NCBI GenBank assembly: GCA_034667685.1
Contig: JAXDQU010000021.1
Coordinates: 1 to 64,000 of the forward strand
DNA from: Thermoplasmata archaeon
GTDB lineage: Archaea; Thermoplasmatota; SW-10-69-26; JACQPN01; JAJPHT01
Length of the DNA: 64,000 nt
Direction: 5' to 3'
Shown here: positions 1 through 64,000 of the stretch, in pieces
Numbering within the stretch: position 1 is the first letter of the stretch
Layout of the letters: every line of letters starts with the position of its first letter
Notes under the pieces: generated by a model
The model's database searches: none
Told to the model about the DNA's origin: nothing
What the model saw: only the letters and a program-made list of their open reading frames with translations
Translations under genes and position numbers: made by a program

Positions 1-90
1 ATCTGCCGAGCGCGCCGTGCGCGTGAGGCCGTCCGTCGTCGTCCCCCCTGGGATCAGGGGGGTTGGGGGGTCGATGGTGGCCCGCGCCAT
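1..90 (-). CDS. 5' end of a hypothetical protein running off the window edge
   Basis: ATG at 90 opens MARATIDPQPPDPRGDDDG..., divergent from the gene at 204; truncated. Confidence 0.35.
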   Translation of the reverse strand, partial: MARATIDPPTPLIPGGTTTDGLTRTARSAD

Positions 91-203
91 GTTAGAGAAG
101 AACGTGAGCACGAAGACCGCATCGCGGGCTGCGGCACATTCTCCACACTTTCGGCAACCCGGACCCGAGACCCAAGCCATGGGAGCTGAATGAACCACAG
201 ACC

Positions 204-674
204 ATGCTCTACGCCGTCGTTGCGTGCAGCCGGTGCCGTCGGGGTTTCGTGGTGGAGGAGGGGCGCAAGCAGGCGACCTGCGCGCATTGCAGCCGCACGC
301 TCGACCTTGCGAACGTGCGCGCGTTCCACCGCGGCGAGGACCTGGAGGAGGCGCGCGCGGCGCTCGGGCAGCTCAACGCGCGGCTTTCCGGCCGCGCGGA
401 GGAGTACGCCCGCGCCTTCGTGCCGCCGGCGCCGCGGCCCGCGAGCCACGACGACGCGCATCAGGCCGCGGCGGCCGCGGCCCGGCGCGCGGTGAGCGAG
501 AAGGATCGCGCGGACGCCGTGGCCCGCGCGCTGGGGGAGTTCGGGCTCGACGACCTGGCGCGCGCCTTCGCGCTGGCGGGCCTCCCCACGCAGAAGGCGG
601 AGGCGCACCTCGCGCGGATGCTGGCGGCGCAGGTCGTCTTCGAGCCCCGGCCGCTTCGTTACCGCGCCTTCTGA
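204..674 (+). CDS. Zn-ribbon archaeal protein (DUF1922/DUF5817-like)
   Basis: N-terminal YAVVAC-xx-C...C-xx-C pattern typical of this archaeal family. Confidence 0.7.
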   Translation: MLYAVVACSRCRRGFVVEEGRKQATCAHCSRTLDLANVRAFHRGEDLEEARAALGQLNARLSGRAEEYARAFVPPAPRPASHDDAHQAAAAAARRAVSEKDRADAVARALGEFGLDDLARAFALAGLPTQKAEAHLARMLAAQVVFEPRPLRYRAF

Positions 675-919
675 GACTTGCGGCGCCTCGCGCCCTGGGC
701 GCCCGCGGCCGCGACGGTCTTCCGCAGCGAGCGGCCGGTGGCGGGCACCGTCTTCGAGGCGGTGGGCGCCGCGTTGGTCTTGCGGACGGTGACGTTCGGG
801 TTGCGCGGGCCGGTGGCCTTCGTGGTGCCGCGGCGCTCGACGCGGGCGGCCTCGCTGGCGGCGCCGCGACGGGCGGTCGTGCTCAGCTTGCGCGTAGGAG
901 TGCGAGTGGATCGCGCCAT
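659..919 (-). CDS. Small basic K/R/T/A-rich protein (86 aa)
   Basis: ATG at 919, MARSTRTPTRKLSTT...KSQKAR; host-like codons (AAG, ACC, GCC); overlaps the DUF72 gene end. Confidence 0.55.
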   Translation of the reverse strand: MARSTRTPTRKLSTTARRGAASEAARVERRGTTKATGPRNPNVTVRKTNAAPTASKTVPATGRSLRKTVAAAGAQGARRRKSQKAR

Positions 920-1713
920 GCGCCGCGAGCGTGCGCCGCCTCGTGCTTGGTCTTGTCGTCTAGCAGCTCGTCGACGTAGGCGCGGAGGGCGAGCGCGTTG
1001 CGCGCGCCGTGGCCGCGCTCGTCGTTGTTGAGATAGCACCACGCCTCGTAGCCGCCCTCGGCCCACGCCGCGAGCTGGTGGGCCCAGGCGAGCAGCGTCT
1101 CGACGTCGTAGCTTCCGCGATATCGTCCGGTCGGGCCGTGCAGCCGAAGGTAGACGAAGGGCGCGGTGGGCGCCATCGGCGTCGCCTTGCGGCCGAAGTC
1201 GTGCACGACGCGCGCGACGCCGTGCCGCTCCAGGATGCGCCGCGTGGCGCCCGCGGTCTCGCGCCACGAGCGGTGGCGGAGCTCGACCGCGTACTGGAGG
1301 TCCACGGGCAACTCCGCGAGGAAGGCGTCGAGAAGCGCGTGGTCGGCGCGGAAGCTGGGCGGCATCTGCACGAGGACGATACCGAGCTTCGGGCCGAGCC
1401 GGCGCGCCAGGCGAAGGAATTCGCGGGCCTCGGGCTGCGCGTCGGCGAGCCGCTTGTCGTGCGTGATCGCGCGCGGCATCTTCAGCGAGAGGCGGTGGCC
1501 CGGCGGCGTCTGCTCGCGCCATGCGTCCATCGTGCGCTCGGTGGGCGCGCGGTAGAAGGTGCTGTTGACCTCGACGGTGGCGAAGCGCCGGCTGTGGAAG
1601 GCGAGCATCTCGCGGCCCGGCAGGCGGCGCGGGTAGAAGCGGCCCAGCCAGTGGCGGTACGCCCAGCCCGAGGTGCCCACGCGCAGGCGCAGGTCGGCGC
1701 TCCATGCCTCCAC
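883..1713 (-). CDS. DUF72 family protein
   Basis: VGTSGW, VEVNSTFY, YLRLHG, YLNND motifs. Confidence 0.92.
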   Translation of the reverse strand: MEAWSADLRLRVGTSGWAYRHWLGRFYPRRLPGREMLAFHSRRFATVEVNSTFYRAPTERTMDAWREQTPPGHRLSLKMPRAITHDKRLADAQPEAREFLRLARRLGPKLGIVLVQMPPSFRADHALLDAFLAELPVDLQYAVELRHRSWRETAGATRRILERHGVARVVHDFGRKATPMAPTAPFVYLRLHGPTGRYRGSYDVETLLAWAHQLAAWAEGGYEAWCYLNNDERGHGARNALALRAYVDELLDDKTKHEAAHARGAWRDPLALLRAS

Positions 1714-1786
1714 CGCAGGAAGCTCGTCGGCGATGCCCTCGCCTTCGAGCGGCGGGCCGTAGAGCGAATCGCGCCGGATCGCGCGC

Positions 1787-2557
1787 TCACTGCGCGGGGG
1801 CGTGCGGCGCCACCTCCAGCTTGTCCGCGAGCCACGCGGCGTCCCGCGTCGCGTAGGCGGCCTCGTCGTTGTTGAAGAACGCGAAGACGTCGTGCCCCGC
1901 GTCGCGCCATCGCGCGATCCGCGCGCGCCACGGGGCGAGCCGGCGCGGTCCGTAGAGGCCAGCGTACGCGCGCTCCACGCCGTGGAAGCGGACGTAGACG
2001 AGCCCCGCTGTGACGACGTCGCGCGGCGTGGGCGCGTCGGGCCAGTCGTGCATGCAGAACGCGACGCCGTGCTCGCCGAGCAGATCGTACACGTCCTCCG
2101 CGTACCAGGAGGCGTGGCGGAACTCGAAGGCGTAGCGCACGTCCCCGCGCTGCGGGAGGCGCGCCAGGAACGCGCGGAGGCGCGCGTCGTCGCGCTTCAT
2201 CTGCGGCGGGAGCTGGAAGAGCACCGGCCCCAGGCGCGGGCCCGCGCCCGCGAGCGCGTCGAGCAGGTCGCGCGCCGCGTCGGGGTGGCTGCCGCCCGGC
2301 AGGAGCTTCTTGCGGTGCGTGATGTAGCGGCTCGCCTTGAACGCGTACGTGAAGCCGGGCGGCGCCGCCTCCCGCCATCGCGCGACGAGGTCGCGGGTGG
2401 GGAGCCGGTAGAACGTGTTGTTGATCTCCACCGCGCCGAAGCGCTCCGCGTAGTGCGCGAACCAGTCCTTGCGCGGCAGGTCGTCCGGGTAGAATCGTCC
2501 CTTCCAGTGGGCGTAGACGTAGCCCGACGTGCCCACGCGCACGGTGCCCTTGACCAT
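1787..2557 (-). CDS. DUF72 family protein (tandem paralog)
   Basis: VGTSGY, VEINNTFY, LFQLPP, FEFRH, YVRFHG, FFNND. Confidence 0.93.
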   Translation of the reverse strand: MVKGTVRVGTSGYVYAHWKGRFYPDDLPRKDWFAHYAERFGAVEINNTFYRLPTRDLVARWREAAPPGFTYAFKASRYITHRKKLLPGGSHPDAARDLLDALAGAGPRLGPVLFQLPPQMKRDDARLRAFLARLPQRGDVRYAFEFRHASWYAEDVYDLLGEHGVAFCMHDWPDAPTPRDVVTAGLVYVRFHGVERAYAGLYGPRRLAPWRARIARWRDAGHDVFAFFNNDEAAYATRDAAWLADKLEVAPHAPAQ

Positions 2558-2621
2558 CGCGCGGGGCTTGGCGCCTCCCGCCGATCATGGTCGTGGCGCG
2601 GTCGTCGATGGCGCGATGGGA

Positions 2622-3341
2622 TCAGAGGATCGGATGCCCGCGCTTCTCGACCTGCTCGTCGAGCGCATCCTGCATGAGGTGGCGCAGGTCGCGCGCGATC
2701 ACCTCGGCCACGTCCTTGTCGGGGCTCTCGCGCTCGAGGTACGCAGAGGGGTGGATCGGGTCGAGGAACGCGATGCGCCACTTCACGGGGAAGGGAAGCA
2801 GGTTGACCGGGATCGGGACGGGCGCGTCGAGCACGTCCTCCAGCGGGCGCATGCGGCCCAGGCTGGGGTTCGCCTCCTCGCCGCCCACGATGACGACCGG
2901 GACGATGGGCGCCTCGGTGGCCAGCGCGACGCGCGCGAAGCCGGGCTTGAAGGGCTGGAGACGATATCGTTTCCAGATTGGCTTGAAGTTGCCCTCCTCG
3001 GCCTCGGGGAAGAACGTGACGAGGCCGCCCGCGTCGAGGATCTCGGTGCTGGTCGCGACGCTGACCTCGAAGAAGCCCAGCGCGTCGGCCATCTCGCGCA
3101 TCTTCCGGAAGCGGAAGTAGCTCGGGTGGACGGCGACGCGCGGCGCGCGCTTGGCGTCGTCGTAGACGGTGATGAAGAGGTTCCAGTAATCCAGCCCGGC
3201 CCACCCGGTGTGGTTGGCGGCGAGGATGCAAGGGCCCGCGGGGATCTTCTCGACGCCCTCCACCTGGAGACGGCAGTAGGCGCGCATGCGGCGCAGCCAC
3301 GGCGCGGCTCGCTCCAGCGCGGCGGGATCGGGGTCTCGCAT
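2622..3341 (-). CDS. Lysophospholipid/glycerol acyltransferase (PlsC-like)
   Basis: C-terminal part of ORF 2622..6452 from MRDPD; ANH..D, FFPE, GFARVA, PIVPV motifs. Confidence 0.85.
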   Translation of the reverse strand: MRDPDPAALERAAPWLRRMRAYCRLQVEGVEKIPAGPCILAANHTGWAGLDYWNLFITVYDDAKRAPRVAVHPSYFRFRKMREMADALGFFEVSVATSTEILDAGGLVTFFPEAEEGNFKPIWKRYRLQPFKPGFARVALATEAPIVPVVIVGGEEANPSLGRMRPLEDVLDAPVPIPVNLLPFPVKWRIAFLDPIHPSAYLERESPDKDVAEVIARDLRHLMQDALDEQVEKRGHPIL

Positions 3342-3373
3342 GCGCAACGCGAGCGCCCGCGCGCGCATCAAGC

Positions 3374-6300
3374 CTACGGCGGGGCGCCGATCGGCGTCAT
3401 CCACATCGCTCCGCCCGTGGGGTCGACGACGATCGTCTGCGGCTCGGTGACGCCCGTCGTGGCGAAGCTGTAGGAGGCGGTCGCGCGCACCTGCCAGACG
3501 CCCACGGGGAAGACGCCCGGGCCCAGCATGCTCGCGAGGCACTGGCTGCCCTGGAAGCTCCAGGCGTAGTCGCCGTTCGCGTCGGTGGTGGGCGTGTCCG
3601 CGCGGCACCAGCCCAGCGCGAAGTTGTCGGGGAGGATGGGCTGGCTCCCGACCTGGCCGTCGCGCACGCCGGCGACCAGCTCCAAGGGGAGGTAGCGCGC
3701 CTCGACGAGGACCGGCACGCCGGCCGCGGGGTAGCCGTCCCTGTAGACGACGTTGCCCGCGCCGTGGAAGCGCTCGATCATCGTGCGGTAGACGGGGTCG
3801 CCCTGCGGGTCCTGCGTCTGGTTGGGCAGGCCGGGGACGCCCATGCCGGAGACGTTCAGGTAGCCGTCCCCCGCGTCGGCGTGGATCGAGGGGACGAGCG
3901 GCATGTTGAGCTGGAACTTCACGTTGAGCGGGCCCGCGAGGCCGTCGCCGTCCGCCAGCGAGACGGTGCGCGACTGGAGCGGCGCGGCGTAGCGGTCGTC
4001 CGAGATGGAGATGGTGACGGTGTCGCCGGCGAGCCACTGGTTCGCGCTGAGGTTGAAGTCGAGGTCGTCGCCAGCGCTCGTGAGCGCGGGGTCGCCCTTG
4101 GCGTAGACGTGGGGCGAGGCGCCCGCGTCGCGGAACGTGACCGTGACGTGGTAGTGCGAGTCGGCGAGCTGCGCGAAGCGCGACCCGGGAAGCTCGGCCT
4201 GGATCTTCACGGTGAGGGCGTGGTTCGCGCCCACGCGCACGGCCTTCACGGCCGTGGGGCTCGTGAGCAGGCCGTCGGTCACGGTGAGGCCCACGTGGTA
4301 GACGCCCGAGTTGCCGTAGGTGTGCGAGACGGGCTCGCCGGTGCCGCTCGTGCGGTCGTCGAACGTCCACGCGAAGCCGGTCAGCGTCGTGCCCCCGTCG
4401 GGGTCGCTGCTCTCGGGGAAGGCGTCGAAGAGGATCGTCTGCCCGGCCGTGGGCGAGGCCGGCGTCGTGTGGAAGCCGGCGACGGGCGCGCGGTCGAGCA
4501 CCGTGATGGGGACGGTGGTGAAGTCGGTCGCGCCGTTGGAGTCGGTGACGGTCAGGCGCGCGACGTGGACGCCGGGGATCTGGTAGACGTGCGACGGGTT
4601 CTGCGCGTTCGACGCGTTGCCGTCGCCGAAGTCCCACGCGTACGTCAGGGGCAGGTTCTCCGGATCGCTCGACCGGTCGAGGAACTGCACGGAGTCGCCC
4701 GGGTTGAGGGTGCTCGCGGTCTCCAGGAAGAGCGCCTTGGGGTCGCCGTTGACGTAGACGCTCTGCGAGGTGTGGTTCTGCTGGTGGACCGTGTCGGTGA
4801 CGGTCTCGGTCACGACGAACGTGCGCCCGCCCAGGACGTAGGCGTGCGTGGGGTTGGGGATCGTCGCGTGCGGCGTGCCGTCGCCGAAGTCCCAGTCCCA
4901 GCTCGTGATGCCGCCGGTGTTCTGCGACGTCGAGTGGTCGGTGAAGGTGACGTTCTGGCGCTGGTTGGGGAGCGGGGGCGCGGCGGTGAACGCGGCGAGG
5001 GGGACCGCGTAGCTGACCGGCACGCGCGCGACGATGCGGCCGCTCTGCGCGCCCTCGGAGTCGGTGAGCACGAGCGTCGCGGTGTAGTTGCCCGGGTGCT
5101 GGAAGGCGTGCGTGAGCGAGGGGATCGCGCTGCCCGAGCCGTCGTCCGAGAAGAGCCAGGCGTACGAGATCGGGCTCGCGCCGCCGGCCGGGTCGTCCGG
5201 GTCGACGCCCGCCGCGGTGAAGCTCACGTTCTGGCCGGCGATGGGGAAGGCGGGCGAGAAGCTGATCGTGCCCGCCGGCGGGCGGTTGGCGACCGTGAGC
5301 GTCGTCGAGGCCATCGACGTCTTGCCCGCGCTGTCGGTGACGGCGAGCGTGATCGGGAACGCGCCGAGCTGATGGTACGTCTGGTTGGGGAAGGGGTCGG
5401 TGCTGGTGTTGCCGTTGCCGAACGTCCAGAGGCGCGCGACGGTCGGGTCGCGGTCGAGGTCCGTGCTGATGTCCTGGAAGAGGACGGTCAGGTTGCGGTA
5501 GGTGGGGTTCGGGCCGATGAGCATGTTCGCCGTGGGCGCGGCGTCGTCGATCGTGACGGTGCGCGTGAGCGAGGTCTGCGCGAGGCCGTCGCTGACGTGC
5601 ACGGTGACGTCGTACGGGCCGCGGTGCGGGAAGGCGTGGGTGACGGTGGTGCCCAGCGCGGAGTTGCTGCCGTCGCCGAAGTCCCACTGCGTGAGCACGA
5701 TGCCGCCGTCCGGGTCGTGCGAGGTGCTCGTGAAGGTGACGGGGACGGTGACGTTGCCGCCCTTGGGCGACCAGTCGAAGTCGGCGACCGGCGGGCGGTT
5801 GAGCACGAGGACCTCCTGCGTGGTCGTGTCGGAGGCGCCCATGTCGTCGGTGACGGTGAGCGTCACGGTATGCGCGCCGGGCGAGCGGAAGACGTGCGTG
5901 GGCGCGCTGCCGCTGGCGATCGCGCCGTCGCCGAAGCTCCAGGCCCACGCGACGAGCCTGCCGTCGCGGTCGACCGAGTCGTCGACGAGCTGCGCGGGCT
6001 CGAGCGTCGTGGGCGAGTTGGGCGCGACGTGGAAGCTGGCCAGCGGGGGCAGGTCGCGCACGAAGAGCGTGGACGAGACGCTGGCGCGCCCGCCGAGGTT
6101 GTCGGTCGCGGTGAGCGTGACGGTGAGGTTGCCGGCGCGCGCGAACTGGTGCGCGGGGTTCTCGACGTAGGCGTGGCCGCCGTCGCCGAAGTCCCACGTC
6201 CAGTTGACGACCTGGCCGTCGAGGTCGTCGCTCGCGTCGGTGAACGTGACGAGCGTCTGCGTGTCGACGATGCGGGGCGCGAAGCCGAAGCCGGGCGCGG

Positions 6301-7507
6301 GGTCCGAGTTGCGCACGGTGACGGGGATCGTGACCTCGCGCTGGTGGAGGTCGTTGTCGGTGACGTTCAGCGTGACCTCGTAGAGGCCGGGCAGCGCGTA
6401 GCGGTGCGTCGGGTCGGAGAGCACGGAGGTCTGGCCGTCGCCGAAGCTCCACTCGCGCACGACCACGTAGCCGTCGTCGGTGCTATCATCGTGGAACGTG
6501 ACGGTGTCGGAGGTGCGCGGCGCCTGCGGCTCGAAGTGGAGCGCGACGTGGGGCAGGCCGCCCGCCGCCTGGGGAAGGTCGAGCTGGGCGGGCGTGCCGG
6601 TGCCGAAGCTGGCGGCGTAGCCGTCGAGGCGCAGGCGGACGAGGCCGTCGCCCGACTGGTAGACGAGGTAGTCGCCCACGAAGTCCTTCACGAGCACGCG
6701 GTCCTCGGCGCCCACCTGGGCCGGCGCGCCGTTGAAGGCGACGAGGCCCGAGCCGGAGGGGACCTGCGCGGGCTGGAACTCGATGGTGTCGAGCGAGCCG
6801 CTGCCGGTCGTGTAGTCCTTGACGAGCGCGCCGTCGACCTTGACGTAGCGCGCCAGCAGGTTGCCCGCCTGGGGGGCGGAGGGCGCGGCGCCGGCGTCCT
6901 GGGTGAAGAAGCGCTGGCCGCCGGACTGGACGGCGACGGTGTCGACGTGCTCGCCGGTCTCCAGCACGACGTAGGCGAGGCGGCCGTCCGCGGGCGCGGG
7001 GGCGGGGATGCGCGGGGCGGGCGACTGCGTGAGCACGCGGCCGGTCGCGTCGCCCTGCGAGACGAGCGCGGTCTTCACGGTGCCCTGGAGGGCAAGGGTC
7101 GCTGCGGGCGTGCCCAGGCCGCGGTAGGCGAACTCGCCGTCGAACATGCGCACGGTGAGGACGTCGGTGGGGTGGAGCGCGACGACCTTGTCGCCCACGG
7201 CGAGCGCCACGCCCTCGACGTCCTTGGTGCCGACCTTGAACTTCAGCTCGTCGACGTGGCCGGTGCCCCACGCGTCGTCGCTGACGCGGCGGCCGTCCAC
7301 CTCGACCCACAGGATGCCGACCTTGGCGAACGCGGTGCCGTCGGCCGACTGCACGGTGGCGAGCGTGGCATCACGAGCCTGGCCGGGCGAGAGGGAGAGC
7401 CCTGCGTCGGTGGCGGGGTGCGACGCGAACAGGGAGCCGCTGGGCGCGAACGCGCCGATGAGCGACATGAAGACGCCGACGAGGACGACGAGGATCTTCT
7501 GAAGCAC
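3374..7507 (-). CDS. Large secreted/surface protein with 9 PKD repeats
   Basis: Signal peptide; repeated W(D/S)FGDG...H...PG.Y.VTLTVTD units; AGGAGG SD upstream. Confidence 0.92.
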   Translation of the reverse strand: MLQKILVVLVGVFMSLIGAFAPSGSLFASHPATDAGLSLSPGQARDATLATVQSADGTAFAKVGILWVEVDGRRVSDDAWGTGHVDELKFKVGTKDVEGVALAVGDKVVALHPTDVLTVRMFDGEFAYRGLGTPAATLALQGTVKTALVSQGDATGRVLTQSPAPRIPAPAPADGRLAYVVLETGEHVDTVAVQSGGQRFFTQDAGAAPSAPQAGNLLARYVKVDGALVKDYTTGSGSLDTIEFQPAQVPSGSGLVAFNGAPAQVGAEDRVLVKDFVGDYLVYQSGDGLVRLRLDGYAASFGTGTPAQLDLPQAAGGLPHVALHFEPQAPRTSDTVTFHDDSTDDGYVVVREWSFGDGQTSVLSDPTHRYALPGLYEVTLNVTDNDLHQREVTIPVTVRNSDPAPGFGFAPRIVDTQTLVTFTDASDDLDGQVVNWTWDFGDGGHAYVENPAHQFARAGNLTVTLTATDNLGGRASVSSTLFVRDLPPLASFHVAPNSPTTLEPAQLVDDSVDRDGRLVAWAWSFGDGAIASGSAPTHVFRSPGAHTVTLTVTDDMGASDTTTQEVLVLNRPPVADFDWSPKGGNVTVPVTFTSTSHDPDGGIVLTQWDFGDGSNSALGTTVTHAFPHRGPYDVTVHVSDGLAQTSLTRTVTIDDAAPTANMLIGPNPTYRNLTVLFQDISTDLDRDPTVARLWTFGNGNTSTDPFPNQTYHQLGAFPITLAVTDSAGKTSMASTTLTVANRPPAGTISFSPAFPIAGQNVSFTAAGVDPDDPAGGASPISYAWLFSDDGSGSAIPSLTHAFQHPGNYTATLVLTDSEGAQSGRIVARVPVSYAVPLAAFTAAPPLPNQRQNVTFTDHSTSQNTGGITSWDWDFGDGTPHATIPNPTHAYVLGGRTFVVTETVTDTVHQQNHTSQSVYVNGDPKALFLETASTLNPGDSVQFLDRSSDPENLPLTYAWDFGDGNASNAQNPSHVYQIPGVHVARLTVTDSNGATDFTTVPITVLDRAPVAGFHTTPASPTAGQTILFDAFPESSDPDGGTTLTGFAWTFDDRTSGTGEPVSHTYGNSGVYHVGLTVTDGLLTSPTAVKAVRVGANHALTVKIQAELPGSRFAQLADSHYHVTVTFRDAGASPHVYAKGDPALTSAGDDLDFNLSANQWLAGDTVTISISDDRYAAPLQSRTVSLADGDGLAGPLNVKFQLNMPLVPSIHADAGDGYLNVSGMGVPGLPNQTQDPQGDPVYRTMIERFHGAGNVVYRDGYPAAGVPVLVEARYLPLELVAGVRDGQVGSQPILPDNFALGWCRADTPTTDANGDYAWSFQGSQCLASMLGPGVFPVGVWQVRATASYSFATTGVTEPQTIVVDPTGGAMWMTPIGAPP

Positions 7508-7573
7508 AGCTGCCCCCTCCTAAACCTACCCTGCCCGCGCGTCAGTCGGTCGGAGGGGGGAAGGCCGATTCCT

Positions 7574-7593
7574 TGTCACACCGCGGGGAGACA
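7574..7593. promoter_or_regulatory. Candidate operator TGTCAC-N8-GAGACA
   Basis: Quasi-palindrome matching 13505-13524. Confidence 0.45.
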
Positions 7594-7613
7594 TGCTTGC
7601 GGAGAGCGTGTTT

Positions 7614-7657
7614 GGGCTCGGAATCGGGCTCGAAAGCGGGCAAGGGTCCCGAGCCCG
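7614..7657. repeat. Single arm of GGGCTCG/CGAGCCC repeat family
   Basis: gggctcggaatcgggctcgaaagcgggc, near-identical to the arm at 47165-47192. Confidence 0.8.
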
Positions 7658-7692
7658 AGAGCCTTATACCACTCCAAGCAGCCTCCCGCGGC

Positions 7693-9486
7693 GTGGCGCC
7701 CGAGGAGGACAGCATCCAGGAAAGCCTGGAGCAGTCCGCGAAGATCTCCTCCGTCGTCTTCAACGCCCCACCGACGCTCCTGACCTACGCCTACGTGCTG
7801 GTCGCCTCGGCGCTCCTGGGCCTCCTGATCGAGACGACGCCCCACGGCGCGCTGGTGGGCCTCCTGGTGCTGGGCGTCCCCGCCCTCCTCGCCGGCCCGC
7901 TCTCCGCGCCGCTGGCCAACGCGCTGGGCGGAACGCTCTACTACAAGCGCGCCGCGTTCATCGCCGCCGTCGCCATGAGCCTCGTGGGGGTGGCGCTCCT
8001 GCTCGCGGTCCCGGTGCGCGTCGCCTGGCACGTCCCCGTCGCGCACGTGCTCCTCGTGGGCTACCTCATGGGGACGACGTTCCGGCACACCGCGCTCTGG
8101 ATCACGAGCGACAACCGCCACTGGCGCAGCCTCCTCGTCGCGTGCCTCCAGACGCTCGCCGCCGTGCCGTTCATGGCCGCGCTGGTCCCGGGCTTCGGCC
8201 AGCGCGAGCTGTGGATCCTGCTGGCGCTGGCCGTCATCTTCCTCGTCCCGCTCGTCTTCTTCCTGCACATCTTCGACACGCCGCTCAAGAACAACTTCAA
8301 CGTGAGCGGATCGGAGCTGTTCCGTTACTACCTCGACCACCTGACCAGCGGCCGCATGGACGGCGAGGAGATCCTCAACCGCTTCGCCGAGCCGATCCGC
8401 GCGCGCTTCGGCGTGATCGCGTTCCGCCGGCCCGACGGCTCCACCAAGGCGGCCATCGTCGTGCCCGCGCTGCACCCCGGACCGATCGGCCGCCTGGGCG
8501 GGAGCGACCTGCCCGCGAAGGTGGCCGAGGCGATGCCGGGCGTCGACCTCGTGATGGTGCCGCACGGCGCCGCGACGCACGACTACAACCCCGTCAGCAG
8601 CAAGGACGTGGAGCGCTTCGGCCGCGCCGCCGCGGAGATGCTCAAGACCATCCGCTACCAGGAGGGCGGGAGCGCAGCGCACACCGCGGGCGACGAGATC
8701 CGCGTCACGAGCCAGCTCTTTGGCGACACGAGCCTGCTCACCTACACGAGCTGGCCGCTCCCGATCGACGACGTCGACTACGGCGTCGGCCACACCGCGG
8801 AGCTGCAAGCCGAGCTCGAGGGCATCGACCGCGCGTTCTTCGTCGACTGCCACAACAGCCTCCTCCCCGGCGCGGGCCAGGTCAACATGTGCACGCCGCG
8901 CGCCGATGCCATCTCGGACGCCGCGCGCGCCGCCTCGCGCACCTGCAAGGCCAAGCCCTCGCCCTCGCTCCGCGTGGGCATCGCGCAGGACAACACCACC
9001 TTCGGCAAGGAGAACCTCATCGGCGCGCAAGGCGTCCAGGTCCTGGTCACAGAGACGGGCGGCCAGCGCTTCGCCTACGTGCTCTGGGACGGCAACAACG
9101 CCGTGCCCGAGGTCACGCGCGCCGTGGGCGAGGCGCTCAAAGGGCTCGTCGAGGGCTTCCAGGTCATGACGACGGACAACCACTCCGTCAACGCCGTCGC
9201 CGGCAGCTACGGCCCCGTCGGACACAAGGCGCCGCCCGCCGAGATCGCCCAGACCACGCGCCGCGCGGTGGAGAAAGCCCTCGCCGATCTAGAGCCCGTC
9301 ACCTCGGGCGGCAAGAGCGGCATCCTCGAAGGCTTCCGCGTCTTCGGCAACCAGAAGACCGTCCAGCTCACCGCCTCGATCAACACGATGGCCTCGATCA
9401 CGCTGGAATTGACCGTCGCCACCATCGCGATCCAGGCCATGGGGACCGCGCTGCTGTTCCTGGTGCTCAGGGCGGTCGGGGCTTAG
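7693..9486 (+). CDS. DUF2070 family archaeal membrane protein
   Basis: Multi-TM N-terminus; HPGP, PHG..THD.NP, DCHN, DGNN, TTDNH motifs; start moved to GTG 7693. Confidence 0.88.
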   Translation: MAPEEDSIQESLEQSAKISSVVFNAPPTLLTYAYVLVASALLGLLIETTPHGALVGLLVLGVPALLAGPLSAPLANALGGTLYYKRAAFIAAVAMSLVGVALLLAVPVRVAWHVPVAHVLLVGYLMGTTFRHTALWITSDNRHWRSLLVACLQTLAAVPFMAALVPGFGQRELWILLALAVIFLVPLVFFLHIFDTPLKNNFNVSGSELFRYYLDHLTSGRMDGEEILNRFAEPIRARFGVIAFRRPDGSTKAAIVVPALHPGPIGRLGGSDLPAKVAEAMPGVDLVMVPHGAATHDYNPVSSKDVERFGRAAAEMLKTIRYQEGGSAAHTAGDEIRVTSQLFGDTSLLTYTSWPLPIDDVDYGVGHTAELQAELEGIDRAFFVDCHNSLLPGAGQVNMCTPRADAISDAARAASRTCKAKPSPSLRVGIAQDNTTFGKENLIGAQGVQVLVTETGGQRFAYVLWDGNNAVPEVTRAVGEALKGLVEGFQVMTTDNHSVNAVAGSYGPVGHKAPPAEIAQTTRRAVEKALADLEPVTSGGKSGILEGFRVFGNQKTVQLTASINTMASITLELTVATIAIQAMGTALLFLVLRAVGA

Positions 9487-9524
9487 AGAAGAAGAATGAA
9501 AATGCCGGGGGGTACGGCCCCGGC
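9487..9524 (-). terminator. Hairpin plus U-rich terminator
   Basis: gccgggg/ccccggc stem followed by a pyrimidine tract on the minus strand. Confidence 0.55.
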
Positions 9525-9539
9525 GAGAATGTTGCTCGT

Positions 9540-10343
9540 CTACAGGTCCACGTGGCAGGGCACGTTGAGGCCGCACGCCACCGTGATCTCGACGTAGCCC
9601 GAGGGTGTCAGGATCGCGACCGGGACGTTGTCGGTGCCGACGACGGGCATCGGGACCTCCACCGTGGTCGAGCCCGGCGTGATCGTCGGCACGGGGACCG
9701 TGACGCACTCGGGGCCGATGACGCAGATCGTGTCGGGCGACGTGCCGACGCCGACGATGGGGACGGTCACGGGCGTGCTGGTCGTGCCGACGGTCGGGAC
9801 CGGGACGTTCTCCGTCGTGGGCGTGAGCTCGATGCAGGCGTTGGTGAGCGCCTGGGGGGTGTAGGTGAAGCAAGGGCTAGTTGGGATGTCCTGCGTCAGG
9901 CAGGTCCCGGAGCCGGAGAAGCTCACGTAGGAGAATGGATAGCCGAGGTTGGCATCCACGCCCGGCCAGCCGCTCAGCGACATCGATCCCGATGAGCAGT
10001 TGACCGACTGGTCTGTGAGCGTCCAGGGAATGGCCCCACATGCAGAATCCTGGGTGGCGAGGTTTGCGGCGGCACCGTAGGCTTGCGTGCCCGAGCCCGT
10101 GAAGGTGAAGCTGACAAGGCCGCCCAGCGGCGAGAAGACCGCAACGAAGGCCCCCGATGCGCTCGCGCCGCAAGTGGTGAAGCCCGGAGTGCCGTGAATG
10201 TCAGCGTAGTAGGAGAGCGTTCCGCTTCCTTGGATCACGTAGCCCGCATCGGTTGCGGCCGAGGTCGGGAAGAGGCCAAGAGTTGGGATGACAAGAAGCC
10301 CGATCACGCCCGCTGCTATGGAAAGCGGATTGAATTTGAGCAT
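9540..10343 (-). CDS. Secreted protein with V/P/T-rich C-terminal repeats
   Basis: Signal peptide, several Cys, VPVPT repeats. Confidence 0.7.
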   Translation of the reverse strand: MLKFNPLSIAAGVIGLLVIPTLGLFPTSAATDAGYVIQGSGTLSYYADIHGTPGFTTCGASASGAFVAVFSPLGGLVSFTFTGSGTQAYGAAANLATQDSACGAIPWTLTDQSVNCSSGSMSLSGWPGVDANLGYPFSYVSFSGSGTCLTQDIPTSPCFTYTPQALTNACIELTPTTENVPVPTVGTTSTPVTVPIVGVGTSPDTICVIGPECVTVPVPTITPGSTTVEVPMPVVGTDNVPVAILTPSGYVEITVACGLNVPCHVDL

Positions 10344-10412
10344 GCGAACAGCCGAGCAGCAGCATGCTCATCAAGAATTCTCGATGAAAGATGTGAAATT
10401 CTCACCCTTCCG

Positions 10413-10988
10413 TTACCCGCACAGCCTCATCAATTCCGCCAGCCCCGCCTCGTCGTATTGCGAGCCGCGCACCTTCCCTTGCAACGCACCGAACACGTCG
10501 CGCAGCCTGCGCGCGTCGGCGAAGAGGTAACGGTTCCTGCCACGAGGCTCCTCGGTGACGAGGCCGGAGCCCAGCAGGCGCGCGAGGTGCCAGTTCACGG
10601 TGGGGCTCGACACGGCGAGGAGCTGCGTCAGCTCGGCGCGGTAGCAGCCGGGGCGCGTGAGCACGGCCGCGAGGACCTTGCGCGTCTCCCCGTTGGAGAG
10701 CGCGGCCAGGACGCGGCGCTCCTCCTCCGTGAACATGCCGCCGTTCACGAAGTAACGCATCTTGTTGCCGTCCTGCGTCGACGCGAGCAGGTTGAACGAG
10801 CTGAGCCGCTCCAAGTGATAGCTTGCCGTGCTGTGGCTGACGCCCACCGTGGTCGCGATCTCCGCGATGGACTGGCCCGGCTTCCCGCGGACCTCCTCGA
10901 AGATGCGCCGGCGCGTCTCGTTCTCGAACGAGCCCTCACGCTGGACGCGATTGTAGAGCACGCTCACCCGCGCGCCCAGCGCGCGCAT
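10413..10988 (-). CDS. Double winged-HTH (ArsR/MarR-like) transcriptional regulator
   Basis: Two HTH units: STASYHLERL and PTVNWHLARL. Confidence 0.85.
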   Translation of the reverse strand: MRALGARVSVLYNRVQREGSFENETRRRIFEEVRGKPGQSIAEIATTVGVSHSTASYHLERLSSFNLLASTQDGNKMRYFVNGGMFTEEERRVLAALSNGETRKVLAAVLTRPGCYRAELTQLLAVSSPTVNWHLARLLGSGLVTEEPRGRNRYLFADARRLRDVFGALQGKVRGSQYDEAGLAELMRLCG

Positions 10989-11108
10989 GACGAGCCACTC
11001 AGCCGCCCGGATCCAGCTCCTCCCTGTGGTCAACTCCGTTGCCTCCCTGTGCCTCGATCCGGCGCGCGCGCTCCCACGCGACGCGCCGGAGATGGAACGT
11101 GGCCGCCA

Positions 11109-11717
11109 TCATCCCTCGGCCTCCTCGGCCTTGGCGATGTGGTCGGGCAGATAGTCCTCGCGACGCTTGCCGAAGATGCTCACCTTGGCGTGGCGCTTCG
11201 TGTGGACCTGGTCGCGGGCGTGCGCGGAGATCATCTCCAGGGGCATGGCGCCCTTGTACACGCCGAAGTTCACCTCGTCGTGCTTGCCGCGACGCTTCGC
11301 AAGCATCCACAGCGCCAGCGCCAGGAGGAGCCAGGGGCCGTAGACGAGGAGGTAGTAGGACCAGCGGATGGGGGGCGCCGTGCTGAACGCGGGCACGTTG
11401 GCGCGCGAGACCTGCGGCGCGGTGCTCGCGCCCTGGTCGGCGCTCGCGAGCGTGACGCGTCCGGGCGAGATCGAGACCGTCACGGGCCCGTCCTTCGGCT
11501 TCTGGTCCTGGGGAACGTCGATGCTGAACTGGTCGCCCCCGACCTCCTGGCCGTTGACGGAGACCGAGAGGCGGTCCGTCGTGCCGGGGCGGAAGATGAC
11601 CAGCAGGAGGAGCGCCGCGGCGATGAGCGCGAGCGCGGCGATGCGCCGGCGCCGGCGCGCGTGCTGCACCCGGATGGCCTCGAGGCCGTAGGGGGTCCAG
11701 CTCGCGTCGTCAGCCAC
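11109..11717 (-). CDS. Hypothetical two-TM membrane protein
   Basis: GTG start MADDASW; two hydrophobic segments flanking a small external domain. Confidence 0.7.
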   Translation of the reverse strand: MADDASWTPYGLEAIRVQHARRRRRIAALALIAAALLLLVIFRPGTTDRLSVSVNGQEVGGDQFSIDVPQDQKPKDGPVTVSISPGRVTLASADQGASTAPQVSRANVPAFSTAPPIRWSYYLLVYGPWLLLALALWMLAKRRGKHDEVNFGVYKGAMPLEMISAHARDQVHTKRHAKVSIFGKRREDYLPDHIAKAEEAEG

Positions 11718-11733
11718 GGATGTCAGCTCCAGC

Positions 11734-11785
11734 AAAGGATGAAAGGAAAGGGGGGAAGCCCGGGGAGGGACCGTCCCTCCCCGGG
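11734..11785 (-). terminator. Strong hairpin with pyrimidine tail after the 514-aa gene
   Basis: cccggggagggac/gtccctccccggg stem followed by a C/U tract. Confidence 0.6.
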
Positions 11786-11808
11786 TTCTTAGGGTTTGTT
11801 GTGCACCC

Positions 11809-13353
11809 TTACGGGGGCGAGGGCGCCACGGGGGGAGCCGCGCTGCCGTTGCCGAGACCGGCAAAGGGCGCGCTGCTGCCCTCGGTGTCCTGGACGCCGC
11901 CGCACGACGCGCTGAAGCAGCGGTTCACCGGCGGGAAGGGGCGACCCTTGCCGTCGAAGTAGAGGCTGATCTCCTTCGTCGCGTGCGCCATGTTGCAACC
12001 CGAGGGGTCGTCGTAGGCGCCCGCGGTCGAGTTCCAGACCGCGCCGTCGGAGCCACCGTGGTTGAGGGTGGACGGGCTGCCGGCCCACGCGGGGCAAGCC
12101 TGCGAGGTCCACGCCTGGCTGCCGGGATTCGACGCCGAGTTGTGGCTGTTGCCGTCGGTCGTGTACGACGTGCCCGTGCCCGTGCCCGTGCCGTAGTTCG
12201 GGTTGAAGGGGTGGCTGTTGCCCTCGGCGTTGTCGTCGCCGTTGGGGCAGGCCCACTCCGTCCCGGTCTGGCAGCCGTTCGTGTCCGCGTTGGCGGTGCC
12301 GTGCTGGATCGGGGCGCCGTTCACGTACAGGTCCTGCAGGTTGAAGTAGAGCAGGGCGTTGTACTGGCGGACCGGGTAGAGCGTCTTGTCCTGGCAGCTG
12401 CCGCCCGCGTAGGCGTTGCCGTCGTAGCAGTAGCTCGCGCCGCCGTTGTCGGCCGCGTTGGTCGGCTCGTACGCGCCGGCGCAGGGCTGGTCGGCCTGCG
12501 GGTTGTTGATCGAGTTGAGCGGGACGTCGGTCACGCCGTGGTTGATCGCGCAGTCCTCGTTGTAGTACAGCGTGGAGGGCTGGTCGGGGTACGGGCCCGG
12601 GGGCGCGTTGCCGACGGCCGTGTTGTACGCGTTGTCCAGGCTGTCGACGTAGGGCGAGCAGTTCACGACGCCGTCGTCGGGCAGGAAGACCGCGCCGCCG
12701 CCGATGTTGACGACCCAGACCGGGTAGTTGTAGGTCTTGGTCTGGAGCGTGCCCGGCGAGTCCGTGGTGTAGAACTGGTACTTGTCGATGATCCACGCGT
12801 GGTCGTTGGGGTCCGTGATGAGGTAGGACGCCTTGTAGTCGGAGCCGACGGTCGCGCCCAGGACGGTGGAGGAGTCGGGCGCGGAGCCGATCCAGGCGTA
12901 CGGGTTGCCGGGGTCGGAGATCATGCCGCCGACCGGGGTGCTGGACGCCGCGGCCGAGTTCGTGATCACGACGCGGGGGTCAGGGTCGCCCTGGTTGACG
13001 GCGAGGACGGCGCCACCGCAGGGGTAGCGGTAGTGGCCGGACGCCGCATCCTGGGTGGAGTTCGTGGGGTTCACGAGGTACTGGTCGTTGAACCACAGGA
13101 CGCCGGGGAAGCGCTGGTTGAGCTGAACGTTGCTCGCCGTGTTCTCGCGAACGAGGACAGCGACGGCCGCAGCGAACTGCGCCTGGTTGGTCACCGTGGT
13201 ATTGTTGCCCACGTTCTCGATCACCGTGAAGACGGTGTGGCCTTCGACGAGCTGCTCAGGCTGGGGTCCCAGATAGAGCGTACCGGCCGCTCCCATCGCA
13301 GGGACCGCGAGCAGCAAGACGGCCGCCACCGCGATCATTCGCTTGTTCACCAT
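11809..13353 (-). CDS. Secreted Cys/Asn/Gly-rich protein of unknown family
   Basis: Signal peptide, AGGAGG SD, many Cys; paralog of 14544..15416. Confidence 0.85.
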   Translation of the reverse strand: MVNKRMIAVAAVLLLAVPAMGAAGTLYLGPQPEQLVEGHTVFTVIENVGNNTTVTNQAQFAAAVAVLVRENTASNVQLNQRFPGVLWFNDQYLVNPTNSTQDAASGHYRYPCGGAVLAVNQGDPDPRVVITNSAAASSTPVGGMISDPGNPYAWIGSAPDSSTVLGATVGSDYKASYLITDPNDHAWIIDKYQFYTTDSPGTLQTKTYNYPVWVVNIGGGAVFLPDDGVVNCSPYVDSLDNAYNTAVGNAPPGPYPDQPSTLYYNEDCAINHGVTDVPLNSINNPQADQPCAGAYEPTNAADNGGASYCYDGNAYAGGSCQDKTLYPVRQYNALLYFNLQDLYVNGAPIQHGTANADTNGCQTGTEWACPNGDDNAEGNSHPFNPNYGTGTGTGTSYTTDGNSHNSASNPGSQAWTSQACPAWAGSPSTLNHGGSDGAVWNSTAGAYDDPSGCNMAHATKEISLYFDGKGRPFPPVNRCFSASCGGVQDTEGSSAPFAGLGNGSAAPPVAPSPP

Positions 13354-13504
13354 GTAGGAAACCTCCTGTTTGCCTCAGATAGCGTGTTGAAGTGGCTCAC
13401 CCGCGAGGTCCCTGCGGCGATGCTGCAGTCAGCCTCAACGGGGTTCACGCGTTCGCCTCCACTTCGGGCTGCGCAGCCGACTTGAAGAGCCATAACCGAC
13501 CCGT

Positions 13505-13524
13505 TGTCACTCAACGGGGCGACA
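13505..13524. promoter_or_regulatory. Candidate operator TGTCAC-N8-GCGACA
   Basis: Quasi-palindrome, overlapping cccgttg-N5-caacggg. Confidence 0.45.
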
Positions 13525-13595
13525 CGACCCTGGATTGCGGCGGCGCCACAACCGGAAAGCTGCGGGGAAACGCGCTCGCGGATGGCCATGGTTGC

Positions 13596-14438
13596 TCAGA
13601 TCTCCCTCGTCTGCACGGGGATGGACTTCGAGGTGGGGACGACGGGGACCGGGACCGCCTGCGCGGCGCCCTCCCAGTTGGCCAGGATCGTGCCCTTCAT
13701 GTCGCGCACGATCGCCTTGTCGTCCGACCAGATGGCGATGTCCTCGCCCTTGAACAGGTGCTCGTCGTCGGGCACGTAGTGGCAGATGAGGACCTCGGCG
13801 TCGTCCACCACGAGGATGACGCTGCCGGGGCTCTTGGCCGGGTTGGCCTTGACCTCGCCCACCTGCGCGAACTCGTCGACGTTCTCCTTGTTCACGTCGG
13901 TCACCGGCACGAGCAGGCGGAGCCGGGCCCCGAGCCGCGCGCGCTCCTTGAGCAGCGGCATGTAGTAGCCCATGCGCACCGCGCTGTACTCGGTCCCCAT
14001 CTCGAGGATCTCCGAGGCCGCGCGGCCCACCATCTCGTACTTGCGGTTGAGGACGTTCTTGCGGCCCTTGAGGACCTGGAAGCTGCCCGCCTTGTCGGGG
14101 CCGCTGCCGTCCTTGGACGCGAAGGCCGCCATGAGGAACTTCTTGTCCTCCTCGATCTTGGCGAGCTTCGTCTTGTACTCGCGCTCGAAGGTGCGCAGGT
14201 ACACGTCGAAGGGCACGACGCCATACTTCTTCGGCCTCTCGGGGATGATCTCCGCGAGCTGCTTCGCGTGAAGGTCGTCCAGGACGCTGTAGATCTTCGT
14301 CCTGGGCACGCGGCTCATGTTGGCGACGTCGCGCGCACTGGCCACGCCCAGCTGGAGCAGGGCAAGGTACGTGCGGGCTTCGTACTCCGTGAGCCCGTAC
14401 TCCATCATCTTCTCGATGCGATCTCCGTTCGTAGCCAT
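13596..14438 (-). CDS. TrmB family transcriptional regulator
   Basis: GLTEYEARTYLALL...VPRTKIYSVL wHTH plus C-terminal effector domain. Confidence 0.93.
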   Translation of the reverse strand: MATNGDRIEKMMEYGLTEYEARTYLALLQLGVASARDVANMSRVPRTKIYSVLDDLHAKQLAEIIPERPKKYGVVPFDVYLRTFEREYKTKLAKIEEDKKFLMAAFASKDGSGPDKAGSFQVLKGRKNVLNRKYEMVGRAASEILEMGTEYSAVRMGYYMPLLKERARLGARLRLLVPVTDVNKENVDEFAQVGEVKANPAKSPGSVILVVDDAEVLICHYVPDDEHLFKGEDIAIWSDDKAIVRDMKGTILANWEGAAQAVPVPVVPTSKSIPVQTREI

Positions 14439-14543
14439 CAGGCAACACCTCTCGGGTCGTTCGGGTTCTCTCCGCTGCGCGGCAACGCAGCCTGGTCGAT
14501 GGGAAGGGGGATGTTCATGGTGGAACAGGCTTGGACGGTCATC

Positions 14544-15416
14544 TCAACCGCCTCCCGGGGCCTGCGAGCCCACCGTGTTCTGCGGGTTCTGCTGGACGTG
14601 GGACGCGGAGTTGGGCGCGTCGCCGCCCGTGGCCCAGGCGGTCGCGTAGTTCGCGCCGTCCGTGCTCAGGCCGCCCGGGACGATGGTGGGCGCCGCGCCC
14701 AGGTACAGGTCGGCGTTGAACACGTTGTGGTAGTGCGTGGCCGCGCCCGCGTCGTGGCCGTTGCTGGGGCCGTTCGTGGACTGGTCGTGGATCCGGGTCC
14801 CGTCGTAGGTCTCGGTCGAGTTGTGGAACTTGCAGGTGTCCACGATGTCGAGGAAGTTGTAGTAGCTGTGCGGGTCGCTGCCGGGGAACTGGTCGTAGAT
14901 GGGCTGGGCGGCGAGCTCGACGATCCAGTAGTACGTCTTGTCGCCGTTGTGGATCTCCACCGTGGCGTTGACGCGGGGGTCGCCGTTCTTCGCGCTGCCC
15001 GTGGCTTCCTGCGGGTCGACCTGCACGTTGGGCTGCGGGGTGCTGGTCGAGTGATAGACCTCGTCCACGTGCCACGCGGCGCCGTTCGGATCGACGAAGT
15101 TGTACGAGACGCCATCGGAGTAGAGATACCCGAGGTTCCTGGGGTCTTCCGCCCCATGCTCCGTCACGTACAGGAACGTGCCCTTGCCCGGGTAGCGCTC
15201 CACGAGCACCTGGTCGTTGAACCACATGACGCGGCTTCGCACGATGCCCGCGATGCTCGCGAGGCAGGGGTCGTACGTGTCGCCGTTGTAGAAGGTCGAG
15301 TGGCCCGTGACGACGGGCTGCGTGTCGGTGCTGATGCCCTGCGGGATCCAGAGCAGGAGGGCCAGGGCTACGGCGAGCCCGGCCTTCTGCTTCGGACTGA
15401 GGGACGGCAACCGCAT
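14544..15416 (-). CDS. Secreted protein, paralog of 11809..13353
   Basis: Signal peptide; shared WFNDQ.LV and DPN..AW..D motifs; GGAGG SD. Confidence 0.85.
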   Translation of the reverse strand: MRLPSLSPKQKAGLAVALALLLWIPQGISTDTQPVVTGHSTFYNGDTYDPCLASIAGIVRSRVMWFNDQVLVERYPGKGTFLYVTEHGAEDPRNLGYLYSDGVSYNFVDPNGAAWHVDEVYHSTSTPQPNVQVDPQEATGSAKNGDPRVNATVEIHNGDKTYYWIVELAAQPIYDQFPGSDPHSYYNFLDIVDTCKFHNSTETYDGTRIHDQSTNGPSNGHDAGAATHYHNVFNADLYLGAAPTIVPGGLSTDGANYATAWATGGDAPNSASHVQQNPQNTVGSQAPGGG

Positions 15417-15550
15417 TCAGCACTCCCTCCGGCAGGAAGGACGCTCCGCCCCTCCGGCCGGCTGGGACGCAGCCTTCCCACCGCTGGGGGTGACGAAGGC
15501 CGCGTTCAGGCGGCACGGGAGGTCGGGCGCGGGCATGGGGATCACGTCGG

Positions 15551-15589
15551 GGCTGGGGGCTCAGGACTCTGGACTCAGGACTCTGGACT
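15551..15589. repeat. (GGACTCA/T) heptamer tandem repeat
   Basis: ggctcaggactctggactcaggactctggact; related to 18814-18869. Confidence 0.75.
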
Positions 15590-16473
15590 TAGGCGGTCAC
15601 GACGAGGCGCTTCGCCTCGCGGCCGAGGTTCTCGACGATGCTGGCGACGATCGGGTCCGCCTTGCGGGCCGCGGCCGTGTGGCGCTCGGCGTAGGGGACG
15701 CTCAGGCCCCAGCCCAGCGTGAAGAGCGCCTTGAGGCTCTGCACGATCGCGGGGTCGTCGCTCCAGAGGGCGACGTCGGCGCCCTGGAAGTAGTGGCGGT
15801 CGTCGGGCACGTGGTGCACGAGCATGACCTCCTTGTCGTCGACGAAGGCGAGGGTGACGGCGCCCAGGTCCACGAGCGCGTGGCGCGCCTCGCCCTGGCG
15901 GCTGAGGATCTCCATCGCCTCGTCGTTCTCGGCCTGCGCGGGCGCCAGGACGCGCACCGTGGCGCCGCGGCCGGAGGCCTGCTCGAGGAGGTCGTGGTGG
16001 TAGGCCAGGCGGTGCGCGCCCATCGCGCTGGTGGCGACCGCGAAGTCGGCGTTCGCGCGCGCCATGAGCTCGCAGAGCTTGCTGCTGATGTTGGCGCGGC
16101 CCTTGAGGACGACGAAGCCGCCGGAGCGCTCCATCTGGACGCGGCCCTTGGGGGCGAACTCCTCGACGAGCGTGTCCTTCGCGGTGCCCAGCGTGTCGGC
16201 GCGGGCGCGGTAGTTCGCCTCCAGCGACTCGATGTAGGCCGCGATGGGGGCGACCTGGTAGCGCTTGGGGCGGTCGGGGATGACCTGGAGGAGCTTCTTG
16301 GCCTCGAGGCCGTCGAGCGCCTGGTAGATCTTGGTGCGGGGGACGCGCGCGAGGTCCGCGATGGGCGAGGCCTCGGAGTTCTCCAGCTCCAGAAGGGCGA
16401 GGTAGGCGCGCGCCTCGTACTCCGTCAGTCCGTGCTCCTGCAGGCGCGAGATGCGCTGGGGGTTGACCGTCAT
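15589..16473 (-). CDS. TrmB family transcriptional regulator (paralog)
   Basis: MTVNPQRISRLQEHGLTEYEARAYLALL...VPRTKIYQAL; HHVPDD parallels HYVPDD of the first copy. Confidence 0.93.
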   Translation of the reverse strand: MTVNPQRISRLQEHGLTEYEARAYLALLELENSEASPIADLARVPRTKIYQALDGLEAKKLLQVIPDRPKRYQVAPIAAYIESLEANYRARADTLGTAKDTLVEEFAPKGRVQMERSGGFVVLKGRANISSKLCELMARANADFAVATSAMGAHRLAYHHDLLEQASGRGATVRVLAPAQAENDEAMEILSRQGEARHALVDLGAVTLAFVDDKEVMLVHHVPDDRHYFQGADVALWSDDPAIVQSLKALFTLGWGLSVPYAERHTAAARKADPIVASIVENLGREAKRLVVTA

Positions 16474-16670
16474 GGCTACACCTGTCTCTCTCAAGCTCGG
16501 GGTCGGGGGGCAACGCCCGCCCGGGGCCAGGATTGGCAACGGCCCACGGGGAATCCGAGTCTTGCTCAGGTGCTGTGCGCGGTCCAAGCCATCATAAAGA
16601 TTGTGTGACACCTCCTTACCGTCGGGGGTGACAGCCGCTCCCTCCGCGCGGGTGAGGGCGCCGCGCTCCC

Positions 16671-18209
16671 TCAGCTCACGGTGAAGGCGCGGCTGGCGAC
16701 GTTGCCCGCGGCGGCCGCGTCGTAGATCGTGTTCGCGTCGGCGCCCTGGAGGTTGGAGAGCGCGATCGTCCACGCGCCGCGGTTGGACGACGGGTTGGGG
16801 ATGGTGAGGTTGCCGAACGACATGCCGCCCGCGTTCGTCGCGGGCGAGAAGGCGGTCGTCGCGGGGACCGGGCTCGTCACGTTGTAGAACGTGGTCACGC
16901 CGCCCAGGACGAAGCCGTTCTGGTCCACGACCGTGACGCGCACCGTGACCGTGTCGCCGCGCGCGAACGTGGTCTGCACGTTGCCGGCGAGCAGCGTCGT
17001 GACGTTCGAGGCGTGCACCTTCTGCTGCACGGTGACCGTGGCGCTGCCAGAGTGGCCGTTCGTGGTCGCGGTCACGGTGTCGCTGCCGGTGGTCGTGGGC
17101 GCCGTGTAGAGGCCGCCGCTCGTGACGCTGCCGCGCGTCGCGCTCCACGCGATCGTCGCCGTCGTGTTCGTGTTGCCGTAGGCATCGAGCGCGGTGGCGC
17201 TGAACGGCTGCGTCGCGCGCGTGAGCACGGTGGCGCTCGCGGGGCTGACGCTCACGCTCGCGGGCGCGGCGGGCTGGACGCTCACGCTCGCGGTGTTCGA
17301 CGCGCTGCCGCTCGTCGCGGTGACGGTGAGGCTCGTGGGCGCGGAGGTCGGCGCGGTGAGCGTGCTGCCACTGAGGCTGCCCGCGGTCGTGCCCCACGAG
17401 ACGGTCGCGGTCGCGTTCACGTTGCCATACGGGTCGAGCACGGTCGCGCTGAACGCCTCCGTGCTCCCCGCGGCGATCGTGACGGAGGAGGGGCTGATGG
17501 TCAGGCTCGCCGGTGCGTCCGCGATGAGGTCCACCGTGGCGCTGCCCGAGACGGCGCCGACCGTCGCCATGACCGACTTGCCCGTGCTGGCGGTCGTGGA
17601 CGCGGTCAGCAGGCCGGTCGCGTCGACGCTTCCCGCGTTGGTCGTCCACGCGAACGACGAGACGGGGTACGACGCGCCGAACTGGTCGTAGCCGGCCGCG
17701 CTGAACTGCCGCGTGCCGCCCACGGTCACGTCCGCCGAGCCCGGCGTCACGACGATGCTCGCGAGGTAGGGGCAGCTCACCTTCGTGGCGCGCGCGAGGA
17801 CGCCGTGCTCCGTCGCGAGCGAGAGCGTGCTGGGCTCGCTGGCGACACCCGTCTTGGTGAAGTTGGTCCACTCGCCCGGCGCCCAGAGGAGCGTCGTCTC
17901 GCCGTCCTGCGAGGAGGCCGCGAAGCCCGTCGCCACCTGGCCGTCCATCACGAACGAGACGTTGAGCAGGTCGAGCGGCACGCTCCCGGCGTTCGTCGCG
18001 TTGACGAAGACGCGCTGCGCCTTCGCGTCGTAGCAGAACGTCGCGCCGCCCAGCCGCCCGTCGAGCCGCTCGGCGTCGATCGCGCGCCGCTGGGCCTCCG
18101 CGTGCTCCAGCGCGCCCGAGATGCCGAAGAACGCGCCCAGGCCCGCGCCCGCGAGGCCCACGATCGCCACGAACCAGATGACGTGGCTCGCCGTGACGCT
18201 CAGGCCCAT
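16671..18209 (-). CDS. FlaF/ArlF-like N-terminal domain fused to Ig-like (Big_2) repeats
   Basis: MGLSVTASHVIWF and NATNAGS resemble FlaF; three V.P.S......T..FSA...D.YGN/FG repeats. Confidence 0.75.
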   Translation of the reverse strand: MGLSVTASHVIWFVAIVGLAGAGLGAFFGISGALEHAEAQRRAIDAERLDGRLGGATFCYDAKAQRVFVNATNAGSVPLDLLNVSFVMDGQVATGFAASSQDGETTLLWAPGEWTNFTKTGVASEPSTLSLATEHGVLARATKVSCPYLASIVVTPGSADVTVGGTRQFSAAGYDQFGASYPVSSFAWTTNAGSVDATGLLTASTTASTGKSVMATVGAVSGSATVDLIADAPASLTISPSSVTIAAGSTEAFSATVLDPYGNVNATATVSWGTTAGSLSGSTLTAPTSAPTSLTVTATSGSASNTASVSVQPAAPASVSVSPASATVLTRATQPFSATALDAYGNTNTTATIAWSATRGSVTSGGLYTAPTTTGSDTVTATTNGHSGSATVTVQQKVHASNVTTLLAGNVQTTFARGDTVTVRVTVVDQNGFVLGGVTTFYNVTSPVPATTAFSPATNAGGMSFGNLTIPNPSSNRGAWTIALSNLQGADANTIYDAAAAGNVASRAFTVS

Positions 18210-18287
18210 CGGGAGGCTCCGCTCCGGGCGAAGGTTCTCCGGGCGGGGCTCTTAAGAGGTGCGCTTCTGGCCGAGCGGCGCAGCGGG

Positions 18288-18776
18288 CTACCCCTTCATC
18301 GCCTTGCGTTCCGCGACGCGCGCCTCGTACCGCGCCCGCGCCAGGGAAAGGAGCGCCTTCTCCTCGTCGCTCTCGGCCAGGACGGGCGGGACGGGCACGG
18401 GACGGCCGCGGTCGTTGATCGCGATCATGGTCAGCCACGCGGTGCCCGTGTGGACGACCTCGCCCGTGTCCAGGTTCTCGGCGCGGATGTCCACCATGAC
18501 CTCCATGCTGGTGCGGCCGGTGAACGCGAGCCGCGCGTCGAGGGTCAGCGCATTGCCCACGAAGACCGGCTCCAGGAAGTCCATGCGGTCGAGCCGCGCG
18601 GTGACGACGTTGCGCCGCGCGTGCCGGTGCGCGACGATGCCGGCGACCTCGTCGACGTACTTCATGATGACGCCGCCGTGCACGTTGCCGTGCGGGTTGG
18701 CCTCGCTTGGCATCATGAGGCGCACCATGCTGGCGCGGCTCTCGGACATCGGGCGCGCGGGCGCGCTGTGGGGCAT
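18288..18776 (-). CDS. Acyl-CoA thioesterase (hotdog fold)
   Basis: ANPHGNVHGG..MKYVD, VTA, GRTSMEV. Confidence 0.92.
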   Translation of the reverse strand: MPHSAPARPMSESRASMVRLMMPSEANPHGNVHGGVIMKYVDEVAGIVAHRHARRNVVTARLDRMDFLEPVFVGNALTLDARLAFTGRTSMEVMVDIRAENLDTGEVVHTGTAWLTMIAINDRGRPVPVPPVLAESDEEKALLSLARARYEARVAERKAMKG

Positions 18777-18813
18777 GGGCGCGCGACCGCGGACGACGCG
18801 CTTCAATCCTGCG

Positions 18814-18876
18814 GGACTCTGGACTCAGGGCTCGGGGCTCCGGAGCCTTGAGCCCGGAGTCCAGAGCCCCGAGCCC
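18814..18876. repeat. Imperfect intergenic palindrome of heptamer units
   Basis: ggactctggactcagggctcggggctc / gagccttgagcccggagtccagagccc, 23/27 paired. Confidence 0.75.
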
Positions 18877-19304
18877 TACTTCACGATCCAGAGCGAGACG
18901 GCGTAGCCCATGTCGACATCCGGCCCGGCGGGCGCCTGCCCCATCGCGAAGTCGGCGTTGTCCACGAGGAAGCAGCCCGACTCGTTCGTGGGCAGATCGG
19001 CGTCCATCGCGCCCCCCGTGCTGTTGAGAAGCGAGGCGAGCGGCGCGAAGCCGTGCGTGCCGTAGGCGGAGCACTGCGCGCCGGCGGCGATCCACGCGTC
19101 GACGCGCGCGGTCGCGTTCCACGTCACGCGGACGTGCGCGGCATGGCCCTGCGCGCCGAAGGGGGGCGACGAGAAGACCTGCTCGCGCGGGATCGTGACC
19201 GCGTGCGCGTCCGTGCCGTCGGGCGCCCTCGCGTACGGATCGACGGGCGCAGGCGCGGCGCAGCCGGCGACGAGGGCGAGGGCAAGGGCGAGGGCGAGCC
19301 TCAC
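18876..19304 (-). CDS. Lipoprotein, unknown function
   Basis: Lipobox LVAGC. Confidence 0.75.
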   Translation of the reverse strand: MRLALALALALVAGCAAPAPVDPYARAPDGTDAHAVTIPREQVFSSPPFGAQGHAAHVRVTWNATARVDAWIAAGAQCSAYGTHGFAPLASLLNSTGGAMDADLPTNESGCFLVDNADFAMGQAPAGPDVDMGYAVSLWIVK

Positions 19305-19900
19305 GCGCCCGCCTCCAGGAGCAGCTCGAGATAGCTTTTCCGCTCGGTGCGCGCGAGTCCCCAGCGCGCCAGCAGCGCCATCGCGTCGCGCTCAGCGTCA
19401 TCGCGCGCACGCGATGGCGCTGATAGGCCGGGCCGCAGCCCGGCCGTGTCGGCCTGCGCGCGGCCCGCGCCTTCGGGAAGCTGGCGCTCCAGCTCGACGA
19501 AGAAGCCGAGCGGAGGCACCTCGTCGAGCGCGACCTCGAAGCCCGCGTGGTCGAAGAGCGCGCGCGTCTTGCGCACGACGCGCACCTCGCGGAAGCCCAG
19601 CGCCTCCAGCACGCCGCGCATCGGCGCCGCGTCGGCCAACGGCACGACGACCTCGCGGCGCGCCTTGGTCCGCGCGTCGAGCTTCGGGCCCTTGTAGGTG
19701 AGGTCCGCCCTTCCCGCCCTGTCAGAGAGCCGGAGCGCCTCGTCGGTCCGCGCGAAGTCGCGCGCCGGGTGCGCGAAGTAGGCGTCGGCGTGCGCCTCGA
19801 CGCGCAGCGGAGGTCCGAGCGCCGCGCGCAGCGCCTCCAGCCGCTCGGGGGGCACGGGCGCCTTGACCTCGAACTCGATCACGCGGCGCGCGAGGCGCAT
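19301..19900 (-). CDS. cyaB: Class IV adenylate cyclase / CYTH protein
   Basis: EFEVK, DEALRL, LTYKGPK, V.K.R, LDEV..LG.FVELE, SYLELL. Confidence 0.9.
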   Translation of the reverse strand: MRLARRVIEFEVKAPVPPERLEALRAALGPPLRVEAHADAYFAHPARDFARTDEALRLSDRAGRADLTYKGPKLDARTKARREVVVPLADAAPMRGVLEALGFREVRVVRKTRALFDHAGFEVALDEVPPLGFFVELERQLPEGAGRAQADTAGLRPGLSAPSRARDDAERDAMALLARWGLARTERKSYLELLLEAGA

Positions 19901-19940
19901 CTTCCGAAAAGGTTCTTTCCCGGCGCCCCCCTCGCCCCGC

Positions 19941-20606
19941 GTGCGCCGCGCGCTGCTGGTCTGCCTGGGCCTGGCCCTCCTCGCGCCGGGCTGCCTCGAC
20001 CTCTCGGCCGCGCGCGTGCCCGACCGGCTCCTCGAAGGGCGCGGCGGCAACGGCTGGGAGCGCAACGAGACCGCCTCGCAGGACGCGGCGCAGGGCGGCC
20101 CCACCGCCAAGAGCCAGACGCTCGTCTACGACCACCCGCAGGGCTCCGGGCCGGGATATCAGGGCTCGCTCTCCGTCACGACGCTGCGCACGCTCCTGCG
20201 CCCCAGCGAGGACGGCGTGCGCGGCGACCTCGCCGCGCGCATCAAGGACCGCGCCCAGGCGCAGGGCATCGCGATCCAGGGCGGGCCCGCCACCGGCACG
20301 CGCCACCTGGGCAACGGCGCGCAGGCCTTCTGGTTCGTCTACGACGGCACCGCCTCCGCCGCCTCCGGCTTCTTCAGCACCAACGCCGCGGTGAAGATCT
20401 TCGGCGAGGTCTTCCAGTGCCCCAACGCCAAGACCGAGGTCGCCACCATCGGCCTCGCCCAGATCACCAACCAGCGCTCGGTGGGCGGCGTGCCCATCTC
20501 CACCGACAACGACGACACGACCTGGCAGCAGATCGTCGCCGACCCCGCCGGTGATATCAGCGCCGCGCGCGGGAACGACGGGCTGGCGTACAACGTGGTG
20601 TGTTGA
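19941..20606 (+). CDS. Lipoprotein, unknown function
   Basis: GTG start, lipobox LAPGC. Confidence 0.75.
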   Translation: MRRALLVCLGLALLAPGCLDLSAARVPDRLLEGRGGNGWERNETASQDAAQGGPTAKSQTLVYDHPQGSGPGYQGSLSVTTLRTLLRPSEDGVRGDLAARIKDRAQAQGIAIQGGPATGTRHLGNGAQAFWFVYDGTASAASGFFSTNAAVKIFGEVFQCPNAKTEVATIGLAQITNQRSVGGVPISTDNDDTTWQQIVADPAGDISAARGNDGLAYNVVC

Positions 20607-20638
20607 CGAGGACGCGGCTCGGCGTGGTGACCTCTGCG

Positions 20639-21400
20639 ATGCGCGCCCCCTGCTTCCTTGCCCTTCTCGCCCTGGTCACGTTCGCAGGGTGCGCGCAGCA
20701 AGGACCTTCGTCAACCGCGGAGAGCGCCGACCTTTCTGCGCTCGTGACGGACGCGCAGGCCACGATCGTTGACGCGACGTGGGCGTCTCCACCCGGCTCC
20801 AACGCGTCGGGTTTCGGCCTCGTCAACCGCTCGGCCCTCACGGTCGAGATCACGCTCCACGTGCCGTCGAACCTCACGATCACGGACGTCCACGTCGAGG
20901 GCTTGGACGCATCGACCACGTCGCTCTCCGGCCAGGGAACGGCTGTTGCGATCGTCGCACTCCGCGACCCGATGCGATCGTGGTCGCACGCCATGCCCCT
21001 CCGCCTCGTCACGCCCGAGGCCACCTACGACGTCCCGCAGGCCGACGCGACGCAATGGCTCTCCCTCGCGGGAAACCTCTCGGCGGATGGGCGGATCGCG
21101 GGCCACTTCGCGACGAACGTCTCCCTCGCCGTGCCGGCCCCCGCGCCGTTCCCCCGTCCGCGCGGTGACGAGATCACGGAGGGCACCGACGTGCGCTTGG
21201 GTCTGGACCATCCGCCCGTTCCCCCGAGGTGGACCCAGAACGACGTGGACCTCCTCTGGATCGTGGACAACGCCACCCTCGCGCGCGGCAACGGATTCCA
21301 CCTGACGCTCGGCGAGGGCCGCCACGCCTACTCCCTCGTGGCGACGAACGGGCTGCGGGCCGTGGGGCTCGAAGAATCGTTCTGCGTCGTCCGCTGCTGA
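20639..21400 (+). CDS. Lipoprotein, unknown function
   Basis: Lipobox FAGC. Confidence 0.65.
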   Translation: MRAPCFLALLALVTFAGCAQQGPSSTAESADLSALVTDAQATIVDATWASPPGSNASGFGLVNRSALTVEITLHVPSNLTITDVHVEGLDASTTSLSGQGTAVAIVALRDPMRSWSHAMPLRLVTPEATYDVPQADATQWLSLAGNLSADGRIAGHFATNVSLAVPAPAPFPRPRGDEITEGTDVRLGLDHPPVPPRWTQNDVDLLWIVDNATLARGNGFHLTLGEGRHAYSLVATNGLRAVGLEESFCVVRC

Positions 21401-21446
21401 GGCACCGCGAGCCTTCATATAGGCCGTCCCGCTTCGCCGCCATCGT

Positions 21447-22196
21447 ATGGTCGCCGCGGGCACCCTGGTGAAGGTCGACTACGAAGCGTGGACGGAGGAC
21501 GGCGAGCTCTTCGACACGACGAAGCGCGACGTCGCCAAGGCGCACAACAAGTTCAGCGAGGAGATCGTCTACGAGCCGCTGCCCGTGCTCGTGGGCTCGG
21601 GTCGCGTCATCCCCGGCTTCGACGAGGCGCTCCAGGCCGCCAAGACGGGCGAGGCGCAGGAAGTCACCATCCCGCCCACGAAGGCGTTCGGCGAGAAGGA
21701 CCCCAACAAGGTCGACACGATCCCGCTGCGCGAGTTCCAGAAGCAGGAGGTCAACCCGTATCCGGGCATGCGCCTCCAGCACCAGGGCAAGATGGCGACC
21801 GTCGTCGCGGTCAGCCCGGGCCGCGTGCGCGTGGACTACAACCCGCCCCTCGCGGGCAAGTCGCTCACGTACAAGTTCACCATCACGCAGGAGATCACGG
21901 ACCCCGTCGAGAAGGTCAAGGGCTTCATCGAGCTCGCCTACGGCCAGGGGCGCGCGGACGGCTTCCAGATCGACGCGCAGGGCGACCGCGTGACCATCAC
22001 GCTGCCCGACTCGTGCAAGTACGACCAGCGCTGGTTCGTCGCCAAGTACCGCCTCGTCTCCGACCTGCGCACCTTCGCGGGCATGAAGACGACGCGCTTC
22101 GTCGAGGAGTATGCGACGACCGAGACCGCGGCGGCCGCCACCGGCGAGACGCACACGCACGCCGACGGGACGGTGCACGCGGGCCCCGCCCACTGA
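21447..22196 (+). CDS. slyD: Long-type archaeal FKBP peptidyl-prolyl isomerase
   Basis: VKVDY, FDTT, VIPGFDEAL, VDYNPPLAGK; His-containing tail. Confidence 0.92.
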   Translation: MVAAGTLVKVDYEAWTEDGELFDTTKRDVAKAHNKFSEEIVYEPLPVLVGSGRVIPGFDEALQAAKTGEAQEVTIPPTKAFGEKDPNKVDTIPLREFQKQEVNPYPGMRLQHQGKMATVVAVSPGRVRVDYNPPLAGKSLTYKFTITQEITDPVEKVKGFIELAYGQGRADGFQIDAQGDRVTITLPDSCKYDQRWFVAKYRLVSDLRTFAGMKTTRFVEEYATTETAAAATGETHTHADGTVHAGPAH

Positions 22197-22332
22197 AGCC
22201 CGTGTGCACGCGACGCGTCCCGCAGGACGCGGCGCCGGTCCACGCGGGTCCGGCGCACTAGGACAAGTCCACGGAGCCCCCGCGCTGCGGAGGCGCAACC
22301 GCGATGCGGAGCGTGCGCGCTGTCCCGCCCGC

Positions 22333-22536
22333 ATGAAGCTCTTCCCCCTGCTCGTCGTCATGCTCGCGTTCGGCGCGCTCGCCGTCCCCGCGGCTTCGGC
22401 CACCGGCGCGTGCACGCCCTACCTGGCGTTCATCGACCCCAACCCGGTCTCGCACCAGTGCGCGGGCGCGTACGCTTCGGGCGACCAGCTTTGCGCGTAC
22501 GCAAGCAGCGTCGTCAAGTGCGTGAAGCTCCTCTGA
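22333..22536 (+). CDS. Small secreted 4-Cys peptide (67 aa)
   Basis: MKLFPLLVVMLAFGALAVPAASA signal followed by 4 Cys. Confidence 0.65.
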   Translation: MKLFPLLVVMLAFGALAVPAASATGACTPYLAFIDPNPVSHQCAGAYASGDQLCAYASSVVKCVKLL

Positions 22537-22542
22537 GCGTCC

Positions 22543-22794
22543 ATGAGCCCGCGCGCGCTGCTGCTCTGGGGCATCGTCCTCGCCCTCGTGGCGGTGGCGC
22601 TCGCCGCGCTGGGCCGCGCGGTCCGCGGGCCCGCGAACCCCGAGTGCGCCGGGCTCGCCGCGTTCGGCTGCGGCGGGGCGTATCTGGCGGGCGCGCTCGT
22701 CCAGCTCCTGGCGCTTCCCGTCGGGATCGCCGCGGGCACGCTCGTCGCGGTCTGGCTGGGCCGCCGCGCGCAGGCCGCGGAGGAGCAGGACTGA
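22543..22794 (+). CDS. Small two-TM membrane protein
   Basis: Two hydrophobic segments with a C-x7-C loop. Confidence 0.6.
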   Translation: MSPRALLLWGIVLALVAVALAALGRAVRGPANPECAGLAAFGCGGAYLAGALVQLLALPVGIAAGTLVAVWLGRRAQAAEEQD

Positions 22795-22846
22795 CGCCCC
22801 GCGCGGGCGCGAAGCCTTCAAAGGCCGGCAGCGCCTCGCGCGCCCG

Positions 22847-23371
22847 ATGAGCCAGCTGCGCGACGCGCTGATCGCCTGTGGCGCCGTGCGATTCGGGGAC
22901 TTCACCCTTGCCAGCGGCGCGAGGTCGAAGTACTACGTCGATATCAAGCGCGCGAGCACCGACCCCAAGGTCCTCAAGCTCATGGGCGACGGGCTGGGCG
23001 CCCACGCCAAGGGCGCGGCGCGCATCGCCGGCATGGAGCTTGGCGCCGTCCCGCTCGCCGCCGCGGCCGCGCTCGCCTCCGGCATCCCGTTCATCATGGT
23101 GCGCAAGAAGCCCAAGGGGCACGGCACCAACACGCAGCTCGAAGGCGTGTACGAGGCGGGCATGGACGTCGTGGTGGTCGAGGACGTGACCACGAGCGGC
23201 GGCAGCAGCGCGGAGGCCGTCAAGGTCCTGCGCGAGGCGGGCCTGCGCGTCACGAAAGTCGTCACGGTGGTCGACCGCGAGGCGGGCGCCGCGAAGGCCT
23301 TCGCAGACATGGGCGTCGGCTTCGAGTCGCTGGTCACCGCGAGCGAGCTGCTCAAGGAGGCGAAGCTCTGA
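22847..23371 (+). CDS. pyrE: Orotate phosphoribosyltransferase
   Basis: FTLASG..S.YYVD, VRKKPKGHG, VVVEDVTTSGGS. Confidence 0.96.
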   Translation: MSQLRDALIACGAVRFGDFTLASGARSKYYVDIKRASTDPKVLKLMGDGLGAHAKGAARIAGMELGAVPLAAAAALASGIPFIMVRKKPKGHGTNTQLEGVYEAGMDVVVVEDVTTSGGSSAEAVKVLREAGLRVTKVVTVVDREAGAAKAFADMGVGFESLVTASELLKEAKL

Positions 23372-24711
23372 CGCGCGTCCTTCTCGTGGGCGGCGGAGCG
23401 AGGGAGCACGCCATCGCAGAGGCGCTCGTGCGCAGCGGCGCGACGCTCTTCGCCGCGCTGCCCAATGCGAACCCCGGCATCCTGAGCCTCGCCAAGGAGC
23501 ACGCGATCCTGAAGGACACCGACGCGGCCGGCATCGCGCAGAAGGCGCGCGACTGGCACGTCGAGTACGCCGTGGTCGGGCCGGACGCCGCCCTCGCGGC
23601 GGGCGTCACCGACGCGCTGAGGGGCTCCGGCGTCCACGTCGCGAGCCCGACGAAGAACGCGGCCGAGATCGAGTGGAGCAAGGCGTTCATGCGCGACCTG
23701 CTGGAGCGCCACCACATCCCGGGCCGCGTGAAGTACCGCACCTTCCACACGATGCAAGGCGTGCGCGAGACGTTGGCCGAGATGTGGCCCGTCGCCGTGA
23801 AGCCCATCGGCCTCACCGGCGGCAAGGGCGTCAAGGTCAGCGGCGAGCACGTGAAGACCCTCGACGAGGCGCTCGCCTACGCCGAGGAATGCATCGCCGG
23901 GGGCGCGTGCATCATCGAGGAGAAGGTCGAGGGCGAGGAGTTCTCGCTCCAGGCGTTCTGCGACGGGCGTCACGCGGTGCCGATGCCCGCGGTGCAGGAC
24001 CACAAGCGCGCCTTCGAGGGCGACGAGGGGCCGAACACCGGCGGCATGGGCGCGTACTCCGGCGAGAAGGGGCTGCTCCCTTTCCTGACGCGGGAGGAGT
24101 ACGACCAAGGCGTCGTGATCCTCAACCACATCCTCGCGGCGCTCGCCAAGGAAGGCCGGCCGTTCGTGGGCACCATCTACGGCCAGTTCATGCTATCACG
24201 AACGGGCCCGCGCGTCATCGAGATCAACGCGCGCTTCGGCGACCCCGAGGCGATGAACGTGCTGACGCTCCTGGAGAGCAGCTACCTGGAGATCGTCAAG
24301 GCGATGGCGGCAGGCAAGCTCGACTCATCGCTCGTCCGCTTCGCCCACGACGCGACGGTCTGCAAGTACGTCGTGCCCGAAGGCTACGGCGTCAAGAGCA
24401 TGGCGAACGAGCCGCTCGCGGTGGACGAGGGCGCGATCCAGAAGCTCGGCGCGCGCGTCTACTACGCGGCCGTGAACCAGACGGGTGGCGCGCGGGGCGC
24501 GCGCGTCGAGGCCACGACCACCACGAGCCGCAGCGTCGGTGTCGTCGCCACCGGCGCCACGCTGGCCGAGGCCGAGGCGAAGGCGGAGAAGGCCGTCGCG
24601 CTCGTCACCGGGCCGCACCTCTACCACCGCCGCGACGTGGGCAGCGCGGCGCTCGTCGCGAAGCGCGTCGAGCACATGCGGCGCGTGCGGGCTGGGCAGA
24701 GCGAGGCGTGA
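23368..24711 (+). CDS. purD: Phosphoribosylamine-glycine ligase (probable CTG start)
   Basis: (L)TRVLLVGGGAREHA, QDHKR, GPNTGGMG, EINARFGDPE. Confidence 0.96.
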   Translation: MTRVLLVGGGAREHAIAEALVRSGATLFAALPNANPGILSLAKEHAILKDTDAAGIAQKARDWHVEYAVVGPDAALAAGVTDALRGSGVHVASPTKNAAEIEWSKAFMRDLLERHHIPGRVKYRTFHTMQGVRETLAEMWPVAVKPIGLTGGKGVKVSGEHVKTLDEALAYAEECIAGGACIIEEKVEGEEFSLQAFCDGRHAVPMPAVQDHKRAFEGDEGPNTGGMGAYSGEKGLLPFLTREEYDQGVVILNHILAALAKEGRPFVGTIYGQFMLSRTGPRVIEINARFGDPEAMNVLTLLESSYLEIVKAMAAGKLDSSLVRFAHDATVCKYVVPEGYGVKSMANEPLAVDEGAIQKLGARVYYAAVNQTGGARGARVEATTTTSRSVGVVATGATLAEAEAKAEKAVALVTGPHLYHRRDVGSAALVAKRVEHMRRVRAGQSEA

Positions 24712-24742
24712 GATCAGCGTCTCCGCGTCCCATGCCCGGATC

Positions 24743-24844
24743 GTGACCCTCGCGGGAACCCGACGGACCCGAAACCCGAGAACCCGCACGTCCTTGGCCT
24801 CGGGTCGGCGGGTCCTCGGGTTCTCGGGTTTTTCTCCGGGTCAC
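24743..24844. repeat. Intergenic palindrome, GTGACCC...GGGTCAC family with ACCCGA units
   Basis: Shares ends and subunits with 49132-49214. Confidence 0.8.
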
Positions 24845-24886
24845 GCCACCGAAGATTCAAAGAGGAGACGAGCGTAGCGCCGCCCG

Positions 24887-25693
24887 ATGCCCGACGAAGA
24901 GCCGGTCCACGTGTACGTCATCGGAACGGCCGGCAGCGGCAAGTCGCGCTTCACCGCCGCCTTCGGGCGCTGGATGAAGGAGCACGGCCAGGAGATCGTC
25001 GCGCTCAACCTCGATCCGGGCGCCGAGGCGCTGCCCTACGCGCCCGACGTGGACATCCGCGAGTGGATCCAGCTCGCCGAGGTCATGGATCGCTATCAAT
25101 TGGGCCCGAACGGCGCGCAGGTCATGGCGGCCGACCTCCTCGCGCTGCGCCTGGGCGACGTCAAGGAGCAGCTCTCCGAGTACCGCGCGCCCTACGTGCT
25201 GGCCGACACGCCGGGCCAGACGGAGCTGTTCGTGTTCCGCGAGTCGGGGCGCGTCACGGTGGAATTGCTGGCGCCGGGCCGCTCGTGCATCCTCTTCCTG
25301 CTTGATCCGTTCCTCGCGCGCAAGCCCAGCGCGTTCGTCTCGCTGCTGCTCCTGGGCGCCACGACGCAGTTCCGCTTCGGCATCCCGATGCTCTACGTGA
25401 TCCCGAAGCGCGACCTGCTCAAGCCCGAGGAGCTGGAGCGCCTCGCCGGCTGGACGAGCGACTCCGCGCGGCTGGAGGACGACCTGGCCAACGAGAAGGC
25501 GGACATGGTCAACCAGATGAGCAGCGATGCGTTCCGCGTGCTCGACGGGATGGGCGGCCTCAGCGCGGGCGTGCCCGTCTCCAGCGAGACGCTCGAAGGC
25601 ATGGAGGACGTGTACGCGTGGATCCAGGAGGTGTTCGCCGGAGGCGAAGACCTCGTGGAGTCGGCGAGCCTCAGCGCCGGCGACGACTCGTGA
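24887..25693 (+). CDS. GPN-loop GTPase
   Basis: GTAGSGKS, NLDPG, LGPNG, DTPGQTE. Confidence 0.95.
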   Translation: MPDEEPVHVYVIGTAGSGKSRFTAAFGRWMKEHGQEIVALNLDPGAEALPYAPDVDIREWIQLAEVMDRYQLGPNGAQVMAADLLALRLGDVKEQLSEYRAPYVLADTPGQTELFVFRESGRVTVELLAPGRSCILFLLDPFLARKPSAFVSLLLLGATTQFRFGIPMLYVIPKRDLLKPEELERLAGWTSDSARLEDDLANEKADMVNQMSSDAFRVLDGMGGLSAGVPVSSETLEGMEDVYAWIQEVFAGGEDLVESASLSAGDDS

Positions 25694-27254
25694 GCACCGC
25701 CGCCACGAGCGCCGCGGCCACGAGGAGCGCGACGCCCGCGCCGGGCGTCTGCGGGGAGGCGACCACGCCCGCCGCGGGCGAGGCGGCGACCGGCGGCGCG
25801 ACCGCGAAGCTTCCCAGCGCCAGCCTCGCGACGATGCCGTCGTCGTGCACGCCGTAGGTCGACGTCGAGGTCGAGGCGCTGTCGCTTGTCTCCCGCGGCG
25901 CGGGGGAGCCGGCGGTGGACGTGGCGTTGGTGCCCGCGATCGGCGTGAGCGGCGGCGCGCGCAGCTCCAGCGCGATGGCGTGCGCGCCCGGCGCGGCGCC
26001 CGCCGTGTCGGGCGAGAGGGGGAGCGTGGCGTTCGCGGGGACCTCGATCTCGCGCGAGGCGACCACGCGCCCGTCGGCCAGCGTGTCGAGCGTGAGCGTC
26101 GCGTGGCCCGGACCCTCGTTGCGAAGCGTCGCGGCCTGCGGGCCCGCCGCCTGGAGCGAGATGGCGACGGGCGCCTCCGACACGTCCCCGCCGCGCGTGA
26201 GGATCGAGCGCGCCATCGCGCCGGCGGGACCCTCGACGAGGAGCGCGTGCAGGCCATCCGAAGGGGCGGGGAAGCGGAGCGTGCCGTTCGCGTCGAGCGT
26301 CCCCAGGAGCGCGCCGTCGAGGCTGACGCGTGCCCCCGCCGCCTCCTTCGCGGTGAGCGTCAGGTTGCCGCTGCGGTCGGAGGCGAAGGCGAGCGCGTAG
26401 TCCGGCACCGCCTCGACCTGGATCGGATCCAGGCGGCCGACCTGCACCGGCACGGGGCCGGGCGTGGCCGGATGGAGCACGCGGCTGGACGGATCGAGGG
26501 GCGTCGCGGGGTCGGCGAAGCTCAGCGCCACGGCGGTGTCGCGCCCGACGGGCACCTGGAGCGGCGTCACCGCGAGGCGCGGCTGGCGGACGTCGAGGAA
26601 GCCGCCGACCGGCTCGCGGGCGTTGCCCGTGGCGCGCAGGAATGATAGCGAGTGGTTGCCCGCGGGGAGCGCGTCGAGGGCCGCGGCGTCGAGCGTGACG
26701 GTCCCCCGCTCGTCGGTGGCCAAGGGCTGCGCGTCGACGAAGAGCGTGCCGTGGACGGGTCGCCCGCCCTCCGAGACGGCGAGCGTCGCGTTCTCCGAGA
26801 GCTGCCGCCAGACGACCTCGCTGCCCTGCGCCTGGAGGAGGGCGGGCTCGCCGAGCGACTTGGAGCCGAGGTCGCGCGCGGGGGCGCTCGCGTGCGTGAA
26901 GGCGAGCGCGAGCACGACGCCCAGAAGGAGCGCCGCGGCGGCGGTGAGACCCATCACGAGGAAGAAGCGCGTGCGGCCCGGCGTGACGACGCGCTTGCCG
27001 CGCGGCGTGAGCTCGTAGTAGACCCAGAGCCGCTCGTCGTCGCGGCGCGCGACGAGCTGCGTGTCCTGGAGCTTCTTGAGGTGCTCCAGCACGGTGGCCT
27101 TGCCCAGGTTGAGCGCGGTCGCCAGCTCGGTGAGCGTCATGCGGCGCTGCTTGAGCAGGCGCAGGATGTCGCGGCGCGAGTCGCTCGCCAGCGTCCGGAG
27201 CAGGTCCGGGTCAAGCGGGATGTCTTCCGGTCCCGGGAGCGGCTCGGAGGACAT
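25671..27254 (-). CDS. ArsR-type HTH + TM + extracellular domain + PGF-CTERM-like tail
   Basis: LAS..RRDILRLL...HLKKL...YYELT; TM; C-terminal TPGAG-hydrophobic-RRRR. Confidence 0.82.
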   Translation of the reverse strand: MSSEPLPGPEDIPLDPDLLRTLASDSRRDILRLLKQRRMTLTELATALNLGKATVLEHLKKLQDTQLVARRDDERLWVYYELTPRGKRVVTPGRTRFFLVMGLTAAAALLLGVVLALAFTHASAPARDLGSKSLGEPALLQAQGSEVVWRQLSENATLAVSEGGRPVHGTLFVDAQPLATDERGTVTLDAAALDALPAGNHSLSFLRATGNAREPVGGFLDVRQPRLAVTPLQVPVGRDTAVALSFADPATPLDPSSRVLHPATPGPVPVQVGRLDPIQVEAVPDYALAFASDRSGNLTLTAKEAAGARVSLDGALLGTLDANGTLRFPAPSDGLHALLVEGPAGAMARSILTRGGDVSEAPVAISLQAAGPQAATLRNEGPGHATLTLDTLADGRVVASREIEVPANATLPLSPDTAGAAPGAHAIALELRAPPLTPIAGTNATSTAGSPAPRETSDSASTSTSTYGVHDDGIVARLALGSFAVAPPVAASPAAGVVASPQTPGAGVALLVAAALVAAVLTSRRRR

Positions 27255-27380
27255 CGGAACTAGATGGACGCGGGCGCGAATGAACCCCTGGGAAGGGTTC
27301 GGCTCCGGCCGAACGCCGTGTTCGGCGCGCGCCAACCCGAATCCGTGGGGTCATCGACGCGCCCGGCCCCTGCCTGCTCC

Positions 27381-29357
27381 ATGACCCGCCTCGCGGTCCT
27401 GCTGATGCTCGCCATGACGCTCACGCCGGTCGTCCACGCCCAGTCGACGATGCCACCCGCGGGCGTCTGGACGGTCCACACGACGCTCGACGCCGACGTC
27501 AAGGGGGGCTACGCGACGGTCCACGTGATCGCCGACATCGCGAACCGCGGGCGCGATCCCGAGTTCCCCTTCCGCGTGCAGGTCCCCGACGACGCGCTCG
27601 TCACCGGCCTCACCATCACGCGCGACGGCGAGACGTTCGAGGCGCAGATCGCCCCGCGTGACGCGGCGCGCACCGAGTACGAGCAGCAGAAGAGCCAGGG
27701 CCAGACGACGGGGCTCGTGGAGAAGCAGCGCCACAGCGCGACGTACGAGTACCTGATCAACGTCGCGGACCGCACGAGCGTGCGCGCCGTGCTGACGTAC
27801 GAGGAGCACCTCGTGGCGGACCGCGGCGTCTACAACCTTTCGATGGAGGCGCCGGTCTCCGGCTTCGGCCAGGACACGGGCGCCACGTTCCACGTCGCGA
27901 TCGCGGACCCGGCGGGCATCGCGGCCGCGTGGGGCACGCCCGACGCCCAGGCCTCGCGCGCGGGCGCCGCGTGGACGCTCGACCGCGCCGTGGGCCCGCG
28001 CTCCAGCGATGCGTCCACGCCGTTCACCGCCTCGTACGCGCTCGCGGGCGCCGACGCGGCGGGCGGCTCGCTCCTCACCTACGTCCTCAACGGCACCGGC
28101 TACTTCGCGCACCGCATCGTCGCGCCCCCCGACGCGGCGCGCCTGCCCGTCGACATGGTGCTCGTGCTCGACGTCTCCGGAAGCATGTCGGGCCTGAAGA
28201 TCGCGCAGCTGCGCGACGCGGCCGACCAGGTCGTCCGCGCCATGGAATCCGACGACACGCTCCACCTCGTCATCTTCAGCAGCAGCGCGTCGAGCCCGTG
28301 GAGCGGCATGCGCGCGATGGACGCCGCCGGACGCGCAGCGGCCGAGCGGGAAATCGACGCGCTCCTGGCCGGCGGCGGCACGAACATCGAGGCCGCGCTG
28401 AAGGAAGGATTCGCGCCGATCGCGGACTTGCGTAGCGAGACGCGCCTGCCCCTGGTCGCGTTCCTGACCGACGGGCAGCCCACCGTGGGCGCCACGAGCC
28501 ACGAGGCGCTCCTCGGCCTGGCGAGCCGCCTCGACGCGAACGGAGCGCCCGTCTACACCGTCGCGTTCGGCGCCGACGCCGACTACGGCCTCCTCCACGC
28601 CCTCGCCATGCAGCACCAGGGCGCCGCGCTCCAGGTCCCCGAGGGCGCGGGCGCCGAGGTGGACCTGCGCCGCTTCCTCGCCACGCTCGCCACGCCCACG
28701 CTGCGTGATATCACGATCGACTACGGCCCCGGCGTCGTCGCGCGCGCCGCCGACGCGCCCGTCCTCCTGGCCGGCAGCGAGCGCCTCGTGGTGGGCACGT
28801 TCGACCCCGCGCTCGGCATGGGCAGCGTGACCGTGCGCGCGGTGGCGCCCGACGGCCCGCGCTCGTGGACCGTGGAGCCGCAGGCCGCGCCCGACGCGAC
28901 GTGGCTGCCGCGCCTCGTGGCCTACCAGCAGGTGCGCGCGCTGCAGGACGCGCTCGATGCGGGCGACGCGCCCACCGACGCGGGGACGAAGCTGCGCGAC
29001 CTCGGGCTCGCGTGGCATTTCGTGACCGACGAGACGAGCCTCGTGCTCGCGCTGGAGCCCGCACCCACGTCGCCGCCCCCGTGCGACTGCCGCATGGAAG
29101 GCGCGCCCACGGCCACGAGCGACTCCACTTCGTCGGGCAGCGCCTACCGCGCGACCGACGCGAGCACGGCGTCCCCCGGCCCGCGCCCCGCCTCCGCCAC
29201 GCCCGCCGGCTCCCCCGTGACGCCCACGGCCTTCGCAAGCCCCCAGGCGCAGGAGCCCCCCGAGCGAGCGCCCTCCGCGCAGGTGCCGGGCCCGAGCGTC
29301 GCGCTCGTGCTCGTGGGCCTCGCCGCCGTCGCGCTGCTGGCTCGCCGGAGGCGCTGA
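27381..29357 (+). CDS. Secreted VIT + vWA domain protein with PGF-CTERM-like anchor
   Basis: Signal peptide, VIT domain, DVSGSM MIDAS, GGTN, FLTDG; VPGP-TM-RRRR. Confidence 0.9.
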   Translation: MTRLAVLLMLAMTLTPVVHAQSTMPPAGVWTVHTTLDADVKGGYATVHVIADIANRGRDPEFPFRVQVPDDALVTGLTITRDGETFEAQIAPRDAARTEYEQQKSQGQTTGLVEKQRHSATYEYLINVADRTSVRAVLTYEEHLVADRGVYNLSMEAPVSGFGQDTGATFHVAIADPAGIAAAWGTPDAQASRAGAAWTLDRAVGPRSSDASTPFTASYALAGADAAGGSLLTYVLNGTGYFAHRIVAPPDAARLPVDMVLVLDVSGSMSGLKIAQLRDAADQVVRAMESDDTLHLVIFSSSASSPWSGMRAMDAAGRAAAEREIDALLAGGGTNIEAALKEGFAPIADLRSETRLPLVAFLTDGQPTVGATSHEALLGLASRLDANGAPVYTVAFGADADYGLLHALAMQHQGAALQVPEGAGAEVDLRRFLATLATPTLRDITIDYGPGVVARAADAPVLLAGSERLVVGTFDPALGMGSVTVRAVAPDGPRSWTVEPQAAPDATWLPRLVAYQQVRALQDALDAGDAPTDAGTKLRDLGLAWHFVTDETSLVLALEPAPTSPPPCDCRMEGAPTATSDSTSSGSAYRATDASTASPGPRPASATPAGSPVTPTAFASPQAQEPPERAPSAQVPGPSVALVLVGLAAVALLARRRR

Positions 29358-29408
29358 GCGCGCGGAAGAGACTTACCCGCCGCGCGCATTGGGGCGCCGG
29401 GTTTCCAC

Positions 29409-29906
29409 ATGGCGAAAGGACTCTGGCCCGTGATCAACGTCAACGACGTCTCGAAGTCCGTCGAGTTCTACAAGGGGCTCGGCCTCAAGGCGACCGAGGA
29501 GGACGCCGACATGCCCGGCGCGGAAGGCATGACGTTCGGAATGCTCGACTTCGGCGAGTCGGGCATCATCATCTGGAACAAGCACAACGTCCCGCCCGAC
29601 CAGCCCGCCGACACGCGCGCGTGGACCTCCGGCGAGCTGGGCAAGGGCGTCCTCTTCACGATCGGCGTGCCCAACGCCAAGAAGTCGTGGGAGAAGGCGC
29701 AGGCCATGCGCGTCACGGTCGACACGCCGCTCGAAGCGCAGCCCTGGGGTGGGTCCGGCTTCAACGTCGTCGACCCCGACGGCTACGTCGTCAACGTCAC
29801 CGACAAGTTCCCCGACATGTCGCCGCCGAAGAAGGCCACGCGCAAGCCGGCAAAGAAAGCCAAGGCGGCCAAGAAGGCGACGAAGAAGTCGGGCAAGAGG
29901 CGCTGA
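29409..29906 (+). CDS. VOC/glyoxalase family protein with Lys/Ala-rich tail
   Basis: V.DV.KSVEFY..LG, QPWG, DPDGY. Confidence 0.88.
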   Translation: MAKGLWPVINVNDVSKSVEFYKGLGLKATEEDADMPGAEGMTFGMLDFGESGIIIWNKHNVPPDQPADTRAWTSGELGKGVLFTIGVPNAKKSWEKAQAMRVTVDTPLEAQPWGGSGFNVVDPDGYVVNVTDKFPDMSPPKKATRKPAKKAKAAKKATKKSGKRR

Positions 29907-30093
29907 GCCCCGCACCGACGTCCGCTTCGAGCGCGCCGTGCTGGACTTCCTCCGCGCCACCGACGCGCTTCGCCCCGAGCGCGAGCGCTTCGACGCGCCC
30001 GACGCCGTGGAGCGCCGCATCGCCGAGGCGGAGCACGACGCGGCCAAGTGGCGCATCGTGCTGCAGGCGGCGGCGAGCTGGAGCTGACCAGCT

Positions 30094-30912
30094 TCAGTGG
30101 CCGGAGAAGTTCGGCACCCTCTTTTCCACGTACGCCGCGATGCCTTCCTTGGCATCCTTGGACGCGAAGAGCTGGGCCTGCAGCTCGCGCTCCAGGGCGA
30201 GGGCCTCTTCGAGCGGGATCTCGGCGCCGGTCTGCACCGCGCGCTTGATCATGCCGACCGCGAAGCTCGCCTTGTTGGGCGGGCAGTACTGCTTGGCGTA
30301 GTCCATGACCGTCTTGCGGAAGGTGTTGGCGTCGCCCTCGAGGATGTCGTTGACGATGCCGTGCTTGACGGCCTCCTCGAAGGTGAAGTTGCGGCCCGTG
30401 ACCATCATCTCGATGGCGAGGGGCTTGCCCACGAGGCGGACGAGGCGCTGCGTGCCGCCGGTGCCGGGGAGCACGCCGAGGTTGACCTCGGGGAGGCCGA
30501 TCTTGCCCGCGTCCTTGCGCGCGATGCGGATGTCCGCCGCCATGGCGATCTCGAGGCCGCCGCCCACGGTGTGGCCGTTGAGGGCCGCGATGACGAGCTT
30601 GGGCGTGTGCATGAGGCGGTTGAGCGTCTCGTTGGCGTGGAGGCAGAACTGGTACTTCCAGGCCGGCGTGACGCTGTTGAGCATGCCGATGTTCGCGCCG
30701 GCGCTGAAGAACTTCTCGCCCTTGCCGGTGAGCAGGAGGACGTGCACCTGGTCGTCGAAGCGCGCCTTGAGGATGGCCTCGTCGAGCTGGCGCATCATCT
30801 CGTGCGTGTACGTGTTGGCCGGCGGGTCGTCGAGCTCGATGACGGCGACGCCATCCTCGACGTGGTAGTTGATGACCTTCTTGTTGGGGTCGGGCTTCCA
30901 GGTGCCGGTCAT
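30094..30912 (-). CDS. Enoyl-CoA hydratase/isomerase
   Basis: FSAGAN, ALNGHTVGGGLE, GLPEV.LG.LPG.GGTQRL; AGGAG SD before ATG 30912. Confidence 0.93.
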   Translation of the reverse strand: MTGTWKPDPNKKVINYHVEDGVAVIELDDPPANTYTHEMMRQLDEAILKARFDDQVHVLLLTGKGEKFFSAGANIGMLNSVTPAWKYQFCLHANETLNRLMHTPKLVIAALNGHTVGGGLEIAMAADIRIARKDAGKIGLPEVNLGVLPGTGGTQRLVRLVGKPLAIEMMVTGRNFTFEEAVKHGIVNDILEGDANTFRKTVMDYAKQYCPPNKASFAVGMIKRAVQTGAEIPLEEALALERELQAQLFASKDAKEGIAAYVEKRVPNFSGH

Positions 30913-30947
30913 GCGCAGGACACTCCTGATTGGCGTGGCCATCCTTG

Positions 30948-31574
30948 GGGGGGTCATAAAGGGTTTGCCCCTCGTCCGGGCCGCTCGCGGGCTCCGCATG
31001 CGACGACGCGACGGGCGCGACGACCGCGACGGCGAGGTGAGGCGATTCCCGGAGGAGAGTCAAGCCAACCTCACGCATGCCCTCGGCGATGATGCGGCTT
31101 CGGGATGTTTCGGACGAGACCAATCGGCTCGCGCGCATGGTGATGGACGCCTCGCTCGAAGTCCACCGAGCGCTGGGCCCCGGGCTCCGCGAGGCGGATT
31201 ACCAGGATTGCCTCGTGTTCGAGCTTGAAGAGCGTGGGCTCTCCGTGTCCAAGGAGACACGCCTCCCCCTGCGATACAAGGACCGCATCCTCCTGAGAGG
31301 GAGCCGCGTCGACCTCGTCGTCGAGGAAAGGTTGCCGGTCGAACTGAAGGCGGTGGAGAGCCTGCACCCGAAGCACTTCCTCCAGGCGCGTTCTTACGTG
31401 AAATTCGGGGGCCACGACCTCGGCGTCCTCGTGAACTTCAACGAAGCGCGCCTGGTCGACGGCTGGCATCGCGTGCTCCCTGGGCGGCCCTCCGTCCACG
31501 TCGCGCGCGTCGCGCCCGCCGCGTCGTCGCATGCGGAGCCGGCGGGGCCCCGCCCCAACGATTTATGACCCCCC
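30948..31574. mobile_element. Putative GxxExxY cassette bounded by nested inverted repeats
   Basis: 13/13 IR (30948-30960 / 31562-31574) and 42/46 IR (30986-31031 / 31499-31544). Confidence 0.55.
31077..31568 (+). CDS. GxxExxY protein (PD-(D/E)xK nuclease superfamily)
   Basis: VHRALGPGLREADY, RVDLVVE...VELKAV, Q..SY, G.LVNF; start uncertain (31077/31089/31092). Confidence 0.92.
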   Translation: MPSAMMRLRDVSDETNRLARMVMDASLEVHRALGPGLREADYQDCLVFELEERGLSVSKETRLPLRYKDRILLRGSRVDLVVEERLPVELKAVESLHPKHFLQARSYVKFGGHDLGVLVNFNEARLVDGWHRVLPGRPSVHVARVAPAASSHAEPAGPRPNDL

Positions 31575-31592
31575 TCCGGGTTCGCCGCCCCC

Positions 31593-32741
31593 ATGACGAA
31601 GGCGCAGTACAAGGTCGCGCTCCTGCCCGGCGACGGCGTGGGCAAGGAAGTGCTCGCGGAAGGCAAGCGCGTCCTCGACGCGGCCTCCGAGCGCTTCGGC
31701 CTCCACCTCGCGTACCAGGAGTACGCCTGCGGCGGCGAGTATTACCTCAAGACCGGCAAGGAGTGGGAGCCCGAGGCGTTCCCCTACTGCCGCGACGAGG
31801 CGGACGCGATCCTGCTGGGCGCGGTCGGCTGGCCCGGCGCGAACCTCCCCTCGGGCGACATCGCGGGCGCGGGCATCGTCTTCGGGCTGCGCTTCGGGCT
31901 CGACCTGTACGCCAACGTGCGCCCGACCAAGCTGTACCCGGGCGTCAAGCACAAGATCGGCAACCAGTTCATGGACGTCTGGCAGCCGAAGAACGTCGAC
32001 TTCGTCATCATCCGCGAGAACACGGAGGGCCTCTACACGCCCGCGCGCGGCTGGCTCAAGCGCGGCTACGGCGAAGGGCTCGAAGGCCTCGCGGAGGTCG
32101 CGACCGACACGAACATCATCACGCGCAAGGGCGCCGAGCGCGTCAGCCGCAAGGCGTTCGAGCTCTCCATGCAGCGCGGCAAGGGCGCGCCCAAGGACGG
32201 CAGGAAGCGCGTCACGTGCATCGACAAGGCCAACGTGCTGCGCGGCTCGCAGCTCTTCCGCGCCGTCTACGACGAGGTCGCCAAGGGCTTCCCCGCCGTC
32301 GAGAAGGACTACGCCTACGTGGACGCCTTCACGCAGTGGATCGTCCGCAACCCCGAAGGGTACGACGTCGCGGTCGCGTCCAACATGCTCGGCGACATCG
32401 TGACCGACCTTGCGGCGGTGCTCCAGGGCGGCATGGGCATGGCGGCCTCGGGCAACATCGGCGACAGGCACGCGATGTTCGAGCCCATCCACGGCAGCGC
32501 GCCCAAGCACGCCGGCCAGTCGGTCAGCAACCCGATCGCCACCGTCGGCGCGGCGCAGATGATGCTCGAGTGGCTCGGCCACAAGCACGGCGACCGCAAG
32601 ATGATCGACGCCGCCCACGCGCTCGACCGCGCCGTCGCGCACGTCGTCGCCGAGGGCAAGGCGCTCACCTACGACCTGGGCGGCTCCGCCAAGACGCACG
32701 AGTGCGGCGAGGCGATCGCGAAGGCCGTTAGGGTAGCCTGA
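31593..32741 (+). CDS. Isocitrate/isopropylmalate dehydrogenase family enzyme
   Basis: LPGDGVG.E, YANVRP, IRENTEGLY, DKANV, FEPIHGSAP. Confidence 0.93.
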   Translation: MTKAQYKVALLPGDGVGKEVLAEGKRVLDAASERFGLHLAYQEYACGGEYYLKTGKEWEPEAFPYCRDEADAILLGAVGWPGANLPSGDIAGAGIVFGLRFGLDLYANVRPTKLYPGVKHKIGNQFMDVWQPKNVDFVIIRENTEGLYTPARGWLKRGYGEGLEGLAEVATDTNIITRKGAERVSRKAFELSMQRGKGAPKDGRKRVTCIDKANVLRGSQLFRAVYDEVAKGFPAVEKDYAYVDAFTQWIVRNPEGYDVAVASNMLGDIVTDLAAVLQGGMGMAASGNIGDRHAMFEPIHGSAPKHAGQSVSNPIATVGAAQMMLEWLGHKHGDRKMIDAAHALDRAVAHVVAEGKALTYDLGGSAKTHECGEAIAKAVRVA

Positions 32742-32771
32742 GCGAAAGCCGCGCCCCAGGGGTGCGCCATC

Positions 32772-33431
32772 ATGGTCAGCCACACGGTGCTGCAGGCGCC
32801 CGGCGCTCGGCCGACGTGGACCGCCATCGTCACCGACGCCGAATGCCACGCGCATCTGCGGGCCCAGTGGGTGGGCGCGCTGGCCGACGGCCCTGCGAGC
32901 CTGGTCGATCCGATCCTCAGCAAGCTCGGGGGCGCGTCGCCCGAGGTCAACGAGTCGGACGCCGCGGCCGCGCGCTCGGGAGATGGCCAACCCTCGGGTC
33001 GGGTGGCCCCGCGCGTCACGTCCTGCAAGTCGAGCGACGAGCACGTCTTCATGTATGGCGGCGGCGGACCCAGCGATTCCTTGACCCACAAGAACGGCTA
33101 CCTTGATTTTTGCTACGATGGCAGCACGGCATGGATCAGCGCGCAGTCCGGCAACTGCCAGGGATCGACGGAGCCCTGGTGGTCGTGGGTCGTGGACGCC
33201 TGCTATCTCGACCGGACGATCAACGGTCCCGACTACGCGGTGCGGGAAGGCCACGGGAACTACCACTGTGACCCGACCACGATCTCGCCGTGCAATTTCC
33301 ACAGCGAATACTACCACTCGCTTTACGACTCGGAGACGGGGCGCTGGGATGGCTACACGGCGTGCAGCTACAGTTGGACCGGAACCATTTCGTTCGGCGT
33401 GACGAATGAGTACCTCCAAGGTTGCCAGTGA
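32772..33431 (+). CDS. Hypothetical Cys/Tyr/Trp-rich protein (start uncertain)
   Basis: Open frame with 8 Cys in the C-terminal half, lower GC3, stop overlaps the next ATG. Confidence 0.5.
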   Translation: MVSHTVLQAPGARPTWTAIVTDAECHAHLRAQWVGALADGPASLVDPILSKLGGASPEVNESDAAAARSGDGQPSGRVAPRVTSCKSSDEHVFMYGGGGPSDSLTHKNGYLDFCYDGSTAWISAQSGNCQGSTEPWWSWVVDACYLDRTINGPDYAVREGHGNYHCDPTTISPCNFHSEYYHSLYDSETGRWDGYTACSYSWTGTISFGVTNEYLQGCQ

Positions 33432-33829
33432 TGCGCCCTGCACTCTGGGTGACGGCGGCCGCAGGGGTCGCCGCCATCCTCCTCGCCCTTGTCTTCGTCG
33501 CCGTCGGGACCCCGGGCTCCTCCAGGACCGAGGGCGCGGGCGCTGGAGGAGTCGCCTGGCTGCGGTCGCCCGTGGCGCTCCTCCCCGGCGCGTGCGGCGC
33601 GGTCGTCCTCGCGGGCGTGTGGGCGAGGTCGCGTGCGCTGATGTGGCCCGGTGCGGCCGCGCTCCTCATCTTCTCCTTGGTCTTCTTCCTGGGGGTCGGC
33701 GCGTGGTTCCTCCCGTTCGCGCTCCTCGCGCTGGGCAGCCTCCTCCGCGAGACATGGGTCGAGGACGACGTGATGGCGCGCACCGCGAGGAAGCTTCGTC
33801 GGGGCGTGTCCGGCGGCCCACGACGCTGA
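33431..33829 (+). CDS. Small multi-TM membrane protein
   Basis: TGATG coupling; 3-4 hydrophobic segments. Confidence 0.6.
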   Translation: MRPALWVTAAAGVAAILLALVFVAVGTPGSSRTEGAGAGGVAWLRSPVALLPGACGAVVLAGVWARSRALMWPGAAALLIFSLVFFLGVGAWFLPFALLALGSLLRETWVEDDVMARTARKLRRGVSGGPRR

Positions 33830-33872
33830 GCGCCCGTTTCCTTCATAGGGGCCCGTAGCCTCCCCGCTCGTG

Positions 33873-34715
33873 ATGCGTCGGGTCGCCCTGTTGGCCCTCC
33901 TGCTCGCTGCCCCCGCCCTCCTCGCCGGCTGCTTCGGCGCCAGCGCCTCGCAGGTGGACGTCGCGCCCTACCTGCCGCTCAACGACGCGCAACCCGGCCG
34001 CGCCACCGAGGTCGCGCTCTTCCTGCGCAGCACGTCCTCGTTCAAGGAGCACTACGACGTGAAGCAGGACGGCATGCCCGCGGGCTGGACGTTCGAGCCC
34101 CACCCCAAGAGCCTCGACCTGGGCGGCGGCAAGACGTCGTTCCTCGTGGCGCGCGTGACGCCCGCGCTGGACGCCACGTACGGGCCGCACGCCTTCGACG
34201 TCATGGTGGGCGACACGCGCGCGACCGTCACGGTCAACGTGAAGGACCTCGGCCGCGAGCCGGCACGCGCGGGCGTCGGGGCGCAGGTCTACTACGTGCT
34301 CTTCGGCGACAACGGCACCGTGCTGGAGACCAACGAGCCCACGGTCAAGGACCAGCCCGGCGTCAAGCAGACGCCCCTCGACAACGGCACGCCCGACCTC
34401 ACGCCGCTGAAGGTCTACGTCGGCGGCCAGCGCGGCACGCCCCCGCCCGAGCCGTACAACTCCACCGGCTGCGCGGCGCCGCCGTGCTATCACCCTGTCA
34501 TCGAGGGTTTCGACGCGCGCCTGCGCGACGCGGGCGACGGCAACGGCATGGTCGCGGGCGACACGCTCGTCGCGCTCATCCCCAAGGAGCGCGCCTACAC
34601 CTACGCCGGCAACGAGCAGCACCCGCTCTACGGGCAGAACCTCAACTTCGTCATCCGCGTCGTGTCGGTGGACGACCTCGGGAAGTCGTGCCCGCTGCCC
34701 GTTTGCACGTCTTGA
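33873..34715 (+). CDS. Lipoprotein with C-terminal FKBP-like domain
   Basis: LAGC lipobox; VIEGFD...GM..G....IP..RAY, HPLYGQNLNF.I.V. Confidence 0.8.
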   Translation: MRRVALLALLLAAPALLAGCFGASASQVDVAPYLPLNDAQPGRATEVALFLRSTSSFKEHYDVKQDGMPAGWTFEPHPKSLDLGGGKTSFLVARVTPALDATYGPHAFDVMVGDTRATVTVNVKDLGREPARAGVGAQVYYVLFGDNGTVLETNEPTVKDQPGVKQTPLDNGTPDLTPLKVYVGGQRGTPPPEPYNSTGCAAPPCYHPVIEGFDARLRDAGDGNGMVAGDTLVALIPKERAYTYAGNEQHPLYGQNLNFVIRVVSVDDLGKSCPLPVCTS

Positions 34716-34727
34716 GTCCTTCCCCCT

Positions 34728-34796
34728 CCAGCCACGGAGGACACAGAGGTCACAGAGGACAGTTCTTCCTTCGTCCTCTGTGTCCTCCGTGGCTGG
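34728..34796. repeat. CCAGCCAC(A/G)GAGG family palindrome
   Basis: ccagccacggaggacacagagg...cctctgtgtcctccgtggctgg. Confidence 0.9.
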
Positions 34797-34843
34797 CCGC
34801 CAAGGGCGATACACCCAAGCGCGAAGGGAAAGCTCGCAGCATC

Positions 34844-35737
34844 GTGTTCGAGCAGGTCACGCCCACGGTCCGCTACGCGAAGGCGCCCACCGCGATCGGC
34901 GTGGCCACGCGCGGCGACGACGCGCTGCTCATCGACACGGGGCTCGACGAGAACCTCGTGCGCAAGGTCGTCAACGCCCTGGCGAACGAGGGCAAGACCG
35001 TCCGCGCCATCGTGAACACGCACGCGCACGCCGACCACATCGGCGGGAACGCGTTCGCGGTGAAGCGCACGGGCGCGAGGGTCGTGGCGCCGCACTACGA
35101 GCACTTCTTCGTGGAGCGGCCCGACCTGGAGCCGTGGACGCTCTTCGGCGCCGCCGCGCCCCACGCGCTCTCAGGGAAGTTCCTCCAGGCGCAGCCCAGC
35201 CGCGTCGACCACGCCGTCGTTGGCGAGGGGACGCAGGACGTCGCGGGCTTCCAGCTCGCGTTCCGCAGCCTGCCGGGGCACAGCGTCCACCAGATGGGCG
35301 TGGAGGTGGACGGCGTGCTCTTCGTGGGCGACGCGGTGCTGCCGCCCGACGTGCTATCGAAATACGGCCTCGTCTTCGCCGTCGACCCGATCGCGGCGCG
35401 CGCGAGCACCGAGCGCCTGCTGCAGCTCGCTCCCCCGCACGTCGTCGCCTACCACGGCGGCTACGTGCACGACCTCGCGGGCGCGGTGCGGGCGAACGCC
35501 GAGGCGATGCGCGAGGCCGAGGAGACCCTCCTGCGCGCGCTGGCGCGGGGGCCGGCGGGCGAGGACGACCTGCACGCGGCGCTGCTCGACCGCTTCCCGG
35601 CGACCGCGCGCTCGGTCGAGCTGCACGCGCTCCACCGCGCGACGGTCCGGGGCTATCTTTCCGCGCTGGAGCGGGCGGGGCGCGTCGAGGCGCTGCTCGA
35701 CGGGAGCCGTCTGCTCTGGCGCCTCCGCGAAAAATGA
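34844..35737 (+). CDS. Metallo-beta-lactamase fold hydrolase
   Basis: LIDTG, THAHADHIGG, PGHS, GDA, HG. Confidence 0.9.
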   Translation: MFEQVTPTVRYAKAPTAIGVATRGDDALLIDTGLDENLVRKVVNALANEGKTVRAIVNTHAHADHIGGNAFAVKRTGARVVAPHYEHFFVERPDLEPWTLFGAAAPHALSGKFLQAQPSRVDHAVVGEGTQDVAGFQLAFRSLPGHSVHQMGVEVDGVLFVGDAVLPPDVLSKYGLVFAVDPIAARASTERLLQLAPPHVVAYHGGYVHDLAGAVRANAEAMREAEETLLRALARGPAGEDDLHAALLDRFPATARSVELHALHRATVRGYLSALERAGRVEALLDGSRLLWRLREK

Positions 35738-35827
35738 TCGCACTATAAACCGGAACCTTCGCGGTCTCCCGCAATCCTCAAACCTCTATCACGGCGTCTG
35801 CGCGATCGGCATCCAGGAGATGCGATC

Positions 35828-37180
35828 ATGACTGTCTCGACTCGAATGCTCTTCATCGCCGTCCTCGCGCTCGTGGCGGCGCCGGTGCTCGCCGGCTGCG
35901 CCACCAACAACAACACCACGAGCACCTCCTCGACGCCCGCGAGCTCGACGGTCTCGTCGACGACGCCCTCCACGCCCTCGGGCGGCAACCAGTGCGTCGC
36001 GCCCGCGGCGGGCGCCGCGGTCCCCGGCGCGGTCGAGCTGCACCTGGGCATCATGATGCCGCTCACCGGCGGCCTCTCCAGCCTCGGCCCCGACATGTGC
36101 GGCGGCGCGCTGCTGGCCGTCAAGGAGATCAACGCGGCGAACCTGGGCGTCCACATCACCGCGGACGTCGCGGACGACAAGACCTCCAACAGCGCGGACG
36201 CGCCCAACACGTTCCAGCGCCTCGTGGGCGGCGGCGCCACCGCCATCGTGGGCCCCTGCTGCTCGGGCGTCACCAGCTCGATCCTCAGCGCGGCCGGCGA
36301 CGGCCAGGTCGTGGTCGCCTCCCCCTCCGCCACGGCGGTCTCGCTCGTGGACTCGGGCAACGGCTTCTTCTGGCGCATCTCGCCCTCCGACGCGATCCAG
36401 GGCCCCGTGCTCGCCAACGTCGTGAAGAACGACAGCGTGACGAGCGTCTCCATCATCGCGGTCAACAACGCCTACGGCCAGGGCCTCGTGGCGTCGTTCA
36501 CGCCCGCCTTCACCGCCAAGGGCGGCAGCGTCGTCACCACGCAGAAGTACGCCGAGACCGGCGCCTCCGACTTCTCCTCGCAGGTCACCGCGGCGTGCAA
36601 CGGCAACCCGCAGGCCGTCGTCATCTTCGGCTACATCGCCGAGGGCGCGCTGATCCTCAAGGAGATGCAGAAGGAGGGCTGCCTGAGCAAGGTCAAGCTC
36701 TACGGCAGCGAGGGCCTCTACGACTCCGACTCCAAGAAGGGCCTCCCCACGCAGGCCGGCCAGGACTCCGCGGGCCACTGGCTCGCCGCCGGCGCGAAGG
36801 GCACCAACCCGCAGTCGGGCAACTCGTCGGTCTTCAACACGAAGTTCAACGCCGCCTACGGCCACGACCCCTCGCAGTACAGCGCCGAGAGCTACGACGC
36901 CGTGATGTACATCGCGCTCGCGGCCCTGAAGGCGAACAGCGCGAAGGGCGCCGACATCAAGGCGAACCTGCTCGCCGTCGCCAACCCGCCGGGCCAGAAG
37001 TGCACCGAGTGGGCCGCCTGCGCCGCGCTCGCCAAGGCCGGCCAGGACCTGGACTACCAGGGCTACGCGCACGACTTCCAGTTCAGTGACAAGCACGAGC
37101 CCCAGAGCGGGTTCTACAGCGTCTGGAAGGTCGGCGACGACGGCAAGGTCGCCACCGTCGCCACCGACCAGACGGCGTAA
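35828..37180 (+). CDS. Branched-chain amino acid ABC substrate-binding lipoprotein (LivK-like)
   Basis: LAGC, PLTG.LS.LG, IVGP..S, SPSAT, R..PSD, YDA. Confidence 0.9.
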   Translation: MTVSTRMLFIAVLALVAAPVLAGCATNNNTTSTSSTPASSTVSSTTPSTPSGGNQCVAPAAGAAVPGAVELHLGIMMPLTGGLSSLGPDMCGGALLAVKEINAANLGVHITADVADDKTSNSADAPNTFQRLVGGGATAIVGPCCSGVTSSILSAAGDGQVVVASPSATAVSLVDSGNGFFWRISPSDAIQGPVLANVVKNDSVTSVSIIAVNNAYGQGLVASFTPAFTAKGGSVVTTQKYAETGASDFSSQVTAACNGNPQAVVIFGYIAEGALILKEMQKEGCLSKVKLYGSEGLYDSDSKKGLPTQAGQDSAGHWLAAGAKGTNPQSGNSSVFNTKFNAAYGHDPSQYSAESYDAVMYIALAALKANSAKGADIKANLLAVANPPGQKCTEWAACAALAKAGQDLDYQGYAHDFQFSDKHEPQSGFYSVWKVGDDGKVATVATDQTA

Positions 37181-37193
37181 GCTCTCGCCCCCG

Positions 37194-37228
37194 GGGCGCC
37201 CGGCGCCCATTTTCTTTTCTCTTTCCTT
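37194..37228 (+). terminator. Hairpin plus T-rich terminator
   Basis: gggcgcc/ggcgccc followed by ttttcttttctctttcctt. Confidence 0.55.
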
Positions 37229-37243
37229 GCTCAGCGCGGGCTC

Positions 37244-37321
37244 AACACGAAGAGCACCAAGCCACGAAGGCACGAAGTCCCAGAAGCTTCGTGCTCTTCG
37301 TGGCTTGGTGCTCTTCGTGTT
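37244..37321. repeat. CACGAAG-unit palindrome
   Basis: aacacgaagagcaccaagccacgaag-gcacgaag pairs with its reverse complement, one bulge. Confidence 0.9.
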
Positions 37322-37332
37322 AGTCGGCTGCG

Positions 37333-37839
37333 TCAGCTCGCGTCCCGATCGTCGAGCGCGTGGCCATCGCCCGGGGACGCGAGGTCCTCCAGCTCCTTTC
37401 CCCCCAGCTCGTAGGGGATCCACGGCTGGCGGCGCGCGCCGAGCGCCTCGTAGAAGCGGTGCGCGTCGGCGTTCCAGTCGAGCACGACCCAGGCCATGCG
37501 CGCGCAGCCGCGGCGCATCGTCTCGCGGGCGAGCGTCGCGACGAGGGCGCGGGCGATCCCGTGGCGGCGCGCGGAGGCCGTGACGAACAGGTCCTCCAGG
37601 TAGAGCACCGGCCTCGCGCGGAACGTCGAGTACGTCTCGAAGAACGCCGCGTACGCGACGACCTTGCCCTCCAGCTCCGCGACGAGCAGCTCGACGCGCG
37701 GCCTTGCGCCGAACGCGTCCTCGCGCAGCCGCGGGGCGGCGTCGGCGGGCGGGCCCTCCATCTTCTCGAAGACGGCCAGCTCGCGCGTGAGGCCGACGAT
37801 GGCGGGGAGGTCCTCGGGGCGCGCGTGGCGGACGATCAT
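37333..37839 (-). CDS. GNAT acetyltransferase (SSAT-like)
   Basis: ELAVFEK, YSTF, LYLEDLFV...RRHGI, VLDWN..A..FY. Confidence 0.92.
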   Translation of the reverse strand: MIVRHARPEDLPAIVGLTRELAVFEKMEGPPADAAPRLREDAFGARPRVELLVAELEGKVVAYAAFFETYSTFRARPVLYLEDLFVTASARRHGIARALVATLARETMRRGCARMAWVVLDWNADAHRFYEALGARRQPWIPYELGGKELEDLASPGDGHALDDRDAS

Positions 37840-37876
37840 GCGCCGCGCAACCCACCGCGGGCGCAAAGCAGCTTTG

Positions 37877-38587
37877 ATGAGGCCTGCCGCGCGTGGCGCT
37901 CGCGTGCGAGGCTGGCCGTTCCCCTGGTTCAGCGTGGCGTGGCTGGCGCTCGTCAGCGTCGTCGTGATGGTCAAGAACGGCGCGGTGGGCATCCTGCCGC
38001 TGGACGTCCAGCACGCCGTGGGCTTCACGCCGACGGACTTCTACGCGCACCCGTGGGCCGCGCTGCGCTCGCCCCTCGCGCTGCTGTTCAACAACGACGC
38101 CGTGCAGTACAGCTACGTCACGGCCATCTTCATGCTCGCGGTGCCGGCGTTCGAGGTGCGCCACGGCTGGAAGCGCACGGCGTTCGTCTTCGGGGTGGGC
38201 GGCCTCGCGTCGGTCTTCCTCGTGACGCTGGCGATCCTCCTCCCCGCGTGGTGGCTGCTGCCGGATAACGCCGTCGTGCTCCACAGCGTCACGCGCCCGT
38301 ACATGGGCGACAGCACCGCCGTGTTCGCCATCGCGGGCGCGCTCGCGGCGACCCTGCCCAGCAGGCGCGCCCGCTGGGGCATCCTCGCGGGCGCCGTGGC
38401 GTGGGAGTCGTTCCTCTTCGGGTACTTCTTCCACTTCGCGGAGCTGATCTCGCTCTTCCACTACACGGCGCTCTTCCTGGGCTTCGGCCTCGCGCGCACG
38501 GCGTGGTTCACGCGCATCCCCGACGCGGAGGGAAAGCGCAGCGCGACGGGCGCCGCCGGCGACATCGAGGACGCGGAGCCGGCCTAG
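37877..38587 (+). CDS. Rhomboid-like membrane protein
   Basis: Multi-TM, GDS motif and downstream His (SLFHY). Confidence 0.6.
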   Translation: MRPAARGARVRGWPFPWFSVAWLALVSVVVMVKNGAVGILPLDVQHAVGFTPTDFYAHPWAALRSPLALLFNNDAVQYSYVTAIFMLAVPAFEVRHGWKRTAFVFGVGGLASVFLVTLAILLPAWWLLPDNAVVLHSVTRPYMGDSTAVFAIAGALAATLPSRRARWGILAGAVAWESFLFGYFFHFAELISLFHYTALFLGFGLARTAWFTRIPDAEGKRSATGAAGDIEDAEPA

Positions 38588-38640
38588 GCGAATTTCGTTT
38601 CGAGGCGCTCCGGTCGCAAAAGGTCGTTTGCCGGCGCCTC

Positions 38641-38700
38641 TTTCCCAACACCGAGAATCCGCGTCATCCGCGGATGCCTCGGATGCGCGGTGTCGGGAAA
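38641..38700. repeat. Intergenic palindrome between convergent genes
   Basis: tttcccaacaccg...atccg...cggat...cggtgtcgggaaa. Confidence 0.7.
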
Positions 38701-38710
38701 GGAGCGCCAC

Positions 38711-39790
38711 TCAACCGAGCTTGTGCAGCGCGCCCTCTTCGGCCCGCTTGCAGATCGCCGACTCGCGCTCCAGGTAGCGATTGATCCCGATCACCGCGAT
38801 CTCGCTGCCGTACTCCGCGATGCGGCGGATGGACCACGCGAGGCTGCGCAGGCTCGCGACGAGCGCGGGGTCCTCGTGGCGCTTCAGGATGTCCGTGAGG
38901 ATCTCCTCCTCGACGCGCTCGACCTCGGCCTGGGCTTCGAGCGCCTTGTTGGCGAGCTTCAGGTCGTGGGTGAAGATGCACGCGAGGCCGTCCTGCACGA
39001 TCTTGGCGGAGAGGTCGCTGACGCGCTGGATGCGCTTGAGCAGCGGCGCTTCGAGCGTGGCCTTCTGCTCCAGGATGTCGAGCACGCTCTTGGCGATGTT
39101 GTCGGCGTAGTCCGCGACGTGCTCCAGGTTCTTGCAGATGAGGCGGTTGCCCACGATGGGAAGCTGGTCGACGATGCCGATCTGCTCGGCGACCTGCGGG
39201 TCCACCTGCGCGGTGAGGAGGAGCCGGAGCGCGAGCCAGTAGACCTTGTCGGCCTCGTCCTCGCGGCCGCGCGCGTCCTCGGCCAGGCGCGCGTCGCGCG
39301 TGACGAGCGCCTCGATGGCCTCCTTCTGCATCGTCGCGCCGATGGTGTAGAGGCGCTTGATGACCGTCTCCATCGGGAAGCGCGCGGCGTCGATGCTGCA
39401 CTGCAGCTCGATCGTGTCGGGCGTCTCCAGCATGATGCCCATGCCCGTGAGGTTGGAGGCCGCGTCGCGCACCTCGCGGATCTGCTCGCTCTTGATGCGC
39501 GTCTTGCTCCGGATGACGAGGTGGCTGCGGCCGATGACGTAGTTGCCCACGACGATGCGCCCCAGCATGCCCTTGTCTGTGGCGAGGTCGGCGTTCACGA
39601 CGTACACCGCGTCCCGGATCTTCGGGCCGCCCAGCTTCGAGGGGGCGATGCGCAGGCTCCCGTCGCGCAGGTCCTCGAAGAGCAGGATGTCGCCCTTCTC
39701 GATGCCGGTGCGCTCGGCCCACTCTTTCGGGAGGCTGACGCTCAGGGTCGACGTGCCGACCTTCTGGACTTTCCGGCTCTCCACGGTCAT
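38711..39790 (-). CDS. phoU: Archaeal phosphate uptake regulator (AbrB + PhoU domains)
   Basis: RKVQKVG.ST..VSLPKEWA; two PhoU repeats (LEHVADY, IRRIAEY). Confidence 0.92.
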   Translation of the reverse strand: MTVESRKVQKVGTSTLSVSLPKEWAERTGIEKGDILLFEDLRDGSLRIAPSKLGGPKIRDAVYVVNADLATDKGMLGRIVVGNYVIGRSHLVIRSKTRIKSEQIREVRDAASNLTGMGIMLETPDTIELQCSIDAARFPMETVIKRLYTIGATMQKEAIEALVTRDARLAEDARGREDEADKVYWLALRLLLTAQVDPQVAEQIGIVDQLPIVGNRLICKNLEHVADYADNIAKSVLDILEQKATLEAPLLKRIQRVSDLSAKIVQDGLACIFTHDLKLANKALEAQAEVERVEEEILTDILKRHEDPALVASLRSLAWSIRRIAEYGSEIAVIGINRYLERESAICKRAEEGALHKLG

Positions 39791-39874
39791 GATGCGGTCA
39801 TTACAAGCGGCCGGAAATATATACCTGCGCGTCGCCGCGTCAACCCTTATGGCGCGGCCGCGAGTGGGCCACCC

Positions 39875-40729
39875 GTGCTGCGCGCGGCGCTCGTGGGATT
39901 CCTCCTGCTCGCCCCGCTCGCGGCCGCGCAGACGCCCGTCATCGTGAACTACCACGTTTGGCCCGACCCGGAGGCGGGGAAGCCCGACGCCGATCCGTTC
40001 AGCGCGCCCGGCGTCGCGCCGCTGCCCGGCCTGCCCGGCGACCGGATGCCCGCGACGCGCGCGGACGCCGTCGAGGACGCCGACCCCGCGCCGGGAGGCA
40101 ACCCCGACAGCAGCGTCGCGCACCTGCAGGAATTCCAGCGCCTCCTCGCCCTGCGCGGCGCGACCGGCGCGGGCGCGACGATCGACGTGGAGGGCGCGGC
40201 GCAGCCCGGCGCGCTCCTCGTGCGCGTCAACGTGACCGCCACCGAGGCGCTCGGCGCGACCGAGACGCGCGTGGTGCTCGTGGAGGACGATGCCGGCCAC
40301 CGCTTCGCGGCCCGGAACGCGAGCGCCCCCCTCGCGGCGAACCTCAGCGCGGGCCAGTCGGCGTCCTTCGACGTGACGCTCCCGCTGGGCGCCGCGGACG
40401 CGCAGAAGGTCGGCGTGGTCGTCACGGTCCGCGCGCTCGACGCGGTCGGCCCGCGCCAGGCGGGCGAGGTCGTCAACGCCGCCTCGTGGTCCGTCAGGCA
40501 GGGTGCGCCCACGCGCCAGGTCGAGAAGGCGGTCCTCCTGGAGCACGTCACCGCGACGTGGTGCGAGCCGTGCGGCCCGAGCGACCAGGCGCTGGCGCTC
40601 CTCGCCGCGCGCACCGCGCCCCAGGAGAGCGGCGCGCGCTATCTCCAGCCGCCCACGCCGTGGACCGTCGCCGGCCTCGCGCTCGGCGCCGGCGCCCTCC
40701 TCCTCCTTGTCCGGAGGCGCGCGGCGTGA
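39875..40729 (+). CDS. Membrane-anchored secreted thioredoxin/Omp28-like CxxC protein
   Basis: Signal peptide, VLLEHVTATWCEPC, C-terminal TM-RRR. Confidence 0.75.
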   Translation: MLRAALVGFLLLAPLAAAQTPVIVNYHVWPDPEAGKPDADPFSAPGVAPLPGLPGDRMPATRADAVEDADPAPGGNPDSSVAHLQEFQRLLALRGATGAGATIDVEGAAQPGALLVRVNVTATEALGATETRVVLVEDDAGHRFAARNASAPLAANLSAGQSASFDVTLPLGAADAQKVGVVVTVRALDAVGPRQAGEVVNAASWSVRQGAPTRQVEKAVLLEHVTATWCEPCGPSDQALALLAARTAPQESGARYLQPPTPWTVAGLALGAGALLLLVRRRAA

Positions 40730-43167
40730 CGCTGGGCGCGATCCTGCTGGCGCTCGCCGCGCTCCTCGCGCTCGCCGCGATGCTATCACCTGCCCGCTGG
40801 CGCCGCGCGCTGGCCGCCGCGCACGCGAGCGCCGTGCTCCTGGCCTTCGCGGTGATGCTCCTCGCGTTCCTCGGCACCGACCTCTCCTATGCCTACGTCT
40901 GGGACCACACGAACGCCAGCTATCCGTGGTCCTACAAGCTCGCGGGGCTCTGGGGCGGCGAGGAGGGCACGCTGCTCCTGTGGAACGCCGCGCTCGCCGC
41001 CTTCCTCGTGCCCGTGCTGCGCAAGGACCGCGTCGCGGGCGGCTTCCTCCTCGCCATGAGCGGCGGCCTCGCGCTCGTGAACCTGCTCGCGGGCGCGTTC
41101 GACGCCGCCGACCCCGCGCAGGTCGTCTTCGCGCCCGCGGGCCGCGGCCTCGCCGACGTGCTGCTCACGCCGCTCATGGTCATCCACCCGCCCGTGCAGT
41201 TCCTGGGCTACGCGCTCATGGCCGTGCCCGCCGCGTACATGCTCGCGGGCTGGTGGCGCCAGGATGTGCGCGGCGTCGCCCCGAGCGCCTACGCCTGGGC
41301 GCGCGTGGCGTGGCTCTTCGCGACGCTCGGCCTCGGCCTGGGCGCGCTCTGGGCCTACTACGTGCTATCGTTCGGCGGATACTGGGCGTGGGACCCCGTC
41401 GAGGTCTCGAACCTCCTGCCCTGGCTCGCGCTCACCGCGTTCCTCCACGCGGGCAAGGCGCTGCGCGACCGCGGCGACCACCCGCTCGCGGCGCCCACGC
41501 TCGCCTTCGGCGCGCACGCGCTCACGCTCTTCGCCACGTTCGCCACGCGCAGCGGCCTCTGGGTCAGCGTCCACGCCTTCACCGACCCGACGAACCGCTT
41601 CGAGCCCGACGCGGGCCTGCGCCTGCTCGCGATCCTCGCCGTCCACCCCGAGAGCCGGCTGCTCCTGGGCCTCCTGTCCGCGACGGTGCTATCAGGCTTC
41701 GCGCTCTTCGCCTGGAGCCACGCGAAGGGCATCCTCCTGCGCGCGTGGGCCGCCCTTCTCCTGCTGCTCGCGGGCATCGCGGCGCTCGACCCCGCCTTCG
41801 CGTGGGGGCTCGTCCTCCAGGCGGGCGCGATCGTCCCGTACGGCGCCGCGATCCTCCTGCTCGCGCTGCTGGGCGGCCCGCTCGCGCTCGCGTTCCTCGA
41901 CGCCGAGGAGGGGCGCCGCAAGCTCGCGCTCGACCCGCGGACTTTGCTATCAACGGCCGTCGTGCTCCTGGCGGTCGGCCTCGCCGTCGCGCTGCTCCTC
42001 GACCTCCAGGTCGTCAACGGCAGCGACCGCGCCCTCTTCGACGAACGCGCCCCCCTCGTCGTCATCCCGCTCGTGAGCGCGCTGACGCTCCTGCTGGCCC
42101 TCGGGCCGCTGGGCAAGCGCGGCGCGACGATTTTGGCGGGTGTGGGCCTCGCCGCGGGGCTCGCCGGCTTCGCCCTCTTCCCGCAGGCGCGCGTCGTCGC
42201 CCTCGCCGCCCCGCCCCTCGCCGCCGGCATCGCCGCCGCGCTGCTCAAGGTCGCGCAGGTGCAAGGCCCCGCAAGCGACGCGCGCCTCAAGGTCGCGGGC
42301 CTTTCCTCGGGCGCCGCCGCGCTGCTCGGCCTCGTCATGTGGGGCAACCCGCCCACGTGGGTCCTCCGCCTCGCCATCCCCCCAGGCGCCAGCCTCGCGC
42401 TCGGTTTCCTCGGAGTCGCGCTCGCGGCGCTGGGGCTCGCCGGCGCTTTCCTCGCCTGGCGCGGACGCGCGTTCGCATGGGCCCTCGCGGGCTCGCTCGC
42501 CGCCGCGCTCACGCTGGGCTACGGCGTCGGCCTCGTGCTGGGCCTCGTAGGCGCGGGGCTCGTCGCCATGCAGCGCGACCGCTTCGCCCCGCCCGCCGCT
42601 GCCCGCGCGCTGGGCCCGCGCCTGCGCGAGACGGGCATCTACGTCATCCACTTCGCGCTGCTCGTGGGGCTCCTGGGCTACGCCGCGAGCACGTACAGCC
42701 AGGACCGCGAGGTGTTCGCCGCCGAGCCGCCCGACGCCATCCTCCAGGCGGGCGGCCACTCGTTCGCGCTCCAGGGCGCGCAGCCCACGCTCGCCGAGGG
42801 CGGCATCCAGTCGCTCGTCGTCCCCATCCGCGTCGACGACGGCGGCGGCACCCCGCTGCGCTTCGGCTGGGCGGGCAACCACTACGCCGGCGCGCTGGAG
42901 GTCCGCCGCGCCCTCGCCGAGGACGTGTACGTCACGCCGCTCGCCTTCCACACGCCCGCCGGCTGGGTCGGCGCCAACAGCGTCGGCAGCATGGCGCCCG
43001 CCGGCCCGGTCGACGCCGTCTCGCTGAGCATCACCGTCCTGCCGCTCGTCGGCCTCGTCTGGAGCGGGCTCTGGGGCATGCTCCTCGGGATGCTGCTCGT
43101 GCTATCAGGCGTCGCGCTGGAGCGGCGCAGCGCTGAAATACCGCCGGGGGGTTCGCGCCGGACGTGA
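40726..43167 (+). CDS. ccmF: Cytochrome c biogenesis protein CcmF-like
   Basis: WGGEEGTLLLW, HPP, WAYYVLSFGGYWAWDPVE, TRSG..SVHAF. Confidence 0.9.
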   Translation: MTLGAILLALAALLALAAMLSPARWRRALAAAHASAVLLAFAVMLLAFLGTDLSYAYVWDHTNASYPWSYKLAGLWGGEEGTLLLWNAALAAFLVPVLRKDRVAGGFLLAMSGGLALVNLLAGAFDAADPAQVVFAPAGRGLADVLLTPLMVIHPPVQFLGYALMAVPAAYMLAGWWRQDVRGVAPSAYAWARVAWLFATLGLGLGALWAYYVLSFGGYWAWDPVEVSNLLPWLALTAFLHAGKALRDRGDHPLAAPTLAFGAHALTLFATFATRSGLWVSVHAFTDPTNRFEPDAGLRLLAILAVHPESRLLLGLLSATVLSGFALFAWSHAKGILLRAWAALLLLLAGIAALDPAFAWGLVLQAGAIVPYGAAILLLALLGGPLALAFLDAEEGRRKLALDPRTLLSTAVVLLAVGLAVALLLDLQVVNGSDRALFDERAPLVVIPLVSALTLLLALGPLGKRGATILAGVGLAAGLAGFALFPQARVVALAAPPLAAGIAAALLKVAQVQGPASDARLKVAGLSSGAAALLGLVMWGNPPTWVLRLAIPPGASLALGFLGVALAALGLAGAFLAWRGRAFAWALAGSLAAALTLGYGVGLVLGLVGAGLVAMQRDRFAPPAAARALGPRLRETGIYVIHFALLVGLLGYAASTYSQDREVFAAEPPDAILQAGGHSFALQGAQPTLAEGGIQSLVVPIRVDDGGGTPLRFGWAGNHYAGALEVRRALAEDVYVTPLAFHTPAGWVGANSVGSMAPAGPVDAVSLSITVLPLVGLVWSGLWGMLLGMLLVLSGVALERRSAEIPPGGSRRT

Positions 43168-43778
43168 ACCCGTTGACCATCGTGGGCGGCCTCGTGCTGC
43201 TCTTCCTGGCGCCCGGGTTCCTGCTTCTCGCCGCGCTCTTCCCGGGCCGGCGCTACTTCGACGCCTTCCACCCGATCGCGCTCCCCGCCCTCTCGGTCGT
43301 GGCGAGCGTCGCGATCCTCATCGTCGCGGGCACGATCCTCGGCTTCCTGCCCGGCGGCCCCGGCGGCCTGGGGTGGTTCCAGGGCAACCAGGACGGCGCG
43401 CCCGTGATCGAGCTGACGCTGGGCGGCCTCTGCGTCGTCCTCTTCGCGGTGGCATGGTGGCGCGGCGCCTTCCCGCTGCTGGGCCGCAGCGCCGAATACC
43501 CAAGCTGGACGGAGCGCGGCGAGCCCGAGGAGGTGACGCGCCTGCGCGGCCTGCGCCTGGAGGAGGAGCGCCTGCGCAAGGAGGCCATCCGCGTCCGGCG
43601 CCGCGCGCGCGAGAGCCGCGACGTGGGCGTGCGCACCGCGCTCAACGAGGCCGCCGACGAGCTGGACGCCGAGCGCAAGACGCTGGGCAGCAAGGCGCGC
43701 GCCGAGGAGGAGGCGGCCGGCGAGCGCCGCTACGGCAAGAAGGCGTCGAGCCAGCGCTGGCGCCTGACCCGCCGGTGA
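43164..43778 (+). CDS. DUF1616-like membrane protein with coiled C-terminus
   Basis: LF.PGF....ALFP, LSV..S.A. Confidence 0.7.
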   Translation: MNPLTIVGGLVLLFLAPGFLLLAALFPGRRYFDAFHPIALPALSVVASVAILIVAGTILGFLPGGPGGLGWFQGNQDGAPVIELTLGGLCVVLFAVAWWRGAFPLLGRSAEYPSWTERGEPEEVTRLRGLRLEEERLRKEAIRVRRRARESRDVGVRTALNEAADELDAERKTLGSKARAEEEAAGERRYGKKASSQRWRLTRR

Positions 43779-43835
43779 AGCCGACGGGCTCCGCGCGCGC
43801 AAGCGTCTTGTCTCGGACGTCCGCTCTCCACGCGC

Positions 43836-44042
43836 ATGACCAGGTCCCTCCTGCTCCTCGCGCTCGTCCTCGTGCCGCTCGCGCTCACGCCGCTGGCCGT
43901 CGCCGCCGCGCCCGAGTCGCCCGCGTACTTCACCCGCTGCCAGACGGCCGTCGCGGGCCTCAACTGCATCACGCCCGACGGCTGGTACTGCTGGGTCTGG
44001 GTCGATGCCGGCGTCCAGCAGGTCTGCTACCGCCCGCTGTGA
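43836..44042 (+). CDS. Small secreted 4-Cys peptide (68 aa)
   Basis: Signal peptide followed by 4 Cys and several aromatics. Confidence 0.6.
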   Translation: MTRSLLLLALVLVPLALTPLAVAAAPESPAYFTRCQTAVAGLNCITPDGWYCWVWVDAGVQQVCYRPL

Positions 44043-44070
44043 GCCGCGGTCCGCTCGCCGCTTCGCGGCG

Positions 44071-44135
44071 CCGCCAGCACGCCACGACGCCAAGGCCTCG
44101 TCGGTTGGCGTGTTGGCGTCGTGGCGTGCTGGCGG
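44071..44135. repeat. ACGCCA-unit palindrome
   Basis: Perfect 23-bp arms ccgccagcacgccacgacgccaa. Confidence 0.85.
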
Positions 44136-44226
44136 GGAAGCGGAGCGGTGGGACACGCACCCTGATATCACGCGCCGGACGACTGGCCACGGGCGGCCCG
44201 CCTTCGTCCACCCTGGTGCGGCTGCC

Positions 44227-44643
44227 CTACATCTTCTCTGCCACAACTTCTCCGGGCGAGATTTCCTCGTGGCGCAGCGCCAGCCACGCGGCGTCGACGA
44301 CGTGCACGTGCGCCTCCTCGACCTCGGGCGGCACGGCGCGCACGTCCGGGTACGCGAGCTGCACCGCGACGTGGACGCGCTCGTGGCTGTCGACCATCGC
44401 GACAGCCTGCCCTTCGTCCAGCCCGAGGCGCGCGCCCAGCCGCAGCACCGCGGCGACGTCGAGGAGGGTTGCGTAGAGCGGCGCGCCGTCGGGCCGGTCG
44501 CCCAGGCGGAACGTCACGCCCACGAGCCCCGCCACGGCGTACTCGGGCGGCACGGGAGGCCGCAGGCCGAGATGATAGACCAGCGTGTGGCGCGGGAAGC
44601 GCTGCACGATGCCCTCGCGGCGCAGGCGCGCTTCCCAGTCCAT
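44227..44643 (-). CDS. Hypothetical protein
   Basis: Host-like codon usage, no recognised motif. Confidence 0.6.
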   Translation of the reverse strand: MDWEARLRREGIVQRFPRHTLVYHLGLRPPVPPEYAVAGLVGVTFRLGDRPDGAPLYATLLDVAAVLRLGARLGLDEGQAVAMVDSHERVHVAVQLAYPDVRAVPPEVEEAHVHVVDAAWLALRHEEISPGEVVAEKM

Positions 44644-44646
44644 GAC

Positions 44647-44919
44647 TCAGGAGCACGTCCGCATCGCATCAATGGCGTTGCTCGTCGCGGGGGCGAGGTA
44701 GCCGGTGCTGGGGTCCGCGGTCACCGTCGCGGCGAAGAGGAAGCCGCCCACGCACACCGAGATCAGCGCGAACGCCAGCCACGTCATGGGCATCGCCGCA
44801 CGGGCGCGAAGCACCATGCCGCCGCCCACGAGCACCATGACGTAGCTGACGTCCAGCACCAGCCAGTCCCACGGAACCACCGGCCCGCACAAGCCCCCCC
44901 GCCTCTGCGCGTGGGGCAC
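44647..44919 (-). CDS. Small two-TM membrane protein
   Basis: Two hydrophobic segments; start uncertain. Confidence 0.5.
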   Translation of the reverse strand: MPHAQRRGGLCGPVVPWDWLVLDVSYVMVLVGGGMVLRARAAMPMTWLAFALISVCVGGFLFAATVTADPSTGYLAPATSNAIDAMRTCS

Positions 44920-44935
44920 ATGATCCTTTCCTCGA

Positions 44936-45769
44936 TCAGCTCAAGACCAGGGGGATGGAGACCAGCAGGGTGGCGACGCCGGCCCACTGCCAGGGGCGCA
45001 GCCGCTCGTGGAGCACCAGCGCGGCCCACGCGACGGTCGAGGCCGGGTAGAGCGAGCTGAGCACCGCGGCGACGTCGAGCCTTCCGAGCCGCTGCGCGAC
45101 GAGGTAGAGCAGGTTGCCCCCGACGTCGCACGCCATCGCCAGGAGCGCCAGCGGAAGGATGGCCCGCGCGCCGCGCACCGGCCGACGCAGCACGAGCACG
45201 AGTACCGCCAGGAGCAGCGCCGAGACGCCGCGGCTGACCGCGAGGGGCCACCACGTCCCCGCGACGCTCGCCTCGTGGATGCACACGAGGAATCCGCCGA
45301 AGCCCAGCCCGGCCAGCGCGCCCAGGCCCACGCCGCGCGCCTCGCCCGGCTGCGCGGAGACGAGCGCCACGCCCGCGAGCGCCAGCGCGAAGCCCAGCCA
45401 CGCGAGCGCGCCGGGCGCCCCCTGCGTGAACGCGCCGTACGCCACCGGGACCATCGCCGTGACGACGGCGGCCACCGGCGCGACGGCGCCCATGCGCCCG
45501 ATCGACAATCCCTGGTAGAGCGCGGTCAGGCCCACGACGCTCGCCACCGCGCTGCCCAGCGTCCACGCCAGCGCCGCGCCCCCCGGAAGCCCCTCGCCCG
45601 CCGCGAGCGCGATGGCGACCAGCACGAGCGTGCCGCCGGCGAGCGAGATCAGGACCGTGGCCCAGACGGTGCCGCGGCGCGTCGAGAGACCGCCCACGAA
45701 GTCGCCCGTGCCCCACGACACGCCCGCCGCGAGGGCGACGAGGGCGCCGAGGAACGCGGTGGGGTCCAC
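44936..45769 (-). CDS. EamA/DMT family transporter
   Basis: WG..DF.GG..TRR, V.P, SLYP, LHERL. Confidence 0.9.
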   Translation of the reverse strand: MDPTAFLGALVALAAGVSWGTGDFVGGLSTRRGTVWATVLISLAGGTLVLVAIALAAGEGLPGGAALAWTLGSAVASVVGLTALYQGLSIGRMGAVAPVAAVVTAMVPVAYGAFTQGAPGALAWLGFALALAGVALVSAQPGEARGVGLGALAGLGFGGFLVCIHEASVAGTWWPLAVSRGVSALLLAVLVLVLRRPVRGARAILPLALLAMACDVGGNLLYLVAQRLGRLDVAAVLSSLYPASTVAWAALVLHERLRPWQWAGVATLLVSIPLVLS

Positions 45770-45779
45770 GCGGCGCGAA

Positions 45780-45926
45780 CCCCAGCCTCGGCCTTAGTCT
45801 TAGCCTCAGCCTTGCTCGCCTCCAGCCACAGAGGACACAAAGGTCACGGAGGAACGAGAAAAGTCGCCTCTGTGGCTGGAAGGGCTGGGGCGGAGGCTGA
45901 GGCTAAGACTAAGGCTGAGGCTGGGG
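45780..45926. repeat. Nested composite palindrome (AGCCTC-type outer arms, CCAGCCACAGAGG inner element)
   Basis: Outer arms 32/33; inner arms 45821-45834 / 45867-45880. Confidence 0.9.
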
Positions 45927-47057
45927 TCAGCCGCGCTTCTCGATGGGCACGTACTCGGCCCGATCCAGCCCGACGTACTCGGCGTCGGGGCGGAAGAGCC
46001 GGTTGTCGGAGAGCTGCTCCATGACGTGCGCGCTCCAGCCGGCCACGCGGCTCAAGGCGAAGATGGGCGTGAACAGGTCCGTCGGGATGTTCATGCTGTG
46101 GTACGTGGACGCGCTGTAGAAGTCCACGTTGGCGTCGAGCCCCTTCATGGCCTTGACCTTGGCCTGGATCTTGGTGCTCATGTCGTACCACTGGAGGTTG
46201 CCGCCGCGCTGGCCGAGGCGGTGGCTCATCTCCTTCAGATACGGCGCGCGCGGGTCGAGGACCTTGTAGATGCGGTGGCCGAAGCCGGGGATCTTCTCCT
46301 TGGCGCTCAGCTTCTCGGCGATGTACTTCTCGGCCTTGTCCGCGTTGCCGATGTCCTCGAGCATGTGCATGACGGCCTCGTTGGCGCCGCCGTGCAGCGG
46401 GCCCTTGAGCGTGCCGATGGCGCTCGTGATCGCGCTGTGCATGTCGCTGAGCGTGCTGGCCGTGACACGCGCGCTGAACGTGCTCGCGTTGAACCCGTGG
46501 TCGGCGTGGAGGACGAGCGCCACGTCGAAGTCGCGCGCGATCTCCGCGTCGGGCTCCTGGCCCGAGAGCATGTAGAGGAAGTTGGCCGCGTGCGTCAGGT
46601 CCGCCTTGGGCGCGATGGGCTCCTGCCCCTCGCGGAGGCGGTGGTACGCCGCGATGATCGTCGCCGTCTTGGCCGTGATGCGGTGCGCCTTGCGCATGTT
46701 GCCCGCGGGGTCGTTCTTCTCGACGTCCGGATCGAACGTGGAGAGCGCGGAGACGCTGGTGCGCAGCGCGTCCATCGGGGGGGCGCGGCCGGCGAGCACG
46801 CGCAGCGCATCGAGCACCGGCGTGGCGAGGGCGCGCTCCTTGGCGAGCAGCTCCTTCGTGTGCGCCAGCTCGGTGCGCGTGGGGAGCTTGCCCTGCCAGA
46901 GCAGGTGCGCGACCTCCTCGAAGCCGCTGTTGCGGGCCAGGTCGCCGATGTCGATCCCGCGGTACGTGAGGCGCCCCTGCTGGCCGTCCACCATGGAGAG
47001 CGACGTCTTGCCCGCGACGACGCCTTCCAGGCCCGCCTTCCACGTGCCGCTCGCCAT
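45927..47057 (-). CDS. citZ: Citrate synthase
   Basis: GLEGV, HADHGFNAST, GPLHGGAN, GFGHRIYK..DPR, NVDFYS. Confidence 0.95.
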   Translation of the reverse strand: MASGTWKAGLEGVVAGKTSLSMVDGQQGRLTYRGIDIGDLARNSGFEEVAHLLWQGKLPTRTELAHTKELLAKERALATPVLDALRVLAGRAPPMDALRTSVSALSTFDPDVEKNDPAGNMRKAHRITAKTATIIAAYHRLREGQEPIAPKADLTHAANFLYMLSGQEPDAEIARDFDVALVLHADHGFNASTFSARVTASTLSDMHSAITSAIGTLKGPLHGGANEAVMHMLEDIGNADKAEKYIAEKLSAKEKIPGFGHRIYKVLDPRAPYLKEMSHRLGQRGGNLQWYDMSTKIQAKVKAMKGLDANVDFYSASTYHSMNIPTDLFTPIFALSRVAGWSAHVMEQLSDNRLFRPDAEYVGLDRAEYVPIEKRG

Positions 47058-47114
47058 TCGAAAGAACCCCGCGTTTGGCGCCGGACAGCGGGTGGGGGTG
47101 AAGAATGTTTCTCA

Positions 47115-47197
47115 CCCGAGCCCGCTTTCGAGCCCGATTCCGAGCCCTGTTTGCGCGGCTCATCGGGCTAGGAATCGGGCTCGAAAGCGGGCTCGGG
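47115..47197. repeat. CGAGCCC family palindrome overlapping the uvrC stop
   Basis: 33-bp arms, 32/33. Confidence 0.9.
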
Positions 47198-49072
47198 ATT
47201 CCTCCGCCGTTTCCACGACGCCTCGTCCGCCGGCGCGATCCGCTCGGCCTCCTTCGCGGCGGCCGCCGGCTCCAGGATGGCCTTGGCCAGCTTGGGCCCG
47301 ATGCCGGGGACGCGGGCGAGGTCCTCCTCGCGGGCGCGCAGCACGTCGTCCACGCTGCCGAAGTGCGCGAGCAGGGCGCGCTTCTTGGCGGGGCCGAGGC
47401 CGGGCACGGCGTCGAGCGCGCTCTCGCGGAGCTGCTTGCGGCGGCTCGCCCTTTGATAGCTCACGGCGAAGCGGTGCGCCTCGTCGCGCACGCGCATCAG
47501 GGGGAGCAGCGCCTCGCTCGCGCGGCCCAGCTTGAGCGGACGGAGCAGGTTGGGCAGGTAGACCTCCTCCTCCTTCTTGGCGAGGCTCGCGAGCGGCTGC
47601 GCGTCGAGGCCCAGCTCGTGGAGCGCCTTGCGCGCGGCGTTCAATTGGCCCATGCCGCCGTCGATGAGCACGAGGTCGGGAAGGGGCTCGCCCTCGCGCT
47701 GGAGGCGGCTGTAGCGCCGGCGGACCACCTCCTCCATCGCGGCGAAGTCGTCGTTGCGCTCGGTGCTCACCTTGAAGCGGCGGTACTCGGAGGGCGTCGC
47801 GCGGCCGTCCACGAGTACGCTCATCGAGGCGACGACGCCGGTGCCGCCCAGGTGGCTGATATCAAAGCACTCGATGCGCCGCGGGAGCGCGGGCAGCTTG
47901 AGCGCGGCCTGGAGCGCGGCCAGCTCCTTGCGGTGCTCGTCCTCGCCGCGCTTGAGGCGCTCCTGGCCGAGGCGGAACTCGGCGTTGCGCTGCGCGTGGT
48001 CGAGCACCGCGCGCAGGTCGCCCTTCTGCGGCACGCGGATGTCCACCGGGCCGCCGCGCTTCTCCGCGAGCCAGGCCGCGAGGCTCTCCGACCCCGCGGG
48101 CAGGTCAGGAACGAGGACCTCGCGGGGCACGCTGGGCAGGTTCTCGTAGTAGCGCTGCACGAACTCCGCGAGCACCTCGGGCACCTCGTGCGCCTGCGCG
48201 TTCCGGAAGAAGAACGTCTCCTGGCCCGCGACCTGGCCGCGCCGCAGCAGCACGACGACGCCGGTCCACGCCGGGCCTTCGCGGTGCACGGTGAACACGT
48301 CGCGGTCCTCCTTGCCGCCCGCGAAGATGGCCTGGTGCTGGAGCGTCGTCGTCACCGCGGTCAGGCGATCGCGGAGCTGCGCGGCGCGCTCGAACTGCTC
48401 GTGCTGCGCGGCATCCTCCATCTGGCGCTGCAGCTCCTTCGTGAGGCGTTCCATGTCGCCCTTGAGGAACGCCTCGGCCTGCTGCGAGGCCTCCTGATAT
48501 CGCGCGATGGGATCGACGTCCGAGAGGCCCCGGTCCGCGGTCTTGCGGCGGCGCTCCTCCAGGTCGGTCATGCACGGCGCCCAGCAGAGCCGCATTTGAT
48601 AGCTCAGGCAGCCGCCCGGCAGCAGCTCCTTGCAGTCGCGCAGGCGGAACACCTCCTGCATCGTCTTCAGCGTCCGCCATGCCGCGCCCGCGTTGGGAAA
48701 CGGCCCGAAGAGCCGCCCGCGCGCCTTGGTGTCGCGCACGATGCGCGCTCGCGGGAACGGGTGGTCCGAGAGCAGGATGAACGGGTAGCGCTTGTCGTCG
48801 GTGAGCGTGACGTTGTAGCGCGGGTGGTTCGCCTTGATCAGCGAGCTTTCGAGGAGCAGCGCCTCCTTCTCGGAGGTCGTCAGGATCAGCTCGACGTTCG
48901 CCGCCTTCTCCAGCATGACCTCCTTGCGCGGGTCGAGGTTGCCGTGCCGGTAGCTCGACAGGCGCGTCCGGAGGCTGCCCGCCTTCCCGACGTACAGGAT
49001 GGTGCCCTGGTCGTCCTTGAAGAGATAGACGCCCGGCTCCTCCGGCACCGTGGCGAGGTCGACCTTGAGCAT
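47168..49072 (-). CDS. uvrC: Excinuclease ABC subunit C
   Basis: PGVYLF...YVGKA (GIY-YIG), IECFDISH, DLVLIDGG.GQ, RDEAHRFA, HhH. Confidence 0.97.
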   Translation of the reverse strand: MLKVDLATVPEEPGVYLFKDDQGTILYVGKAGSLRTRLSSYRHGNLDPRKEVMLEKAANVELILTTSEKEALLLESSLIKANHPRYNVTLTDDKRYPFILLSDHPFPRARIVRDTKARGRLFGPFPNAGAAWRTLKTMQEVFRLRDCKELLPGGCLSYQMRLCWAPCMTDLEERRRKTADRGLSDVDPIARYQEASQQAEAFLKGDMERLTKELQRQMEDAAQHEQFERAAQLRDRLTAVTTTLQHQAIFAGGKEDRDVFTVHREGPAWTGVVVLLRRGQVAGQETFFFRNAQAHEVPEVLAEFVQRYYENLPSVPREVLVPDLPAGSESLAAWLAEKRGGPVDIRVPQKGDLRAVLDHAQRNAEFRLGQERLKRGEDEHRKELAALQAALKLPALPRRIECFDISHLGGTGVVASMSVLVDGRATPSEYRRFKVSTERNDDFAAMEEVVRRRYSRLQREGEPLPDLVLIDGGMGQLNAARKALHELGLDAQPLASLAKKEEEVYLPNLLRPLKLGRASEALLPLMRVRDEAHRFAVSYQRASRRKQLRESALDAVPGLGPAKKRALLAHFGSVDDVLRAREEDLARVPGIGPKLAKAILEPAAAAKEAERIAPADEASWKRRRNPEPAFEPDS

Positions 49073-49131
49073 CCGACAGGAACGACGGGGCGTCTCCGGC
49101 TTGAGGATTTGCGGGGCGTCGGCCCCCTGGC

Positions 49132-49214
49132 GTGACCCCACCAGAAACCCGAGGACCCGAAAACCCGAGAACCCGAGCCAAGGAATCGGGTTCTCGGGTT
49201 TCTGGTGGGGTCAC
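49132..49214. repeat. GTGACCC...GGGTCAC family palindrome
   Basis: gtgaccccaccagaaa...tttctggtggggtcac with ACCCGA units. Confidence 0.85.
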
Positions 49215-49315
49215 AAACCCGGCCAAGCGGAGAGGTGGGGAGGCCAAATGTGGAGGCTTTCTTTCAATGACCCCACTCCCTGAGGCTCTTTCGCCTGGCC
49301 GCCTGCCGGAGTCCC

Positions 49316-50017
49316 ATGCTCGGTGACGCGGTTGCGCCCCTCACGGCCCCCAGCCCTCTTTCGAGCCCCAGCCCGAGCCCTGCTTGCGCGTGGCAGCAGG
49401 GCTCGGGCTGGGGCTCGAAAGAGGGCTCGGGACGGCTACGCATCGGCCTCTCCGCCCAGGAATGGGCCGAGCCCGGACGGCTCACCCTCGTCGTCGCCCC
49501 GCCGCGCTGGCTAAGCGGCCTCGAATCGCGCCTCCTGCTGGACACCATCGCCACCGGCCGCGACGCCTTCCTGGTAAGCGGCGACAACCGCCTCGACGCC
49601 TACGCCCTCCTCGCCCAAGCCCGCGCAAAAGGGCTGGAGACCGAGCTGGCCGACGGCGTCTGGATCACGCGCGCCTTCACCGTCCACCAGCTCGTCGCGC
49701 TCCTCGAAGAAGCGCTCCCCCTCGCCAGCCGCCAACACCCGCTGGGCCTCGCCCTCGCCACCGGCCTCCTGGAGATGTTCCTCGACGAGGACGTTCAACC
49801 CCACGAAGCCCGCGCCCTCTTCACCCGCAGCGTGCGCCGCCTCGACGCCTGGGCCCGGACGCGCGACTTCCCCGTCATCGCCACCCTCGCGCAAGCTACC
49901 GGCGCGCGGGCCGAAGCGCTGCTCGCGGAGGTGCAGGGGCGGGAGCCACCGCGCGCCGCGCCGTCCCAGCTAGATCTGGCCAGATCTAGCCGCCAAGCCA
50001 CGCTGGAGGTGGCCTGA
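49316..50017 (+). CDS. PolB2-associated inactivated RadA/RecA-like protein
   Basis: N.LD.Y, I.RAFTVHQL, F.DE.V; no Walker A; upstream of polB2. Confidence 0.72.
   Translation: MLGDAVAPLTAPSPLSSPSPSPACAWQQGSGWGSKEGSGRLRIGLSAQEWAEPGRLTLVVAPPRWLSGLESRLLLDTIATGRDAFLVSGDNRLDAYALLAQARAKGLETELADGVWITRAFTVHQLVALLEEALPLASRQHPLGLALATGLLEMFLDEDVQPHEARALFTRSVRRLDAWARTRDFPVIATLAQATGARAEALLAEVQGREPPRAAPSQLDLARSSRQATLEVA
49352..49427. repeat. CGAGCCC family palindrome inside a CDS 5' end
   Basis: Perfect 33-bp arms. Confidence 0.9.
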
Positions 50018-50260
50018 GTGGGCCGCACGCTTCCGACGTCGCGCCACGTCCTCGACGCGCTGGAGCTCGAGTGGCAGGATTACCGCCGCGGCCTGACGGA
50101 GGCGGAGCAGCGCCGCTTCGACGCGCTCTGGCAGAAGGCGCGCGCGCACGCCAGCGCGATGGCGAACCAGTCGCCGTTGGATCCGATGCAGGCGGCGCTG
50201 CTCGGGATGATCCTGGAGATGCAGGGCGAGATCGACCGGTTGCGGGGCCTGCGGGCGTGA
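50018..50260 (+). CDS. Small helical PolB2-associated protein
   Basis: MGRT.P..R......EW..YRR.L...Q..FD.L...AR.H pattern of archaeal polB2 operons. Confidence 0.8.
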   Translation: MGRTLPTSRHVLDALELEWQDYRRGLTEAEQRRFDALWQKARAHASAMANQSPLDPMQAALLGMILEMQGEIDRLRGLRA

Positions 50261-50282
50261 TCGTGGTTGGGCGCAGTCTCCA

Positions 50283-50349
50283 CCAGCCACAGAGGACACG
50301 GAGGAACGAAAGAAGCCGCCTCTGTGGCCTCCATGTCCTCTGTGGCGGG
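50283..50349. repeat. CCAGCCACAGAGG family palindrome
   Basis: gccacagaggaca...tgtcctctgtggc. Confidence 0.88.
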
Positions 50350-50384
50350 AGTGGGCACGGACGCCGCGCGATGAGGACGCGGGC

Positions 50385-52751
50385 ATGATCGACGGCTTCA
50401 TCCTCGACGTGACGCCGGACCCGACGAAGGCGCAGATGGTCCTGTGGATCAAGACGCCGGAGGGCAGGGTCGTGCCGTGGCGCGCGCCGTTCACGCCGGC
50501 GTTCTACGTGGCGGGGCCGCAGCCCGCGCTCGACGAGCTCACGACGACGTTGCCGCTGCTGCCGGGCGTGGGCGCGCTCTCCTTCGAGGTGCGCAGGCTG
50601 GGTTTGGGCGGGCGGCGGCGCGTGCTGAAGGTGCCGGTGCGCGACACGAAGCGCCTGATGGCCGTCGCGAAGATGGTGGACGCGCGCGGCGGGCACCGCG
50701 ACCTGGACCTCTACGACGTGGACCTGCGCGCCAGCCAGCGCTTCTTCTTCGATCGCGGTCTCTTCCCCTTCGCGCGCGTGCGGGCCGGCGCCCAGGATGA
50801 TATCACGGCGCTGGACAAGGCGTGGGACCTGGAGTACGTGCGCCCGCCACTCTCGGAGGCGAGCCTGCGCGTGGAGGCGCGGCGGCGCGGGGCGCGCGTC
50901 GAGCCGGAGGATCCGGTGACGCGCGTGGTCCTCGGGCCGGGGGCCGGGAGCTTCGACAAGGAGGGCGAGCTCGTGCCCCATCCGGACGACGTCGCGCTCG
51001 AAGGCGACGAGGAGGACGTGCTGCGCGAGACGATGCGCCTCGTGCGCGAGCGCGATCCGGACGTGCTCTACACGTGGGGCGGCGACCGCTGGGGGCTGCG
51101 GCATCTTGCGGCGCGCGCCCAGGCGTTGGGCCTCGCGGGCTGGACGCTCGCGCGCGGGGAGGGCGAGGTGGCGCAGCCGCCCACGCGCAAGGCGCGGAGC
51201 TTCTTCCAGTACGGCCACATCCGCTACAGCGCGCCCACGTACCCGCTCGCGGGGCGCATGCACGTGGACCTGCGCGAGAGCTTCTTCTTCGGCGAGTCGA
51301 GGCTGGCGGGCGTCATCGACCTCTCGCGCCTCTCGGGCATCCCCGTCTCGGAGCTGGCGCGCCTGGAGGCCGGCACGGCGGTCACGGCCATCGAGATCGA
51401 CTTCGCGAAGCGCCAGGGGCGCCTGATCCCGTGGAAGAAGAACATGCCCGAGAAGCCCAAGACGCTGCGCAGCCTGGTGCGCGCGGACCGGGGCGGCTAC
51501 ATCTTCGACCCGCGCGTGGGCCTCTACGACGATGTCATCGAGCTGGACTTCGGGTCGCTCTACCCCGCGCTCATCGCGAACCACAACCTGGGCTCCGAGG
51601 CGATCCTGTGCGCGTGCTGCGACCCGGAGAAGCTGCCGCCCGAGCGCTTCGTGCCGCAGATCGGCTACCACGTCTGCGACAAGCCCGCCGTCGTGCCGCA
51701 GGTGCTCAAGAGCCTGGTCAAGCGGCGCATGGACATCAAGAAGATGCGCAACGCCGCAACGGACGAGGCGCTCTTCCACGAATACAAGGGGCGCGTGGAC
51801 GCGCTCAAGTGGCTCAACGTCGTCGCGTTCGGCTATCAGGGCTACAAGAACGCGCGCTTCGGCTGCATCGAGGCGCACGAGGCCACCTGCGCGTGGTCGC
51901 GCGAGGCGCTGCTCCGGGCCAAGGAGATCGCGCATGACGCGGGCTACGAGTTCCTGCACGGCATCGTCGACTCGCTCTGGCTGCAGAAGGTCGGGACCGC
52001 GAGCTGCTCCGCGGAGCAGCTCGCGGCGCGGGTCGAGGCCGAGGTCGGCATCCCCTTCGAGCCGCAGGGGCGCTACAAGTGGATCGTCTTCCTGCCCACG
52101 CGCTCGCACGACGCCCAGGGCGCTCCGCGGATCGGCGCGCCGAACCGCTTCTACGGCTGCTTCGACAAGGCCCCGCGCGTGCTGGGGCGCAGCCAGGCGG
52201 GGCAGCCCCTCGACGACATCGCCGGGGGCGCGATGAAGGTGCGCGGCGTCGAGTACCGGCAGGACTCGTGCCCGCCCGTCCTGGCCTGGATGCAGCACGA
52301 CATGCTGGAGGTCCTGGCGAAGGCCGACGACGCGCCGCAGTTCCGCGCGCGCATCCCGGAGGCGCTGGAGACGGCGAGGGGCTTCGCGCGGCGCGTGCGC
52401 GCGGGCGCGTGCGGGCCCGAGGAGCTCTGGATCGACCTGCGCGTCACGCGCGGCCTCGAGGGGCGCACGCAGATGAACCACGGCCACGCGGCGCTCAGGC
52501 AGCTCGCGGCCCAGGGGGAGGTCGTCGCGCCGGGCGATCGCGTGCGCTTCGTCATCACCGACGCCGCGAGCCGCGACCCGGCGCAGCGCGTGCGCGAGAA
52601 GCGGCTCGGGCCTCCCGACCATTATGATATCGAGGCCTACGAAACGCTGCTCGCGCGCGGCGTCGCGTCGCTGCTGCTGCCCTTCGGCTACGACGAGGCG
52701 AAGGCGCTGGCCGCGCTGCGCGGGGAGCCCATGCAGACGTGCCTGGCGTGA
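50385..52751 (+). CDS. polB2: Family B DNA polymerase, PolB2 type
   Basis: DRGG....P..G, LDFGSLYP, KWLNVVAFGYQG, variant motif C HGIVDSLW, KVRGVE. Confidence 0.92.
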   Translation: MIDGFILDVTPDPTKAQMVLWIKTPEGRVVPWRAPFTPAFYVAGPQPALDELTTTLPLLPGVGALSFEVRRLGLGGRRRVLKVPVRDTKRLMAVAKMVDARGGHRDLDLYDVDLRASQRFFFDRGLFPFARVRAGAQDDITALDKAWDLEYVRPPLSEASLRVEARRRGARVEPEDPVTRVVLGPGAGSFDKEGELVPHPDDVALEGDEEDVLRETMRLVRERDPDVLYTWGGDRWGLRHLAARAQALGLAGWTLARGEGEVAQPPTRKARSFFQYGHIRYSAPTYPLAGRMHVDLRESFFFGESRLAGVIDLSRLSGIPVSELARLEAGTAVTAIEIDFAKRQGRLIPWKKNMPEKPKTLRSLVRADRGGYIFDPRVGLYDDVIELDFGSLYPALIANHNLGSEAILCACCDPEKLPPERFVPQIGYHVCDKPAVVPQVLKSLVKRRMDIKKMRNAATDEALFHEYKGRVDALKWLNVVAFGYQGYKNARFGCIEAHEATCAWSREALLRAKEIAHDAGYEFLHGIVDSLWLQKVGTASCSAEQLAARVEAEVGIPFEPQGRYKWIVFLPTRSHDAQGAPRIGAPNRFYGCFDKAPRVLGRSQAGQPLDDIAGGAMKVRGVEYRQDSCPPVLAWMQHDMLEVLAKADDAPQFRARIPEALETARGFARRVRAGACGPEELWIDLRVTRGLEGRTQMNHGHAALRQLAAQGEVVAPGDRVRFVITDAASRDPAQRVREKRLGPPDHYDIEAYETLLARGVASLLLPFGYDEAKALAALRGEPMQTCLA

Positions 52752-53414
52752 TCATTCGGCGTCGGGCGCCGCCACGATCTCTTCAGCAGGCATGGCAGCC
52801 ACCGCACCCGGCCAGACGCGGCGCGAGAAGGCGCTGACGTAGAACGCGGCGCCGCCCACGAAGAAGAGCGCGAGCGAGAGCCAGGGCGTGACGAAGGCGG
52901 CCGCGACCGAGAGCAGGCTGATCGCCACGAGGCTGAGGATCGCGTAGTGCGTCGCGCGGATCGCCGCGTCGGAGAGGTCGGGCCCCACGAGGCGGCGGCC
53001 CGCGGTCACGTAGCTCCAGCGCGCCCAGAGGCAGAGGAAGTAGACCAGCGCCGAGAGCGCGGGGACCATGACGCCCAGAGGCGTGCCGAGGTTCTGGCCG
53101 AAGAGGCGCGCGGCGAAGGGCTGCAGCGTCGCGACGAAGAGAAGCGGCAGGTTGAGCAGCGCGAGGTTGCGGTCCATCCTGCGCACGTAGCGCAGGTCGA
53201 CGTGGAACGCGTACCAGAGCGTGCCCAGCAGGCCGAACGTCGTGACGTAGGCGAAGAACGCCGGCCACTGGCCGCGCAGGTTCTCCAGCACGTCGCCCAT
53301 CTGGCCGGTGGGCGCGAAGGGGGCGACGGCGAGCAGCGTCATCGAGAAGCCGAACACGTTGTCGCCGATGCTCTTCACGCTCTCCAGCGAGAGCGGGAGG
53401 TAGCGCTGCGTCAT
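52752..53414 (-). CDS. TMEM175/DUF1211 family membrane protein
   Basis: D.VF..SMTLL, Y..TF......W..H, LN...L....L.PF. Confidence 0.78.
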   Translation of the reverse strand: MTQRYLPLSLESVKSIGDNVFGFSMTLLAVAPFAPTGQMGDVLENLRGQWPAFFAYVTTFGLLGTLWYAFHVDLRYVRRMDRNLALLNLPLLFVATLQPFAARLFGQNLGTPLGVMVPALSALVYFLCLWARWSYVTAGRRLVGPDLSDAAIRATHYAILSLVAISLLSVAAAFVTPWLSLALFFVGGAAFYVSAFSRRVWPGAVAAMPAEEIVAAPDAE

Positions 53415-54712
53415 CCCCGCGGCGCCTCCGGCGCGACGAAGCGGCCCGCGCCCGCAGGGCCCACGAGCCTGCCTTCCTCGACCACGAGCGATCCGCGCAG
53501 CGCGACGTGCGTGGGGAAGACGGCCGGCATCCCCTCGAAGGGCGTCCAGCCGGCGCGGCTCGCCATCTCGGAGGCGCGGACCGGGCGCTCGGCGGCCAGG
53601 TCGTACACCGCGAAGTCGGCGTCGTGGCCCGGCGATAGCATTCCCTTGCGCGGGATGCCGAAGAGGCGCGCGCCCGCGACGCTCGCGTCGAGGAGGCGCG
53701 GCAGCGCGATCCGGCCCCGCTTCGCGAAGGGGAGCAGGACCGGAAGGAGGGTCTGCACGCCGGGCACGCCGGAGGGGCAGCCGGCCTGCGAGGGGACGTC
53801 CTTCTCGGCGGGCGTGTGCGGCGCGTGGTCGCTGGCGATGGCCGCGATGCGCCCGTCGCCCAGGGCGCGCCAGAGCGCCTCGGCGTCCTCCTGCGCGCGC
53901 AGGGGCGGGTTCATCTTGAAGCGGCCGCCCTGGGAGAGCCTCTGCTCCGTCAGGAGCAGATGGTGCGGGCAGACCTCGGCGCTGAACGGCGTGCCACGCA
54001 TCGCCTCGAGCCCCGCGGCGGTGGAGAGGTGCGCGATGTGCACGCGCGCGCCGGTGCCGGCCGCCGCCTCCACGAGGGACTGGATCGCCTCGGCCTCGCA
54101 TTCGGGCGGGCGCGACGCGGCGTGGCTGGGGAACGTCGCGTCGACGAGGTGCGCGTGGCGCTCCAGGCAGGCTTGGCTCTCGGCGTGGAACGCGACGGTG
54201 CGGCCGCGCTTCGCCGCCTCCACGAGCGCGCGGCGCACAAGGCCGTGGTCGCGCACGAGCAGGTGCCCGGTGGTGGCGCCGAGGTAGACCTTCATCGCGC
54301 TCGCGAAGGGCAGGACGTCGAGCGCCTCGCCACGCTCGTCCAGGCCGCAGTAGAGGCCGAAGTCGACGTGCGCCTTGGCGGCCGCGATGGCGAGCTTGCC
54401 GTCGAACGCCTCGCGCGTGAAGACGGGCGGCACGGTGTTGGGCATGTCCATGACGGTGGTCACGCCGCCCAGCGCCGCCGCCGCGGTGCCGCTGCCGAAG
54501 TCCTCCTTCTGCGGGTGGCCCGGGTCGCGGAAGTGGACGTGCGCGTCCACGGCGCCGGGCGCGACGAGCCGCTCGCCGAAGTCCAGCGTCCGGAGCGCGG
54601 GCTCCTCGCGCATCGCGGCGATCCGGCCCTCGCGGACGCTGAACGCGCCCCGGGCGAGCGTGCCATCCGGCTGGAAGAGCGTGCCCTTGACCACGAGGTC
54701 GGCGCGGGCCAT
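53411..54712 (-). CDS. pyrC: Dihydroorotase (cyclic amidohydrolase)
   Basis: DAHVHFRDPG, DMPNT.P, EVCPHHL, KMNPPLR, SDHAPH. Confidence 0.88.
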   Translation of the reverse strand: MARADLVVKGTLFQPDGTLARGAFSVREGRIAAMREEPALRTLDFGERLVAPGAVDAHVHFRDPGHPQKEDFGSGTAAAALGGVTTVMDMPNTVPPVFTREAFDGKLAIAAAKAHVDFGLYCGLDERGEALDVLPFASAMKVYLGATTGHLLVRDHGLVRRALVEAAKRGRTVAFHAESQACLERHAHLVDATFPSHAASRPPECEAEAIQSLVEAAAGTGARVHIAHLSTAAGLEAMRGTPFSAEVCPHHLLLTEQRLSQGGRFKMNPPLRAQEDAEALWRALGDGRIAAIASDHAPHTPAEKDVPSQAGCPSGVPGVQTLLPVLLPFAKRGRIALPRLLDASVAGARLFGIPRKGMLSPGHDADFAVYDLAAERPVRASEMASRAGWTPFEGMPAVFPTHVALRGSLVVEEGRLVGPAGAGRFVAPEAPRG

Positions 54713-54752
54713 CGCGGCGCGATGCTGGGGCTTCCGCTTAACGGTTCGTCGT

Positions 54753-54863
54753 TCCCGCTGGGGCTTCGCCCCAGACCCCAAACACCACCGAATCCACGAA
54801 TCATCGCGACGCGGATTCGTGGATTCGGTGGTGTTTGGGGTCTGGGGCAAAGCCCCAGCGGGA
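54753..54863. repeat. 50-bp-arm palindrome (GGGGCTTCGCCCCAGACCCC type)
   Basis: Arms 49/50; each arm contains an internal hairpin. Confidence 0.93.
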
Positions 54864-54990
54864 GCACCATGATATCAAACGAGGCGCCTTCCCGAGCCGA
54901 TCAAATGACGGAGAGATAGGGCTCCGCGAGAGAAGGCGTGTCACGCGGAACCACGATAGGCTCATGACCCGAAGCGGGGGTGGCGCCCCA

Positions 54991-56145
54991 ATGGTCGACC
55001 AGGCCCGCCGGATGCGCGACCTGCCCCTCTCGGGGATCCGCAAGATGTTCGAGATGGCGGGGAAGGACGCCATCAACTTCGGCATCGGGGAGCCTGACTT
55101 CCAGCCCCCGGGCTACGTCATCGACGCCTACCACCGCGCGATGCGCGAGGGCAAGAACAACTACGGCCCCAGCAGCGGCATCCCGGAGCTGCGCGCCGCC
55201 ATCGCGCAGAAGGAGCGCCACCGGCTTCCGGGCATCGACGCGAGCCACGTCATCGTGACGACCGGCTCGACCTCGGGGCTGTACGCGACCATCGCCTCGT
55301 TCATCGACCCGGGCGACGAGGTGCTCATGCCCAACCCGGGCTTCGTGCTCTACCGTCCGCACACGGTGCTCGTGGGCGGCGTGCCGGTCTACTACCCGCT
55401 GCGCAAGGAGTTCCACTACCGGCCGCGCGTGGACGACCTGCGCGCGCTCGTGACGCCGAAGACCAAGGCCATCATCGTCAACTCGCCCTCCAACCCGACC
55501 GGCGCGTGCCTGCGCGAGAAGGACGTCGACTACATCGTCGAGTTCGCGCGCGAGCACGGCCTGCTCCTGATCACCGACGAGGCGTACGACACGATCACGT
55601 ACGACCGCCCGCACGCCAGCTTCCTGGGCAAGTACGAGAGCACGGTCTACCTCAACACGTTCAGCAAGGCGTACGCGATGACCGGCTGGCGCATCGGCTA
55701 CATCGTCGCCGACCCCGCGCTCGCCGAGCCGATCAAGCGCATGAACTACCACCTGGTGGCCTGCCCCGCGACGCCCACGCAGTACGCGTGCCTCGCCGCG
55801 CTGGAGGGTCCGCAGGACTTCGTGCACGGCATGGTCCAGACGTTCAAGGAGCGCCGCGACCTCATCGTGAAGCTGGTCAAGGAGGTCCCCGGCCTCGACA
55901 TCGTGAAGCCCGAGGGCGCCTTCTACGCGTTCTGCTCCTACGAGCACGACGTGGACTGCAACGAGCTGGCGCTCCATCTGCTCAAGCGCCGCAACGTCGT
56001 CGTGACGCCCGGCTCCGCGTTCGGCTCGCTGGGCGCGGGCCACATCCGCCTCTCGTACTCGACCGACGAGGGCACGATCCGCGAGGGGATGGGTCGCATC
56101 CGCGCCGCCTTCGAAGAATTGGCCGCAGGCAAGAAGCTCTCCTGA
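54991..56145 (+). CDS. PLP-dependent class I/II aminotransferase
   Basis: GEPDF, NSPSNPTG, DEAY, FSKAYAMTGWRIG. Confidence 0.95.
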   Translation: MVDQARRMRDLPLSGIRKMFEMAGKDAINFGIGEPDFQPPGYVIDAYHRAMREGKNNYGPSSGIPELRAAIAQKERHRLPGIDASHVIVTTGSTSGLYATIASFIDPGDEVLMPNPGFVLYRPHTVLVGGVPVYYPLRKEFHYRPRVDDLRALVTPKTKAIIVNSPSNPTGACLREKDVDYIVEFAREHGLLLITDEAYDTITYDRPHASFLGKYESTVYLNTFSKAYAMTGWRIGYIVADPALAEPIKRMNYHLVACPATPTQYACLAALEGPQDFVHGMVQTFKERRDLIVKLVKEVPGLDIVKPEGAFYAFCSYEHDVDCNELALHLLKRRNVVVTPGSAFGSLGAGHIRLSYSTDEGTIREGMGRIRAAFEELAAGKKLS

Positions 56146-56167
56146 TATCAGATCTTCTCGCCCCACT

Positions 56168-56247
56168 CCCGCCACGGAGGACACAGAGGTCACAGAGGAC
56201 GGTTCTTCTCGTTCCTGCGTGTCCGCTGTGTCCTCCGTGGCTGGAGG
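56168..56247. repeat. CCACGGAGGACACAGAGG family palindrome
   Basis: Left arm identical to 34731-34760. Confidence 0.9.
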
Positions 56248-56282
56248 CGGAGCTTATCCGACCTTCGGAGGATGTGCGCCAC

Positions 56283-56741
56283 ATGCCCCGCCCCGTGAAC
56301 GTCAAGATCACGCGCGAGATCCCGATGCCGGTCCCGCAGGCCTTCGCGTGGCTCACCGACTTCCAGGACGATGACGCCCAGCGCGCCGGAGCGGTCGTCG
56401 CGCGCCGCAAGGTCGTCGAGCGCAGCGCGACCCGGAGCGTCTACGAAGGCGAGACCGAGGTGCTGGGCCGCCGCAACCCCGCGACCACGGAGGTCCGGCT
56501 CCACCCGCCCGACGCCTGGGAGGCGCGCGTGGTCGCCGGCCCGCGCACGGGAAGCTGGACCACGTACAAGCTGACGCCCTCCGGGACCGGCTCGCGCCTC
56601 GCGCTGCACTACCGCTTCACGCACGAGAAGCCCATGACGCGCGTGCTGATGCGGCTGGTCAAGCCGAAGATCCGCGCCGAGCTGGTCAAGATGTGGGAAG
56701 GCTACGAGGCGGACATGCGGCGCGAGATCGCGAAGGCCTAA
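56283..56741 (+). CDS. SRPBCC family protein
   Basis: P..AFAWLTDF, TYKLTP...G.R.....R. Confidence 0.75.
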   Translation: MPRPVNVKITREIPMPVPQAFAWLTDFQDDDAQRAGAVVARRKVVERSATRSVYEGETEVLGRRNPATTEVRLHPPDAWEARVVAGPRTGSWTTYKLTPSGTGSRLALHYRFTHEKPMTRVLMRLVKPKIRAELVKMWEGYEADMRREIAKA

Positions 56742-56754
56742 GGTTCCCGGGGCG

Positions 56755-57441
56755 TCAGGTCCCGCGCGCGTGGCCCCGTGGGCCGGCGGCGGCGTCCGCG
56801 CCCTTCGCGTAGGCCGCGCGGCGCAGCCACGCGAGCGTCGCCACGGCCCACGCGACGAACACGAGCATGCCCAGGAGGCGCACGGCGCTGGGCAGCCCCA
56901 GCGTTCCCTCCAGGACGAGCGGCACGTGGGCGACGCCCGCCGCGACGCCAAGCCAACCCGCGACTCGCGCCTCGCGCGCCGCCAGGAGGGCGACGCCGAA
57001 GAGCAGCGCCGCGCCGCCTTCGAGCGCGTCGGCGCCGCTGTTGTAGAGCACGTCGTAGAGCCGGTACGTCGCCATGATGGGCGCGCCGGCCATCGCGGCG
57101 TCGACGAGCGGCGCGGTGAGCGCCGCGCACGCCACGAAGAGCGCGGCGAGGGCGAGGAAGAGGCCGAAGGCGAGCCGCGCCCAGGGCGCGCCCTCCGTCC
57201 CGGCAAGGCGCTCCGCGAGGGCCGCCGTGAACGCGGCGCCCAGGAGCGCGGCGGGGAATTGCCACATGGCCAGGGGCGCCAGCGCCGCGTGCGCGAAGTA
57301 CGCGCGCACCGCCGGCTCGGGCGCGTTGGCCGCGAGCGGCTGGCCGGCGACGAGCGTCGCGCCAAGGATGCCGAATGAGATCACGGCGAGGAGCATGAGC
57401 ACGCCGGAGACGAAGCCGAACCGCAGGAACGCGCGAGTCAT
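56755..57441 (-). CDS. Multi-TM membrane protein (DUF4386-like)
   Basis: About six hydrophobic segments. Confidence 0.6.
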   Translation of the reverse strand: MTRAFLRFGFVSGVLMLLAVISFGILGATLVAGQPLAANAPEPAVRAYFAHAALAPLAMWQFPAALLGAAFTAALAERLAGTEGAPWARLAFGLFLALAALFVACAALTAPLVDAAMAGAPIMATYRLYDVLYNSGADALEGGAALLFGVALLAAREARVAGWLGVAAGVAHVPLVLEGTLGLPSAVRLLGMLVFVAWAVATLAWLRRAAYAKGADAAAGPRGHARGT

Positions 57442-58400
57442 CGCGCCCGACGAGCGCGCGACGGGGATATGCCGGCGCGCATCGGCGGGTTGTGACGGCG
57501 CGACACGTGCGCGGCCAGCCATGGCTCGTGCGCCTCGTTGTAAAGGACGTCGCGGTAGAGGAGCACCTCGACGCGCTCCACGCCGGGGCGTCCCTCGACG
57601 CTCGCGGCCGCGCGGTCCGCCTCGTCCAGGTTCTCGACGAGGATGGCGACGCCCGCGTTCACTCCGTTTCCCCACGGGCCGGCGAGGCGCTCGGGGAACG
57701 CCGCGGCCAGCGAGCCCGGACCGCGAGCGTCCCCGACGGCGAGACGCAGGTGCGCGACGATCGCGCCTTCGATGCGCGCGGGACGGAGGCGCGGGAACAT
57801 CCCGCCCGCGCGCGCCTCGAAGAGGCGCTTGGCGCGCCGCTCCACCGTACGCGTGGTGGCGCCGGCCGCGCGCGCGATGCCGGCGAGGCTCGCGCCGGCC
57901 GGGGCGCGCAAGGCCAGCGCGATGCGCAGGTCCAGCGGCGTCGCCTCGATCGCGTCGGCCGGCGCCGGTGGGAAATCGGACGAGGTGAAGTGGCGCTCCA
58001 GGCGCGCGGCGCCGACCTCGCGCGCGAACCGCGCGGCGACGCCCTGGGCCGCCGCGTCGTCGGTCGTCCAGACGTGGAGGAACGCCCAGTCGAGGCCCAC
58101 GACGGCGTTGGCGACCTCGGGGAACGAAGCAAGCCGGCTCTCCGTCTCGCGGCCCCGGAAGCCGGACACCATCCAGCCCGCGTGGACGAGGCCGACGAGG
58201 CGCGGCCAGGGCTCGAAGTACGCGCCTTCGAGCACGCCGCCTTTCCCCAGCGCGACCAGGCGCGCGCGGACCGTGTTCGGGTGCGCGCCCGTGCGCTTCG
58301 CCAGGTCGCGGACGGGGAGCCGCAGCGCGCCCTCGGGCTGGTTGCCCTGCCAGCGCAGCAGCTCGCGCAGCAGATGGCGGTCGATGGGCTTCAGGCGCAC
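57438..58400 (-). CDS. Tandem Lrp/AsnC-type wHTH regulator
   Basis: ID..LL.EL...DLAKRTG.HPNTVRARL; second LD.RI...IAR..G..TRTV.RR. Confidence 0.78.
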   Translation of the reverse strand: MRLKPIDRHLLRELLRWQGNQPEGALRLPVRDLAKRTGAHPNTVRARLVALGKGGVLEGAYFEPWPRLVGLVHAGWMVSGFRGRETESRLASFPEVANAVVGLDWAFLHVWTTDDAAAQGVAARFAREVGAARLERHFTSSDFPPAPADAIEATPLDLRIALALRAPAGASLAGIARAAGATTRTVERRAKRLFEARAGGMFPRLRPARIEGAIVAHLRLAVGDARGPGSLAAAFPERLAGPWGNGVNAGVAILVENLDEADRAAASVEGRPGVERVEVLLYRDVLYNEAHEPWLAAHVSRRHNPPMRAGISPSRARRAR

Positions 58401-58454
58401 CGGCTTGCACCGGCGCCGGGAGCCTTTAAGGCCGAAGGCTCGTGTCCTGCCCCC

Positions 58455-59816
58455 GTGAGCCCGCCCTTCGTCTCGATCCGCAGCATCCTCGCCGGCCAGC
58501 ACACGGGCCAGAAGGTGCACCTGCGCGGCTGGATCCACCGCTACCGCACGAGCGGCAAGATCGTCTTCGCCACGCTGCGCGACGCGACGGGCACGATCCA
58601 GACGACGACGAAGAAGGGAGTCGCGGACGATGCGTCATTCGAGGAAGCGCTGAAGGGCAGCATCGAGGCCTCGGTCGAGCTGGTCGGCACGGTCAAGGCG
58701 GACGAGCGCGCGCCGGGCGGCTTCGAGCTGGGCGTCGACCAGTTCCACCTCGTGGGCGCCTCGCACGACTTCCCCATCTACGAGAGCACGGTGGACGCCG
58801 ACGCGCAGGAGACGCTGCTCGACAAGCGCCACCTGTTCCTGCGCAGCCGCCACCTGACGAACGCCATGATCCTGCGCGCCAAGACGCTCAAGGCGTTCCG
58901 CGAGTGGTTCGACGAGCACGGCTTCTACGAGACCACGCCCAGCGTCATCACGACGAACAACTGCGAGGGGGGCAGCGAGGTCTTCGAGTTCGACTACTTC
59001 GGCCAGAAGGCGTTCCTCTCGCAGTCCTCGCAGCTCTACCTGGAGGCGCTCATCTACGGCATGGAGCGCGTCTACTGCCTGCTGCCCAGCTTCCGCGCCG
59101 AGAAGAGCCGCACCCGGAAGCACTTGACCGAGTTCCAGCACCTCGAGGCCGAGGAGGCGTGGATGGACAACAAGGGCAACATGGAGATCCAGGAGCAGCT
59201 CGTCTCCTACGTCGCGCGCCGCGTCGCCGACACCGCGCAGGAGCAGCTCGTCGCGCTGGGCCGCGAGCCGGCCGACCTGAAGAAGGTCACGACGCCGTTC
59301 AAGCGCTACACGTACGACGAGGCGATCCAGATCCTCCGCAAGAAGGACTACGACCGCGGCCGCGACGCCAAGGGGCGCCGCCGCGAGGGCATCGAGTGGG
59401 GCGAGGACCTGGGCGCGCCCGACGAGCGCGCGCTGGTCGAGGGCGAGGAGAAGCCCGTCTTCGTCATGAACTGGCCCGCCGACATGAAGGCGTTCTACAT
59501 GCACGACAACGGCGACGGCACGGTCGCCAACGCCGACCTCATCGCGCCCGAAGGCTACGGCGAGATCATCGGCGGCTCGCAGCGCAGCACGGACGTCGCG
59601 TGGATGGAGCAGCGCCTCGTCGCCCAGGCGAAGCGCGACGGCACGCCGCTTGATCTCAAGGCCTACGAGTGGTACTTCGACCTGCGGCGCTACGGCAGCG
59701 TGCCGCACGCGGGCTTCGGCCTTGGCACCGAGCGCGTGACGACGTGGCTCGGGAAGCTGGAGCACATCCGGGACGCGACGCCCTTCCCGCGCACGCCGAG
59801 CCGGGCGTACCCGTAG
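58455..59816 (+). CDS. asnS: Asparaginyl-tRNA synthetase
   Basis: OB fold, EGG..VF, LSQSSQLYLE, FRAEKSRTRKHLTEF, YGSVPHAGFGLG.ER. Confidence 0.9.
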   Translation: MSPPFVSIRSILAGQHTGQKVHLRGWIHRYRTSGKIVFATLRDATGTIQTTTKKGVADDASFEEALKGSIEASVELVGTVKADERAPGGFELGVDQFHLVGASHDFPIYESTVDADAQETLLDKRHLFLRSRHLTNAMILRAKTLKAFREWFDEHGFYETTPSVITTNNCEGGSEVFEFDYFGQKAFLSQSSQLYLEALIYGMERVYCLLPSFRAEKSRTRKHLTEFQHLEAEEAWMDNKGNMEIQEQLVSYVARRVADTAQEQLVALGREPADLKKVTTPFKRYTYDEAIQILRKKDYDRGRDAKGRRREGIEWGEDLGAPDERALVEGEEKPVFVMNWPADMKAFYMHDNGDGTVANADLIAPEGYGEIIGGSQRSTDVAWMEQRLVAQAKRDGTPLDLKAYEWYFDLRRYGSVPHAGFGLGTERVTTWLGKLEHIRDATPFPRTPSRAYP

Positions 59817-59850
59817 TCGGATCGTCCCAGCGGCGCGCTGCGCGGCCGTT

Positions 59851-59919
59851 CCCGAGGCACCCGAGTCAACCCGAGGTGGGGAAGGCGCGGGTCCCCTCGG
59901 GTGCCACGGGCGCCTCGGG
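59851..59919. repeat. CCCGAG-unit imperfect palindrome between convergent genes
   Basis: cccgaggcacccgagtcaacccgagg...cctcgggtgccacgggcgcctcggg. Confidence 0.7.
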
Positions 59920-59940
59920 GTCGGCCCGCCGCAGGCGCGG

Positions 59941-60816
59941 TCACTTCGCGAGGAGTTTCGCGAGCTTGTCGAAGCCTTGGCCCCACCCGACGGTCGCCAT
60001 CTGGTGGTACTCGGGCGGCACGCCGGTCACCTCGACGATGAGGCGCGTGCGCTTGCCCTCGGGCACGATGCGCACGTCGAGCAGGAACGACTTGTCGGGG
60101 CTGCCGGTAACAAGGTGCGTGGGCGGCGCGAGGACGTGGAAGACGCCCTCCTGCGGGTTGCGGTTGCCGCCGGGCTGCGGCATGTCGAAGCGCACGCGGC
60201 CGCCCACGCGGACGTCGTACTCGTGGATCACGAGGTCCATGCCGGGCGCGGGGTTGAACCACTTCGCGTACTGCGCGGGATCGACCCACGCGTCCCAAAG
60301 CTCCTGCGGCGTCGCGTCGAACGCGCGCTCCAGGCGTAGCGCCTTGGCGTGCGGCTTGCGCTCCACGAGGCGCGCGATCTTGTCGGAGGCGGCCGTGAAG
60401 CCCTGCCTGGCCATGTCGAGCGGCACCGCGGCGGGCAGGCCGGTCTGCGTGAGCGTCATCTTCGTGCTGGGGCCGACGGCCTCCAGCCTCACCGTGATCG
60501 TCATCGGGTGGTCCGCGAAGACGTCGCTGCGCCCCTTGTTGTCCTGGTACTGCACCAGCTCGCGCGGAGGGTCGAGCTTGACGAACCAGAGCGTCTCCTC
60601 CGGGAGGGGCGTGCCGTCGGGCGCGTACATGGTGAAGCGGACCTTGCCGCCCACGCGCGCGTCGAGCTCGTGCACCTTCGCCTCGCCGAACGGGTTGATC
60701 CACTGCGCGAACGCCTCGGCGCGCGTGAACGCGTCCCAGACCTGCTGGGGCGTGGCGTCGAAGACGCGTTCGAGGTGGAGCGTCTGGCTTCCGGGTCGGG
60801 GTTGCGCGATCTGCAT
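59941..60816 (-). CDS. Tandem SRPBCC/AHSA1 domain protein
   Basis: Two LER.FDATP...WDA...D.RVGG units. Confidence 0.9.
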   Translation of the reverse strand: MQIAQPRPGSQTLHLERVFDATPQQVWDAFTRAEAFAQWINPFGEAKVHELDARVGGKVRFTMYAPDGTPLPEETLWFVKLDPPRELVQYQDNKGRSDVFADHPMTITVRLEAVGPSTKMTLTQTGLPAAVPLDMARQGFTAASDKIARLVERKPHAKALRLERAFDATPQELWDAWVDPAQYAKWFNPAPGMDLVIHEYDVRVGGRVRFDMPQPGGNRNPQEGVFHVLAPPTHLVTGSPDKSFLLDVRIVPEGKRTRLIVEVTGVPPEYHQMATVGWGQGFDKLAKLLAK

Positions 60817-60817
60817 G

Positions 60818-61135
60818 TCACTTCACGTTCCTTCTCTGCTTCTCGAGGTGGGCCGCGAGCTTGTCGAAGCGCGCGTCCCAGATTGCGCGGTAGTCGTCCA
60901 TCCAGTCCACCAGCTCGCGGAACGGCTCGGGCCGCAGGGCGTAGTAGCGCCGCTGCGCCTCCTGCCGCACGCTCACGAACCCGGCCTCGTGCAGGATGCG
61001 GAGCTGCTTGGAGACGCCCGGCTGGTTGATGTCGACCTCGTCGACGAGGTCGTTGACGGAGCGTTCCCCGTCGCGCATCGCCCGGATCAGGCGCCTGCGG
61101 GTCGGGTCCGCCAGGATCTCGAAGAGATCGGCCAC
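60818..61135 (-). CDS. ArsR family regulator
   Basis: F..LADPTRR, QPGVSKQLRIL..AG. Confidence 0.93.
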   Translation of the reverse strand: MADLFEILADPTRRRLIRAMRDGERSVNDLVDEVDINQPGVSKQLRILHEAGFVSVRQEAQRRYYALRPEPFRELVDWMDDYRAIWDARFDKLAAHLEKQRRNVK

Positions 61136-61183
61136 AGCCCCCTATTATCGCTCATCAGGCATATTCCTTTCGAGCAATACTGA

Positions 61184-63865
61184 TCAGGCGAGCCGCACCG
61201 CGACGTTCCCGCCGTGCAGCACCGCGTCGTCGGGGACGTCCACGAGCGCCTGGTGGCCCCCGCCGGCGTCCACGAGCACCTGCGAGGTGGGCACGACGAT
61301 CGTGTTCGTGCCGCCGTGCTTCGCGTCGAGGAAGCCCACCGTGCCGTAGGGGAACACGAGGTCGAACGCGCCGTCGGGGCCCGCCGTGGTCGAGACGTGC
61401 GCCTGGAAGGGGCGCGTGACGTTGCCCGGCTGGCGCACCTGGAGGTTGATCGCGGCCGTGACGCGCGCGCCCGGCGTCGCCGTGCCGGTGAGGTGCGCGC
61501 CCGCCACGCGCTCGAAGAGCTTCAGGCGCGACTGCACGTTGAGGTCGTAGGCGTTGGTGTCGGAGGCGACGCTGAGCACCGTGCCGGGCTGATAGCGCGA
61601 CGCGGCGACGGGATCGATGTTCACGGGGCAGCTCCCACTCCGCACGATGTCGTGGAAGCAGCGCACCTGGCCGTTCTGGTCCACCACGTCGCCCATGAGG
61701 TTGTAGCCCGGGTCCTCCCAGACGAGGCGGTAGTGCGAGAGGTCCGCGCCGTCCTGGTCGTAGAGCCGGCCCATCATGCTCTCGGTGTACTCGGGGCCGG
61801 GCGTGTAGAGCTGTTTGCTGGTGCCATCCGCCATCTGATAGCTTTTCTGCGTGACGAACCCGCCGTCGGCCCACTGGTCGCGGCTCGCGTTGTTCGTGTG
61901 GGCCCAGACGGTGATCGCGCCGAACTTGCCGGTCGCCATCTCGTCGTCGATGAACACGTAGCGCACGGGCGGCTTGCCCTGCTCCCAGTCGGTGAGCAGC
62001 TTCTCGGCCTGCGCGGGGTCGCGCTCGGTGAACCAGATGGACGCGAAGGGCGCGGCCTGCTGGAAGGGGTTCGCGACGGGCGGGCGCTCGGCGAGCGTCT
62101 CGATCCAGAAGCCGTAGTCCCACCATGATAGCACGCCGTAGGCGTTGGGTGGATAGTCGGGCAGCGCGCCCAGGGGCGGCGTCGGGTAGACCTTGCCCAG
62201 GTCGACGCCAGCATCGGGCGTGTTGTCGCGCATCCATTCGAGCGCGGGCTGCCACTTCCACAGGTCGCCCGGGCTCGCGGCGGCCGCCGCCACCTGCCAG
62301 CCGGGCACCGCGCCGTTGGAGGCGAACACGTTGCCCGGAAGCACGAGAAGGAGCACCGCGGCGACGCAGAGGGCGCGCAGGGGCGTCACGCCGGTGCTGC
62401 GCGCGCTGGCCGCCTTGGCCTTGCGTCCGCGCGCGGGCTTGCCGGCCGCCTTCGTGGCCGCCTCGTCCTCGGACGGCGTCAGGCCCACGGCCTCGCCGAT
62501 GCGCGCGGCGAGCCAGCCGGTGAGCAGCGCGAGGCTGATGGCGAGGTAGTGCGCGAAGTGCGCCTGCGTCGCGGTGGCCTGGAAGATGAGCGCGCTCCAG
62601 ACGAGGAGCAGCACGTCGGCCGGCCGCCGCTTCCAGAGGGTCCAGAGCAGGAGCAGCGCGAGGATGACCACGCCCAGGTACGTGAGCGGGCCGTAGTTCG
62701 CCGCGAGGCAGCTCTGGGTCCGCGTCGGGTCGCAGAAGAACTCCGCGCTGCGCGCCTCGCTGATGGTGAGCGTCGTGCGCGTCACGCCGATGCCGGAGAC
62801 CCAGCTCAAGCCCCAGCGGATGCTGCCCAGGAAGTTCGAGGGGATCGTGAAGATCGCGACGACGGCCGCCACGAAGATGCCGGCGAATCCGGCGGGGACG
62901 GCCCAGCGCGGCCAGCCCGCGTCGCGCGCGCGCCGCGAGGCGACGTAGATCACCAGGACGCCGATCGCGCTCGCGAAGCACGCCAGCGGGTGGAGGATGC
63001 CGTACGTCGTGAACTCGCCCAGGTACGTCGACTCGATGACGGGGACCATCAGCGCGCCGGTGATCGCGAGCACGAGCGCGCCGCCCGCGGCGTAGCCCAG
63101 CGCGTCCTGCCCCTGCGCCTCCTTGAGCAGCACGACGACGCCCAGCCAGACCGCGGCGATGGCGACGAAGAGGATGCCCGGGGGCCACACGTAGAGGTTC
63201 GCCGCGAACGCGACGCCGCCCACGAGCGTCCAGAGCAGCGGCAGGCGCAGCGCGCGCCAGTCGCGGGCCCGCAGCGCGTCGCGCGCGGCGTGCATGCGCT
63301 CGACGGCGATGAGGAGGCCGAGCATGGCGAGGATCGCGGCGAGGTCCTGCGGGCCGTCGTGGTCGGTCGAGCCGATGATGCTGCGGTAGAGGAAGTCGCC
63401 CGGCAGGACCGCGAGCGTCAGCGTGGCGACGATGGCGCCGGGCCGTCCCATCAGGCGGCGCGCCAGGTAGTAGAACGGGATGATGAGCAGCGAGCCGATG
63501 ATCGGCGGCGCCCACGCCAGGTCGCGCGCGATGATCAAGTCGGGCGCGCCCTTCCCGCCGTCGAAGAGCACGACGAACGCCGCCACGAGCCAGTCGTAGA
63601 GCGTGCCGAACTGCCCGGTGGTCGTGCCGTGCGGGTAGAACGTCCACGGGTCGAAGCGCGGGATCGCGGGGAACGCGCGCACGGCGCCCACCGTCTCGCG
63701 GAAGTGGTAGATGTCGTCCGGGTCCTGGCCCAGCGGGATGCCCCCGCCGCTGAACAGGATGTCATGGCCCAGCGTGCGGATCCAGAGCATGAAGAGCGCC
63801 AGGACGACCAGCAGCGGGATCTCCCAGACGATCGGTCGGCGCAGCCACGCGGGGGCCTCGGCCAT
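61184..63865 (-). CDS. aglB: Archaeal oligosaccharyltransferase
   Basis: DP..YH.R, FDP.T.YP.G, DH, TISE, SWWDYG, NPFQ. Confidence 0.95.
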   Translation of the reverse strand: MAEAPAWLRRPIVWEIPLLVVLALFMLWIRTLGHDILFSGGGIPLGQDPDDIYHFRETVGAVRAFPAIPRFDPWTFYPHGTTTGQFGTLYDWLVAAFVVLFDGGKGAPDLIIARDLAWAPPIIGSLLIIPFYYLARRLMGRPGAIVATLTLAVLPGDFLYRSIIGSTDHDGPQDLAAILAMLGLLIAVERMHAARDALRARDWRALRLPLLWTLVGGVAFAANLYVWPPGILFVAIAAVWLGVVVLLKEAQGQDALGYAAGGALVLAITGALMVPVIESTYLGEFTTYGILHPLACFASAIGVLVIYVASRRARDAGWPRWAVPAGFAGIFVAAVVAIFTIPSNFLGSIRWGLSWVSGIGVTRTTLTISEARSAEFFCDPTRTQSCLAANYGPLTYLGVVILALLLLWTLWKRRPADVLLLVWSALIFQATATQAHFAHYLAISLALLTGWLAARIGEAVGLTPSEDEAATKAAGKPARGRKAKAASARSTGVTPLRALCVAAVLLLVLPGNVFASNGAVPGWQVAAAAASPGDLWKWQPALEWMRDNTPDAGVDLGKVYPTPPLGALPDYPPNAYGVLSWWDYGFWIETLAERPPVANPFQQAAPFASIWFTERDPAQAEKLLTDWEQGKPPVRYVFIDDEMATGKFGAITVWAHTNNASRDQWADGGFVTQKSYQMADGTSKQLYTPGPEYTESMMGRLYDQDGADLSHYRLVWEDPGYNLMGDVVDQNGQVRCFHDIVRSGSCPVNIDPVAASRYQPGTVLSVASDTNAYDLNVQSRLKLFERVAGAHLTGTATPGARVTAAINLQVRQPGNVTRPFQAHVSTTAGPDGAFDLVFPYGTVGFLDAKHGGTNTIVVPTSQVLVDAGGGHQALVDVPDDAVLHGGNVAVRLA

Positions 63866-63911
63866 CGCGCGGCGACCCGCCCCGGGCCGTTTCAGGGTTT
63901 CCGTTGAGATT

Positions 63912-64000
63912 CCCGAGCCCTCTTCGAGCCCAAGCCTCAGCCTCAGCCTCAGCCTCAGCCTCAGCCTCAGCCTCAGCCTCCATCCTTTCAGCCACAGAGG
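63912..64000. repeat. Composite repeat: CGAGCCC units, (AGCCTC)x8, start of a CAGCCACAGAGG element
   Basis: 8 exact hexamers at 63933-63980; truncated by the window end. Confidence 0.88.

Follow-up and report, generated by a model that had tools for sequence, protein, structure and literature searches.

In REP/REPIN-RAYT systems, the gene of a Y1 HUH transposase (RAYT, or TnpA-REP) is flanked by inverted copies of a dispersed repeat that forms hairpins. Homing endonucleases are free-standing or intron-borne, and the small ones of the PD-(D/E)xK fold include I-Ssp6803I. MITEs are short gene-less copies that share their ends, which are terminal inverted repeats, with a gene-bearing autonomous parent. 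For Coxiella burnetii's intervening sequence (IVS) in 23S rRNA, PMC4990558 describes a stem that carries GACAGAT heptamers in tandem and surrounds an S23p ORF, and its excision by RNase III. A survey of PD-(D/E)xK nucleases lists PDDEXK_3 as of unknown function with multiple transfers between divisions (PMC3424549).

Here we analysed a GxxExxY gene in a 64,000-nt stretch of a Thermoplasmata archaeon genome (assembly GCA_034667685.1, contig JAXDQU010000021.1, positions 1 to 64,000; from here: the window). The assembly, in which the window is contig 21, comprises 3.48 Mb in 124 contigs with a GC content of 71% and is 99% complete; TBP domains encoded in it mark the organism as archaeal. We see about even chances that the hairpin-armed GxxExxY cassette found here represents a class of small selfish or mobile-type elements whose nuclease acts on the arms. 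The literature covered, with most subscription journals outside its scope, held no description of GxxExxY genes in unit-repeat hairpins.

An analogy to RAYT/REP had been proposed in an earlier, sequence-only reading of this DNA. It stands for the layout, in which an enzyme gene lies between inverted copies of a dispersed, mostly gene-less intergenic hairpin repeat and gene-less copies outnumber genes at least ten-fold. It does not extend to the cargo, as PF05635 genes, a second and non-nuclease cargo, are found in the same architecture. Furthermore, the cassette enzyme is a PD-(D/E)xK nuclease of ~125 aa instead of a Y1 HUH transposase, its arms consist of arrayed 8-9-nt units whereas REP sequences measure 20-40 nt with a conserved head, and several cassettes occur per genome, each with different arms. 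The cassettes are also gained and lost rapidly between sister species, whereas the RAYT is single-copy and vertically inherited. The resemblance to a MITE and its autonomous parent consists in the terminal inverted repeats, in short gene-less copies sharing their ends with a gene-bearing copy and in one intermediate with an internal deletion (on contig 60). Unlike MITEs with their parents, the cassette lacks a transposase of known family, no clear target-site duplication was seen for it, and its internally repetitive arms pair from end to end. With homing endonucleases it shares a small nuclease gene that is present or absent at otherwise conserved allelic sites and a cycle of gain, decay and loss, but neither an intron nor an intein is involved, a unit-repeat palindrome encloses the gene and many gene-less hairpins sit at non-allelic sites. 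Compared with the ORF-bearing 23S rRNA IVS of Coxiella burnetii and Leptospira (PMC4990558), the likeness extends to terminal inverted repeats, a long stem with a small ORF, short tandem units in the stem (heptamers in the IVS), a sporadic distribution with suspected horizontal transfer, ORF-less forms and ORF decay. The IVS sits within a bacterial 23S rRNA gene, in helix 25 or 45, and carries S23p (PF05635), whereas the cassette lies between archaeal protein genes and carries GxxExxY; hundreds of dispersed gene-less copies are present in the cassette genome, and RNase III excision is known for the IVS only.

The locus comprises the following features:

30094..30912, minus strand: enoyl-CoA hydratase gene, left neighbour (PF00378, E 3.6e-55)
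30948..30960, minus strand: left outer 13-mer, in the TATA-type promoter region of the hydratase gene
30986..31031, plus strand: 5′ arm of the hairpin, with four GCGACG-type units at periods of 8, 9 and 9
31032..31076, plus strand: leader from the arm to the start codon, with a motif at 31043-31057
31077..31568, plus strand: GxxExxY / PDDEXK_3 gene, 163 aa, domain at 31125-31475
31499..31544, plus strand: 3′ arm of the hairpin, inside the ORF tail
31562..31574, plus strand: right outer 13-mer, in the dehydrogenase gene's TATA-type promoter region, 31 nt ahead of the ATG; the cassette ORF has its stop codon here
31593..32741, plus strand: isopropylmalate/tartrate-type dehydrogenase gene, right neighbour (PF00180, E 1.2e-84)

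The two 46-nt arms are complementary at 42 of 46 positions (91%) and are separated by 467 nt. Both the arms and their CGCGACG-type units had been recognized by the sequence-only reading and were recovered at the same positions. Using an ungapped inverted-repeat score (matches minus 2 x mismatches), the arms reached 34, compared with a best value of 16 among 1500 random sites in the same genome. The predicted single-stranded DNA fold of 30940-31580 yielded z = -7.4 against 20 shuffles. The leader motif at 31043-31057 is common to two other cassettes of the genome, one with a GxxExxY and one with a four-helix-bundle gene, and to the cassette of the closest relative, G003. No Rfam family was matched within the window.

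The perfect 13-mers at 30948-30960 and 31562-31574, whose 9-mer core has two occurrences in the whole 3.48-Mb genome, had been regarded as outer arms of the element. They exist as described, but as parts of the native promoter regions of the flanking genes. Aligned family members place the family-wide element boundary from ~30991 (GCTCCGCATGCGACG), inside the 13-mers. The heptamer TTTATGA occurs in 16 copies genome-wide, 12 of which are followed by a long ORF, mostly 30-34 nt downstream, a spacing as expected of a TATA box on leaderless transcripts. The promoter region containing the right 13-mer is kept in G003 and in G008, a member of another genus, and the hydratase gene is preceded by a TTTAAG-type box at equal distance in G003 and G004. 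The 13-mers were rejected as element ends on the grounds that the family boundary is internal to them and that the promoter regions are kept in cassette-free relatives. As judged from these alignments, they are the two neighbours' own promoters, identical over 13 nt by chance.

The enclosed ORF matched PF13366 with an E value of 3.9e-32 (111.5 bits at a cut-off of 22, residues 17-133) and TIGR04256 GxxExxY with 112.6 bits (cut-off 35). PF13366 is its sole Pfam match, and a Y1 HUH (TnpA-REP) gene is absent there. The protein contains the motifs GLREADY and D...ELK. Residues G18, E23, Y26, D63 and K75 do not vary among 29 archaeal homologues with 28-61% identity, and the conservation of E73 in this set is at least 90%. 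The structure, predicted with a pLDDT of 95.3, is a generic PD-(D/E)xK fold. Structural comparison by VIA-align matched it to Cas4 SSO0001 (Z 7.6, rmsd 4.0, 97 residues aligned), AF1548 (7.4), NucS (6.9) and Hjc (6.6); all top matches are PD-(D/E)xK nucleases and none is outstanding, with Z values of at most 7.6. Foldseek with the predicted structure returned nothing at E <= 0.001, and a sequence search of the PDB found no solved relative, the best match being Cas4 at E 0.39. The family matches, the D...ExK residues and the predicted fold thus bear out the earlier assignment of this GxxExxY protein to the PD-(D/E)xK superfamily.

The ORF reads through the right arm, as noted before, with its TGA stop located within the right 13-mer; its last 30 codons are supplied by the arm and the promoter region. 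For the comparison between the genome under study (G000) and G003, an omega of 0.20 was obtained for the cassette gene, showing purifying selection on the GxxExxY protein. The hydratase and dehydrogenase genes are transcribed divergently, away from the cassette. The listed hydratase ORF extends to 30999; we read its start as 30912, matching the ATG of the G003 orthologue. Orthologues of the dehydrogenase were found in 23 of 40 relatives. No transposase was present among the four neighbouring ORFs scanned (hydratase, dehydrogenase, a glyoxalase and a VIT-VWA protein), in agreement with the sequence-only reading.

A census of the genome, in which a hairpin was counted if its arms measured 22 nt or more, paired at 85% or more and left a loop no longer than 120 nt, yielded 383 long hairpins, which were grouped into families by their short repeated units. 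They are located in tandem (161), convergent (88) and divergent (54) intergenic regions, inside called genes (52) and at contig ends (28); these contexts rest on a crude gene call, and the 52 cases inside genes are probably start-codon artefacts. Four PF13366 copies exist in the genome, three intact and one decayed. All three intact genes are enclosed by unit-built arms, each pair of different sequence, with arm scores of 34, 20 and 27 against a null maximum of 16. Next to the window cassette, these are a cassette on contig 11 with arms of 23 nt (96% pairing) and one on contig 55 with arms of 30 nt (97%) made of CACGAAG units. On contig 60, the decayed element consists of a GxxExxY remnant without its middle part, flanked by 47-nt arms. 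Moreover, the same type of hairpin houses three of the genome's four PF05635 genes, whose product is the four-helix bundle named '23S rRNA intervening-sequence protein'; one of the three lies between 43-nt arms with perfect pairing, and the fourth gene has no such hairpin.

Gene-less twins were found for each gene-bearing hairpin, with arms 92-98% identical. For the arm of the window cassette, BLAST returned 30 matches at 22 genomic sites, the gene-less copies reaching up to 97% identity over 32-42 nt and having loops of ~10-100 nt. The cassette had been proposed to be the gene-carrying form of the gene-less palindromes in the window. The dispersed family of 22 sites supports the relation as such, but none of the ten palindromes in the window is a twin of this arm family. 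The palindrome at 37244-37321 matches the arms of the contig-55 GxxExxY cassette, and those at 18812-18871 and 45770-45936 correspond to arms or units from two cassettes with four-helix-bundle genes; the remaining window palindromes matched no gene-bearing arm of the genome. A tblastn search for gene remnants in gene-less hairpins recovered only an arm-encoded tail on contig 106 and the contig-60 remnant. For the commonest array type of the genome (CACAGAGG), no gene-bearing member was found in the 99%-complete assembly. Hairpin families outnumber the nuclease genes in this genome, which counts against a nuclease-driven reading. At the flanks of seven family members and two sites empty in relatives, no clear direct repeat indicative of a target-site duplication was found; on contig 55 there is a near-repeat of 7-8 nt, which could equally be an extension of the palindrome.

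In 14 of 41 related genomes, 46 matches to PF13366 were obtained. The arms scored at least 17 at 23 of the 31 relatives' loci examined, while shifted controls at the same loci scored at most 15; the eight low-scoring loci include one cut by a contig end (L032) and one at the edge of its stretch (L058). A wider sample was drawn with one genome per species and a query alignment of six sequences, from which the best 80 of 598 confirmed loci were taken. These best 80 of 598 loci span at least 12 phyla, including Cyanobacteriota, Planctomycetota, Verrucomicrobiota, Bacteroidota, Chloroflexota and Acidobacteriota, as well as methanogens. For the 77 of these best 80 loci that were clear of contig ends, 40 scored at least 17 and 49 at least 15, compared with none of 138 shifted controls reaching 15 (maximum 12). 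The enrichment of inverted repeats at GxxExxY loci, a check recommended by the sequence-only reading, is thus present both in relatives (23 of 31) and in the wider sample (40 of 77 among the best 80 of 598 loci; controls 0 of 138).

Throughout, the arms repeat a unit of 8-9 nt that follows the pattern xCxxAG; examples are CGCAAAG, CACAGAG, CACGAAG and CACGGAG, and the CGCGACG of the window cassette is a one-letter variant. The purine-rich arm lies on the 5′ side at 71 of 86 loci. Four of the 15 others were inspected (L064, L103, L130, L139), three of which turned out to be genes between two complete gene-less hairpins; at L064, no second hairpin occurs within the stretch viewed. A small set of unit types recurs across 7-8 phyla. 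Placed on the protein tree, the unit type required 35 changes, compared with a mean of 42.4 for shuffled assignments (sd 1.7, minimum 38, 300 shuffles), indicating that it carries signal on this tree. In bacterial cassettes the start and stop codons are immediately bordered by the arms, whose units resemble Shine-Dalgarno sequences. For PF05635 in relatives, 11 of 25 untruncated loci scored at least 17, compared with 0 of 46 controls, with arms made mostly of 6-nt units. Viral contigs contributed two loci only, one with an arm score of 19 and one cut by a contig end.

To relate arrays to genes, matches to a strict three-unit pattern were counted in 41 genomes and compared with PF13366 gene counts; the array counts include each gene's own arms. 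Arrays and gene occurred together in 12 genomes, arrays with no gene found in two (G007 and G030, with few arrays), the gene without arrays in two (G020 and G039) and neither in 25, while the reversed-pattern controls gave 0-2 matches per genome. As the 41 genomes are related and not independent, this co-occurrence overstates the case. Array number did not track gene number either, with 150 arrays and three genes in G000 but two arrays and four genes in G003. Outside this group, two Nostoc genomes with three genes each had 51 and 31 strict three-unit arrays (reversed-pattern controls 0), a verrucomicrobial genome had seven genes and 14 arrays, and a planctomycete genome 15 genes and 17 arrays.

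Among the relatives, G003 stands closest, with a dehydrogenase protein 95% identical and flanking DNA 87-89% identical to those of G000. At the hydratase-dehydrogenase junction it also has a GxxExxY cassette, with 41-nt arms (88% pairing) and the gene reversed. Between the two junction cassettes the arms are 61-63% identical and the interior 61% after flipping; the dS is 1.59 for the cassette gene versus 0.26-0.28 for the two flanking genes. A comparison of this junction in relatives for empty or collapsed sites, suggested by the sequence-only reading, thus revealed an inverted and diverged cassette but no empty site: G004 has a different gene between hydratase and dehydrogenase, and the contigs of G001 and G002 end or differ there. 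In the contigs assembled from two soil-sample runs (X1 and X2), the cassette was unchanged. The 'skips 467/476' joints, considered as candidate excision products, were rejected; they represent gene-less members of the family at other loci or in other organisms, one being the loop on contig 90.

The decayed cassette on contig 60 is colinear with an intact orthologous cassette in G003, except for 193 nt missing from its interior, a case that illustrates, at the level of the alignment, a deletion route from a gene-bearing to a decayed cassette. Here the cassette is 76-83% identical to that of G003 and the flanks 81-83%. General hypermutation of cassettes was rejected as the cause of the divergence at the junction, as the contig-60 cassette and its flanks diverge alike. 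Since cassettes as such do not diverge abnormally fast, replacement or re-invasion accounts better for the junction alleles. In G003, G001 and G004, the contig-11 cassette is missing at the corresponding intergenic position; G003 has a hairpin of another family there. The contig-55 cassette is absent from G003 including its arms, and no unit hairpin exists at the site. Vertical conservation with no empty alleles, which had been named as evidence against the sequence-only reading, is not what the orthologous sites of the contig-11 and contig-55 cassettes display. Between sister species, cassettes are gained and lost fast at orthologous sites.

Some of the same observations can be accommodated by a homing-type parasite, an alternative that we regard as unlikely. 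In such a scenario, the hairpins would spread otherwise, by a host process or a different enzyme, and a free-standing GxxExxY gene would cut gene-less hairpins of its arm family, with break repair copying the gene into their loops; the arms would then be target plus homology and lie outside the mobile unit. The gene-less twins of each cassette (arms 92-98% identical) and the hairpin families without any gene-bearing member fit this scenario, and so do the deeply diverged, opposite-orientation alleles at the same site in G000 and G003 (dS 1.59 vs 0.27), which fit re-invasion or swapping at one hairpin. The pattern of gain, decay by deletion and loss resembles the life cycle of homing endonucleases as well, and the hairpin of a different family at the contig-11 site of G003 suggests that intergenic sites are hit independently. 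However, arms and gene go together across phyla, with CGCAAAG-type arms present in Cyanobacteriota, Verrucomicrobiota, Pseudomonadota, Acidobacteriota and others. In addition, the xCxxAG form is kept around the gene family where few other hairpins are seen, which fits arms owned by the element. The contig-55 site, too, is hairpin-free in G003, so that arms and gene must have come or gone as one.

An alternative at the RNA level seems to us rather improbable. It holds that the cassette is an IVS-like module in which the transcript stem is cut by a double-strand-specific RNase or insulates the gene, and that the role of the protein is cellular or defensive instead of DNA-moving. An argument in its favour is the IVS of the same build in the 23S rRNA of Coxiella, excised by RNase III (PMC4990558). 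It would also agree with the location of the PF05635 genes of this genome and its relatives in the same type of hairpin and with the bacterial arms that abut start and stop codons and have Shine-Dalgarno-like units. Against it, the sense-strand mismatches in 86 arm pairs were 54 GT/TG versus 72 AC/CA, hence without a G-U-compatible excess, no Rfam family was matched, and the hundreds of short-loop gene-less copies in all intergenic contexts would still need spreading at the DNA level. It is very improbable that this is an ordinary host gene between regulatory or terminator hairpins, or a chance repeat: with 383 hairpins (arms of at least 22 nt) in the genome, long hairpins are so common that a gene could fall between two by accident, but the two arms pair with each other and not locally, the arm score is far beyond the null, the layout recurs around homologues in at least 12 phyla (controls 0/138) and cassettes are present or absent at orthologous sites.

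Returning to the hairpin-armed cassette as a selfish or mobile-type element, the following course of events may be envisaged. The locus would be an insertion of ~550 bp (arms plus gene, ~30991-31540) wedged between the divergent promoters of two housekeeping genes, and the element class would be defined by a minimal PD-(D/E)xK nuclease gene in the loop of a long unit-array palindrome. We infer that the nuclease acts on the arms: it would recognise the units that recur periodically in its arms, probably in the extruded form of a hairpin or cruciform, and would cut there. Host repair or recombination may then copy, flip, swap or delete the content of the loop and seed new copies. By analogy with REPINs, which ride RAYTs, the gene-less hairpins could be deletion derivatives or targets that ride the enzyme in trans. 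To our knowledge, no joining activity exists for the PD-(D/E)xK fold. As these nucleases cut without joining, the full chemistry of transposition is missing from the cassette and must come from the host. The four-helix-bundle genes in the same type of hairpin imply furthermore that the nuclease is not required for the architecture.

As the same package recurs across archaea and bacteria, the gene in its hairpin together with the gene-less copies is probably an undescribed kind of selfish DNA. Going beyond this, we tentatively put forward the possibility, to which we give somewhat less than even credence, that a new class of prokaryotic mobile DNA exists in archaea and no fewer than a dozen bacterial phyla, with GxxExxY cassettes as its autonomous form. 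The nuclease would read the periodic 8-9-nt units on an extruded hairpin or cruciform and cut; with the help of host repair, cassettes and hundreds of gene-less hairpins alike would be copied, inverted and spread and would exchange cargo, and the ORF-bearing 23S rRNA IVS would be one landing site of the same kind of element with other cargo.

What this locus adds is an archaeal genome with both types of cargo, the interpretation of the outer repeats as promoters and a four-way comparison between sister species comprising one replacement with inversion, one decay and two absences. The genome is well suited as a natural experiment: besides both cargos, it offers a copy in decay, sites that are empty in a sister species and one site whose two alleles are deeply diverged and oppositely oriented. 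Linking GxxExxY to a specific DNA structure gives a large, phylum-spanning family a directly testable function. It may also explain the origin of the dense intergenic hairpins in some genomes, why small genes, among them those for GxxExxY and the rRNA-IVS protein, come and go between housekeeping genes, and what rRNA intervening sequences are related to.

The unit-repeat hairpins that surround GxxExxY genes were also found around a second type of gene. In the genome of the window's archaeon (G000; C numbers denote its contigs and L numbers loci), three of the four PF05635 genes, which encode the four-helix-bundle 23S rRNA IVS protein and lie outside the window, are enclosed by such hairpins, with the arms of the C124 cassette pairing perfectly over 43 nt each. 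The remaining copy, on C40, was found without arms.

Hairpin cassettes with a PF05635 gene in G000:
C124:75964-76465, locus L004
C49:4102-4574, locus L006
C115:88-584, locus L007

An inverted-repeat pair (44 nt, 86%) at C124:11595-12059 (locus L180) encloses an ORF of 110 aa, for which an EarA-like winged-helix match was weak (E 4e-4, below the cut-off); this ORF could represent a third cargo type, or could be unrelated.

Within the window, 10 long palindromes without a gene were recognized, and they represent six or more arm families. Most are intergenic, although a crude gene call places several across gene ends or within a called ORF. Only three of the 10 match arms of a cassette that carries a gene.

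Gene-less palindromes of the window:
18812-18871
37244-37321
38633-38708
44058-44148
45770-45936
47115-47197
49132-49214
49348-49431
54753-54863
56166-56246

Over the whole genome, the most frequent strict three-unit arrays are of the CACAGAGG type, and a gene-bearing member of this family was not found in the 99%-complete G000 assembly.

The gene-less hairpin at C106:35302-35500 belongs to the arm family of the window's GxxExxY cassette, and its 103-nt loop contains a half-hairpin of another family, composed of AACCCGAG units, which indicates that these elements nest in one another's loops. At the right end of several CGCGACG-family hairpins a GCGAAGC-type motif follows (C54 ~30490, C90 ~2570 and C106 ~35510). 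Such motifs form very stable DNA mini-hairpins; here the motif may be part of the element or of its target.

The site of the GxxExxY cassette on contig 11 of G000 is orthologous to locus L164 of G003 (G003:C37 ~16919-17124), where a hairpin from another family (GGGGGTTTCAGGGGGCG...) lies without a gene, and G004 has only a 100-nt spacer there; this intergenic site has therefore been hit independently. In G001, two copies (97%) of an AT-rich self-palindromic 30-mer are located 277 nt apart at L011 2735-3071, upstream of the orthologue of the dehydrogenase gene that adjoins the window's cassette on the right.

Several cassettes, namely two with GxxExxY genes, one with a four-helix-bundle gene and the inverted GxxExxY cassette at the hydratase-dehydrogenase junction of G003, carry a CGATTCCCGGAGRAG-like leader motif 11-18 nt inside the 5′ arm.

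Positions of the leader motif:
window 31043-31057
C55 ~19348, minus strand
C124 ~76019
C11 ~73361
L009 ~2766

The motif was not found in the cassettes of the other relatives. It could be an expression signal common to the cassettes or the trace of an exchange of cargo between them.
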